From Candidatus Jordarchaeales archaeon (GTDB lineage Archaea > Asgardarchaeota > Jordiarchaeia > Jordiarchaeales > Freyrarchaeaceae): a DNA stretch of 22,048 nucleotides. The translations under genes and the position numbers were made by a program. Below, one piece after another: positions 1 to 22,048 of this stretch. The notes below the pieces were generated by a model. The model did not search any database. It was not told the origin of the DNA and saw nothing but the letters and a program-made list of their open reading frames with translations. How positions within the stretch are numbered: the first letter of the stretch is position 1; each line of letters starts with the position of its first letter. The stretch is from contig JAWAHN010000005.1 of NCBI GenBank assembly GCA_038889235.1, positions 1 to 22,048 on the forward strand. Direction: 5' to 3'.

Positions 1-28
1 CGGGGTTATAGGGGTTTATAAGGGGAAA
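1..28 (+). promoter_or_regulatory. Proximal end of putative CRISPR leader (truncated by window edge)
   Basis: Low-complexity GGGGTTATA-GGGGTTTATA-AGGGGAAA directly before repeat 1, with TATA-like TTTATAA at 15-21. Repeat orientation (3' ATTGAAAG) and the degenerate repeat at the far end place the leader on this side. Confidence 0.45.
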
Positions 29-1361
29 GAAACAAAAACAGTCCCCACAAATGGGGATTGAAAGGTGCACTGGCAACATTTTGGCTTATGGTGTACGCCA
101 TGTCGTGAAACAAAAACAGTCCCCACAAATGGGGATTGAAAGTTTTGCGTACCACAGCATTTTTAATTCCATGTGCTTCTCCGAAACAAAAACAGTCCCC
201 ACAAATGGGGATTGAAAGAGAAGCTTATTCGTGACGCATTCACCCCTGTACTTGTTGAGAAACAAAAACAGTCCCCACAAATGGGGATTGAAAGCATTTT
301 TTTGTGCAATCGTCCAATTTATACAGCAACGTGAAACAAAAACAGTCCCCACAAATGGGGATTGAAAGAAGTACCCCCGCTGCCCGCATCTAGGACACTC
401 GACCGGCGCGAAACAAAAACAGTCCCCACAAATGGGGATTGAAAGTGCCGAAAGCAAACCCAGTTTTTGTGTGGATCTCTGCAAGAAACAAAAACAGTCC
501 CCACAAATGGGGATTGAAAGGTAGGAAAAATTGAGGCGCCAACACTAAGCGATGCCATGAGGGCATGCGAAACAAAAACAGTCCCCACAAATGGGGATTG
601 AAAGAGTAAAATATTTTGATATTATCAATGTTTTTTTGTTTGTTTGAAACAAAAACAGTCCCCACAAATGGGGATTGAAAGTCAGCTACTACGCCGGCCT
701 TGGGAAGCCGGGGTGTGTGGAAACAAAAACAGTCCCCACAAATGGGGATTGAAAGTTCGGTTATCCTCGCGACAACCCCCCTCAGCCCCCTCCCGAAACA
801 AAAACAGTCCCCACAAATGGGGATTGAAAGTATATCAGGGGAGACTGGGTTTTCAGGATAAGGGAGTCCAAGAAACAAAAACAGTCCCCACAAATGGGGA
901 TTGAAAGTACATGAAACTGGTGGTGGTTCTGTTGGAGGTCGTTAATCCTGGAAACAAAAACAGTCCCCACAAATGGGGATTGAAAGTGAATCGTGGCCGG
1001 CTTACGCAAGCCGGCTTCAATAGTATGAAACAAAAACAGTCCCCACAAATGGGGATTGAAAGGGGTGTTTTTTGCATTCTCCTCTCTCCCGTTTCTTTCT
1101 TGAAACAAAAACAGTCCCCACAAATGGGGATTGAAAGTCGATGCTACTCTATAGCTAAGTAGGTCGTCGTCGATGTGAAACAAAAACAGTCCCCACAAAT
1201 GGGGATTGAAAGAGGTTCGCTGCCTTCGCTGCCTTAACTGCTTCCTCTGGAAACAAAAACAGTCCCCACAAATGGGGATTGAAAGAAGATGAGGGAGGAG
1301 TTGAGGGAGGCCGCTGTAAAGGAAGAGACGAGAGCAGTCTTTACAGGTGGGGGGTTGAAGG
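29..1361 (+). CRISPR. CRISPR array: 17 identical 36-nt repeats GAAACAAAAACAGTCCCCACAAATGGGGATTGAAAG, 1 degenerate terminal repeat, 17 spacers of 37-48 nt
   Basis: Perfect repeats start at 29,107,183,259,333,410,485,569,646,720,795,872,951,1027,1102,1177,1250. Degenerate copy at 1325-1361 (25/36 identical plus 1 inserted G). Hairpin TCCCCA-CAAA-TGGGGA and 8-nt 3' handle ATTGAAAG typical of Cas6-processed class 1 arrays. Confidence 0.99.
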
Positions 1362-1499
1362 AGAGTCTGTGAGATGTGTATTGGTGAGCTGAGATAGGAG
1401 GTGGTTCTATGAGTTGGGGGGTTTTGAGGTATGAAATTGGTATGTGGTAGGTTTGGGGTGTGAGATGGTTTTGGGTGGTGGGGTTTGGTGTAATTTTGG

Positions 1500-2438
1500 G
1501 TGATGTGTTTTGGTGTTGAGTTTTTTGGGGAAGGTTTTTATGTGTGGTGTTTGGGGGGTTTTGTGGTGGTTGTTTTGGGTTGGAGGTTTGTTTTTGTTTT
1601 TCCTTTTGTGTTGTTTTTTGTTTTCTTTCTTTATAGGGCGACGGTGGCTTCTTTTTATGGGAGTTTGAGGGCGCCGTTTTTTGTGTTTTTGGTTTATTTG
1701 GTTTTGTTTGTTGTTGTTAGGAGGTTTGGGGGTGTTTTTGCGCGTGTTGTGTTTGTGGCTGGTCTTGTTCATGTTTGTTTCTGTTTTTCGTTGGTGTTGA
1801 GGGCGAGTTTCGCTTCTGTTTTTGTTTCGCTTGTTCCTTTGCTTGTTTTGTTGTTTTTCGTGTTGGTGTGTTTTGTTGTTCGTTTGTGGCCTTGTGTTGG
1901 TGCTTCGGCTGTTCTTGATGGTTTTGCGGTTTTTGCTGGTTTGAAGGTTAGGTTGGTTGTTTTCTTTAAGCTTGGGGGTGTGGGGGATGTGGGGGTGCTG
2001 CTTGGGGAGGCTTGGTCTAGGCGTTTGTCTTTTACTGTTGAGAGGTTGGGGGGTGAGGTTTTTGTTTCTGTTTGTTTTGAGGGGTTTTCGTATGGGAGGG
2101 TTGAGGGGGCTGCCGTGGAGGGGGCTGGGTGGTTTGAGGAGGTGTTGAGGAGGGGTGGTTTTAGGCCTAGGAGGGTGGAGGGTTGGGTTGAGGTTGAGAG
2201 GCTTCTTTATGCTCCTTTGTCTCCTGGGTGGGAGGCTTTGTATTTTGAGCCGTGTGTTGGTGGGTGGTCTACTGTTCGCCTTTTGCCGCCTTTGGGGAGG
2301 AGGGGGAGGGCGGTGGCTGTTAGGCGCGCTTTCAAGCCGGGTGGGCTTGACCCTCACCCTCAGTTTGCGCTTAAAGCTTTTATTAGTGGTTTTCAAGATA
2401 GTTTTGAGGGGTGGCGTGTTGGAGCTGCGCGAGATTAA
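1500..2438 (+). CDS. Hypothetical integral membrane protein (about 4 N-terminal TM segments plus soluble alpha/beta C-terminal domain); start uncertain (1500, 1503 or 1542)
   Basis: 312-codon open frame whose stop overlaps the radA-like start. F/V/L/G-rich N-half, polar C-half. Composition is inflated by extreme G+T skew, so TM prediction is partly confounded. Confidence 0.6.
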   Translation: MMCFGVEFFGEGFYVWCLGGFVVVVLGWRFVFVFPFVLFFVFFLYRATVASFYGSLRAPFFVFLVYLVLFVVVRRFGGVFARVVFVAGLVHVCFCFSLVLRASFASVFVSLVPLLVLLFFVLVCFVVRLWPCVGASAVLDGFAVFAGLKVRLVVFFKLGGVGDVGVLLGEAWSRRLSFTVERLGGEVFVSVCFEGFSYGRVEGAAVEGAGWFEEVLRRGGFRPRRVEGWVEVERLLYAPLSPGWEALYFEPCVGGWSTVRLLPPLGRRGRAVAVRRAFKPGGLDPHPQFALKAFISGFQDSFEGWRVGAARD

Positions 2439-3402
2439 GGGGGTTGGACCTGAAACCCTTAGGAAGCTCATGGATGCGGGCTACACTACTGTTGAGAGTG
2501 TCGCTTTTGCCAGCCCGCAGGATCTTGCCTCTGATGCTGGGATAGGTGAGGCTACGGCTAGGAGGATAGTGGAGCAGGCGAGGAGGCTTGTCGCGAGCGG
2601 GGAGGGTAAGGGTGGGAGGCTCGTGCAGATACTTCCGGGGAGGGAGGCTAGGCGTATTCTGAGCAGCATAGAGAGGGTTACCACCGGTCTCAGGGGGCTC
2701 GACTCTATTCTCGGGGGCGGTGTCGAGACTTGTGCCATAACAGAGTTCTATGGTCCGGCTAGGGCCGGCAAAACCCAGCTCTGCCACCAGCTCTGCGTCA
2801 CGGTCCAGCTTCCGAGGGAGAGGGGTGGGCTCGAGGGTAGGGCATTGTACATAGACACTGAGAGGACGGTGAGGTATGACGCTATAGCGAGGATCGCTGA
2901 GAGGTTTGGGCTGGACCCGGACAGCGCTTGCGACAACGTTTTCTACACGTATGCCGTCAACAGTGAGGCGCTCCGGGAAACGATAAGGGGGCTCGACGGG
3001 GTGGTTAAGCAGGGCGCGGTGAAGCTGGTAGTGGTGGACTGCCTCACGGGGCACTTTAGGGCTGAGTACACTGGGAGGGAGACGCTGGCTTTGAGGCAGC
3101 AGCTCATAAACAGGATGATACACGACCTTCTCAGGCTTGCCTTAAGCTACGATCTGGCAGTTGTGGTCACAAACCAGGTTCACGCCCAGCCCGACGTTTG
3201 GGGCAAGAGCGAGGCGCCCACGGGGGGCCACGTCGTAGCCCACGGAGTAACGTACAGGGTTGGTCTCTCTGTGAAGAAGGGGAACGTTAGGATAGCGAGC
3301 TTGGTCGACGCGCCCGCTCTTCCGCCTTCATCCGCCTTCTTCGCTATAACCGACAGGGGGCTGGTGGATGTGAGCGAGGAGGAGGCTAAGAGGGGGGACT
3401 AG
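2416..3402 (+). CDS. radA: RadA/Rad51-family recombinase, divergent paralog with N-terminal HhH domain
   Basis: HhH ELREIKGVGPET, TTGLRGLDSILGGGVET, Walker A GPARAGKTQ, YIDTE, Walker B VVVD, FRAEYTGRE, TNQV, GGHVVAH, VDAP. Start placed at GTG 2416 after GAGGGG; the track extension to 2155 is low-complexity. Confidence 0.93.
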   Translation: MLELREIKGVGPETLRKLMDAGYTTVESVAFASPQDLASDAGIGEATARRIVEQARRLVASGEGKGGRLVQILPGREARRILSSIERVTTGLRGLDSILGGGVETCAITEFYGPARAGKTQLCHQLCVTVQLPRERGGLEGRALYIDTERTVRYDAIARIAERFGLDPDSACDNVFYTYAVNSEALRETIRGLDGVVKQGAVKLVVVDCLTGHFRAEYTGRETLALRQQLINRMIHDLLRLALSYDLAVVVTNQVHAQPDVWGKSEAPTGGHVVAHGVTYRVGLSVKKGNVRIASLVDAPALPPSSAFFAITDRGLVDVSEEEAKRGD

Positions 3403-3404
3403 CC

Positions 3405-3722
3405 GTGTTGAGGCCCCTTCCCAGGCGTGTTAGAAAGTTCGAGTCGGAGAGGAGGAGGCTGAAGAAGAACGTGAGGGTGGTTGCTTTGAGGGGGGAGAGG
3501 TGGATGGCCTACGCGTCTCTTCCCTGGATGCGCGAGCTCTGCGGCCACCTTTACGGGGAGAACTGCTGCGTCAAGCTGGAGGAGAAGGGGGAGGGAGTGG
3601 TCCAAGCCACGGTTTACGCCTCGACAGCCGAGCTGGCTGATGCCGTGGCCTCCGAGCTTGAAAGGGGGTTCGAGATTTTCAGGACGGTGGAAGGTTGGGA
3701 GAAGAGGAAGGGGCAGGCGTGA
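3405..3722 (+). CDS. Small hypothetical protein (105 aa)
   Basis: Fills the gap between radA-like stop (3402) and a GTGA stop/start overlap with the next gene. Host-like codon usage. Confidence 0.7.
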   Translation: MLRPLPRRVRKFESERRRLKKNVRVVALRGERWMAYASLPWMRELCGHLYGENCCVKLEEKGEGVVQATVYASTAELADAVASELERGFEIFRTVEGWEKRKGQA

Positions 3723-4315
3723 AGTTGAGGGGGAGGAGGCCGGACTACCTTCTCGTGTCGCTCGGAGCGCTGGCGGCGCTTACACTAGCGGTTGCCGCCG
3801 CACCCCAACTGGCCCCGCTCGCCGCCGCAGTGCTCCCCGCGCTGGCCGCGTACTTCGCCTGGAGGCTGCGCCCCCGGGCGCTCGGCGGTGTTGTCAGGCG
3901 CGAGTCGGCCTTCTTAGGGGATGTCGTAGCCTCGTGGGTTGGGGGGAGGTGGAGGGCTTACAGCATGTTGCAGGTTGCATCGGTCCCGGACGTCATACGT
4001 GGAGACGTGAAGCGCTTTTTCAGGATGATGTACCTTGAGGGGGTTCCATTCTTCTACCACGTGAGGCAGGGGCCTGCGTCCTCTTGGTTTGTGAAGGGCG
4101 GGCGTGAGGCTGCTGTGAGGGCTTCGGGGGTGTGGAGCACGTCCATAGTGATAGGTGTCTGGGGTGAGGGGGCGAGGTTGGACGACGCTGTGAGGGAGGC
4201 GAGGGCTAGGGCTGAGAAGGCTAAAGCATTCTTCGAGGCGTCCTTCCCCCACCACAGGGTCGAGCTGCTTAAGGGTGGAAGCCTAGTTGACGCCGTGAAG
4301 GAGTGTTTTCCGTGA
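3719..4315 (+). CDS. Hypothetical membrane-anchored protein (2 N-terminal TM segments plus alpha/beta domain)
   Basis: GTG 3719 overlaps the previous TGA. Hydrophobic hairpin LLVSLGALAALTLAVAAA / LAAAVLPALAAYFAW followed by a soluble domain. Same reading frame as the next ORF. Confidence 0.75.
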   Translation: MKLRGRRPDYLLVSLGALAALTLAVAAAPQLAPLAAAVLPALAAYFAWRLRPRALGGVVRRESAFLGDVVASWVGGRWRAYSMLQVASVPDVIRGDVKRFFRMMYLEGVPFFYHVRQGPASSWFVKGGREAAVRASGVWSTSIVIGVWGEGARLDDAVREARARAEKAKAFFEASFPHHRVELLKGGSLVDAVKECFP

Positions 4316-4324
4316 GGTGGAAGG

Positions 4325-5767
4325 TTGAAGAGGTTCCGCTTGACGGGCGACGAGCTGAGCAGGTATGTGTCATTTGAGGGCACTGTCCGCGTAGGGGTCA
4401 AGAGTAGGCCGCCGGCAGAGTTCACTCTTCCACCTCTCCCATTTGACTTCCCCGTGGGCCTGGTAGTTGAAGCCGAGAACGTGGCGCCGCACAGTGTTTT
4501 CGGGTTCACGGTGGAAAACATGGCTGAAGGAGTGCTCGTAGCTGGGGGGAGCGCGGAGGAAAGAGTCAACACGCTCCTGAGGATCCTGGGCGGCTCCTCG
4601 AAGCTGGGCTGGAATATCGCCGCCGCCACCTCAAGAAACCTGGCCCGCGTCAGGTCTGTTGCACCACAAGCCAGGGTTTATGACGGATTCCCCCTCAACC
4701 CCTTAGACCCGGAAGAGGCGGGGGGCGCGGAGTACGCTTCAGCCCTCTCACTCACGCTTCAGTCGGCCCTCGGGTTGACGGGCGGCCAGAGGCTCCTACT
4801 GGAGGACGCAATCGCAATGTGCATGGATGAGGGAGCTCTAACACTTGAGGAGCTTAAGGAGAAGGTTAGGGAGGCGGCTGTAAGCGAGCTGAGGAGCCAG
4901 GCGGAGAGAAGGGAGGCGGAGCTCCTACACAGGGAGCTGGGGTTGACCATGTCCCTTAAGGGGGCTGAAAAGCTGTCACCGGCAAACCCTTCGACGCTCC
5001 GCTGGATGGTTGAGGCGCCGACAGTCGCACTACTGTGGGAGCCTAGGCTGGCGGCGGTCGCCCAGGCTTCGCTCCTAGCTAAAGCGATGTGCTTGGAGGT
5101 TAGGGGGTTCAGCGTGCTCGTCGAACTAGACTGTTTTGCCGAGCCGGAGCCGCTCGCCGGGGTCTTTAGGAGGCTTAGGGAGAAGGAGGTCGGAGTGGTT
5201 GCTTTGTCGCCGAGCGTCTCGCACGCCGGCTCCGCCGCCAGCGTCCTCGGAAACAGGGTCATACACAGGCTTGAGGACGGCGGCGAGGCGGGGCTTGTAG
5301 GCAGGCTTATGGGGTTGAGGGAGGAGGGGGAGAGCGTGCAGAGCGGTAGGAGACACAGGCTGTACCAGGTGGAGGTGTTAAGGTTCCTCGAGTGGGGGGA
5401 GGCCGTGGTTCAGAGGAGCGACAACCCTTCCCCGGTTTTGGTAGTCTTCGAGATGGTTGAGGGGGGTGAGGCGAGGGCGGAGCCTGTTTCGGGGGCTGGA
5501 GGGGGGAGAACGCCGCTCGAAGTTGACTTCGGGAGCGACGCGGCCGACGCCTTGAAGGTAATACAGTTGGTCCACGACTTTCCGCAGATAACGCTGAGCC
5601 AGGTGGTGGGCGGCCTACCAGAGATTGGGGAGAAGGCGAGGGTTCTCGCGCTCAGGCTGGCGGATAGGGGCTACCTCGCGTCGTTCAGGGATGGGAGGGG
5701 GAGGAGGGTTTTCGTGGTGACGAGGAGGGGTGAGGATGCCTTGAGGAGGGTTAGGGGTGGGGGCTGA
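4325..5767 (+). CDS. HerA/VirB4-like (DUF87-type) ATPase-fold protein with degenerate Walker motifs and probable C-terminal wHTH
   Basis: Collinear family landmarks: GVLVAGGSAEER at the Walker A position, PLNPLDP, ALGLTGGQRLLL, RRLREKEVGVVALSPS (cf. REGRKYGVGVILATQ), NRVIHRL, LEWGEAVV. SD-like GAGGTG before TTG. Confidence 0.6.
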   Translation: MKRFRLTGDELSRYVSFEGTVRVGVKSRPPAEFTLPPLPFDFPVGLVVEAENVAPHSVFGFTVENMAEGVLVAGGSAEERVNTLLRILGGSSKLGWNIAAATSRNLARVRSVAPQARVYDGFPLNPLDPEEAGGAEYASALSLTLQSALGLTGGQRLLLEDAIAMCMDEGALTLEELKEKVREAAVSELRSQAERREAELLHRELGLTMSLKGAEKLSPANPSTLRWMVEAPTVALLWEPRLAAVAQASLLAKAMCLEVRGFSVLVELDCFAEPEPLAGVFRRLREKEVGVVALSPSVSHAGSAASVLGNRVIHRLEDGGEAGLVGRLMGLREEGESVQSGRRHRLYQVEVLRFLEWGEAVVQRSDNPSPVLVVFEMVEGGEARAEPVSGAGGGRTPLEVDFGSDAADALKVIQLVHDFPQITLSQVVGGLPEIGEKARVLALRLADRGYLASFRDGRGRRVFVVTRRGEDALRRVRGGG

Positions 5768-6572
5768 CCTTTCACCTTTCGCCTCGTGGCGCCGGGCGGG
5801 GGGCCTTGGGAGGCTTGCGGTCGACGGCATGAACGTGCTCGTCGGCCAGCTCAGGTGGTCGAGGTGGGGGTGGAGGGTGGCGGCGGTGAACACGCTTTAC
5901 AGGCTTTTGAGGCTGGTGGAGCTCGGGGCTCACCCCGTATTCGTCTACGATGGGAAGCCTCACAAGGCGAAGGTGAGGGGGGAGGGTGGGGTAGCGCTCA
6001 GGTCGGCTTTGGGGCTCGTCGTTGAGGGGGCCCGGCTCATGGGGGTCCCATGCGTCCAGGCGCCCGGGGAGGGGGAGGCGCAGGCGGCTTACATGGCTGC
6101 TATTGGAGTGGCTGACGCGGTTTTCACGTCGGACTATGATGCCTTCCTCTTTGGCTCGCCTGTCGTTGTGAGGGAGCGTGGGGGGCTGGAGGAGTGTACT
6201 CTTAGAAGCGTGTTGGAAGCTTCCGGGTTGACGCTCAGGCAACTTGTGGACGCAGCGGTCCTCTCGGGAACGGACTTCAACACGGGTGTGAAGGGGGTCG
6301 GGATAAGGAGGGCGGTGGCGCTCGTGAAGGAGCATGGGTGCCTTGAGGGGGCACTGCGAGCCCTCGGAGTAAGTGAGTGTGACGAGTTCATCGAGGCGAG
6401 GAGGCTCTTTCTAGATCCTGACGTGGCGGATGTCAAAGTGGTGTTCGTAGCCCCCCAGATTGCTGGGCTCAGAAAGCTTCTCTCCGAGCATCTCTCAGAG
6501 TCTCACGCTGAAAACTTCGTCAAAAGACTGATGAATGCTAGGACGAGGCAGTTGAGGCTGGTGGAAGATTGA
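5757..6572 (+). CDS. FEN1/XPG-family 5' structure-specific nuclease paralog with shortened arch region
   Basis: MGADL start, LAVDG, PVFVYDGKP, QAPGEGEAQAAYM, SDYDAFLFG, GTDFNTGVKGVG (H2TH/H3TH). All acidic metal-ligand positions present. 271 aa vs about 340 aa for typical archaeal FEN1. Confidence 0.92.
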   Translation: MGADLSPFASWRRAGGLGRLAVDGMNVLVGQLRWSRWGWRVAAVNTLYRLLRLVELGAHPVFVYDGKPHKAKVRGEGGVALRSALGLVVEGARLMGVPCVQAPGEGEAQAAYMAAIGVADAVFTSDYDAFLFGSPVVVRERGGLEECTLRSVLEASGLTLRQLVDAAVLSGTDFNTGVKGVGIRRAVALVKEHGCLEGALRALGVSECDEFIEARRLFLDPDVADVKVVFVAPQIAGLRKLLSEHLSESHAENFVKRLMNARTRQLRLVED

Positions 6573-7306
6573 TTGACGCGTTAGTGTTTGTGGCGGCTTT
6601 AGCTGTAGTGGTGGCGGCGGCCGCGGCTTACGTTCTTGGAAGACACGTGTTGGCGGCGTTAGTGTGGCTGAAGCTTGCAGGCTGGGCGGCTAGGGTTGTA
6701 GTACGCCACTGGAGGCTGGGGGCAACGGTGGCTGCCGCTGCATTTGCTTTCGTGCTTCTTCAGGCGCCACTTCAAAGCGCGGCCTTCGCGGTCTTACCAT
6801 CTCTCCTAGCTGGCGCGGCTGCGTGGTTGCTGCTGCACGGGAGGGGGAGGGGGGCGGCAGCTTTGGGACTACTGGCGCTCACGTCAGTTGCTGCGCCGCG
6901 TGCGGCTCAGGCTCTGGCGCCGCTGGCCGCCGTGACAACGCTAGCGGCGGTAGCCCTAGCGGTGTTGGGGCTTGCTGCTTCAACTTTAAAAGGCAGAACG
7001 CCGCGGGAGGCCTTTCAAGCCACATATACTACTCCGGGGCTGACGGGAACTGTGGTGGGGGCGGTCAAAGAGAAAGGAGGGGTTAGGGTGGTTATGGTGG
7101 CCGTTGCAGACGGCGAGACGACGAGGGTGACTATCTCTGGAACGCTGAGAGACGAGTTCGAGGAGAAAGCGGGGGGAGTGGTGGCGAGCACCGTAAACAC
7201 TACGCGCGAGGTTAAAAAAGCCTGGAAACGCTACCTTGAGAGGGGAGACCCGCAGCTTGCGGTCACCTTGCTCTTAAAAACACTTCGGGCGGGTAACGGT
7301 CACTAG
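6569..7306 (+). CDS. Hypothetical multi-pass membrane protein with small C-terminal soluble domain
   Basis: TTGA start/stop overlap with the nuclease. About 4-5 Ala/Leu/Val hydrophobic segments in the first 140 aa. Confidence 0.75.
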   Translation: MIDALVFVAALAVVVAAAAAYVLGRHVLAALVWLKLAGWAARVVVRHWRLGATVAAAAFAFVLLQAPLQSAAFAVLPSLLAGAAAWLLLHGRGRGAAALGLLALTSVAAPRAAQALAPLAAVTTLAAVALAVLGLAASTLKGRTPREAFQATYTTPGLTGTVVGAVKEKGGVRVVMVAVADGETTRVTISGTLRDEFEEKAGGVVASTVNTTREVKKAWKRYLERGDPQLAVTLLLKTLRAGNGH

Positions 7307-7333
7307 GGGCAGGTTGGACGAGGAGAACTGGAG

Positions 7334-7720
7334 GTGGGTTGCTTGGCTGTTAGGGTTTGTGTTTGCAGCCTTTGTGGCTCGTACTTCTCGTCTAAGGCTG
7401 GGAGGCCTAGGTGTCCTAGGTGTGGGGGGTGGGGGAGGGTGGTTGAGGAGGTTCTTGGAGCTGCGGCGGCGGCTCGGAGGGTGAGGGAGTTGCAGGCTTG
7501 TTCCAGCTTCCAGGAGTCTGGGGTTGTGGGGCCCGGTCGCTGTAAGCTGAGGGGGATGGGTAAGCTTAAATCCTATGTTGAGAGGCTTGGAGGAGTGGTG
7601 ACGGTGGAGGAGCTAGAGAGGGAGTTCGACGAGGAGTGGCTTAAGGTAGCTCTGGAGGAGCTTGAGGCGAGGGGTTTGGTTGTGAGGGTGGGTGGGAAGC
7701 TAGTTTTCAGGGAGGTGTAG
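7334..7720 (+). CDS. Zn-ribbon plus winged-helix protein (start may be TTG 7343)
   Basis: CSLCG...CPRCG pair. C-terminal VTVEELERE...ALEELEARGLVVRVGG pattern typical of wHTH. GGAGGTGG SD before 7343. Confidence 0.7.
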   Translation: MGCLAVRVCVCSLCGSYFSSKAGRPRCPRCGGWGRVVEEVLGAAAAARRVRELQACSSFQESGVVGPGRCKLRGMGKLKSYVERLGGVVTVEELEREFDEEWLKVALEELEARGLVVRVGGKLVFREV

Positions 7721-7724
7721 GGGG

Positions 7725-8369
7725 TTGTCGTCCCTTGGCGGGCGGACTAGGGCTGCTAGGAGTGGGGGGCTTGTGATCCACGTTTGGGGGGAGGCTGGGA
7801 GCGGGAAGACCGCTCTCGCGGCTCGGGTAGCTTCAACTCTCTCCGAGGAGGGCTTCCACGTCATATATGTCTCAGATAGGCTTCCCAGGAGTGTTTGGGG
7901 GGATGTTGAGCGGGTGACCTTTGTAGTGGCTTCCGATGAGCGCGTTATTCCGGAGCTCCCAGACACGCTGGAGAGGCTTGTGAATCCGAGAACGAGGCTG
8001 ATAGTCTTGGACACTGCTGCCTCGCTTTACGGGCATTTGCCGAGAACCGCGAAACTGAGGCTTCTCCCGCTGGTCCTCCTGAAGCTTAAAAGGCTCGCAG
8101 CTGAGAAGGGGGTCTCAACCTTACTGCTAAACGACGCAGTGCAGGCGAGCGGTGGGGTGAAGCCGTGGGAGCAGGAAGAACTAGAGAAGTACGCGGACTT
8201 AACAGTTCACCTGGCGAAGTGGGACGGCGAGCGGATAGCTAAAGGCGCCCCGCTTACAGACTACCTCCCATGGGAGGCGCTAGAAACACTGGCCGCGAAA
8301 AGCGGTGAAACAGCGAGAGGAAGCCAAACCGGAAACACGGCACTAAACGCTAGGCGAAGCCGCGGGTAA
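7725..8369 (+). CDS. RecA-superfamily P-loop ATPase, RadB/aRadC-like (no HhH domain)
   Basis: Walker A WGEAGSGKT, HVIYVS, Walker B LIVLDT, LKRLAAEKGVSTLLLND (cf. LARKYDIAVVITNQ). GGAGGTG SD at 7711-7717. Confidence 0.78.
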   Translation: MSSLGGRTRAARSGGLVIHVWGEAGSGKTALAARVASTLSEEGFHVIYVSDRLPRSVWGDVERVTFVVASDERVIPELPDTLERLVNPRTRLIVLDTAASLYGHLPRTAKLRLLPLVLLKLKRLAAEKGVSTLLLNDAVQASGGVKPWEQEELEKYADLTVHLAKWDGERIAKGAPLTDYLPWEALETLAAKSGETARGSQTGNTALNARRSRG

Positions 8370-8430
8370 GCCACTATCCTCGCGGGGATAAATACTGCCG
8401 CCGTGTTCCATGCGGTGTTGCCGCTGGAGC

Positions 8431-8916
8431 TCAACGGGCGGAGGCCGTAGTGGTGTTTGTCGCGATGTTGTTTCGTGGAACCATGTTTGGCTGCCCGTGG
8501 TAGAGAAGGCTGGATGACGGTTTGCGGCCCTTCATTTCCTTTATTGCCACGTTGATTCTTCCGTCGACAACTACTCTGTAAGAATCCGCACGGGGGTTAC
8601 CCGTCCCCGTCTATGCTGTGTTGTCTGCCACGACGACAAGCTGCGTGTTAGTCAGGTCCTCTGTGAGGGTGAAGTTGTCTGAAAACGTGTCGTCTGGAGC
8701 TACACCTGCGGCTGCCGGCTTTGCCGTGGTAGGGCAAGCAGCGGAACAAACGGGGACAGGCGGCGGGACCGCTACGACAGACGCAACAGACAGTGCCGCC
8801 CCGACAAAACGCCCCCAATCTCGCGGCCAAACGCGTGGCCCAGAAACGCAACCGAAACACGCGACAAGAGCAGGAAGACCTTTCACCCTGGCAAACCTGA
8901 ACACTCCGCAGCACAC
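8431..8916 (-). pseudogene. Probable decayed secreted/surface-protein gene interrupted by an in-frame TAG at 8611-8613
   Basis: Frame reads ...DDTFSDNFTLTEDLTNTQLVVVADNTA*TGTGNPRADSYRVVVDGRINVAIKE... and stays open to TGA at 8431-8433. T/D/N-rich beta-strand-like text on both sides of the stop. Confidence 0.35.
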
Positions 8917-9138
8917 CAGAAAGCACGCGACTTCAAAAATCGTCCAAAAGCGAAACTTGCAACCCAGACCCCACTTTACAGACGCCTATCATGCAACTGG
9001 TTCGCCGCCTCCACTCTTCAGGTTCGCCTCGAAAAACAGCAACAGAAAAACAATGAAACGAAAACAGCAAAATGGGAAAGCGCGGCGGCTACAGCGGAAA
9101 ACGGTAGGGCGCGGCAGCTAGATGACGCCTGGCTGTGC

Positions 9139-9146
9139 AAAAGAAA
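9139..9146 (-). terminator. Possible oligo-T terminator after tfb
   Basis: TTTCTTTT on the - strand about 10 nt past the tfb stop. Confidence 0.3.
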
Positions 9147-9156
9147 GTGGTTTTTC

Positions 9157-10062
9157 TCAGACAGAGATGTTTAATCCAAGTTCCTTCACTATTTGTTTAT
9201 ATCTATTCCTGATGGTGACTTCGGTGCATCTTGCTACTTCTGCGATTTCCCTTTGGGCTCTTCTTTCTCCTGTTAGTATGCCGGCGATGTACAGTATGGC
9301 GGCTGCTAGTCCGGTTGGGTCTTTGCCGCTTGTTAATCCTTTGGCTTTTGCTTTTTGCAGTATTTCTAGCGCTTTTATTCTAGTTTTTGTTGAGAGGTTG
9401 AGTTCTTCTGCGAATCTTGGGATGAAGTCTGCTGGGTCTGGTCGGGGTGTCTTGAGTTGAAGCCCTCTTAGGATTAGTCTGATGCAGTGTGCTAGCTCTT
9501 TTCGGTTTACTTTTGCTGTGTGCTCGATTTCGTCTAGGGGTCGTGGGACCTTGTGCTCTCTGCAGGCTAGGTACACTGCGGCGGCTACCATGCTGTCGAT
9601 CGATCTTCCTCTTACCAGTCCGTTCTCGAGCGCCCTTCTGTATATGTATGCGGCTGTTTCTCTGATCTCTCTTGGCACTCCAATTTGGCTTGCGATTCTG
9701 TTGAGTTCGGGCATGGCTTGTGCGAGATTCCTGTCCTCCGAGTTCGTGACGCGCGTTCGCACCTGCCATTTTCTTATCCTGTATATTTGGGCTCTTCTTC
9801 TTGGCGAGATTTTGCGCCCATACGCGTCTCTATCTGATTTTGATATTGTTGTGCTTAGTCCTCTGTCTGGCATTCTTAGTGTTAGTGGTGACCCTGTTCT
9901 CGCTCTGTCTCTTTTTTCTTCTGGCGTGAATGCTCTCCATTCTGGCCCTGTGTCTATCATTGTGTTGTCTATGACTAGTCCGCACTCGCTGCATGTGGTT
10001 TCGCCCCTGACATAGTCTCTTATGATGTTTGTGCTGCCGCAGTTTGGGCATTGGGTGGTCAT
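9157..10062 (-). CDS. tfb: Transcription initiation factor IIB (TFB), full length
   Basis: Zn ribbon CPNC..CSEC, B-reader GPEWRAF, RIRKWQ, RNLAQA, two cyclin repeats, GKDPTGLAAA, TEVTIRNRYK. SD GAGGTGA upstream. Confidence 0.98.
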   Translation of the reverse strand: MTTQCPNCGSTNIIRDYVRGETTCSECGLVIDNTMIDTGPEWRAFTPEEKRDRARTGSPLTLRMPDRGLSTTISKSDRDAYGRKISPRRRAQIYRIRKWQVRTRVTNSEDRNLAQAMPELNRIASQIGVPREIRETAAYIYRRALENGLVRGRSIDSMVAAAVYLACREHKVPRPLDEIEHTAKVNRKELAHCIRLILRGLQLKTPRPDPADFIPRFAEELNLSTKTRIKALEILQKAKAKGLTSGKDPTGLAAAILYIAGILTGERRAQREIAEVARCTEVTIRNRYKQIVKELGLNISV

Positions 10063-10088
10063 GGGGTCTCACCTCTGAGGGAGTGAGG

Positions 10089-10104
10089 TTTTATAAGTTT
10101 TTCG
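10089..10104 (-). promoter_or_regulatory. BRE/TATA, proximal to tfb
   Basis: CGAAAAA-CTTATAAAA on the - strand, about 27 nt upstream of the ATG. Confidence 0.55.
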
Positions 10105-10156
10105 GTTAGTAGAAGTAGAATTGGAGTATTAGCTATTTTTAATTATCGCATGGGGG

Positions 10157-10171
10157 TTTATATATTTTTCG
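10157..10171 (-). promoter_or_regulatory. BRE/TATA, distal to tfb
   Basis: CGAAAAA-TATATAAA on the - strand, immediately after the stop of the upstream gene. Confidence 0.55.
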
Positions 10172-10564
10172 TTATGTGATGGTTGTTATTTCGACGCTTG
10201 ATACTCCTTGTATTTGTTGTATTTGCTGCATGAGTTGTTGTGGGTCTGTTTTCAGTTGTGCTTTATCTAGGTATGCTTCGTAGTAGCATTGTTTTCCTTT
10301 CTTGCAGAGTCCTGTGGTGTAAAGAAATGTGATGTTGTTTTTTACGATTATTGTTCCGAGTTCTTTTAGGAATTTTTGTGTGAGTTTGTCTATTGTTATT
10401 GTTATTTTTATTGTTTGGGGGCTTTGTGTTGGTATTATTCTTATTTCTCCTGTTGTCGCGATTGCTATAGCGTTTGTCTGCTGCAGTTGCTGTGTTAGTT
10501 CTGGTGGTATTTGTGCGGGTTGCCCAGGGTTTATTGTTATCATTTTTGCTGTTGTTAGGGGCAT
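10172..10564 (-). CDS. Hypothetical protein, possibly with a C-terminal ACT-like domain
   Basis: 130 aa, coupled (9-nt gap) to the SCP2 gene. C-half IKITITID..FLKELGTII..ITFLYTTGLC..CYYEAYLD..IQQIQGVSSVEI fits a beta-alpha-beta-beta-alpha-beta pattern. Confidence 0.6.
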   Translation of the reverse strand: MPLTTAKMITINPGQPAQIPPELTQQLQQTNAIAIATTGEIRIIPTQSPQTIKITITIDKLTQKFLKELGTIIVKNNITFLYTTGLCKKGKQCYYEAYLDKAQLKTDPQQLMQQIQQIQGVSSVEITTIT

Positions 10565-10573
10565 GTTTTCGCC

Positions 10574-10918
10574 TCAGAGCTCGTCTCGGGCTATTTCGAG
10601 TATTGTTCTGAATTTTACTGCGTCTGGTAGGGGTCCTGTTATTTTTAGGTCTCCGCTCATGTAGGCTGATGTTGCGTCTAGTTCTCCTTTTAGTATTGCT
10701 AGTATTGTTTCTTTGCTTGCTTCGAATGTGAGGTCGGGGTTTTGGTGTGTGCCCTGGTGTATTGTTAGTTTTCCGTTTTTTGTTTGGACGTAGAATGGTT
10801 GGGCTCCTTCTATGTTGAACTGGAGTATTCTGTCCCATCCTTCTATCTCTGCCTGTATGTCTTCGTTTTTTGCTGCGATTTCTTCTATTTTTTTGAGGAG
10901 TTGCTCTAGTTCTTCCAT
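10574..10918 (-). CDS. SCP2 sterol/lipid-binding domain protein
   Basis: ILQFNI..FYVQTKNGKLTIHQG...PDLTFEAS...ILKGELDATSAYMSGDLKITG is the SCP2 family signature. Confidence 0.9.
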   Translation of the reverse strand: MEELEQLLKKIEEIAAKNEDIQAEIEGWDRILQFNIEGAQPFYVQTKNGKLTIHQGTHQNPDLTFEASKETILAILKGELDATSAYMSGDLKITGPLPDAVKFRTILEIARDEL

Positions 10919-10964
10919 TTTTCATCCCTTTTTGTGGTTTTGGTTTGGGTTTTTGTGCCAGGTG

Positions 10965-10980
10965 TTATATAAGGGTTTCT
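10965..10980 (-). promoter_or_regulatory. BRE/TATA for the SCP2 transcript
   Basis: AGAAACCC-TTATATAA on the - strand, about 47 nt upstream of the SCP2 ATG. Confidence 0.5.
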
Positions 10981-11057
10981 GTGCATGTCTTTGGGTTTAC
11001 TTCAACTTGTATGGTTTTTTGTTGTGGCCGTTTTTTTGTTGCTTGCGATGTGTGTGG

Positions 11058-11071
11058 TAAAAGCTAAATAG
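11058..11071 (+). promoter_or_regulatory. Possible BRE/TATA for the gelsolin-like gene
   Basis: TAAAAG-CTAAATAG, the only A-rich patch in a G/T-rich intergenic region, about 47 nt before the ATG. Confidence 0.4.
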
Positions 11072-11117
11072 TGGTTGTTTCTAGTTTATTCTGTGGGTTT
11101 ACTGGGGCTGGTGTTCT

Positions 11118-12089
11118 ATGAGTGTGGTTGTTTATGAAGTTGACGAGGAAGGTGAGCTTGTCGGTCTTCCAGGGTTGAGCAGGGATGTTCTAGGAAGTGA
11201 GAAGGTCGTCATAGTTGTCGCCGAGAGGCAGAAGAAGATTTACCTGTGGAAGGGGAAGCGCTCCTCTGTTAAGAAGAAGTTTGTTGGAGCTAGGAAGGCT
11301 GCCGACTTGAGGGCGGAGTGGGGGCTGACTTTCAAAGTGGTGGCTGTCGACGAAGGGGAGGAGGACAGCGACTTTTTGGGGTTGATGGGCGCGAAGGCCG
11401 AGGCTCCCGTAAGGGCTCAGAGGAGGGCTGAAGCTGCTGTGGAGGTTGAGAGGGCGCGCACTGAGAAAGTCGAGGCTGTCCAGGAACGTGTGGCTGAAAA
11501 GGCGCGCGCCGAAAAAGTTGAGATTGTTCAGGAACGTGTGGCTGAAAGAGCGCGTGTCCCAGCCGAGAGGGTTGAGGTCGTTCAGGAGAGGGCGGCTGAG
11601 AGGGTTCGTGTTCAGCCTGTTGAGAGGGTTGAGGTTGTTCAGGAACGTGTGATTGGGGGGGCGCGCGCTGAAAAAGTTGAGGGGGGTTCTGCTGTTTCGG
11701 GGGTCCGTGTTCAGCCTGGTGGTGTTCAGGGTGGAGGTCAGCTTTCTGGTGATTTGAGTGAGGAGTTTGTGCTTTCTAAGTTGAGCGAGGTTGGAGTCCC
11801 TGAGGGTTATGTTAGGGAGATGGTTGTTGTCGGCCCGTGTGTTTATGTTGTGAAGGAGGTTAGGTCGAGTATTTTTGGTAGGGAGAGGGTGGAGCGTAGG
11901 TTGGAGAGGGTTGAGCCGCCTGAGGGCGTTTTTGTTGTTGAGGACTTTGTTACTAGGGTTATTGTTGATGGTGGTAGGGTTGTGGCCGTGGAGTTTTTGA
12001 GGGAGGATAAGGGTCGGGGCGTTGAGGCTTTGAAGAGCGAGATGGTTAAGCACCTTGAGGATATTATTTCCGCGTTTAGGAGCGGCTAG
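11118..12089 (+). CDS. Gelsolin-domain protein with repetitive charged linker and C-terminal extra domain (Asgard 1DGelX-like architecture)
   Basis: N-terminal ~90 aa VVIV..KKIYLWKGKRSSVKKKFVGARKAADL...VDEGEEDSDFL matches the gelsolin-repeat pattern (IYxWxG...xEGxExxxF). C-terminal domain VPEGYVREMVVVG...PPEGVF...RVIVDGGRVVAVEFL. Confidence 0.75.
   Translation: MSVVVYEVDEEGELVGLPGLSRDVLGSEKVVIVVAERQKKIYLWKGKRSSVKKKFVGARKAADLRAEWGLTFKVVAVDEGEEDSDFLGLMGAKAEAPVRAQRRAEAAVEVERARTEKVEAVQERVAEKARAEKVEIVQERVAERARVPAERVEVVQERAAERVRVQPVERVEVVQERVIGGARAEKVEGGSAVSGVRVQPGGVQGGGQLSGDLSEEFVLSKLSEVGVPEGYVREMVVVGPCVYVVKEVRSSIFGRERVERRLERVEPPEGVFVVEDFVTRVIVDGGRVVAVEFLREDKGRGVEALKSEMVKHLEDIISAFRSG
11454..11681 (+). 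repeat. Intragenic tandem repeat, about 4.5 units of 48-57 nt encoding ~ARAEKVEVVQERVAEK
   Basis: Units begin GCGCGC/GCGCGT/GTTCGT and share GAxAxxGTYGAG..GTYCAGGA. CAGGAACGTGTG occurs three times. Confidence 0.9.
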
Positions 12090-12146
12090 CGGGGTTGTTT
12101 TTTTCTTAAAGTTTATTTGGGTGGTGTGTGATTTTATCTGTGGAGG

Positions 12147-12920
12147 TTGGGGAACTTGCTTGTAGCTGAGAACGTTACGCGGATTGTTGGGATGCTTAGG
12201 GAAGAGTTGAGGGTGCTTGGGGCGATAACTGCCAGGGGGATTGCGCTTTACAGTGTTGGGGGCAAGAAGATTTACTCGGACTTGGACCCGGCTGTTGAGG
12301 AGAGACTTAGGGTTTTCGTTCCAAGCTTCCCGGGGCTGAGTGTTGGCTCGCACATAACGGTTAACATAGGTGAGAGGAACCTTGTGATCATGAGGTTGTC
12401 GGAGAGGGCTGTCCTAGCCGTTTTCACCCACCAGAGGGTCGGAATAGTGCTGGTGAAAATGGGAGCGCTCATAAAGTCGTATGGGTCGACGCTGGACAAA
12501 GTGCTCGAAGGAGTAGTTGAAGAAGAGGTTCCAACCGTCCAGCTACCCCCAGTCGAGGAGAAGGCTGAAGCAGCCGAGGCCGTCGAAGAAGTAGTCGAGG
12601 AAGTTAAAGCAGTTGAGGAGGCTAAGGTTGCCGAGGAGGTTAAGGTTGAGGCGCCCCCAGCGCCCGCGGCGGCTGAGGGGGCTAGGGGCGGCTTGAAAGT
12701 GGTAACGGTCCAAGTGCCCGTGATCCTCGACGCGAGCATAATCGAAAAGAGTAGTGGAAGAGAGAGGAAGATACTCGAGCTATGCGACGGGGAGAAGTCT
12801 GTGGACGAGATAGCCAAAGCGGCCGGCGTCCCGTTCTTCGAGGTCCTCCAGTTGTGCACGAAGTATAGTGCTAAGAAGAAGATACGCCTACTGGACAGGC
12901 CGAGGGTGGTGCAGGGCTAG
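12147..12920 (+). CDS. Putative Roadblock/longin/profilin-fold domain plus acidic linker plus C-terminal winged-helix protein
   Basis: N-terminal helix, GIALYSVGGKKIYS, then HITV..NLVIMRL..AVLAVF..VGIVL helix. E/A/V/P-rich linker. ILELCDGEKSVDEIAK is a wHTH motif. Confidence 0.55.
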   Translation: MGNLLVAENVTRIVGMLREELRVLGAITARGIALYSVGGKKIYSDLDPAVEERLRVFVPSFPGLSVGSHITVNIGERNLVIMRLSERAVLAVFTHQRVGIVLVKMGALIKSYGSTLDKVLEGVVEEEVPTVQLPPVEEKAEAAEAVEEVVEEVKAVEEAKVAEEVKVEAPPAPAAAEGARGGLKVVTVQVPVILDASIIEKSSGRERKILELCDGEKSVDEIAKAAGVPFFEVLQLCTKYSAKKKIRLLDRPRVVQG

Positions 12921-13017
12921 CGTTGGAGCTGCTGGGGGAGAAAGTGGAAGGGTGATTTTACTTCTCCTTGTGGCGGAGTGAAAGCACTTCGCCTTCTGGC
13001 GGTCTCTGATCTAGCAG

Positions 13018-13254
13018 TTACTTCTTCGTGTGGCAGACGGTCATCACCGCGGCTCCAGTGGTGGATGCCGCTGCGAGTGACGCTAGGATCGTGCCTCCCT
13101 GCGAGGCTGTTACTGGTATGAGTAATGGTAAAAGGTTACCATTGGTTTCGTAGATTGTTGTTGAGGTATATATGGGTGGTTTTGGGCGTTTTCCCTGTTC
13201 CCACTTGGGGCAACTGGGTGTTAAAGTTCGACTGATGACGGGGAAGAAAAAGTT
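13018..13254 (-). pseudogene. Startless 3' remnant of a C-terminally membrane-anchored protein
   Basis: 78-codon open frame without ATG/GTG/TTG near its 5' end: ...PPIYTSTTIYETNGNLLPLLIPVTASQGGTILASLAAASTTGAAVMTVCHTKK* (Thr-rich linker, hydrophobic stretch, basic tail). Confidence 0.35.
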
Positions 13255-13312
13255 TTAGTGTGGCTTCGTTTCTTTTTAGAGTTGAGAGATTGTTCTGGGT
13301 AGCGGTGGTATT

Positions 13313-14536
13313 TTGTCGGATAACGGTGAAATGATTGTTGTGACGGCGATTGGCAGGGATAGGCCGGGGTTGGTCGCCGAGCTCACCGGGGTAATAGCTG
13401 GGGTCAATGGCAACATAGTCGACATAGAAGAGGTTGTAGTAAGGGGACTCTTCGCCATGTTCATGATAGTCGACTTGAGCAAGGCTGCAGCGTCCTCGGG
13501 AGAGCTCAGGGAGGCGCTCCTAGCCAAGGGTAGGGAGCTGGGTTTACAGGTGAACGTTGAACCCTATGTCCCCGGGAGGAGGAAAGCGGACAAGAGGCTC
13601 GTATACATTAACGTCCTCGGCAAGGATAGGCCGGGCATAGTGGCCGCGATTTCCTCCCTCCTCAGGGACTACAACATAAACATTGAGCGCATACGCATGA
13701 TAGCGAGGGGGGAAATGTTCGCGATGGAGATGATCGCGGACGTGAGTGACGCAAGCGGCGACCTCGAGGAGGTTAAGTCTAGGTTGAAGGCAAAATGCGA
13801 GGAGATGGAGCTGAGCGCAGTAATCCAGAGGGAGGATGTGGCCGGTGTGCCTAAAAGGCTGGTAGTGTTCGACATGGACTCCACGCTCGTGGAGCAAGAG
13901 ATAATAGACGAGATAGCCAAGGTTGCAGGAGTCGGGGACGAGGTGCGCGAGATAACGAGGCTGGCCATGGAGGGGAAAATAGATTTCAGGGAGGCATTGA
14001 AGAGAAGGGTTAAGCTCCTGGCGGGGTTGAGAGTGGAGGAGCTCGAAAAAGTGGCGCAGAGTATACGCTTGACGGCTGGGGCGAGGGAGCTCATACAAGC
14101 GTTGAAGAGCATGGGTTGTAAGGTCGCCCTAATAAGTGGAGGTTTCACGTACTTCACGGACAGGCTTAAGGAGATGCTTGGGCTGGACTACGCGTTCGGG
14201 AACAAGCTCATAATAAAGGACGGAGTCGTGACAGGCGAGGTTGAGGAGCCGATAATAGACGCTGAGAGGAAGGCGGAGATAATAAACTGGATAGCTGAGA
14301 ACGAGGGCATAAGCAAAGACGAGATAGTTGCGGTCGGAGACGGGGCCAACGATAGGTTCATGCTGAAGAACGTCGGGCTTGGAATAGCTTTCAACGCGAA
14401 GGAGATACTGAAGCAGGTGGCGGACGGAGTCATAAGCCAGAAAAACCTGCTGAGCGTATTGTACGCCTTCGGCATCCCCCAGTCTAGCATAGAGAAGTAC
14501 GTGAACAAGGGTGGTGAGGTTAAAGAGAGCGGCTGA
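13313..14536 (+). CDS. serB: Phosphoserine phosphatase with two N-terminal ACT domains
   Basis: Two G(R/K)DRPG ACT motifs. HAD motifs VFDMDSTL, ISGGF, K, VGDGAND. Also AMEGKIDF..ALKRRV. Confidence 0.96.
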   Translation: MSDNGEMIVVTAIGRDRPGLVAELTGVIAGVNGNIVDIEEVVVRGLFAMFMIVDLSKAAASSGELREALLAKGRELGLQVNVEPYVPGRRKADKRLVYINVLGKDRPGIVAAISSLLRDYNINIERIRMIARGEMFAMEMIADVSDASGDLEEVKSRLKAKCEEMELSAVIQREDVAGVPKRLVVFDMDSTLVEQEIIDEIAKVAGVGDEVREITRLAMEGKIDFREALKRRVKLLAGLRVEELEKVAQSIRLTAGARELIQALKSMGCKVALISGGFTYFTDRLKEMLGLDYAFGNKLIIKDGVVTGEVEEPIIDAERKAEIINWIAENEGISKDEIVAVGDGANDRFMLKNVGLGIAFNAKEILKQVADGVISQKNLLSVLYAFGIPQSSIEKYVNKGGEVKESG

Positions 14537-14555
14537 CTGGCACCGAAACTTTTGC

Positions 14556-14569
14556 GAGAAAAATTTAAG
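14556..14569 (+). promoter_or_regulatory. BRE/TATA upstream of thioredoxin
   Basis: GAGAAAAA-TTTAAG about 50 nt upstream of the TTG start. Confidence 0.45.
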
Positions 14570-14618
14570 AGAGAGTTTCTCAGTTTAATGTTTTTAACCA
14601 ATTTCTGGGGGACAGGCT

Positions 14619-15050
14619 TTGCCAGAGGACTCGTTTGAAGAAGATGAGGAGTTAAGGAAGATTAAGGAGAAGAAGATTAAAGAGCTCGTGAAGAAAAGCC
14701 GGGAGGCAGAAGCTGGGGGCGTTAAGAACATAGTGATGCTCAACGAGGAAAGCTTCGACAGCTTCGTGTCGGGTTCCACGACTCCTGTGCTAATCGACTT
14801 CTTCGCCACTTGGTGCCCCCCGTGTAAGATGATGGAGCCGGTTATGGAGAAACTGGCGGAGGAGTTCGCCGGGAAAATAGCCTTCGGCAAGGTCGACGTA
14901 GACGAAAACATGAATCTCGTCAGCAGGTTCGACATAACAGCTGTTCCGACTTTCATACTGTTCAAGAAAGGCAAGGTGGTTGGAAGGGTAGTGGGAGCTA
15001 GGAACTACGAGACGTTCAAGAAGATGCTCGAAAAAGTTCTAGCCAGGTGA
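14619..15050 (+). CDS. trxA: Thioredoxin with N-terminal charged extension
   Basis: DFFATWCPPCK, KVDVDEN, VPT cis-Pro motif, archaeal DEELRKIKEKK leader. Confidence 0.93.
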   Translation: MPEDSFEEDEELRKIKEKKIKELVKKSREAEAGGVKNIVMLNEESFDSFVSGSTTPVLIDFFATWCPPCKMMEPVMEKLAEEFAGKIAFGKVDVDENMNLVSRFDITAVPTFILFKKGKVVGRVVGARNYETFKKMLEKVLAR

Positions 15051-15763
15051 GGGAAGCCCCCTTGGAGGTGGCCGAGCTCATTCTCTCCAGGAGGGCTGTC
15101 GTCTTCGACTGCGACGGGACGCTCGTCAGCCAAGCAATAGACTACAAGGCAGTGAGAGAGACCGTAGCGGAGCTGCTGAAGAAACACGGCGTTCCAGGCG
15201 TGCTCATCTCACCAAGCGACGGAGTCATGATGATGCTCCGGAGGAGCGTGGAGTACTTATCGGCCAAAGGCGCACCCGTCGACCAAGTGGTCTCAGAGGT
15301 CGACAGGGTGGTCGAGGCGTTCGAGCTGAGGGCAGCCAGCAAGACCAACCCGATGCCCGGAGCCATAGAGTTGCTCGCCTTCCTGAAGGAGCGCGGGTTC
15401 AAGCTGGGGCTTTTCACACTGAACAAGAGGTCCGCCATGATGCTTGTCGCTAGGCGCTTCAACTTTGACAGGTTCATGGACGCCATGGTCTCAAGGGACG
15501 ACACGCCAGCTCCGAAGCCGGACCCACGCCACTTAGTAGCAGTTCTCTCGAAGCTGTCGGTTGAAGCGCAGGAGGCCGTGGTTGTAGGGGACCACCCAGT
15601 GGACGTGGAGTGCGCCGTGAAGGTAGGCGCTGCGGCCATAGGGGTCCTCTCATCTGGGAGGAGCAGAAAGGAGCTCGAGGACGCTGGAGCCTGGGTTGTC
15701 GTGGACAGCGTGGCCTCCATACTTGAGGCCCTGATGGACGCTAGTGGCCCCTCACGGGCATAG
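15047..15763 (+). CDS. HAD-superfamily hydrolase (phosphoglycolate phosphatase-like)
   Basis: VFDCDGTL, FTLN, PKPDP, VVGDHPVD. GTGA overlap with thioredoxin. Confidence 0.9.
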   Translation: MREAPLEVAELILSRRAVVFDCDGTLVSQAIDYKAVRETVAELLKKHGVPGVLISPSDGVMMMLRRSVEYLSAKGAPVDQVVSEVDRVVEAFELRAASKTNPMPGAIELLAFLKERGFKLGLFTLNKRSAMMLVARRFNFDRFMDAMVSRDDTPAPKPDPRHLVAVLSKLSVEAQEAVVVGDHPVDVECAVKVGAAAIGVLSSGRSRKELEDAGAWVVVDSVASILEALMDASGPSRA

Positions 15764-16805
15764 AGCCTTTGTAGCGCCACTTTTTTGCCTCGAGCACCAT
15801 CGCCAACACGTTCTCCACTCTGCACGCCTTGTGGAGGCTGTTGCTTGATGAGAGTATGTAACCGCCGTCCCTCCCCGCCTTCGCTATGGTCTCGCCCACC
15901 ACTCGCCCAACTTCGTGTGGAGGGGCGGATGGTAGTAGGGTGTCGCAGTCTATGTTCCCAACTAGGACCAGCTTGTCACCGTACTTCTCTTTCACCCAGC
16001 CTATGTCAATGCCCGCAGCTGGCTCCAGCGAGTGGACTGCGTCTACTCCGGCCTCGATGAGGAGGGGGAGTAACGGGATGATGTAACCATCCGAGTGGTG
16101 GATTACCTTCACCCCGAGCTTCTTGAACGCTGAAACCTCCCTTTTTAAAAGGGGGAGGACAAGCCTCTTGAAAGTCTCAGGAGAGAAGAATGGGCCTGTT
16201 TTGTAGGCGTAGTCGTCCGCCAAGACTAGGGCGTCGACCCCGAGCTCAACTTCTATTTTTCCAACCTCTATCCAGTAGTCGCAGACCTTCCTCATGTGCT
16301 CCACTACGAAGGATGGATCTGCGTGCACGTCTGCAAGGAACCTTTCATGGGATCTTCCGAGCGCGGCGCGCTCTAGCGGACCTCCTACGAAGCCGACGAC
16401 AGCCATGTCGCCGCTCAGCTCCAGGACGCGCTTGACGTTAACGTACCTCTCCGACATATTCGGGTCTGGCCAGCTCCACGACTCAAAGTCCTCCCGCGTC
16501 GCTATGACGCCGCCAGCATACCAGACGGTTCCATCCTCAGTGATGACTCTCTTACGCCCCCACTCGTCCACGTACCCTCTCCTCCCCTTCTCATCTTTGA
16601 AGTGGGTGACGGGGAAAGTTTCCGGCCACGCAGTTACAGCGTCCAAGCCCAGCCACTTGAGGCACTTGACGCCGAGCTCTAAGCTGTACTCTTTGGCCCC
16701 CATTATTTTTACCACAAGGTCCTCATCCACCCCCATATCGTAGATTGGAATGGCGTCCGGCACCCCGTGATCGAGTGCAGTGAGGAAGCGCTCCCTGGGC
16801 TTCAA
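15741..16805 (-). CDS. Uroporphyrinogen decarboxylase / MtaA-CmuA methyltransferase family protein
   Basis: PRERFLTAL..PD.IP, DEWG, ADDY, F.PE.F, HSDG, GNID, GYILSSSN. Confidence 0.88.
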   Translation of the reverse strand: MKPRERFLTALDHGVPDAIPIYDMGVDEDLVVKIMGAKEYSLELGVKCLKWLGLDAVTAWPETFPVTHFKDEKGRRGYVDEWGRKRVITEDGTVWYAGGVIATREDFESWSWPDPNMSERYVNVKRVLELSGDMAVVGFVGGPLERAALGRSHERFLADVHADPSFVVEHMRKVCDYWIEVGKIEVELGVDALVLADDYAYKTGPFFSPETFKRLVLPLLKREVSAFKKLGVKVIHHSDGYIIPLLPLLIEAGVDAVHSLEPAAGIDIGWVKEKYGDKLVLVGNIDCDTLLPSAPPHEVGRVVGETIAKAGRDGGYILSSSNSLHKACRVENVLAMVLEAKKWRYKGSMPVRGH

Positions 16806-16862
16806 CCCTAGACACCGTGAACATTTAAGGGGCGGGTGGGTTAAAAAGTTGAAGGAATAACT

Positions 16863-17594
16863 TTGGGGGATTTAACCTTGAGTAGGAAGGTTAGGGTTGC
16901 CGCCGTCGGGGACGTGCACTCCCCCCGCTACTTTGACCTACTCCTTGAAACATTGAAGGAGGGGCTTGAAGTCGACTTGCTGATGCTCGCGGGAGACATG
17001 GTCGACAAGGGGAAGGTCGATGAGTACCCGAAGGTCCTAGACCTGATCGAAAGCCGCGTCGACGCCCCCATAGTGGCTTGCTTTGGAAACGAGGAGTACG
17101 AGGACTTGCATGACAAGGTAAGGGAGGTTTGCAGTGGAAGAGTGGTCTTCTTGGAGGAGGAGGCCTTCACGCTAAGCGTGGGAGGCGTAAGTTTGGGCAT
17201 AGTTGGGTCTAAGGGTTCACTTGACAGGCCCACGTGGTGGCAGTCCAGGAACGTGCCGGGAATAAGGGAGCTGTACGCTGCTAGAGCTGAGAAGGTGAAG
17301 GAAAAGGTTTCCAAGCTCGACACGACGTATAGGGGGCTGCTGACGCACTATGCTCCAACCTACTGCAACCTGGAGGGGGAAAAGCCTTCAGCTTGGCCGG
17401 AGATGGCGTCTAGGATGTATGAGCCGGTGCTCGAAATGGTGGACTTCGCGGTCCACGGCCACGCTCACAAGGGCAAAACGTTCTGCGAGTTTAAAGGGGT
17501 CCCCGTGTTCAACGTGGCGCTGCCAGCCGCTAAGAGCGTGACAGTGTTCGAGGTCCCAGCGAGAAAGGTTAGGCTGGACGCGTTCTTCAGATGA
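16863..17594 (+). CDS. Calcineurin-like metallophosphoesterase
   Basis: GDVH, AGD, FGNEE, THYAP, HGHAH. Confidence 0.92.
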   Translation: MGDLTLSRKVRVAAVGDVHSPRYFDLLLETLKEGLEVDLLMLAGDMVDKGKVDEYPKVLDLIESRVDAPIVACFGNEEYEDLHDKVREVCSGRVVFLEEEAFTLSVGGVSLGIVGSKGSLDRPTWWQSRNVPGIRELYAARAEKVKEKVSKLDTTYRGLLTHYAPTYCNLEGEKPSAWPEMASRMYEPVLEMVDFAVHGHAHKGKTFCEFKGVPVFNVALPAAKSVTVFEVPARKVRLDAFFR

Positions 17595-18636
17595 GACCTA
17601 TAGCGTGGAGTTGCCTTCCGAACGGGATGTCGTTTAGCAGTCCCGGGTAGAAGAAGCACTCCTTGCAGAACTCTGGGAGCCTCCCCCTCCTGAAAACCCT
17701 CCTCAACCTGTTATACTTTTCACCGTCCCAGACCTCGCGGAAGCTTCTGTTTTTAACGTTTCCCATCACCACATCGCTGTAGCAGCAGGGGACCACGTCG
17801 CCGTTGTGGTTTATGTCCGCCGACAGCCACGGCCTGTAACAAGTCACCCCTTTCAGGGGGCGCCTGTAAAGCGACAGGAATTCTTTAGCGTTGACGAGTA
17901 AGCCGTAACTCTCAGCTTTAACGGCCGCCCTTTTCAAGCACTCAACCATCACCCTGACCTCGTTCTCGTCCAACACTAGGGCGGGGTCTTCGGGGTAGTA
18001 CTTGTCGAATGTGAGCACTTGCGCCCCCATGTTGTGGGCGAAGTCCACCATATCCTCGAGCAAGTAGTAGTTGAGCTTCGTAACCACGCAGTGAATGTGG
18101 AGTATGGGTTTCGCAGCCCTCTTCAGCCTTTTAACCCTCGTCAGTTCCTTCATAGCAGAGGAAACGCGCTCGAACATACGGGCGGAGCCCCTAATCTCCT
18201 TGTAGACCTCGGGCGTCGGCGCGTCGACAGAGAACATCGCGACGTCCCACCCCATGTCGATCAAAGCCCGGGCAACCGACTCGTTGAGAAGCGTCCCGTT
18301 CGTCGTCAACACACCTTCCATTCCCAGCCTCTTGACGGTGCCCATTATTTCGAGGATATCCTCCCTCAGCAAGGGCTCCCCTCCACCCACCACGTGGATG
18401 CGCCTAACGCCGAAAGACGAGAGCTCCCTCAACAATTCTAGGTAGCGGCTGGTGGGGAGCTCCTCCGCTAGGGCGCGCCTACGGTCCTCCTCAGACAGCT
18501 TCCTCTGAAAGCACATCTTGCAGCGGAGGTTGCAGCGGAGCGTCGGCTTCAAGTCAACCTCCATCGGAGGAGCAAAACCCCTACAATGCCAAATAGAAGC
18601 GTAGAGAAGCGGAGCCATGGACCAACTGTAAACCAT
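17587..18636 (-). CDS. Radical SAM protein with SPASM/twitch domain
   Basis: CNLRCKMC, GGGEPLL, TTNGTLL, SVD, C.RPW...NGDVVPCC...GN, C-terminal CKEC. Start set at ATG 18636 (GGAGG SD); the extension to 18996 is not protein-like. Confidence 0.92.
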   Translation of the reverse strand: MVYSWSMAPLLYASIWHCRGFAPPMEVDLKPTLRCNLRCKMCFQRKLSEEDRRRALAEELPTSRYLELLRELSSFGVRRIHVVGGGEPLLREDILEIMGTVKRLGMEGVLTTNGTLLNESVARALIDMGWDVAMFSVDAPTPEVYKEIRGSARMFERVSSAMKELTRVKRLKRAAKPILHIHCVVTKLNYYLLEDMVDFAHNMGAQVLTFDKYYPEDPALVLDENEVRVMVECLKRAAVKAESYGLLVNAKEFLSLYRRPLKGVTCYRPWLSADINHNGDVVPCCYSDVVMGNVKNRSFREVWDGEKYNRLRRVFRRGRLPEFCKECFFYPGLLNDIPFGRQLHAIGLI

Positions 18637-19255
18637 GAAGAACCCTCCCAGCAACTCGCAAAGAGGGGAGCAAAGAAAGAAAAACGTTTCGCCCCGAACA
18701 GCGCTTCCAAGCACGGTTACTGCACCAAACACACATATAGAGCAACAAGCTACAATTTGAAGCTCCACCATTTCAAGGACGGAGGCTTGGGAAGGCTTAC
18801 AATGTACTTTGGCGGCGTGCAGGCACAGACAAGAATGCGCAATTAGCCAAAAATAGACACGAGGAAAGTGAAGCAATTTTTCATGAGAAATGGTAGCAAC
18901 ACTTGTGAAAGCCCTTGGGCCAGCGCAGTCAAGCCTCTGAAAAAGTAACTCCCTCGGGTACCCTGGCAAGGAACTAGTGCTCTGAGGGCGGTTCAAAGCT
19001 GGTTAAAAGCGACTGCAGTCAAGCGTGTAATTTTAATGAAAAAGACTGGTGGCTGCGCTCAACATTAGAAAGAAGGGCTTGCCCAACGTGGATTCCGACC
19101 TCTCTGACTGTCATGTGAAAGATGTAAACGCGAGTAGATGGCAGGAGGACTCGTTCTCCATGGATGGGAGGGGGCCAGAAGGGGGGTGGCAGATGCGCGA
19201 GCACGACACGTTTTAGCATTGTCTGAAAAGCGTTCCGTCAGAACACAGGGAAGCT

Positions 19256-19270
19256 AATAAAGTTTTTAAA
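19256..19270 (+). promoter_or_regulatory. BRE/TATA for tRNA-iMet
   Basis: AATAAAG-TTTTTAAA about 34 nt upstream of the mature tRNA 5' end. Confidence 0.6.
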
Positions 19271-19303
19271 CCCGCTATACATAAAGAATTGTAGACCCTA
19301 CGA

Positions 19304-19402
19304 AGCGGGGTAGGGTAGTCAGGAGATCCCGCGGGGCTCATAACCCCGAGATCGGTGGTTCAAAGCCGTTGCTTAAGCGGCGAATAAATCCACCCCCCGC
19401 TA
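19304..19402 (+). tRNA. tRNA-iMet(CAT) with a 24-nt intron at position 58/59 (19364-19387); CCA not encoded
   Basis: Acceptor stem AGCGGGG/CCCCGCT with A1:U72. Anticodon stem CGGGG/CCCCG with loop CTCATAA (CAT 19339-19341). T-stem GGTGG/CCACC. Removing the insert restores the TTCAAAT loop. Confidence 0.96.
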
Positions 19403-20273
19403 TACCCTTCCAACATTTTCATTAACGCTTTTTTCACGAATGAACACTTCAGCCTTGAATCTGGGGCTGGCTTCCTTGCGGGTTTTAGGGCAATTTACTG
19501 GAATGTATTCCGCGAAGGATGTTAGACGCGACCTTGACCGATGCTGCAGACTCTCGTGTTCTCCTGCTCCTCGAAATGTAGAAGCTTGTGTATACGTCTT
19601 CGCTGGTTAGCGTTATCGCGAGAACACTATTTGCAGTGGCCTTCAGTCTTTTCAGCTGCTTAGTTCTCGGTAGCGGGTAATAGCTGTCTCTTTTCTTGCC
19701 GCGGTACGGTATACTGGTTTTTCTCTTGCTCCAATTGTTGCCAGGTGGATCTCGAAAGGAGTGGAGGCTGGGAGACTTGCTTTTTCCTCTATTCTCGCTT
19801 TAGAGTTGCCTCCCGTTCTTGTTGCCTCCAGGTATGAAGAGTACCCCGTTTAGGATTGCTATGACAATACAATCATTTTAAACCGCGTGATTAACCTTTT
19901 CCCTTGATTAGTGGGTGTTAAGGAGGCTTTCAGGTTCTGAAGCCTGTGGGCGGCTGGTCATTTCTGACGTCGCCTTGTTAAGGGGCCTTCAGAGAGTGAA
20001 ACACTTAAGTGACGCGTACGCCAAGTGCATCGTTGGAGCACCAAAAACAGGGAAATTTGGAAACCATAAAAAAGGAGCAGGGTTTAGAGATGTTAGAGTG
20101 GTCGTGGAGACATCGTTCCCAGTTGAGAACGCGGTCGGAGACTTGATTTAATAAAGGGAAGTAAGGGGGTTGCCGGCATAAAGGTGTGGGCGGTGAAACC
20201 GCCTTAAAACGATTTTTAACGGAAAAGTCAGATTAAAACAACGAAGCCACAGAAAGGTGGAGATGTTTAAGGC

Positions 20274-21200
20274 TTACTGCTGTGTTAGTTGTTCTAGTTT
20301 TTGTAATTCCTGCCACTTTTTGTCGGTGTGCGCCTGTATGGCGTCAATTATGTCGCGCCTGATCTTCGGCGTGAACAGGTGGCTGAAGCGCCCCTGCGGG
20401 CGGAGATAGTATTCTACTGGGAGCTTCCGCTTCGGCCTCAACGTGATCCTGTACTGTCCATTTTCCACCTCGTAGAGGGGGAACATGCATGTTTGAACGG
20501 CTAACCGTCCCAGCTCTATTGTAAGGTGGGGAGGCGTTCTCCAACCTCTGGGGCATGGTGTTAAGGCTAGGATGAATGCCGGTCCGTCGGCGTTTATGGC
20601 CTTTTTCATTTTCCTCTGCAGGTCCATGGGGTAAGAGGGGCTTACTGTCGCAGCATAGGGTATGTCGTGCGCTACCACTATCTTCATGAGGTCTTTTTGC
20701 CACTCCATTTTCCCAGGGATGACTTTTCCAGCTGGGCTAGTCGTGGTCCACGCAGCCTTCGGAGTGGCGCCGGACCGCTGTATTCCAGTGTTCATGTAAG
20801 CGTCGTTCGTATAGCAGACGTAGACGAACTTGTGTCCCCTTTCTAGGGCTCCCGAAAGGGCTTGTAGTCCTATGTCGTATGTGCCTCCATCCCCCGCGAG
20901 GGCGAGCACCACGTCCCACTTCTTCTTCTTGCCTTTGCGCAGTAGGACTTTCTGTGCTGCCTCTACGCCGGCCGCAACTGCTGCCGTGCACTCGAACGCG
21001 GCGTGTATCCAAGGAGTCCTCCAAGCGGTGTAGGGGAACGGTGTGGTTGAAACCTCTAAGCAAGAGGTGGCGTTGCATATTATAGGAGGCTCGTCGAAGG
21101 CCTTCAGTATCTGCCGTAGAGCCACGCCTTCACCGCAACCTGCGCAGAGCCTGTGTCCGGGTGCAAGGTACTCGTGTAGGGGTAGTTCCTTCAATGCCAT
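20274..21200 (-). CDS. porB: Pyruvate/2-oxoacid:ferredoxin oxidoreductase beta subunit
   Basis: GHRLCAGCG, TSCLEV, TPFP, GDGGTYDIGLQ TPP motif, YMNTGIQRS, CPRGW. ATG 21200 with GAGGTGG SD. Confidence 0.93.
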   Translation of the reverse strand: MALKELPLHEYLAPGHRLCAGCGEGVALRQILKAFDEPPIICNATSCLEVSTTPFPYTAWRTPWIHAAFECTAAVAAGVEAAQKVLLRKGKKKKWDVVLALAGDGGTYDIGLQALSGALERGHKFVYVCYTNDAYMNTGIQRSGATPKAAWTTTSPAGKVIPGKMEWQKDLMKIVVAHDIPYAATVSPSYPMDLQRKMKKAINADGPAFILALTPCPRGWRTPPHLTIELGRLAVQTCMFPLYEVENGQYRITLRPKRKLPVEYYLRPQGRFSHLFTPKIRRDIIDAIQAHTDKKWQELQKLEQLTQQ

Positions 21201-21210
21201 AACAACCACC

Positions 21211-22048
21211 TCACGGCCCTATACATCCGGTTCCACGGCAACCGACAACCCTGTAGTCTTCCTCGACCTCGTCTCTCTCAACTATCCTGAGAAGCTCTTC
21301 TGTTACTTTGACCAGGTGCTCGACGCGTATGTCGCGCCCGCCTAGCCCCGTTGGGAACCCCATGACGTGCGGCCTGTTTCTCAGCTCGTAGAGCGTAGCC
21401 CTTACCTCCATGTTCAGCGCGCCTCCTAGGGCACCGAAGCTTATGTGTCTGTCGATCACTCCGACAGCCTTCACCTTGACCAGTGTTTTCCTGAGATCCT
21501 CCACCGGGAGGGGGCGGAAGAGCCTTAGCTTGACCAGCCCTACAGGCTTCCCCATGGACCTCATTTCGTCAACGGCGTCTTTCGCTGTCCCACTAACGCT
21601 CCCTATAGTGAGGAGGGCGACCTCCGCGTCGTCCATGCAGTACTCTTCGATCACTCCGTAGTTCCTTCCGAAGGTCTCGTTAAACTCCCTTATTATCTCC
21701 TTTATTCTACCGAGGGATTTCTTAGTCGCGACCTCCTGCTGGTACTTTATTTCGGGGTAGTAGTCTGGGATGCCAACACACCCCATTGTTATCGGCTTGT
21801 TAACGTCCAGCGTGTAGAGGGGGGTTCTCGGCGGCAGGAACGAGTCTACGTCGCTGTCGCTCAGAACTTCGACGCCCTCGGTCGAGTGGCTTACGACGAA
21901 GCCGTCGTGGCACACCATGATCGGCAGAAGAACCTTGTGGTCTTCAGCTATCTTGAATGCCATTATGGTGAAGTCGTAGACCTCTTGGGCGTTTTCATTG
22001 TAGAGCTGTATCCAGCCGCAGTCCCTAGCTCCCATGGTGTCGCTCATG
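21211..22048 (-). CDS. porA: Pyruvate/2-oxoacid:ferredoxin oxidoreductase alpha subunit (5' end beyond window)
   Basis: GWIQL, AQEVYD, DGF..SH, GLVKLRLFRP, GLGGRDI. Directly upstream of the beta subunit. Confidence 0.93.
   Translation of the reverse strand, partial: MSDTMGARDCGWIQLYNENAQEVYDFTIMAFKIAEDHKVLLPIMVCHDGFVVSHSTEGVEVLSDSDVDSFLPPRTPLYTLDVNKPITMGCVGIPDYYPEIKYQQEVATKKSLGRIKEIIREFNETFGRNYGVIEEYCMDDAEVALLTIGSVSGTAKDAVDEMRSMGKPVGLVKLRLFRPLPVEDLRKTLVKVKAVGVIDRHISFGALGGALNMEVRATLYELRNRPHVMGFPTGLGGRDIRVEHLVKVTEELLRIVERDEVEEDYRVVGCRGTGCIGP

Follow-up and report, generated by a model that had tools for sequence, protein, structure and literature searches.

Why should a hot-spring Asgard archaeon of the Jordarchaeia keep remodelled copies of DNA repair enzymes in one tightly packed block with membrane proteins, and what might such a block do? 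The window (the whole 22-kb stretch analysed, 22,048 nucleotides) is an entire contig of chromosomal DNA, a fact overlooked in the earlier note on this sequence, as was a CRISPR array at bases 29-1285, immediately 5′ of the block. The note had described an operon of nine co-directional genes for membrane-linked DNA transfer and recombination. The ORF listing reproduced this layout, with nine ORFs on the plus strand between positions 1500 and 8369 and the claimed spacing: when GTG 2416 and GTG 3719 are taken as starts, the junctions are, from 5′ to 3′, an overlap of 23, a gap of 2, an overlap of 4, a gap of 9, overlaps of 11 and 4, and gaps of 27 and 4 nt. The proposed gene identities also stood when examined with Pfam, NCBIfam, Foldseek, hydropathy and an alignment of the Zn ribbon; by hydropathy, three of the nine products are membrane proteins.

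The second gene of the block (2416..3402, plus strand, alternative start at 2155) encodes a RadA paralog of 327-328 aa with an HhH N-terminal domain and a RecA-like core (Pfam Rad51, 1e-73; HHH_5, 5e-15), which scores 348 bits against the NCBIfam RadA model NF003301 (cut-off 259). In alignments A3 and A6, both Walker A (GPARAGKT) and Walker B are present, and the linker polymerisation motif reads ILPG, whereas canonical RadA has GFxSA. Identity to the canonical RadA of the same genome is 50.7%. Between genera the paralog is 83.7% identical, compared with 87.2% for canonical RadA, and its sequence evolves almost as slowly. In a phylogenetic tree the Jordarchaeales paralogs form a separate clade. 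An extra full-length RadA beside the canonical one is likewise a feature of a second RadA clade reported from Heimdall-, Njord-, Gerd- and, less robustly, Lokiarchaea (Matsuo et al. 2025, PMC12722695), in a study that gives no gene neighbourhood and does not mention Jordarchaeia.

The sixth gene (5757..6572, plus strand) encodes a 271-aa nuclease of the FEN1/XPG family (Pfam XPG_I, 3.7e-20) whose score against the archaeal FEN1 model TIGR03674 (fen_arch), 163 bits, falls under the cut-off of 352. Alignment A2, which pairs it with the FEN1 encoded elsewhere in the genome, shows all seven catalytic acids (D23, D65, E105, E107, D126, D128 and D173) as invariant and has gaps at columns 41-55, 96-127 and 197-212. 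The protein retains the H3TH but lacks the helical arch, the wedge loop, the beta-pin and the PCNA-binding PIP box at the C-terminus. FEN1 threads 5′ flaps through its helical arch, and GEN1/Yen1 are arch-less Rad2/XPG-family nucleases that resolve Holliday junctions. The protein studied here resembles GEN1/Yen1 in its XPG core, intact active site and H3TH and missing arch; unlike them, it is much smaller, carries no chromodomain and has no sequence evidence of specific kinship with them.

The block ends with a pair of small genes. The product of the first, w128 (7334..7720, plus strand), carries a Zn ribbon (CxxC-x12-CxxC in the alignment) followed by what looks like a winged helix, a putative assignment made by eye from the sequence pattern. 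The second, w214 (7725..8369, plus strand), encodes a RadB-like RecA-fold ATPase that has no N-terminal domain and keeps intact Walker A (GEAGSGKT) and Walker B motifs (TIGR02237 RadB, 1.1e-7; Pfam AAA_16/AAA_22/AAA_25). Both have counterparts in an operon of a distant Asgard family, f31, that also contains a RadA paralog: w128 is a homolog of the ~147-aa gene located 3′ of that paralog (hhalign with cluster F6, probability 96.8%, E 2.5e-10), and w214 aligns with the operon's small RadB-like genes (hhalign, 99.3%, E 4e-20). As judged from their sequences, the RadA paralog, the RadB-like ATPase and the arch-less nuclease are three enzymes with intact catalytic motifs. Pfam and NCBIfam identified them as RadA, RadB-like and FEN1 paralogs, which agrees with the earlier view that they are remodelled copies of housekeeping repair proteins. 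The separate canonical radA (C1:818133-818852) and fen1 (C1:803210-803491) genes were both found in the genome apart from the block, together with a housekeeping RadB-like gene besides w214.

Since all the enzymes that can be recognised in the block are repair-protein paralogs, one can ask whether it serves an internal, membrane-tethered repair or recombination complex that acts on double-strand breaks, stalled forks or cross-links in an envelope-held chromosome, with no outside DNA involved and with the VirB4-like ring described below as an anchor or clamp. The slow evolution of the RadA paralog would suit such a role, which the presence of housekeeping RadA, RadB-like and FEN1 genes in the same genome speaks against. 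We consider this explanation rather unlikely, though the strongest rival of our preferred reading, and return to it as further evidence bears on it.

The proteins w206 (3695..4315, plus strand, alternative start GTG 3719) and w480 (4325..5767, plus strand) are the N- and C-terminal halves of one split VirB4-like protein that is encoded by a single fused gene in other lineages; w206 clusters with the N-terminal ~300 aa of fused proteins of 760-880 aa from other Asgard families. Hydropathy predicts two TM helices in w206, followed by a soluble domain. In an ESM Atlas structure search, residues 60-206 matched DUF87/HerA_C, TraC-like and CagE_TrbE_VirB clusters with TM-scores of 0.47-0.55, and the predicted domain is shaped like the N-domain of VirB4/TraC/DUF87 ATPases. 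For w480, the AF2 model (pLDDT 62; 72-96 in the core, residues 100-310) retrieved TrwB (1e9s, 4.5e-5), VirB4 (4ag5, 4.7e-5), DndH-C (7es4) and HerA (4d2i, 2.7e-3) from the PDB with Foldseek and matched DUF87/HerA/TraC clusters of AFDB; the model is of an FtsK/HerA-superfamily ATPase fold with a C-terminal winged helix, and residues 411-470 gave a weak sequence match to a MarR-type regulator chain (E 0.49). The family is rare, with 61 representatives among 1.84 billion.

The Walker A site of w480 is replaced by GGSAEER, which contains no lysine. A motif alignment revealed GK[ST] in none of 29 family members, a conserved GG[ST]xxER standing in its place. Because the Walker A lysine is missing from all 29, the VirB4-like protein is expected to be unable to hydrolyse ATP in the usual way and, for the same reason, cannot be an import motor of the type that CedB is thought to be. 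Thus, w206 and w480 together are predicted to be a membrane-anchored, catalytically dead VirB4-like protein: the HerA/VirB4-like fold named in the earlier note is upheld by the TrwB, VirB4 and HerA matches, and the Ced-type motor is not. A dead motor speaks against active transport and to that extent favours internal repair, which in turn leaves unexplained why three or four membrane proteins and a type IV secretion VirB4 N-domain should be conserved.

The domain order of the fused protein F0 (TM anchor, FtsK/HerA-fold core and C-terminal winged helix) mirrors that of FtsK, and the block pairs a recombinase with a structure-specific nuclease. It could accordingly be imagined as an FtsK/SpoIIIE-like device that handles chromosomes at cell division, the recombinase and junction nuclease replacing XerCD. 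Given the dead motor, the dispensability of the module (see below) and the fold matches, of which the best are TrwB and VirB4 and the best 50 in the PDB do not include FtsK, this is the least probable of the explanations that we considered.

The remaining products bring in the membrane proteins and one small soluble protein. The first gene, w312 (1500..2438, plus strand; true start probably near 1572), encodes a protein whose 4-5 N-terminal helices (2-4 of them TM by hydropathy) precede a soluble region built of tandem beta-alpha-beta units; its AF2 model (pLDDT 71) gave no significant fold match in structure searches. It is 52% and 39% identical to the genes directly 5′ of the RadA paralog at L009 and L010, respectively, and its family alignment (A5) has 77 invariant columns. 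The coding strand of this region is 80% G+T, compared with 50-59% in orthologs, and despite this skew w312 retains 76% of the otherwise invariant residues. The soluble w105 (3405..3722, plus strand), whose N-terminus is basic and which carries a conserved CGHLYGExCC motif, is 67% (L009) and 41% (L010) identical to its same-position counterparts and matched no family in Pfam, PHROG, NCBIfam or PADLOC. The polytopic w245 (6569..7306, plus strand) has about five TM segments by hydropathy and a soluble C-terminal domain of ~90 aa. It corresponds to the final operon gene at L009 (41% identity) and L010 (30%). Compared with its orthologs (alignment A4), it has ~60 aa fewer and is more divergent, and it retains only 61% of the otherwise invariant residues; no PDB sequence match was found, and its Atlas model is poor (pLDDT 0.53).

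At least five other Jordarchaeales assemblies contain homologs of all nine proteins (30-92% identity) as a conserved, syntenic block, so the grouping goes beyond chance. Six components (the RadA paralog, the Zn-ribbon/wHTH protein, the RadB-like ATPase, the VirB4/HerA-like protein, the XPG nuclease and, in other Jordarchaeales, a DEAD helicase) have counterparts in the ~15-gene operon of f31. In that family 54 of 86 genomes carry the VirB4-like gene, as a single copy; the carriers include 19 of the 23 genomes of high quality and represent 15 of 16 genera. The gene is also found in all six genomes of the sister family f2. The long operon resembles the block in its homologous components and interspersed membrane proteins, and it includes linked DEAD, XPD-type and Hel308/Ski2-type helicases. 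The Jordarchaeial form differs in having nine core genes, no XPD helicase and a split VirB4-like gene, and hhalign detected no homology between w312 or w245 and the membrane proteins of the long form. In an unrooted tree the RadA paralogs of Jordarchaeales and f31 fall into two distinct long-branch clades, so a single origin for them is unsupported. The added helicases and the broad, single-copy, mostly vertical inheritance in f31 are further points for internal repair.

In other Jordarchaeales a DEAD helicase accompanies the block, which is missing here, and the w128-w214 pair lies 5′ rather than 3′ of it. The gene order in this genome corresponds to the usual one circularly permuted, and the arrangement was reproduced in two independent assemblies. 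The block occupies a different locus from that in a genus-mate, and it is absent from another genome of the genus that is 92% complete. The function is therefore dispensable, which tells against internal repair as well.

If the block were left over from, or carried by, an integrated mobile element with decayed transfer genes, this would account for the dead VirB4-like gene, the movement and the permutation, and the VirB4-like fold itself and a GC content of about 60%, compared with 47-51% in the large contigs, point the same way. Yet in GC3 the block does not differ from the housekeeping genes beside it on the contig, and its proteins are about as similar to those of the genus-mate as the products of flanking chromosomal genes are. 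In keeping with the earlier statement that no relaxase, integrase or capsid gene is evident, Pfam and PHROG searches of the block found none of these and no replication gene, and it matched nothing in IMG/VR or in plasmid and phage collections. Throughout the phylum, the entire family combines the P-loop loss with the new conserved motif, which indicates long-term function, not decay. We regard a mobile remnant as very improbable.

The block adjoins a CRISPR array in this genome, is patchily present within the genus and has been relocated, which raises the question of anti-virus or anti-plasmid defence, with a membrane sensor, recombinase-like and helicase ATPases that engage DNA and a FEN-like nuclease that destroys it. 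Repair-enzyme paralogs packed with membrane proteins, as found here, are a common make-up of defence systems, and CRISPR-Cas itself was initially interpreted as a repair system. However, the blocks of other Jordarchaeales do not adjoin CRISPR, and no PADLOC defence model matched this one; the 73 CRISPR spacers of the genome include none directed against it. A single-copy, order-conserved operon that is near-universal in high-quality f31 genomes, and a RadA paralog about as conserved between genera as housekeeping RadA, would both be unusual for defence genes. RadA, HerA, FEN1 and XPD are, moreover, not mentioned in a 2026 survey of the Asgard defensome (PMC13700489). Defence is thus an unlikely role.

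The best reading of the membrane-anchored recombination module is, in our opinion, DNA uptake or exchange, a hypothesis to which we assign a probability of roughly 40%. The proposed link to type IV secretion-derived systems such as Ced is structurally backed by the w480 fold and by the two TM helices and VirB4/TraC-type N-domain of w206. It does not extend to a motor or to homologs of the VirB6/CedA channel and VirB2/CedA1 pilin, which were not detected in w245, w312 or the rest of the block, a weak negative given how divergent these families are. Ced of Sulfolobales and Ted of Thermoproteales are domesticated type IV secretion DNA-import systems, and Ted loci, which co-localise with HerA and Rad50 genes, offer a precedent for recombination genes at such a locus (Beltran et al. 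2023, PMC9905601). Like both, the block is chromosomal rather than plasmid-borne and combines membrane proteins with a VirB4/HerA-fold protein. Unlike them, it belongs to an Asgard rather than a Thermoproteota host, its VirB4-like protein is split in two genes, and the operon also encodes a dedicated RadA paralog, a RadB-like ATPase and a FEN-type nuclease. With a dead motor and no VirB6/VirB2 homologs, it cannot be counted as a member of Ced/Ted.

In the archaeal Mre11-Rad50-HerA-NurA operon, too, recombination ATPases are present and a HerA-superfamily gene lies beside a 5′ nuclease gene (with an overlap of 11 nt in our case). Here, however, the HerA-like protein is dead, membrane-anchored and equipped with a winged helix, the nuclease is of the FEN1/XPG type and not NurA, and there is no Mre11 or Rad50. 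Bacterial natural transformation (ComEC, ComFA, DprA, RecA, RadA/Sms) would share the logic of channel, DEAD-type ATPase, recombinase and mediator; ComEC is the channel and ComFA a DEAD-box ATPase. The succession of the w128 ribbon and the RecA-fold w214 is loosely reminiscent of the Zn-finger/RecA-like layout of RadA/Sms, and the ribbon matches the RadA/Sms Zn finger weakly (TIGR00416, E 0.0019). The block showed no homology to ComEC, ComFA or DprA, and the likeness is one of parts list, not of families: a functional analogy only.

For DNA uptake or exchange, the dead VirB4-like ring would be a membrane scaffold that grips DNA via its winged helix, beside w245 and w312, which would form a channel or contact site. 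Single-stranded or broken DNA, most likely from another cell, would arrive at this site and be coated by the dedicated RadA paralog, aided by the RadB-like/Zn-ribbon pair. The paralog would then pair the incoming DNA with the chromosome, and the nuclease would trim or resolve flaps, D-loops and junctions, accepting unbroken strands in a GEN1-like manner because it has no arch. The VirB4-like protein would not power the process; the recombinase-type ATPases may do so, joined in relatives by the DEAD and XPD helicases linked to the operon. We put this forward as a hypothesis in view of the dead motor, the lack of VirB6/VirB2-type homologs and the dispensability in the genus; the same set of parts is compatible with repair wholly inside the cell.

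Our literature search found no description of the operon. We conclude that the nine-gene block is an undescribed membrane-anchored recombination module with a candidate role in DNA uptake or exchange. It is an accessory module, lost in a genome of the same genus and relocated and permuted here, and its nine genes are best explained as a trimmed Jordarchaeial version of a vertically inherited Asgard operon.

The nine co-directional ORFs at positions 1500–8369 of the window, all on the plus strand, encode, in order, w312 (proteins of this kind are named by their length in amino acids), a RadA paralog, w105, w206, w480, a FEN1/XPG paralog, w245, w128 and w214. The ORF listing reproduced the tight spacing described in the earlier note, with junctions, in order, of 23 nt overlap, 2 nt gap, 4 nt overlap, 9 nt gap, 11 nt overlap, 4 nt overlap, 27 nt gap and 4 nt gap, and domain, profile, structure and hydropathy searches bore out the gene identities proposed there for all nine ORFs. 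The host, an uncultured Asgard archaeon of the Jordarchaeia, is represented by a genome bin of 2.14 Mb in eight contigs (C1–C8), of which the window is the entire contig C5.

On its upstream side the operon adjoins a CRISPR array (positions 29–1285) that extends past the contig start and contains 17 perfect copies of a 36-nt repeat, whose 3′ end reads ATTGAAAG, separated by spacers of 37–48 nt; a decayed 18th copy is visible in the repeat listing at 1325–1361. The identical repeat is also present in arrays at the start of C1, at C2:3201–3885 and at the end of C3. Since C1, C3 and C5 begin or end at such arrays, the assembly evidently breaks there. The 73 spacers of the genome matched neither the genome itself nor any of the loci fetched from other Asgard genomes, the operon included.

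Because C5 has a GC content of 54.5%, its origin from a contaminating organism was considered. It was ruled out by the shared CRISPR repeat, by the overlap of the last gene of C5 with the end of C1 (98.8% identity) and by the housekeeping genes of C5, which have no second copy in the genome. The contig is thus chromosomal and part of this genome. The operon itself has a GC content of ~60%, and its GC at third codon positions (0.62–0.80) agrees with the values for the neighbouring serB, HAD, UROD and other C5 genes. Its interpretation as a foreign island was therefore rejected: raised GC at third codon positions is common to the housekeeping genes of this contig and is no mark of foreign DNA. 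Between positions 1300 and 2438, the plus strand is 80–87% G+T, and the w312 gene lies within this patch, which an independent assembly also contains; w312 orthologs from four other genomes have 50–59% G+T. Even so, w312 keeps 76% of the residues invariant among its orthologs, most of its substitutions being conservative (L>V, I>V, T>V). The pattern resembles a strand-biased mutation process peculiar to this lineage (A>G and C>T on the plus strand) in a gene probably still under selection.

Downstream of the operon, one unknown ORF is followed by a full-length TFB gene (9157–10062, minus strand, 0.8 kb from the operon), whose product has a Zn ribbon and two cyclin repeats, and then by ordinary metabolic genes. 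A second TFB, 53% identical to the first, is encoded at C2:4013–4897, ~130 bp from the CRISPR array on that contig. In Sulfolobales, the response of the Ced, Ups and HerA operons to DNA damage is under the control of a TFB paralog, TFB3 (PMC9905601). Two further ORFs of the window deserve mention. The minus-strand 220-aa ORF at 10263–10925 is more likely a 114-aa SCP2-domain gene, called at 10574–10918 in other assemblies. The ORF at 11118–12089 has a weak match to the Gelsolin repeat (Pfam E 0.0023), presumably placing it with a typical Asgard type of eukaryote-signature protein.

The earlier note regarded the operon enzymes as remodelled copies of housekeeping repair proteins, and separate canonical radA and fen1 genes were indeed found on C1, together with a RadB-like gene. 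The RadA paralog is full-length (Pfam Rad51 1.1e-73, plus an N-terminal HhH domain, HHH_5; NCBIfam NF003301 348 bits, cut-off 259) and has intact Walker A and B motifs, with G112–T119 and D207 invariant in the alignment. It is 50.7% identical to the canonical RadA of the same genome, from which it differs in a linker ~10 aa longer and lacking the FxxA-type polymerisation motif (ILPG in place of GFISA). Between genera, the paralog is 83.7% and canonical RadA 87.2% identical; across the phylum, the values are 38.6% and 61.3%, i.e., the paralog diverges faster at distance. An unrooted tree, built without an outgroup, divides the paralogs of Jordarchaeales, those of the type found in the distant Asgard family f31 and the canonical RadAs into three groups, each well supported; it fits one duplication as well as several. 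A 2025 paper reported that some Asgard lineages have a second clade of RadA, giving no gene context (PMC12722695). One genome of the sister family f2 (G116) carries two canonical RadA genes of near-identical score in addition to the paralog.

The product of the last gene, w214, is a RecA-fold ATPase with intact Walker A and B motifs. Its score against the RadB equivalog TIGR02237 (32 bits, E 1.1e-7) lies below the cut-off of 172, and by sequence we classify it as RadB-like rather than RadB proper. w128 combines a CxxC...CxxC zinc ribbon with a C-terminal part that resembles a winged helix by sequence pattern. The nuclease (271 aa; Pfam XPG_I 3.7e-20) scores 163 bits against TIGR03674 (cut-off 352). 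Like archaeal FEN1, it has the nuclease core, with seven invariant acidic metal ligands (D23, D65, E105, E107, D126, D128 and D173), and a GVKGVG H3TH motif. Unlike FEN1, and as judged by alignment with the genome's own enzyme, it lacks the wedge loop, the helical arch that threads 5′ flaps, the beta-pin and the C-terminal, PCNA-binding PIP box. The operon enzymes are new divergent members of the RadA, RadB-like, FEN1/XPG and, with w480, FtsK/HerA superfamilies.

A structure search with the model of w480 placed it in the FtsK/HerA superfamily, with TrwB, VirB4, DndH-C and HerA as the best PDB matches and a winged helix at the C-terminus; a profile of the w480 alignment found nothing significant among PDB sequences. 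In w206, two TM helices accompany a domain that can be superposed on the N-domains found in VirB4/TraC/DUF87 ATPases (TM 0.47–0.55); its nearest Atlas cluster is labelled Thorarchaeota. In most other lineages, w206 and w480 form one fused protein of 760–880 aa, so that here we are dealing with the two halves of a VirB4-like protein. At the Walker A site, w480 reads GGSAEER. None of 29 aligned family members has GK[ST]. In all of them, a hydrophobic strand leads into GG[ST/x]xxER, and in most an acidic strand resembling Walker B is preserved. The P-loop lysine was therefore lost long ago and in the whole family, and the new conserved motif that accompanies its loss points to continued function of another kind rather than decay. 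This loss contrasts with the kept catalytic residues of the RadA paralog, w214 and the nuclease. The invariant FGFTVEN of w480 was considered as a BRC/FxxA-type RadA-binding peptide and rejected, since it aligns with the strand before the P-loop in all family members. An FtsK-like division device may also be imagined; we give this reading hardly any credence.

Among the other membrane proteins, w312 begins with four to five hydrophobic helices, and its soluble C-terminal part is modelled as tandem beta-alpha-beta units. The protein had no family match in Pfam and no significant match by its alignment profile against PDB sequences or by fold searches. The best fold hits, to designed helical bundles (VIA Z 8.4, TM portion) and, over residues 125–273, to the N-part of TrwK/VirB4 (7o42_A; Z 6.5), fell below the tool's own noise bar and are not taken as kinship, and hhalign comparison of w312 with w206 gave 1.8%. 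w245 is polytopic, with about five TM segments by hydropathy; its structure model is poor, and its profile had no match among PDB sequences. w105 is small and soluble and has a conserved CGHLYGExCC motif.

The nine genes, proposed earlier to form a unit, recur as the same gene run on contigs of other Jordarchaeales and Ca. Freyrarchaeum, to which full-length w480 relatives of 62–84% identity are confined. The standard order in Jordarchaeales is DEAD helicase, w128, w214, w312, RadA paralog, w105, w206, w480, XPG nuclease and w245. Four co-directional, tightly spaced genes of ~507, 274, 183 and ~200 aa precede the helicase. The 183-aa product is a small Arf/Ras/Roc-like GTPase in other Jordarchaeales, where the helicase, directly after the ~200-aa gene, is DEAD/Suv3-like and 580–610 aa long. 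These five genes (L009:130–6293 and L029:494–5978, two loci from such genomes) share the raised GC of the operon; no close homologs of them, the linked helicase included, were found in the assembly of the genome studied here.

A same-genus genome, G113, has the standard order between the standard flanks (GT2, HAD, GGACT, NfeD and SpoIIM). In our genome, these flanks are at C3:304972–312076, and the operon is not there but on C5, behind the CRISPR array, with the w128–w214 pair after w245 and not before w312. This permuted order is no assembly artefact, as two independent Logan assemblies from other runs have the same order at 99.8% identity. By these Logan contigs, the organism is present in runs SRR27730019 and SRR21619497. 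The site that the operon occupies in its genus-mates (C3:312000–319000, between the p195/HAD/NfeD/SpoIIM block and GT2) is taken up by a low-GC island (36–40%) of unrelated ORFs. A second genome of the genus, G114 (92% complete), contains canonical RadA and neither the RadA paralog nor w480. Relocation in one genome and absence from another indicate that the block is movable and dispensable within the genus. In an f2 locus (L025, G116:C1:2526000–2545999), an 888-aa protein with an M28-peptidase-like domain is encoded between the RadA paralog and the w206/w480 pair.

Searches with the w480 profile retrieved relatives from 53 of 400 Asgard genomes, with all six f2 genomes positive, and only 61 relatives among 1.84 billion representative proteins. 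For comparison of gene content, 29 loci were cut out and their 444 ORFs clustered. In f31 and some other lineages, the operon is a conserved run of about 15 genes. It begins with two small genes, the RadA paralog, a ~147-aa gene, a ~208-aa gene and an XPD-type helicase (Pfam DEAD_2/HBB/Helicase_C_2), continues with a protein of two TM segments, a ~104-aa gene, the fused VirB4-like protein and a DEAD/Suv3/Hel308-like helicase, and ends with a protein whose TM segments lie mid-chain, two RadB-like ATPases on either side of a polytopic membrane protein, and the XPG nuclease. In hhalign comparisons, the probability of a relation was 96.8% between w128 and the ~147-aa gene and 99.3% between w214 and the small RadB-like genes. 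Together, clustering and profile–profile links make six components common to the short Jordarchaeial and the long form; hhalign related none of w312, w105, w245 and w206 to clusters F5, F7, F8, F9, F10, F12 and F13 of the f31 operon. The long operon of one distant Asgard genome runs on into a gene (L028:3–4391, minus strand) whose surface-type product is at least 1462 aa long, the frame leaving the fetched stretch, and has a prenyltransferase alpha-alpha toroid, Big_3_5 and filamin repeats.

This distribution bears on whether the operon is an undescribed defence system. Its position beside a CRISPR array and its variable presence would fit such a role. In f31, however, a profile of the long form found the VirB4-like gene once per genome in 54 of 86 genomes, 19 of the 23 of high quality and 15 of 16 genera, and a single-copy, near-universal operon of kept gene order speaks against defence, as does the slow evolution of the RadA paralog. 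The defence models of PADLOC-DB 2.0 gave no system match, only generic P-loop matches to mad8 (E 1e-4 to 5e-3). Overall, we consider a defence function quite unlikely. The absence of a relaxase, integrase or capsid gene remarked on earlier was confirmed with Pfam and PHROGs, which revealed no replication genes either, and no w480 relatives were found in IMG/VR, PLSDB or INPHARED; that a mobile-element module has decayed into this operon seems to us very improbable.

The earlier note likened the operon to the Ced system of DNA import. This likeness holds for the membrane proteins, for the VirB4/TrwB/HerA-like fold and for the VirB4-type N-domain, as in T4SS-derived import by Ced/Ted. It does not extend to the motor, since translocation ATPases of the VirB4/CedB type require intact Walker A and B motifs, in contrast to the lysine-less site here. 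Nor was a VirB6/CedA/TedA-like channel of 6–7 TM segments detected in w245 or w312, in families so divergent that even the Ced and Ted members have hardly any sequence identity (PMC9905601). A VirB2/CedA1/TedC-like pilin was likewise not found: the block contains no small two-TM ORF, and its only two-TM hairpin is the N-terminus of w206. With its motor dead and no VirB6- or VirB2-like part detectable in the block, the operon does not qualify as a Ced/Ted system. Neither is it a HerA–NurA module, in which HerA is an active hexameric ATPase: the P-loop here is dead, the neighbouring nuclease is XPG_I and not NurA, and Pfam revealed no Mre11 or Rad50 domains, the usual partners, in the block. No publication that describes the operon turned up in literature searches on Asgard archaea with RadA, HerA, XPD, VirB4, Ced and Jordarchaeia. 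On these grounds, we rate it as new as a system.

In summary, one conserved, co-directional operon co-encodes a membrane-anchored, ATPase-dead VirB4/HerA-like protein with a DNA-binding-type (wHTH) tail and further membrane proteins. With them, as judged from sequence, it encodes a RadA paralog with intact catalytic residues, one or two RadB-like ATPases, a Zn-ribbon/wHTH protein and a predicted arch-less 5′ nuclease of the XPG family; most lineages add one or two helicases. We propose that these proteins may form one complex at the membrane, in which the dead VirB4-like ring would serve as anchor and DNA holder and energy would come from the recombinase-type ATPases and helicases. Because the nuclease lacks both a PCNA tail and an arch through which a free 5′ end could be threaded, it would act on recombination intermediates and not on Okazaki flaps. 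Our first-ranked reading, to which we assign a probability of roughly 40%, is that the substrate is DNA from another cell arriving at the envelope. Three considerations place it first: the scaffold is of T4SS descent, membrane proteins are part of the operon, and Ted offers a precedent, its import loci adjoining HerA and Rad50 genes (PMC9905601). The same set of recombination enzymes and membrane proteins could instead make up an internal, membrane-tethered repair complex, which we hold to be possible, if rather unlikely.

Should the import reading hold, the operon would derive, if very remotely, from machinery of the T4SS type. We know of no DNA transfer system in Asgard archaea. A broader, doubtful proposition is that Asgard archaea ancestrally carry a vertically inherited apparatus for membrane uptake of DNA from other cells and its chromosomal recombination, using a specialised paralog of RadA (with labour divided as between Rad51 and Dmc1), Rad51-paralog-like mediators, a GEN1-like arch-less nuclease and a motor-dead, domesticated VirB4 ring as scaffold. 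Such an apparatus would mean that specialised (sexual) recombination had a prokaryotic forerunner in the lineage leading to eukaryotes. With its P-loop replaced by a new conserved motif throughout the family, the VirB4-like protein offers a clear example of a motor converted into what we take to be a scaffold, and the predictions are testable in vitro, since the operon proteins are small, thermostable and, several of them, soluble enough. By combining an extra RadA, a Rad51-paralog-like ATPase and a predicted junction-type nuclease, the operon bears on how Asgard archaea exchange or repair DNA and on whether specialised recombinase paralogs and GEN1-like nucleases predate eukaryotes.

What the first reader, a model, noticed from the sequence alone, without database searches (positions are those of the whole stretch)
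2416..3402. Full-length RadA paralog with altered polymerisation motif and Walker A
It aligns end to end with archaeal RadA as I recall it (S. solfataricus). The FxxA filament-assembly motif (FKTA, 19 residues before STG) is ILPG (2629-2640), Walker A GEFGSGKT is GPARAGKT (2752-2775), and DTEGTFR is DTERTVR. The HhH domain, catalytic Lys/Glu and L1 Arg residues are kept. This suggests an active ATPase with altered filament behaviour, more like a mediator or specialised recombinase than the short aRadC/RadB paralogs.
Basis: partly seen in the sequence, partly recalled or inferred. Interest (0 to 1): 0.6.

Follow-up and report, generated by a model that had tools for sequence, protein, structure and literature searches.

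The report
Second, remodelled RadA recombinase in Jordarchaeia
This hot-spring Asgard archaeon carries, beside its normal RadA recombinase, a second full-length RadA whose subunit-contact surfaces have been rebuilt; it sits in a conserved operon with membrane proteins and divergent copies of other DNA-repair enzymes, so it looks like a dedicated recombinase for a specialised, still undescribed DNA-handling machine.

Summary
Window 2416-3402 (+) encodes a 328-aa protein that aligns end to end with solved RadA structures.

It is a second copy. The genome has a canonical RadA on another contig. The paralog belongs to a long-branch clade found in 9 of the 11 Jordarchaeia genomes held, and in none of 190 other Asgard genomes searched. 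It is under strong purifying selection (dN/dS about 0.05).

The catalytic and L1 residues are kept. Clade-fixed changes cluster at the protomer interface.

The gene lies in a conserved operon with three membrane proteins, a HerA/VirB4-fold protein lacking the Walker A lysine, a FEN1 paralog, a Zn-ribbon protein and a minimal RadB-like ATPase. Relatives add a Hel308-like helicase. A complex model docks ILPG onto the RadB-like protein (0.77; best control 0.00).

Best reading: an active, specialised recombinase with a private assembly interface, serving a membrane-linked DNA-processing module. First readers of this scan noted the same paralog in other genomes. I found no paper describing it.

The parts
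2416..3402 (+). RadA paralog 'R' (328 aa from GTG 2416; alternative TTG start at 2404 gives 332 aa, = P0002)
   Evidence: NF003301 scores 348 bits (cut-off 259). TIGR02236 scores 334.6 bits (cut-off 361.15, not reached).
2419..2586 (+). N-terminal helix-hairpin-helix DNA-binding domain
   Evidence: PF14520 at 56.8 bits; re-translated.
2596..2622 (+). Nine-residue insert SGEGKGGRL (clade consensus ..KGGKL) just before the polymerisation motif; absent from all 146 canonical RadAs compared
2629..2640 (+). Polymerisation motif ILPG (IL[PS]G across the clade) in place of FxxA
   Evidence: In the complex model these residues make the most confident contacts with protein B.
2752..2775 (+). Walker A GPARAGKT. 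The consensus is intact, but the aromatic third residue is replaced by Ala.
   Evidence: canonical RadAs have Y/F at this position in 145 of 146.
2854..2877 (+). DTERTVRY. The catalytic Glu is kept. The canonical G/N, the invariant F and the P/W are replaced.
2938..2973 (+). Acceptor strand and helix start VFYTYAVNSEAL, equivalent to human RAD51 V189-Q200. Canonical R, H and Q (Q in 146 of 146) are replaced by Y, A and L.
   Evidence: Pocket residues of human RAD51 are taken from PMC4855620.
3028..3102 (+). Walker B VVVDC (canonical S becomes C) and the L1 region HFRAEYTGRETLALRQQ (conserved)
3172..3243 (+). L2 region NQVHAQPDVWGKSEAPTGGHVVAH: one-residue deletion and KSE in place of canonical DPT; NQV and GGH..H are kept
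3307..3327 (+). ATP-cap segment DAPALPP. The canonical Glu (144 of 146) is replaced by Pro, and H/Y by Ala.
   Evidence: In the model this segment faces the P-loop of protein B.
1500..2438 (+). Operon gene C: multi-pass membrane protein; its stop overlaps the start of R. Orthologues sit directly upstream of R in G002 and G004, and there is a 446-aa relative in the Freyarchaeial locus.
3405..3722 (+). Operon gene D: small soluble Cys-containing protein, conserved in family f1
3695..4315 (+). Operon gene E: N-terminal transmembrane segment plus a soluble domain, conserved across the class
4325..5767 (+). Operon gene F: HerA/VirB4/TrwB-fold protein with a C-terminal winged helix. Its P-loop position reads GGSAEER, so there is no Walker A lysine.
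   Evidence: pLDDT 77.7; HerA 4d2i E 2e-8; TrwB; VirB4; DndH.
5757..6572 (+). Operon gene X: divergent short FEN1/XPG paralog. The canonical FEN1 is on contig C1.
   Evidence: TIGR03674 163 bits, cut-off 352.
6569..7306 (+). Operon gene Y: protein with 4-5 transmembrane segments and a soluble C-terminal domain
7334..7720 (+). Operon gene A: Zn-ribbon plus winged-helix protein, always directly upstream of B
7725..8369 (+). Operon gene B: minimal RadB-like RecA-fold protein (GEAGSGKT, LIVLD). It has no N-terminal domain, no polymerisation motif and no DTE. It is the predicted binding partner of R.
27..1362 (+). CRISPR array (18 repeats) directly upstream of the operon in this genome only. This is context, not shown to be part of the system.

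Best explanation
The gene encodes a functional, full-length RadA-family recombinase. It is a specialised second copy, not the housekeeping enzyme.

It keeps the HhH domain, the ATP-binding and hydrolysis residues and the L1 DNA-binding loop. It therefore most likely still binds DNA and ATP and pairs strands (inferred).

What has been rebuilt, and then held fixed across the class Jordarchaeia, is the protomer-protomer interface:
- a 9-residue insert before the polymerisation motif;
- the motif itself, IL[PS]G;
- the acceptor strand and pocket (DTE-R-T-V-x-Y; R to Y, HQ to AL);
- the P-loop aromatic residue, now Ala;
- the ATP cap (E to P).

I infer that this gives the paralog a private assembly surface. 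That surface would limit mixing with the housekeeping RadA. It would also let the paralog dock, through its IL[PS]G motif and ATP cap, onto the co-encoded minimal RadB-like protein B. B can accept such a contact but has no motif of its own to donate, so it would sit at one filament end as a seed or cap.

The pair works within a conserved operon. This holds three membrane proteins, a HerA/VirB4-fold pseudo-ATPase with a winged helix, a FEN1 paralog and a Zn-ribbon protein. In relatives it also holds a Hel308-like helicase. The whole looks like a membrane-linked DNA-processing and recombination module. Functionally it is closest to DNA-import systems coupled to homologous recombination, such as Ced/Ted (inferred, least certain step).
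For: **Second copy.** A canonical RadA (FISA, GEFRTGKT) lies on contig C1 and a RadB-like gene at C1:731905.

**Distribution and tree.**
- The clade is confined to the class: 9 of 11 genomes, and none above 51% identity in 190 other Asgard genomes.
- Public proteins drop from 63-96% identity straight to 50% or less.
- The clade is monophyletic at 100% support. Its stem is 1.07 (mixture model) or 0.71 (LG+G4) substitutions per site. Its internal topology follows the genome families.

**Selection.** dN/dS is 0.045-0.058, and 65% identity is kept between the two families.

**Residues.**
- The catalytic and L1 residues are invariant.
- Of 25 clade-specific positions, 15 fall in the 99-residue model-derived interface (odds ratio 4.0, Fisher p 0.001). 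With the stricter set it is 10 of 21 (p 0.059).
- FHTG binds about six-fold weaker than FHTA. The Phe pocket is formed by M158, I160, A192, L203 and M210 of human RAD51 (PMC4855620).
- R and B both carry Ala at the P-loop aromatic position.

**Complex model of R with B.** ipSAE was 0.77. The best of 3 controls scored 0.00. The mark was reached by 58 of 80 solved complexes and 2 of 110 mismatched pairs, and these counts hold only roughly because my own alignments were used. The runs agree in at least 93% of contacts and the partner's pLDDT is at least 79. The tightest contacts are R 76-77 with B 65-68, the strand that aligns with the canonical FxxA-acceptor strand.

**Operon.**
- It is conserved in G002, G004 and Freyarchaeial genomes.
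- R and F are both not found in the same two genomes, G001 and G003.
- F has a HerA/TrwB/VirB4 fold.
- C, E and Y have hydrophobic transmembrane segments.
- Ted DNA-import loci also co-localise with recombination genes (PMC9905601).
Against: - No biochemical data exist. ATPase, filament formation and strand exchange are inferred from residue conservation only.
- The R-B model resembles solved RadA/Rad51 protomer contacts, so its pass may reflect likeness to known filaments rather than this pair's own binding.
- R-R and R-canonical RadA pairs could not be modelled (one job only), so 'private interface' is untested.
- The interface used for the enrichment test comes from that same model and was defined after seeing the data.
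- Ile and Gly at the motif positions also occur in canonical RadAs.
- F lacks the Walker A lysine, and this genome lacks the Hel308-like helicase, so no obvious DNA-translocation motor is encoded in the window.
- No pilin-like or VirB6-like homology was shown for the membrane proteins.
- The module was not found in two genomes of the same genus (73% and 92% complete), so it is dispensable or hard to assemble.
Confidence: 0.55

Rival explanations
1. R is purely a mediator or accessory factor, like Rad55-Rad57 or the RAD51 paralogs. It forms a heteromer with B that loads, caps or stabilises filaments of the housekeeping RadA, and it does not itself catalyse strand exchange.
For: The predicted R-B heteromer uses the polymerisation contact. 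The L2 tip is changed (KSE for DPT, with a one-residue deletion) and the ATP-cap Glu is lost. Known recombinase paralogs in archaea and eukaryotes mostly act as mediators (established knowledge).
Against: Known mediator paralogs have usually lost the HhH domain or the L1/L2 residues. R keeps the HhH domain, all of L1, NQV and GGH..H. The remodelled acceptor pocket argues against efficient docking with the canonical RadA FISA motif (inference).
Confidence: 0.15
2. The whole module, including R, belongs to an integrated or formerly mobile genetic element such as a plasmid, a conjugative element or a virus-like element. It supplies that element's own recombination and DNA-transfer functions.
For: The 2-8 kb stretch is the most GC-rich 5-kb stretch of the genome (0.62 against a mean of 0.48, SD 0.037). 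Presence within the genus is patchy. Gene order is rearranged between G000 and G002/G004. F has a HerA/VirB4/TrwB fold, typical of conjugation machinery.
Against: No integrase, replication initiator or capsid gene was found. No relatives were found in 2.9 million viral contigs. None of the genome's 72 CRISPR spacers targets the module. The paralog tree mirrors the genome families. GC is not elevated in the Freyarchaeial loci. The flanking genes are housekeeping.
Confidence: 0.12
3. The module is an anti-virus or anti-plasmid defence system, and R is its DNA-sensing or DNA-processing ATPase.
For: It lies directly next to a CRISPR array in this genome. The fold matches for F include DndH, TdpAB and HerA-type defence ATPases. 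The helicase of relatives scores best against Hachiman HamB models in PADLOC. A nuclease, a helicase and ATPases together are a common defence architecture (established knowledge).
Against: No operon protein from the window matches a PADLOC model convincingly; the best is E 1.6e-4 to a generic ATPase. CRISPR adjacency is not seen in G004 or the Freyarchaeial loci. HamB similarity is generic to Ski2/Hel308 helicases. A full-length RadA with an HhH domain is not a known defence component (my knowledge).
Confidence: 0.12
4. R is an ordinary redundant RadA duplicate, or a decaying one, and has no special role.
For: Many Asgard genomes carry 2-5 full-length RadA genes (PMC12722695).
Against: dN/dS is about 0.05. 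There are 25 clade-fixed substitutions at positions nearly invariant elsewhere. The clade is conserved across two families, and the operon context is conserved.
Confidence: 0.03

Closest known systems
Canonical archaeal RadA (e.g. Saccharolobus solfataricus RadA, PDB 2bke; Pyrococcus furiosus RadA, 1pzn)
   Same: Same two-domain architecture (HhH N-terminal domain plus RecA core). About 48-50% identity over the full length. Walker A/B, the catalytic Glu, L1, NQV and GGH..H are all present.
   Different: It is a second copy on a long branch. It has a 9-residue insert before the polymerisation motif and IL[PS]G for FxxA. The P-loop aromatic is Ala. It reads DTE-R-T-V-x-Y for DTE-G-T-F-R-P, AL for the invariant HQ, and has an ATP-cap E to P change. 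The L2 tip is changed. It falls below the TIGR02236 cut-off. It is embedded in a membrane-protein operon instead of standing alone.
Second RadA clade of Heimdall-, Njord-, Gerd- and Lokiarchaeia (Matsuo et al. 2025, PMC12722695)
   Same: It is a full-length RadA duplicate within Asgard archaea, distinct from the other copy in the same genome.
   Different: That paper does not mention Jord- or Freyarchaeia. In my trees none of about 50 RadA copies from other Asgard families groups with this clade. That paper reports no motif remodelling or operon context in the passages I read.
Short archaeal RadA paralogs: RadB, aRadC and the Sulfolobus Rad55/Ral proteins
   Same: They are lineage-specific RecA-family paralogs thought to modulate recombination. 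Protein B of this operon is of this kind.
   Different: R keeps the N-terminal HhH domain, the linker and the DNA-binding loops that these short paralogs lack. The RadB models score only 105-108 bits against cut-offs of 172 and 278.
Eukaryotic specialised recombinases and paralog complexes (Dmc1; Rad55-Rad57, RAD51 paralogs)
   Same: The concept is shared: a second recombinase or heteromeric partner that uses the FxxA-type contact, dedicated to one pathway.
   Different: There is no specific sequence affinity. The Rad51 and Dmc1 models score 275 and 259 bits, the same roughly 0.7 fraction of the housekeeping copy's scores as the RadA model gives. No eukaryotic sequences could be placed in the tree.
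Ced/Ted DNA-import systems of Thermoproteota (PMC9905601)
   Same: They combine membrane proteins with a VirB4/HerA-fold protein. Ted loci also co-localise with recombination genes (Rad50, a HerA-like helicase).
   Different: Here the VirB4/HerA-fold protein lacks the Walker A lysine. No pilin or VirB6 homology was shown. The locus carries its own RadA, RadB, FEN1 and (in relatives) Hel308 paralogs.

Membership tests
RadA/Rad51/Dmc1 full-length recombinases | N-terminal helix-hairpin-helix domain followed by a RecA-type ATPase core | tested here: met
   PF14520 scores 56.8 bits (residues 2-57) and PF08423 scores 248.9 bits (residues 85-318). The protein aligns end to end with 2bke and 1pzn.
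RadA/Rad51/Dmc1 full-length recombinases | Walker A GxxxxGK[TS], Walker B Asp, catalytic Glu of DTE | tested here: met
   GPARAGKT, VVVD and DTE are all present, and all are invariant in the paralog clade.
RadA/Rad51/Dmc1 full-length recombinases | FxxA polymerisation motif in the linker | tested here: inconclusive
   The motif reads ILPG (IL[PS]G across the clade). Among 146 canonical RadAs, 16 have I and 23 have G at these positions. FHTG binds about six-fold weaker than FHTA (PMC4855620). The model uses this motif to contact protein B.
RadA/Rad51/Dmc1 full-length recombinases | L1 and L2 DNA-binding loops | tested here: met
   The L1 motif HFRAEY-GR-L-RQQ is identical to the consensus. L2 keeps NQV...P...GGH..H, but its tip reads KSE instead of DPT and is one residue shorter.
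RadA/Rad51/Dmc1 full-length recombinases | DNA-dependent ATPase and strand-exchange activity | not testable with these tools
   This needs purified protein.
Housekeeping archaeal RadA (NCBIfam equivalogs) | Score above the curated equivalog cut-offs | tested here: inconclusive
   NF003301 scores 348.4 against a cut-off of 259 (met). TIGR02236 scores 334.6 against 361.15 (not met). The genome's canonical RadA scores 500 and 490.
Housekeeping archaeal RadA (NCBIfam equivalogs) | Orthology: the vertically inherited RadA of the genome, branching with its relatives' RadA | tested here: not met
   It is a second copy. It forms a separate clade with 100% support and a long stem, and is not sister to the Jordarchaeial canonical RadAs in the best trees. 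An in-class duplication is nevertheless not rejected (AU p 0.187).
RadB / aRadC short paralogs | Core-only protein without the HhH domain; score above the RadB model cut-offs | tested here: not met
   The HhH domain is present. TIGR02237 scores 104.9 (cut-off 172.4) and NF006861 scores 108 (cut-off 278).
Eukaryotic Rad51 / Dmc1 | Score above the Rad51 or Dmc1 equivalog cut-offs; branching with eukaryotic sequences | tested here: not met
   TIGR02239 scores 275.5 (cut-off 478) and TIGR02238 scores 259.1 (cut-off 448). There is no relative gain over the canonical copy. A tree with eukaryotes could not be built because no eukaryotic sequences were available by reference.
Ced/Ted-type DNA import system (for the operon) | VirB4/HerA-family ATPase with an active P-loop | tested here: not met
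   Protein F has the fold (HerA 4d2i E 2e-8; TrwB; VirB4 4ag5). Its P-loop position reads GGSAEER in all 8 family members.
Ced/Ted-type DNA import system (for the operon) | VirB6/CedA-like multi-pass channel and VirB2/CedA1-like pilin | tested here: inconclusive
   C and Y are multi-pass and E has 1-2 transmembrane segments by hydropathy. There were no family or feature matches. Their structures were not predicted.

The most novel reading that the evidence does not exclude
Jordarchaeia, a class of Asgard archaea, may carry a complete parallel recombination toolkit: private paralogs of RadA, RadB, FEN1, Hel308 and HerA. This toolkit would be wired to membrane proteins as a dedicated DNA-exchange-and-integration machine. 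The remodelled RadA would be its pathway-specific recombinase, insulated from the housekeeping enzyme by a co-evolved knob-and-pocket interface. That would be a prokaryotic, independently evolved counterpart of the Rad51/Dmc1 division of labour, in the closest relatives of eukaryotes.
Probability: 0.2. Interest if true: 0.85.

Novelty: new variant of a known kind. Interest (0 to 1): 0.62.

Why it matters
Archaeal RadA paralogs studied so far (RadB, aRadC, the Sulfolobus Ral proteins) are truncated, core-only proteins. A full-length paralog under strong constraint, with its changes concentrated on the filament interface, is a natural experiment. It could show how a recombinase is insulated from its housekeeping twin and given its own partner.

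The same problem was solved in eukaryotes by Rad51/Dmc1 and the RAD51 paralog complexes. Because the host is an Asgard archaeon, the case bears on whether recombinase specialisation is a purely eukaryotic invention.

The conserved operon also flags an undescribed membrane-linked DNA-processing system. It comes with a concrete, testable protein pair, R and B.

Tried and rejected
- **Viral origin.** A scan of viral contigs with clade-specific peptide patterns found no relative. PHROGs gave only generic recombinase hits.
- **Defence system.** PADLOC gave no convincing hit for any window protein.
- **CRISPR association.** No array lies near the orthologous loci in G004 or the Freyarchaeial genomes. 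No self-targeting spacer was found.
- **Simple circular permutation of the operon.** G000 has A-B after Y while G002 and G004 have Hel-A-B before C. Y is followed directly by A, so this is a rearrangement with loss of the helicase, not a clean permutation.
- **Homology between small neighbours.** Protein D of family f1 and the 87-93-aa Cys protein upstream of the Freyarchaeial gene show no credible homology.
- **Protein-atlas look-up of membrane protein C.** It gave only a sub-threshold hit of 0.77.
- **Word-based homologue search for F.** It found only 5 clusters, all Jordarchaeia.
- **Antisense ORF 1407-2471 (-).** Its translation is low-complexity (K/N/P/T-rich). The + strand ORF has orthologues, so I treat the minus ORF as spurious.
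- **Tree placement.** The clade sits next to Nezhaarchaeales RadAs and P0013 with 96% support only under LG+G4, and the tool gives a long-branch warning. Under the mixture model the position is unresolved, so I do not claim a donor.
- **Not attempted for lack of jobs.** Complex models of R with R and of R with the canonical RadA.
Full report
**1. Observation**

Window 2416-3402 (+) is an open frame of 328 codons.
- It carries Pfam HHH_5 (residues 2-57) and Rad51 (residues 85-318, 248.9 bits).
- It aligns over residues 4-320 with S. solfataricus RadA 2bke (E 1e-81) and over 4-318 with P. furiosus RadA 1pzn.
- In these alignments FKTA pairs with ILPG (2629-2640), GEFGSGKT with GPARAGKT (2752-2775) and DTEGTFR with DTERTVR. 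I re-translated every motif coordinate.
- The GTG at 2416 follows a GAGGGGTGG stretch and matches the N-termini of the orthologues. A public gene call starts at TTG 2404 instead (332 aa, P0002).

**2. Where it lies**

The window is a whole 22-kb contig (C5) of a 2.14-Mb, 8-contig genome.
- The closest named public proteins come from Candidatus Jordarchaeales and Freyarchaeota, which are Asgard archaea.
- The contig starts inside a CRISPR array of 18 repeats. The same repeat ends contigs C1, C2 and C3, so the contig belongs to this genome.
- From 9.1 kb onward the genes are housekeeping: TFB, phosphoserine phosphatase-like, thioredoxin, pyruvate:ferredoxin oxidoreductase.

**3. It is a second copy**

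The genome has a canonical RadA at C1:818133-819056, with FISA and GEFRTGKT, and a RadB-like gene at C1:731905.

| Model | Canonical copy | Paralog | Cut-off |
|---|---|---|---|
| NF003301 (RadA) | 500 | 348 | 259 |
| TIGR02236 (RadA) | 490 | 335 | 361 |
| TIGR02239 (Rad51) | 388 | 275.5 | 478 |
| TIGR02238 (Dmc1) | 378 | 259 | 448 |

The paralog passes the first RadA cut-off and misses the second. All four scores shrink by the same factor of about 0.7, so the paralog has no special affinity to Rad51 or Dmc1.

**4. Distribution and phylogeny**

- Public proteins fall into two blocks: 63-96% identity (Jordarchaeales, Freyarchaeota) and then 50% or less, which are ordinary RadAs.
- Of the 11 genomes of the class that are held, 9 carry the paralog. 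It was not found in G001 (73% complete) or G003 (same genus, 92% complete).
- None of 190 other Asgard genomes has a hit above 51% identity. Many of them do hold 2-5 full-length RadA genes. This agrees with Matsuo et al. 2025 (PMC12722695), who describe a second RadA clade in other Asgard classes and do not mention Jord- or Freyarchaeia.
- In a 74-row tree (LG+C20) and a 104-row tree (LG+G4) the paralogs form one clade with 100% support on a stem of 1.07 or 0.71 substitutions per site. The internal order follows the genome families. No RadA copy from another Asgard family joins them.
- The clade's place on the backbone is unresolved. A union with the Jordarchaeial canonical RadAs is not rejected (AU p 0.187). 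A grouping with Nezhaarchaeales RadAs appears only under the simpler model and with a long-branch warning.
- Eukaryotic sequences could not be included, because none was available by reference.

**5. Constraint**

- dN/dS within the clade is 0.045-0.058. The Freyarchaeial canonical pairs give 0.052-0.054; for the canonical copies within this genome's own family dS could not be estimated.
- Between the two families the paralog keeps 65% identity, against 77-81% for the canonical copy.
- It is a working gene that evolves somewhat faster than the housekeeping one.

**6. What changed and what did not**

I compared 11 paralogs with 146 canonical RadAs. Numbering below is that of P0002.

Kept:
- GK-T;
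- D151 and E153;
- D212;
- all of L1 (HFRAEY-GR-L-RQQ);
- NQV;
- GGH..H280;
- R296.

Fixed in the clade and rare or absent elsewhere:
- a 9-residue insert (65-73, ..KGGKL) absent from all 146;
- I76 and G79 (each present in a minority of canonical RadAs);
- L86 (canonical R in 136);
- A119 (canonical Y/F in 145);
- R154, V156, Y158 and A/H160 in the DTE strand (canonical F 146 of 146 and R 145 of 146);
- Y183, E188, A189 and L190 (canonical R, D, H 144 and Q 146 of 146);
- C213;
- K268-S269-E270 plus a one-residue deletion in L2;
- A305 and P308 in the ATP cap (canonical E in 144).

Mapping to known contacts:
- By alignment, 148/150 and 182-200 correspond to the human RAD51 Phe-pocket residues M158, I160, A192, L203 and M210 given in PMC4855620. 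That paper also reports that FHTG binds about six-fold weaker than FHTA.
- Two links rest on my memory of the literature and not on a paper read here: that the DTE strand (F166/P168) lines the Ala pocket, and that the P-loop aromatic stacks on the neighbour's His.

**7. Operon**

R is translationally coupled to its neighbours. The window order is:
- C: multi-pass membrane protein, 1500-2438;
- R: 2416-3402;
- D: small Cys-containing protein;
- E: protein with transmembrane segments;
- F: 480 aa;
- X: FEN1 paralog, 163 bits against a cut-off of 352;
- Y: protein with 4-5 transmembrane segments;
- A: Zn-ribbon plus winged helix;
- B: minimal RadB-like ATPase, 7725-8369.

Conservation in relatives:
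- G004 (another genus) has Hel308-like helicase-A-B-C-R-D-E-F-X-Y in one tight operon.
- G002 (same genus) has helicase-A-B-C-R-D-E-F.
- So G000 is rearranged and lacks the helicase.
- Freyarchaeial genomes split the set into two divergent arms and add large extra proteins. These include one that hits Peptidase_M28.
- There the FEN1, RadB, Hel308 and RadA genes all score below their equivalog cut-offs, so they are paralogs too.

Protein F:
- It folds with pLDDT 77.7 and matches HerA, TrwB, VirB4 and DndH.
- Its P-loop position reads GGSAEER in all eight family members.
- R and F are both not found in the same two genomes, G001 and G003.

**8. Partner test**

- ipSAE was 0.77, and the best of 3 controls was 0.00.
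- The mark was reached by 58 of 80 solved complexes and 2 of 110 mismatched pairs. These counts hold only roughly because my own alignments were used.
- The runs agree in at least 93% of contacts, and the partner's pLDDT is at least 79.
- R residues 73-86 (the end of the insert, ILPG and L86) and part of the HhH domain lie on B residues 61-89. B 61-68 aligns with the canonical FxxA-acceptor strand.
- R 275-285 and 302-308 (the ATP cap) face the P-loop of B.
- B has no N-terminal domain or linker motif of its own, so it could only accept such a contact. B also has Ala at the P-loop aromatic position (GEAGSGKT).
- This geometry copies solved RadA/Rad51 filaments, so the pass may reflect likeness to them.

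Enrichment at the interface: I took the model's two faces as the interface (99 of 332 residues). Of 25 clade-specific positions, 15 lie in it (odds ratio 4.0, p 0.001). With the stricter set it is 10 of 21 (p 0.059). The test was defined after seeing the data.

**9. Reading**

- *Shown:* a conserved, constrained, full-length second RadA with interface-centred remodelling, in a conserved operon with membrane proteins and other repair-enzyme paralogs.
- *Inferred:* it is an active recombinase with a private assembly surface, and it docks on B.
- *Least certain:* the module handles DNA at the membrane, in the manner of Ced/Ted import coupled to recombination (PMC9905601).

Against a mobile element:
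- no integrase, replication or capsid genes;
- no viral relatives;
- no targeting spacers;
- a tree congruent with the genome families.

For a mobile element:
- the highest GC in the genome;
- patchy presence within the genus;
- the gene-order rearrangement.

Against a defence role:
- no PADLOC match;
- no CRISPR adjacency in relatives.

**10. Novelty**

I found no paper on this clade or operon. First readers of this scan independently flagged the same paralog in other genomes. I rate it a new variant of a known kind, of moderate to high interest.

Noticed in passing
window 27-1362; also the ends of contigs C1 and C3 and 3193-3832 of C2: A CRISPR array of 18 repeats (36-nt repeat GAAACAAAAACAGTCCCCACAAATGGGGATTGAAAG) runs off the left contig end. 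The same repeat sits at or near three other contig ends, so the arrays break the assembly. The last repeat (1323-1362) is only 65% identical to the rest.
   Followed up: partly
window 2001-8000: This is the most GC-rich 5-kb stretch of the whole genome (0.62 against a mean of 0.48). The + strand is strongly G- and T-rich. The next richest stretches also lie beside CRISPR arrays (C2:13-20 kb, C3:444-458 kb). The orthologous Freyarchaeial loci show no such shift.
   Followed up: partly
window 4325-5767: The 480-aa protein F has a HerA/VirB4/TrwB/DndH-type fold and a C-terminal winged helix. Its P-loop position reads GGSAEER in all family members, so it is probably a non-hydrolysing scaffold.
   Followed up: yes
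window 1500-8369 compared with L063 (G004) and L064 (G002): Gene order differs within one genus. G002 and G004 have helicase-A-B-C-R..., whereas this genome has C-R-...-Y-A-B with a CRISPR array where helicase-A-B would be. No cluster-type Hel308-like gene was found anywhere in the assembly.
   Followed up: partly
G005-G010 (e.g. G005:C1:2323549-2324484 and 1520675-1521610): Freyarchaeial genomes carry three full-length RadA genes: the paralog and two canonical-type copies, 78-82% identical to each other, that arose by duplication within that family.
   Followed up: partly
window 7334-7720: The Zn-ribbon of protein A weakly matches the N-terminal zinc finger of bacterial RadA/Sms (TIGR00416, E 0.0019). 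A followed by the RecA-like B loosely recalls the first two domains of Sms.
   Followed up: no
L063:4913-5521; L010:1-943: An Arf/Ras-like small GTPase (with a Roadblock/LC7-like protein in the Freyarchaeial loci) is encoded in or next to the same gene cluster in G004 and in Freyarchaeial genomes.
   Followed up: no
P0013 (JGI metagenome protein, 332 aa): This long-branch RadA shares some of the paralog's traits (GP in the P-loop, Y at the position of Y158, AVNS). It joins the paralog clade weakly (63%) in one tree. It could be a relative of the ancestor or a long-branch artefact.
   Followed up: partly
window 1407-2471 (-): This 354-codon antisense ORF translates to low-complexity K/N/P/T-rich sequence. 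It is most likely a by-product of the G+T-rich + strand, not a gene.
   Followed up: partly
window 5757-6572: The operon's FEN1/XPG paralog is short (271 aa) and has only a weak XPG_N match. The canonical FEN1 is at C1:802784-803809.
   Followed up: partly

What the first reader, a model, noticed from the sequence alone, without database searches (positions are those of the whole stretch)
5757..6572. Arch-less FEN1 paralog: possible GEN1-like junction resolvase
The segment from DG to QAP (5949-6066) is 39 aa vs about 70 aa in P. furiosus FEN1 as I recall it, so about 30 residues of the helical arch/cap are gone. The wedge loop and the beta-hairpin after LLFG are also shortened, and the C-terminal PIP box is degenerate (RQLRLVED vs QxxLxxWF). 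All catalytic acids are retained. Known: the arch threads free 5' flaps, and eukaryotic GEN1 lacks an ordered arch and cuts Holliday junctions. Its position beside a RadA paralog makes a recombination-intermediate substrate plausible.
Basis: partly seen in the sequence, partly recalled or inferred. Interest (0 to 1): 0.72.

Follow-up and report, generated by a model that had tools for sequence, protein, structure and literature searches.

The report
Arch-less second FEN1 of Asgard archaea
A hot-spring Asgard archaeon carries a spare copy of the DNA-trimming enzyme FEN1 that has lost the arch through which DNA ends are normally threaded, much as fungal junction-cutting GEN1 did, and it lies in a recombination gene cluster shared by many Asgard groups; whether it cuts four-way junctions is untested and is the less likely reading.

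Summary
Window 5757-6572 (+) encodes a 271-aa FEN1-family protein with all seven acids. Against the genome's own canonical FEN1 it lacks 32 residues of arch, 11 of wedge loop and 16 of beta-pin. The gene is real (independent study, dN/dS 0.13-0.19). It belongs with the divergent second Asgard copy (Fen1-2 of Feng et al. 2025). These copies sit in a conserved cluster with a second RadA, RadB-like ATPases, a Hel308-like helicase, a Walker-A-dead HerA/CedB-like protein and membrane proteins. Only this family (Jordarchaeales) lost the arch (39 aa); syntenic orthologues elsewhere keep 67-71 aa. The N-domain is collinear with Chaetomium GEN1 (40 aa) and no Hjc was found, so the GEN1 analogy is fair. 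Against it: no chromodomain, no F44/Y40 aromatic, the tree separates it from GEN1, short arches recur in non-GEN1 FENs, Hef and XPF are present, and the locus is lost or broken in some relatives. Best reading: an accessory, open-gate 5' branch/nick nuclease for recombination intermediates (about 0.5); true Holliday-junction resolvase about 0.2.

The parts
5757..6572 (+). Arch-less FEN1-family nuclease gene (Asgard Fen1-2 type), 271 aa
5949..6065 (+). D65-P103: arch remnant, 39 aa against 71; keeps K72 (K93-equivalent) and a conserved basic residue at 74; R100-equivalent and cap helix gone
   Evidence: model loop 65-77 of lower confidence
5823..5879 (+). D23, wedge helix with V29 at the Y40/F44 position, and shortened wedge loop (11 aa less; N-terminal half of the 3'-flap pocket lost)
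6069..6140 (+). Catalytic acids E105, E107, D126, D128
6171..6197 (+). Shortened beta-pin/hairpin (16 aa less than canonical; the Fen1-2 signature deletion plus 4 more)
   Evidence: PMC12680538
6234..6335 (+). H2TH DNA/K+ binding motif with D173
6549..6569 (+). Half PIP box: Q265 and L268 invariant, aromatic pair absent
4325..5767 (+). HerA/TrwB/CedB-fold protein with C-terminal wHTH-like tail; Walker A degenerate in all ten Asgard orthologues aligned; overlaps the nuclease start by 11 nt
2419..3402 (+). Second RadA (about 48% identical to the housekeeping RadA on C1), dN/dS about 0.05
1500..2438 (+). Membrane protein, orthologue of cluster gene g8
3405..3722 (+). Small conserved protein of the cluster (g10)
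3695..4315 (+). Membrane protein that precedes the HerA-like gene in several Asgard families (g11)
6569..7306 (+). Membrane protein overlapping the nuclease stop (g14, shortened here)
7334..7720 (+). Zinc-finger plus winged-helix protein (g6), moved downstream in this genome
7725..8369 (+). RadB-like ATPase (g7), moved downstream in this genome

Best explanation
An accessory, monomeric 5' structure-specific nuclease of the Asgard Fen1-2 lineage that acts on recombination intermediates rather than Okazaki fragments. Shown from sequence and model: it keeps the two-metal active site, the H2TH, the wedge helices and one gateway lysine, and has lost the cap, the 3'-flap pocket and the aromatic half of the PIP box. 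Inferred from FEN-family mechanism: it still binds two duplex arms bent at a discontinuity and cuts one base into the 5' duplex, but without a cap it need not thread a free 5' end and without the pocket it has no preference for the double flap. It should therefore nick or trim nicked, gapped, forked and D-loop DNA, including branches with blocked or continuous 5' strands, probably slowly. Inferred from context: it trims the displaced strand or branch left by the cluster's RadA and Hel308-like helicase, possibly on DNA handled at the membrane by the HerA/CedB-like and membrane proteins.
For: Intact acids, Gly2 and H2TH. Confident FEN1 fold, pLDDT 91, Z 28 to FEN1, 25 to XPG, 22.6 to human GEN1, 21 to EXO1. 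A canonical FEN1 exists on C1 for replication. Purifying selection, dN/dS 0.13-0.19. Linkage to RadA2, Hel308-like, RadB-like and HerA-like genes in families f1, f2, f7, f12, f24, f25, f26 and, more loosely, f9. The cap restricts reaction to free 5' ends and a pocket reads the 3' flap (PMC4825025). FenA works as flap endonuclease and 5' exonuclease without an arch (PMC5934675).
Against: No activity measured. In human FEN1, R100A and cap disruption lower the rate at least 2000-fold and Y40A 100-fold; this protein lacks all three features, so it may be weak unless R74 substitutes. The DNA-uptake role of the cluster rests on fold and membrane neighbours only, and its HerA-like protein has no intact Walker A. 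The helicase half of the cluster was not found in this assembly.
Confidence: 0.5

Rival explanations
1. A convergent GEN1-like Holliday-junction resolvase: two copies assemble on a four-way junction through the wedge and post-arch helices and cut two opposed strands, standing in for the missing Hjc.
For: N-domain collinear with CtGEN1, best PDB hit for residues 17-104, E 8.5e-5. Fungal GEN1s have 40-43 aa where this has 39. Same 12-13-residue basic loop. No Hjc, PF10107 or RusA found in the genome. Exposed aromatic residues in the wedge loop of five of six orthologues. The AU test does not formally reject grouping with fungal GEN1, p 0.084.
Against: No chromodomain/GEN1_C; no F44/Y40 aromatic; ML tree puts it in the archaeal group (99/90) and GEN1 with XPG (100/93); Hef (761-aa frame) and XPF are encoded and Hef is redundant with Hjc in Haloferax (PMC7776575); full-arch sister orthologues also lack a strong Hjc hit; the gene is not found in two congeners and is frameshifted in another lineage, which fits poorly with an essential resolvase.
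Confidence: 0.2
2. An attenuated or nearly inactive enzyme kept as a DNA-bending or scaffolding subunit, or a gene in slow decay within a cluster that is being lost.
For: Y40 and R100 equivalents and the cap are absent, each costly in human FEN1. The neighbouring HerA-like protein lacks Walker A. Frameshifted and decayed copies exist (L120-L122). The cluster is rearranged and apparently halved here.
Against: All seven acids, Gly2 and K72 are invariant in intact orthologues at saturated synonymous distance; dN/dS 0.13-0.19 equals that of its neighbour.
Confidence: 0.2
3. An ordinary back-up flap endonuclease for Okazaki fragment or base-excision repair.
For: Closest structures and sequences are FEN1; a short-arch FEN1 sits in a housekeeping locus of another archaeon; QxxL of the PIP box is kept.
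Against: 3'-flap pocket and PIP aromatics lost; scores 163 bits against a 352 cut-off for archaeal FEN1; a canonical copy is present; fixed linkage to recombination genes.
Confidence: 0.1

Closest known systems
Asgard Fen1-2 (Feng et al. 2025, PMC12680538)
   Same: Second, long-branched FEN1 copy beside canonical Fen1-1; beta-hairpin deletion; lies between canonical archaeal FEN1 and eukaryotic FEN1 in the tree.
   Different: Additional 31-aa arch deletion and 10-aa wedge-loop deletion against sister-family orthologues. In the main text searched, the paper does not mention GEN1 or Hjc, and the passages read give no arch loss, gene cluster or activity.
Fungal GEN1 (C. thermophilum, PDB 5cnq/6grb)
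   Same: Arch segment 40 against 39 aa, short wedge loop, basic remnant loop, same catalytic acids.
   Different: No C-terminal chromodomain, no F44 aromatic, 271 aa against about 490 for the core; separate position in the tree.
Canonical archaeal FEN1 (TIGR03674; A. fulgidus 1rxw, P. furiosus 1b43)
   Same: Fold (Z 28, rmsd 2.1-2.6 over 254-266 residues), active site, H2TH; 34% identity to the own copy.
   Different: No cap, no R100/Y40 equivalents, no 3'-flap pocket, short beta-pin, half PIP box.
Mycobacterial FenA (PMC5934675)
   Same: Stand-alone FEN without helical arch.
   Different: Bacterial Pol I-type branch with a metal-binding loop in place of the arch; shown to be a flap endonuclease and 5' exonuclease.
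Ced/Ted DNA import systems and HerA-NurA pairs
   Same: Membrane proteins beside a HerA/VirB4-fold protein; 5' nuclease gene overlapping a HerA-like gene.
   Different: ATPase motif degenerate; only a weak CedD match (32 bits, cut-off 600) in an orthologue; no CedA match; nuclease is FEN-type, not NurA; cluster adds RadA, RadB-like, Hel308-like genes.

Membership tests
FEN1/Rad2-XPG 5' nuclease superfamily | XPG-N and XPG-I domains with seven active-site carboxylates and N-terminal Gly2 | tested here: met
FEN1/Rad2-XPG 5' nuclease superfamily | H2TH motif and overall fold | tested here: met
   (Z 28, rmsd 2.1-2.3)
Canonical archaeal FEN1 | TIGR03674 cut-off | tested here: not met
   163 bits against 352
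Canonical archaeal FEN1 | Helical arch and cap (about 71 aa from DG to AP) | tested here: not met
   39 aa
Canonical archaeal FEN1 | Gateway K93, R100 and wedge Y40 equivalents | tested here: not met
   K72 kept; V79 and V29 at the other two positions
Canonical archaeal FEN1 | 3'-flap pocket and full PIP box | tested here: not met
   wedge loop and C-terminal pocket motif altered; QxxL without aromatics
Asgard Fen1-2 | Second copy beside a canonical Fen1-1 in an Asgard genome | tested here: met
Asgard Fen1-2 | Loss of the beta-hairpin relative to Fen1-1 | tested here: met
Asgard Fen1-2 | Branches outside canonical FEN1, towards eukaryotic FEN1 | tested here: met
   canonical clade 99/99 and 99/98 excludes it; AU tests on 166 columns have low power
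Asgard Fen1-2 | Listed among the authors' own Fen1-2 sequences | not testable with these tools
   supplement not held
GEN1/Yen1 | Arch reduced, cap helix missing | tested here: met
GEN1/Yen1 | C-terminal chromodomain (GEN1_C) | tested here: not met
   protein ends at 271 aa; no such Pfam hit, while fungal GEN1 hits carry PF18380
GEN1/Yen1 | Common descent with GEN1 | tested here: inconclusive
   ML tree separates them; constrained tree 39.9 log units worse but p-AU 0.084
GEN1/Yen1 | Dimeric, symmetric cleavage of four-way junctions | not testable with these tools
   needs biochemistry
Ced DNA import system (cluster) | Active CedB/CedD ATPase and CedA membrane protein | tested here: not met
   Walker A degenerate in ten orthologues; CedD 32 bits against 600; no CedA family hit

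The most novel reading that the evidence does not exclude
One Asgard family has independently remodelled its Fen1-2 into a chromodomain-free GEN1-like Holliday-junction resolvase that serves a pan-Asgard, membrane-linked recombination (possibly DNA-uptake) cluster in genomes where Hjc was not found. It would be the first FEN-fold resolvase in a prokaryote and a natural replay of the FEN1-to-GEN1 step.
Probability: 0.2. Interest if true: 0.8.

Novelty: new variant of a known kind. Interest (0 to 1): 0.52.

Why it matters
Asgard Fen1-2 has been proposed as the sister of eukaryotic FEN1, yet no role is known for it. Two things here bear on that. First, Fen1-2 genes sit in a conserved recombination and membrane gene cluster across at least seven Asgard families, which points to a non-replicative job for the lineage nearest eukaryotic FEN1; I found no description of this cluster in the papers searched. 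Second, Jordarchaeales supply a matched pair of orthologues, with arch (sister family) and without (this family), both small and at least this one from a hot spring. That makes an open question directly testable: is loss of the arch enough to turn a flap endonuclease into a branch or junction nuclease, or is GEN1's chromodomain needed? A negative result would still be informative, but the finding would then be a lineage-specific simplification of a known paralogue.

Tried and rejected
Homodimer prediction: no verdict, score under the mark; not used as evidence. Single-sequence fold of the full-arch sister orthologue: pLDDT 35, unusable. Search for longer fused forms: three unrelated hits, weak test. 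AU tests: with 166 columns neither grouping with fungal GEN1 (p 0.084) nor with the own canonical FEN1 (p 0.063) is rejected, although both are about 39 log units worse; grouping with sister-family orthologues is 8 worse (p 0.33). The exact sister of this family is unresolved: the trees join it to f7, possibly by long branches. CtGEN1 is not among the 50 rows shown by the structure searches; that is not evidence of difference. A metatranscriptome run holds contigs of a related strain over several cluster genes but only thin cover of the nuclease: expression not shown. Assembly artefact and pseudogene readings rejected. Recent duplication of the own FEN1 considered unlikely: 34% identity and synteny with distant orthologues. 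Arch loss driven by Hjc loss considered and not supported. Searches of earlier scan findings in relatives and by words gave nothing. Paper searches for Asgard plus GEN1, CedB, RadA-paralogue operons found no description of this protein or cluster; the library is incomplete.

Full report
Observation. Window 5757-6572 (+) is a 271-aa ORF that starts GTG-GGG (Met-Gly) and overlaps its upstream and downstream neighbours by 11 and 4 nt. It hits XPG_I, XPG_N and the H2TH domain and archaeal FEN1 below the family cut-off (163 against 352 bits). Close homologues are few; one is named from Candidatus Jordarchaeales. The genome has a separate canonical FEN1 at C1:802784-803821. Against that copy (34% identity) the protein lacks 11 residues in the wedge loop, 32 in the arch and 16 in the beta-pin. 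The segment D65-P103 (5949-6065) is 39 aa against 71. All seven acids, Gly2 and the K93-equivalent K72 are kept. The Y40-equivalent is V29, the R100-equivalent position is V79, both parts of the 3'-flap pocket are altered, and the PIP box keeps Q and L only. The model is confident (pLDDT 91) and shows a 13-residue loop (65-77) running straight into the post-arch helix. It superposes best on FEN1 (Z 28), then XPG (25), human GEN1 (22.6) and EXO1 (21).

The gene is real. A contig from an independent hot-spring study spans the region with 8 substitutions and no indel in the gene. Orthologues from two genera have the same 39-aa length. dN/dS among them is 0.13-0.19 where synonymous sites are not saturated.

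What family it belongs to. Feng et al. 2025 (PMC12680538) describe a divergent second Asgard copy, Fen1-2, which lacks a beta-hairpin (except a Loki group) and branches near eukaryotic FEN1. A search of 400 Asgard genomes found second copies in many families. In the tree, canonical FEN1s, including the own copy, form a clade (99/99) that excludes the window protein and the second copies of families f1, f2, f7, f9, f12, f24, f25 and f26. All of these share the hairpin deletion except f9, as the paper reports for its Loki group; the names of these families are withheld, so that match is my inference. Within this set only the window's family has the short arch; the others measured have 67-71 aa. 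The whole set has also lost the R100 position, and mostly the Y40 position and the 3'-flap pocket motif. So the lineage had left double-flap processing before this family deleted the cap.

Context. In a same-order assembly the gene lies in a run of 14 co-oriented genes: roadblock protein, small GTPase, Hel308-like helicase with a SWIM-like finger, zinc-finger/wHTH protein, RadB-like ATPase, membrane protein, second RadA, small protein, membrane protein, HerA-like protein, the nuclease, membrane protein. The sister family and families f7, f24, f25 and f26 keep the nuclease within about 15 kb of the helicase and/or the HerA-like gene, often with RadA2, RadB-like and XPD-like genes; f12 and f9 keep it beside a second RadA or the roadblock/GTPase pair. 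The HerA-like protein has a HerA/TrwB/CedB fold and a degenerate Walker A in all ten orthologues aligned. In the window the cluster is rearranged, and orthologues of its helicase half were not found in this 95%-complete assembly. Two congeners (73% and 92% complete) gave no hit for the nuclease paralogue, the HerA-like gene or the helicase orthologue. One lineage has the nuclease and the HerA-like gene frameshifted, another a decayed orphan. The cluster is therefore old, selected where intact, and dispensable.

The GEN1 question. For: residues 17-104 match C. thermophilum GEN1 better than any FEN1, in one collinear stretch with a 40-aa arch segment and an equally short wedge loop. CtGEN1 has 12 residues where FEN1 has a 39-residue arch (PMC4695337). 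A profile of the N-half pulls fungal GEN1s with 40-43 aa. Hjc, PF10107 and RusA were not found in the genome. Against: the collinear match follows from shared deletions, and once indel columns are removed the tree puts the protein among archaeal FENs (99/90) and GEN1 with XPG (100/93); the AU test disfavours but does not reject the alternative (p 0.084). GEN1's chromodomain, which adds DNA contacts and is needed for efficient cleavage (PMC5039027), is absent, as is the F44/Y40 aromatic. Short arches arose repeatedly: 43-50 aa in virus-like FENs, 50 aa in an archaeal FEN1 next to rpl21e and TBP, none in FenA, a proven flap endonuclease (PMC5934675). The genome encodes Hef and XPF, and Hef is the known alternative to Hjc in Haloferax (PMC7776575). 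Full-arch sister orthologues equally lack a strong Hjc hit.

Mechanism. Shown: intact metal site, H2TH, wedge helices, K72; no cap, no 3'-flap pocket, half PIP box; linkage to recombination genes. From established FEN biochemistry: the cap limits reaction to free 5' ends and the pocket reads the 3' flap (PMC4825025). Inferred: the enzyme binds bent two-arm DNA and cuts one base into the 5' duplex without threading, so nicks, forks, D-loops and blocked flaps are its likely substrates; the conserved basic residue at 74 may stand in for R100. Inferred and weakest: it trims branches made by RadA2 and the Hel308-like helicase, perhaps on DNA brought in at the membrane. Because R100A, cap disruption and Y40A each cost human FEN1 two to three orders of magnitude, low activity is a real possibility.

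Verdict. A new structural variant of a known paralogue (Asgard Fen1-2), converging on fungal GEN1 architecture in its N-domain but not a GEN1 by domain content. Open-gate branch/nick nuclease 0.5, junction resolvase 0.2, attenuated or scaffold 0.2, back-up FEN1 0.1.

Noticed in passing
window 1500-8369; L036, L022, L024+L040, L033+L041, L096, L082-L085: The nuclease is one gene of a cluster conserved across several Asgard families (second RadA, RadB-like ATPases, Hel308-like helicase with SWIM-like finger, XPD-like helicase in some, Walker-A-dead HerA-like protein, several membrane proteins, roadblock plus small GTPase). No description found in the papers searched; the cluster may be of more interest than the nuclease alone.
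   Followed up: partly
window 4325-5767: The HerA/CedB-like protein lacks the Walker A lysine in all ten Asgard orthologues aligned, so the loss is ancient; in f7 and f25 the protein is 770-825 aa with predicted membrane segments.
   Followed up: partly
window 27-1362: CRISPR array of 18 repeats (about 36 nt, spacing 73-84) with a degenerate last repeat, directly upstream of the cluster remnant; it occupies the place where relatives have the helicase half.
   Followed up: partly
window 1290-2450 and 9150-12000: Strong G+T bias on the + strand regardless of gene direction (GC skew up to 0.5, AT skew to -0.54); the 1500-2438 ORF is still a true orthologue (52% identity) of cluster gene g8.
   Followed up: no
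L120:1276-2090, L121, L122:3778-4451: Broken copies of the same nuclease: frameshift within the arch remnant together with a frameshifted HerA-like neighbour; another copy is a decayed orphan.
   Followed up: yes
G000 and order-level relatives: No strong Hjc match in any of 11 Jordarchaeales genomes searched, nor in many other Asgard genomes, although reviews call Hjc universal in archaea; Hef and XPF are present in the own genome.
   Followed up: partly
L124:6001-6906 (P0234); L123:5001-5903 (P0176): Independent short-arch FEN1s (50 aa): one in an archaeal housekeeping locus beside rpl21e and TBP, one on a contig with large-DNA-virus-like genes.
   Followed up: partly
window 11118-12089: Gelsolin-repeat protein with a repetitive linker (weak Pfam hit), a typical Asgard eukaryotic-signature protein.
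   Followed up: no
G035 (three FEN1-family copies), G016 (L030, two copies 4 kb apart): Some Asgard genomes carry further FEN1 copies that fall inside the canonical clade, distinct from the cluster-linked type.
   Followed up: no
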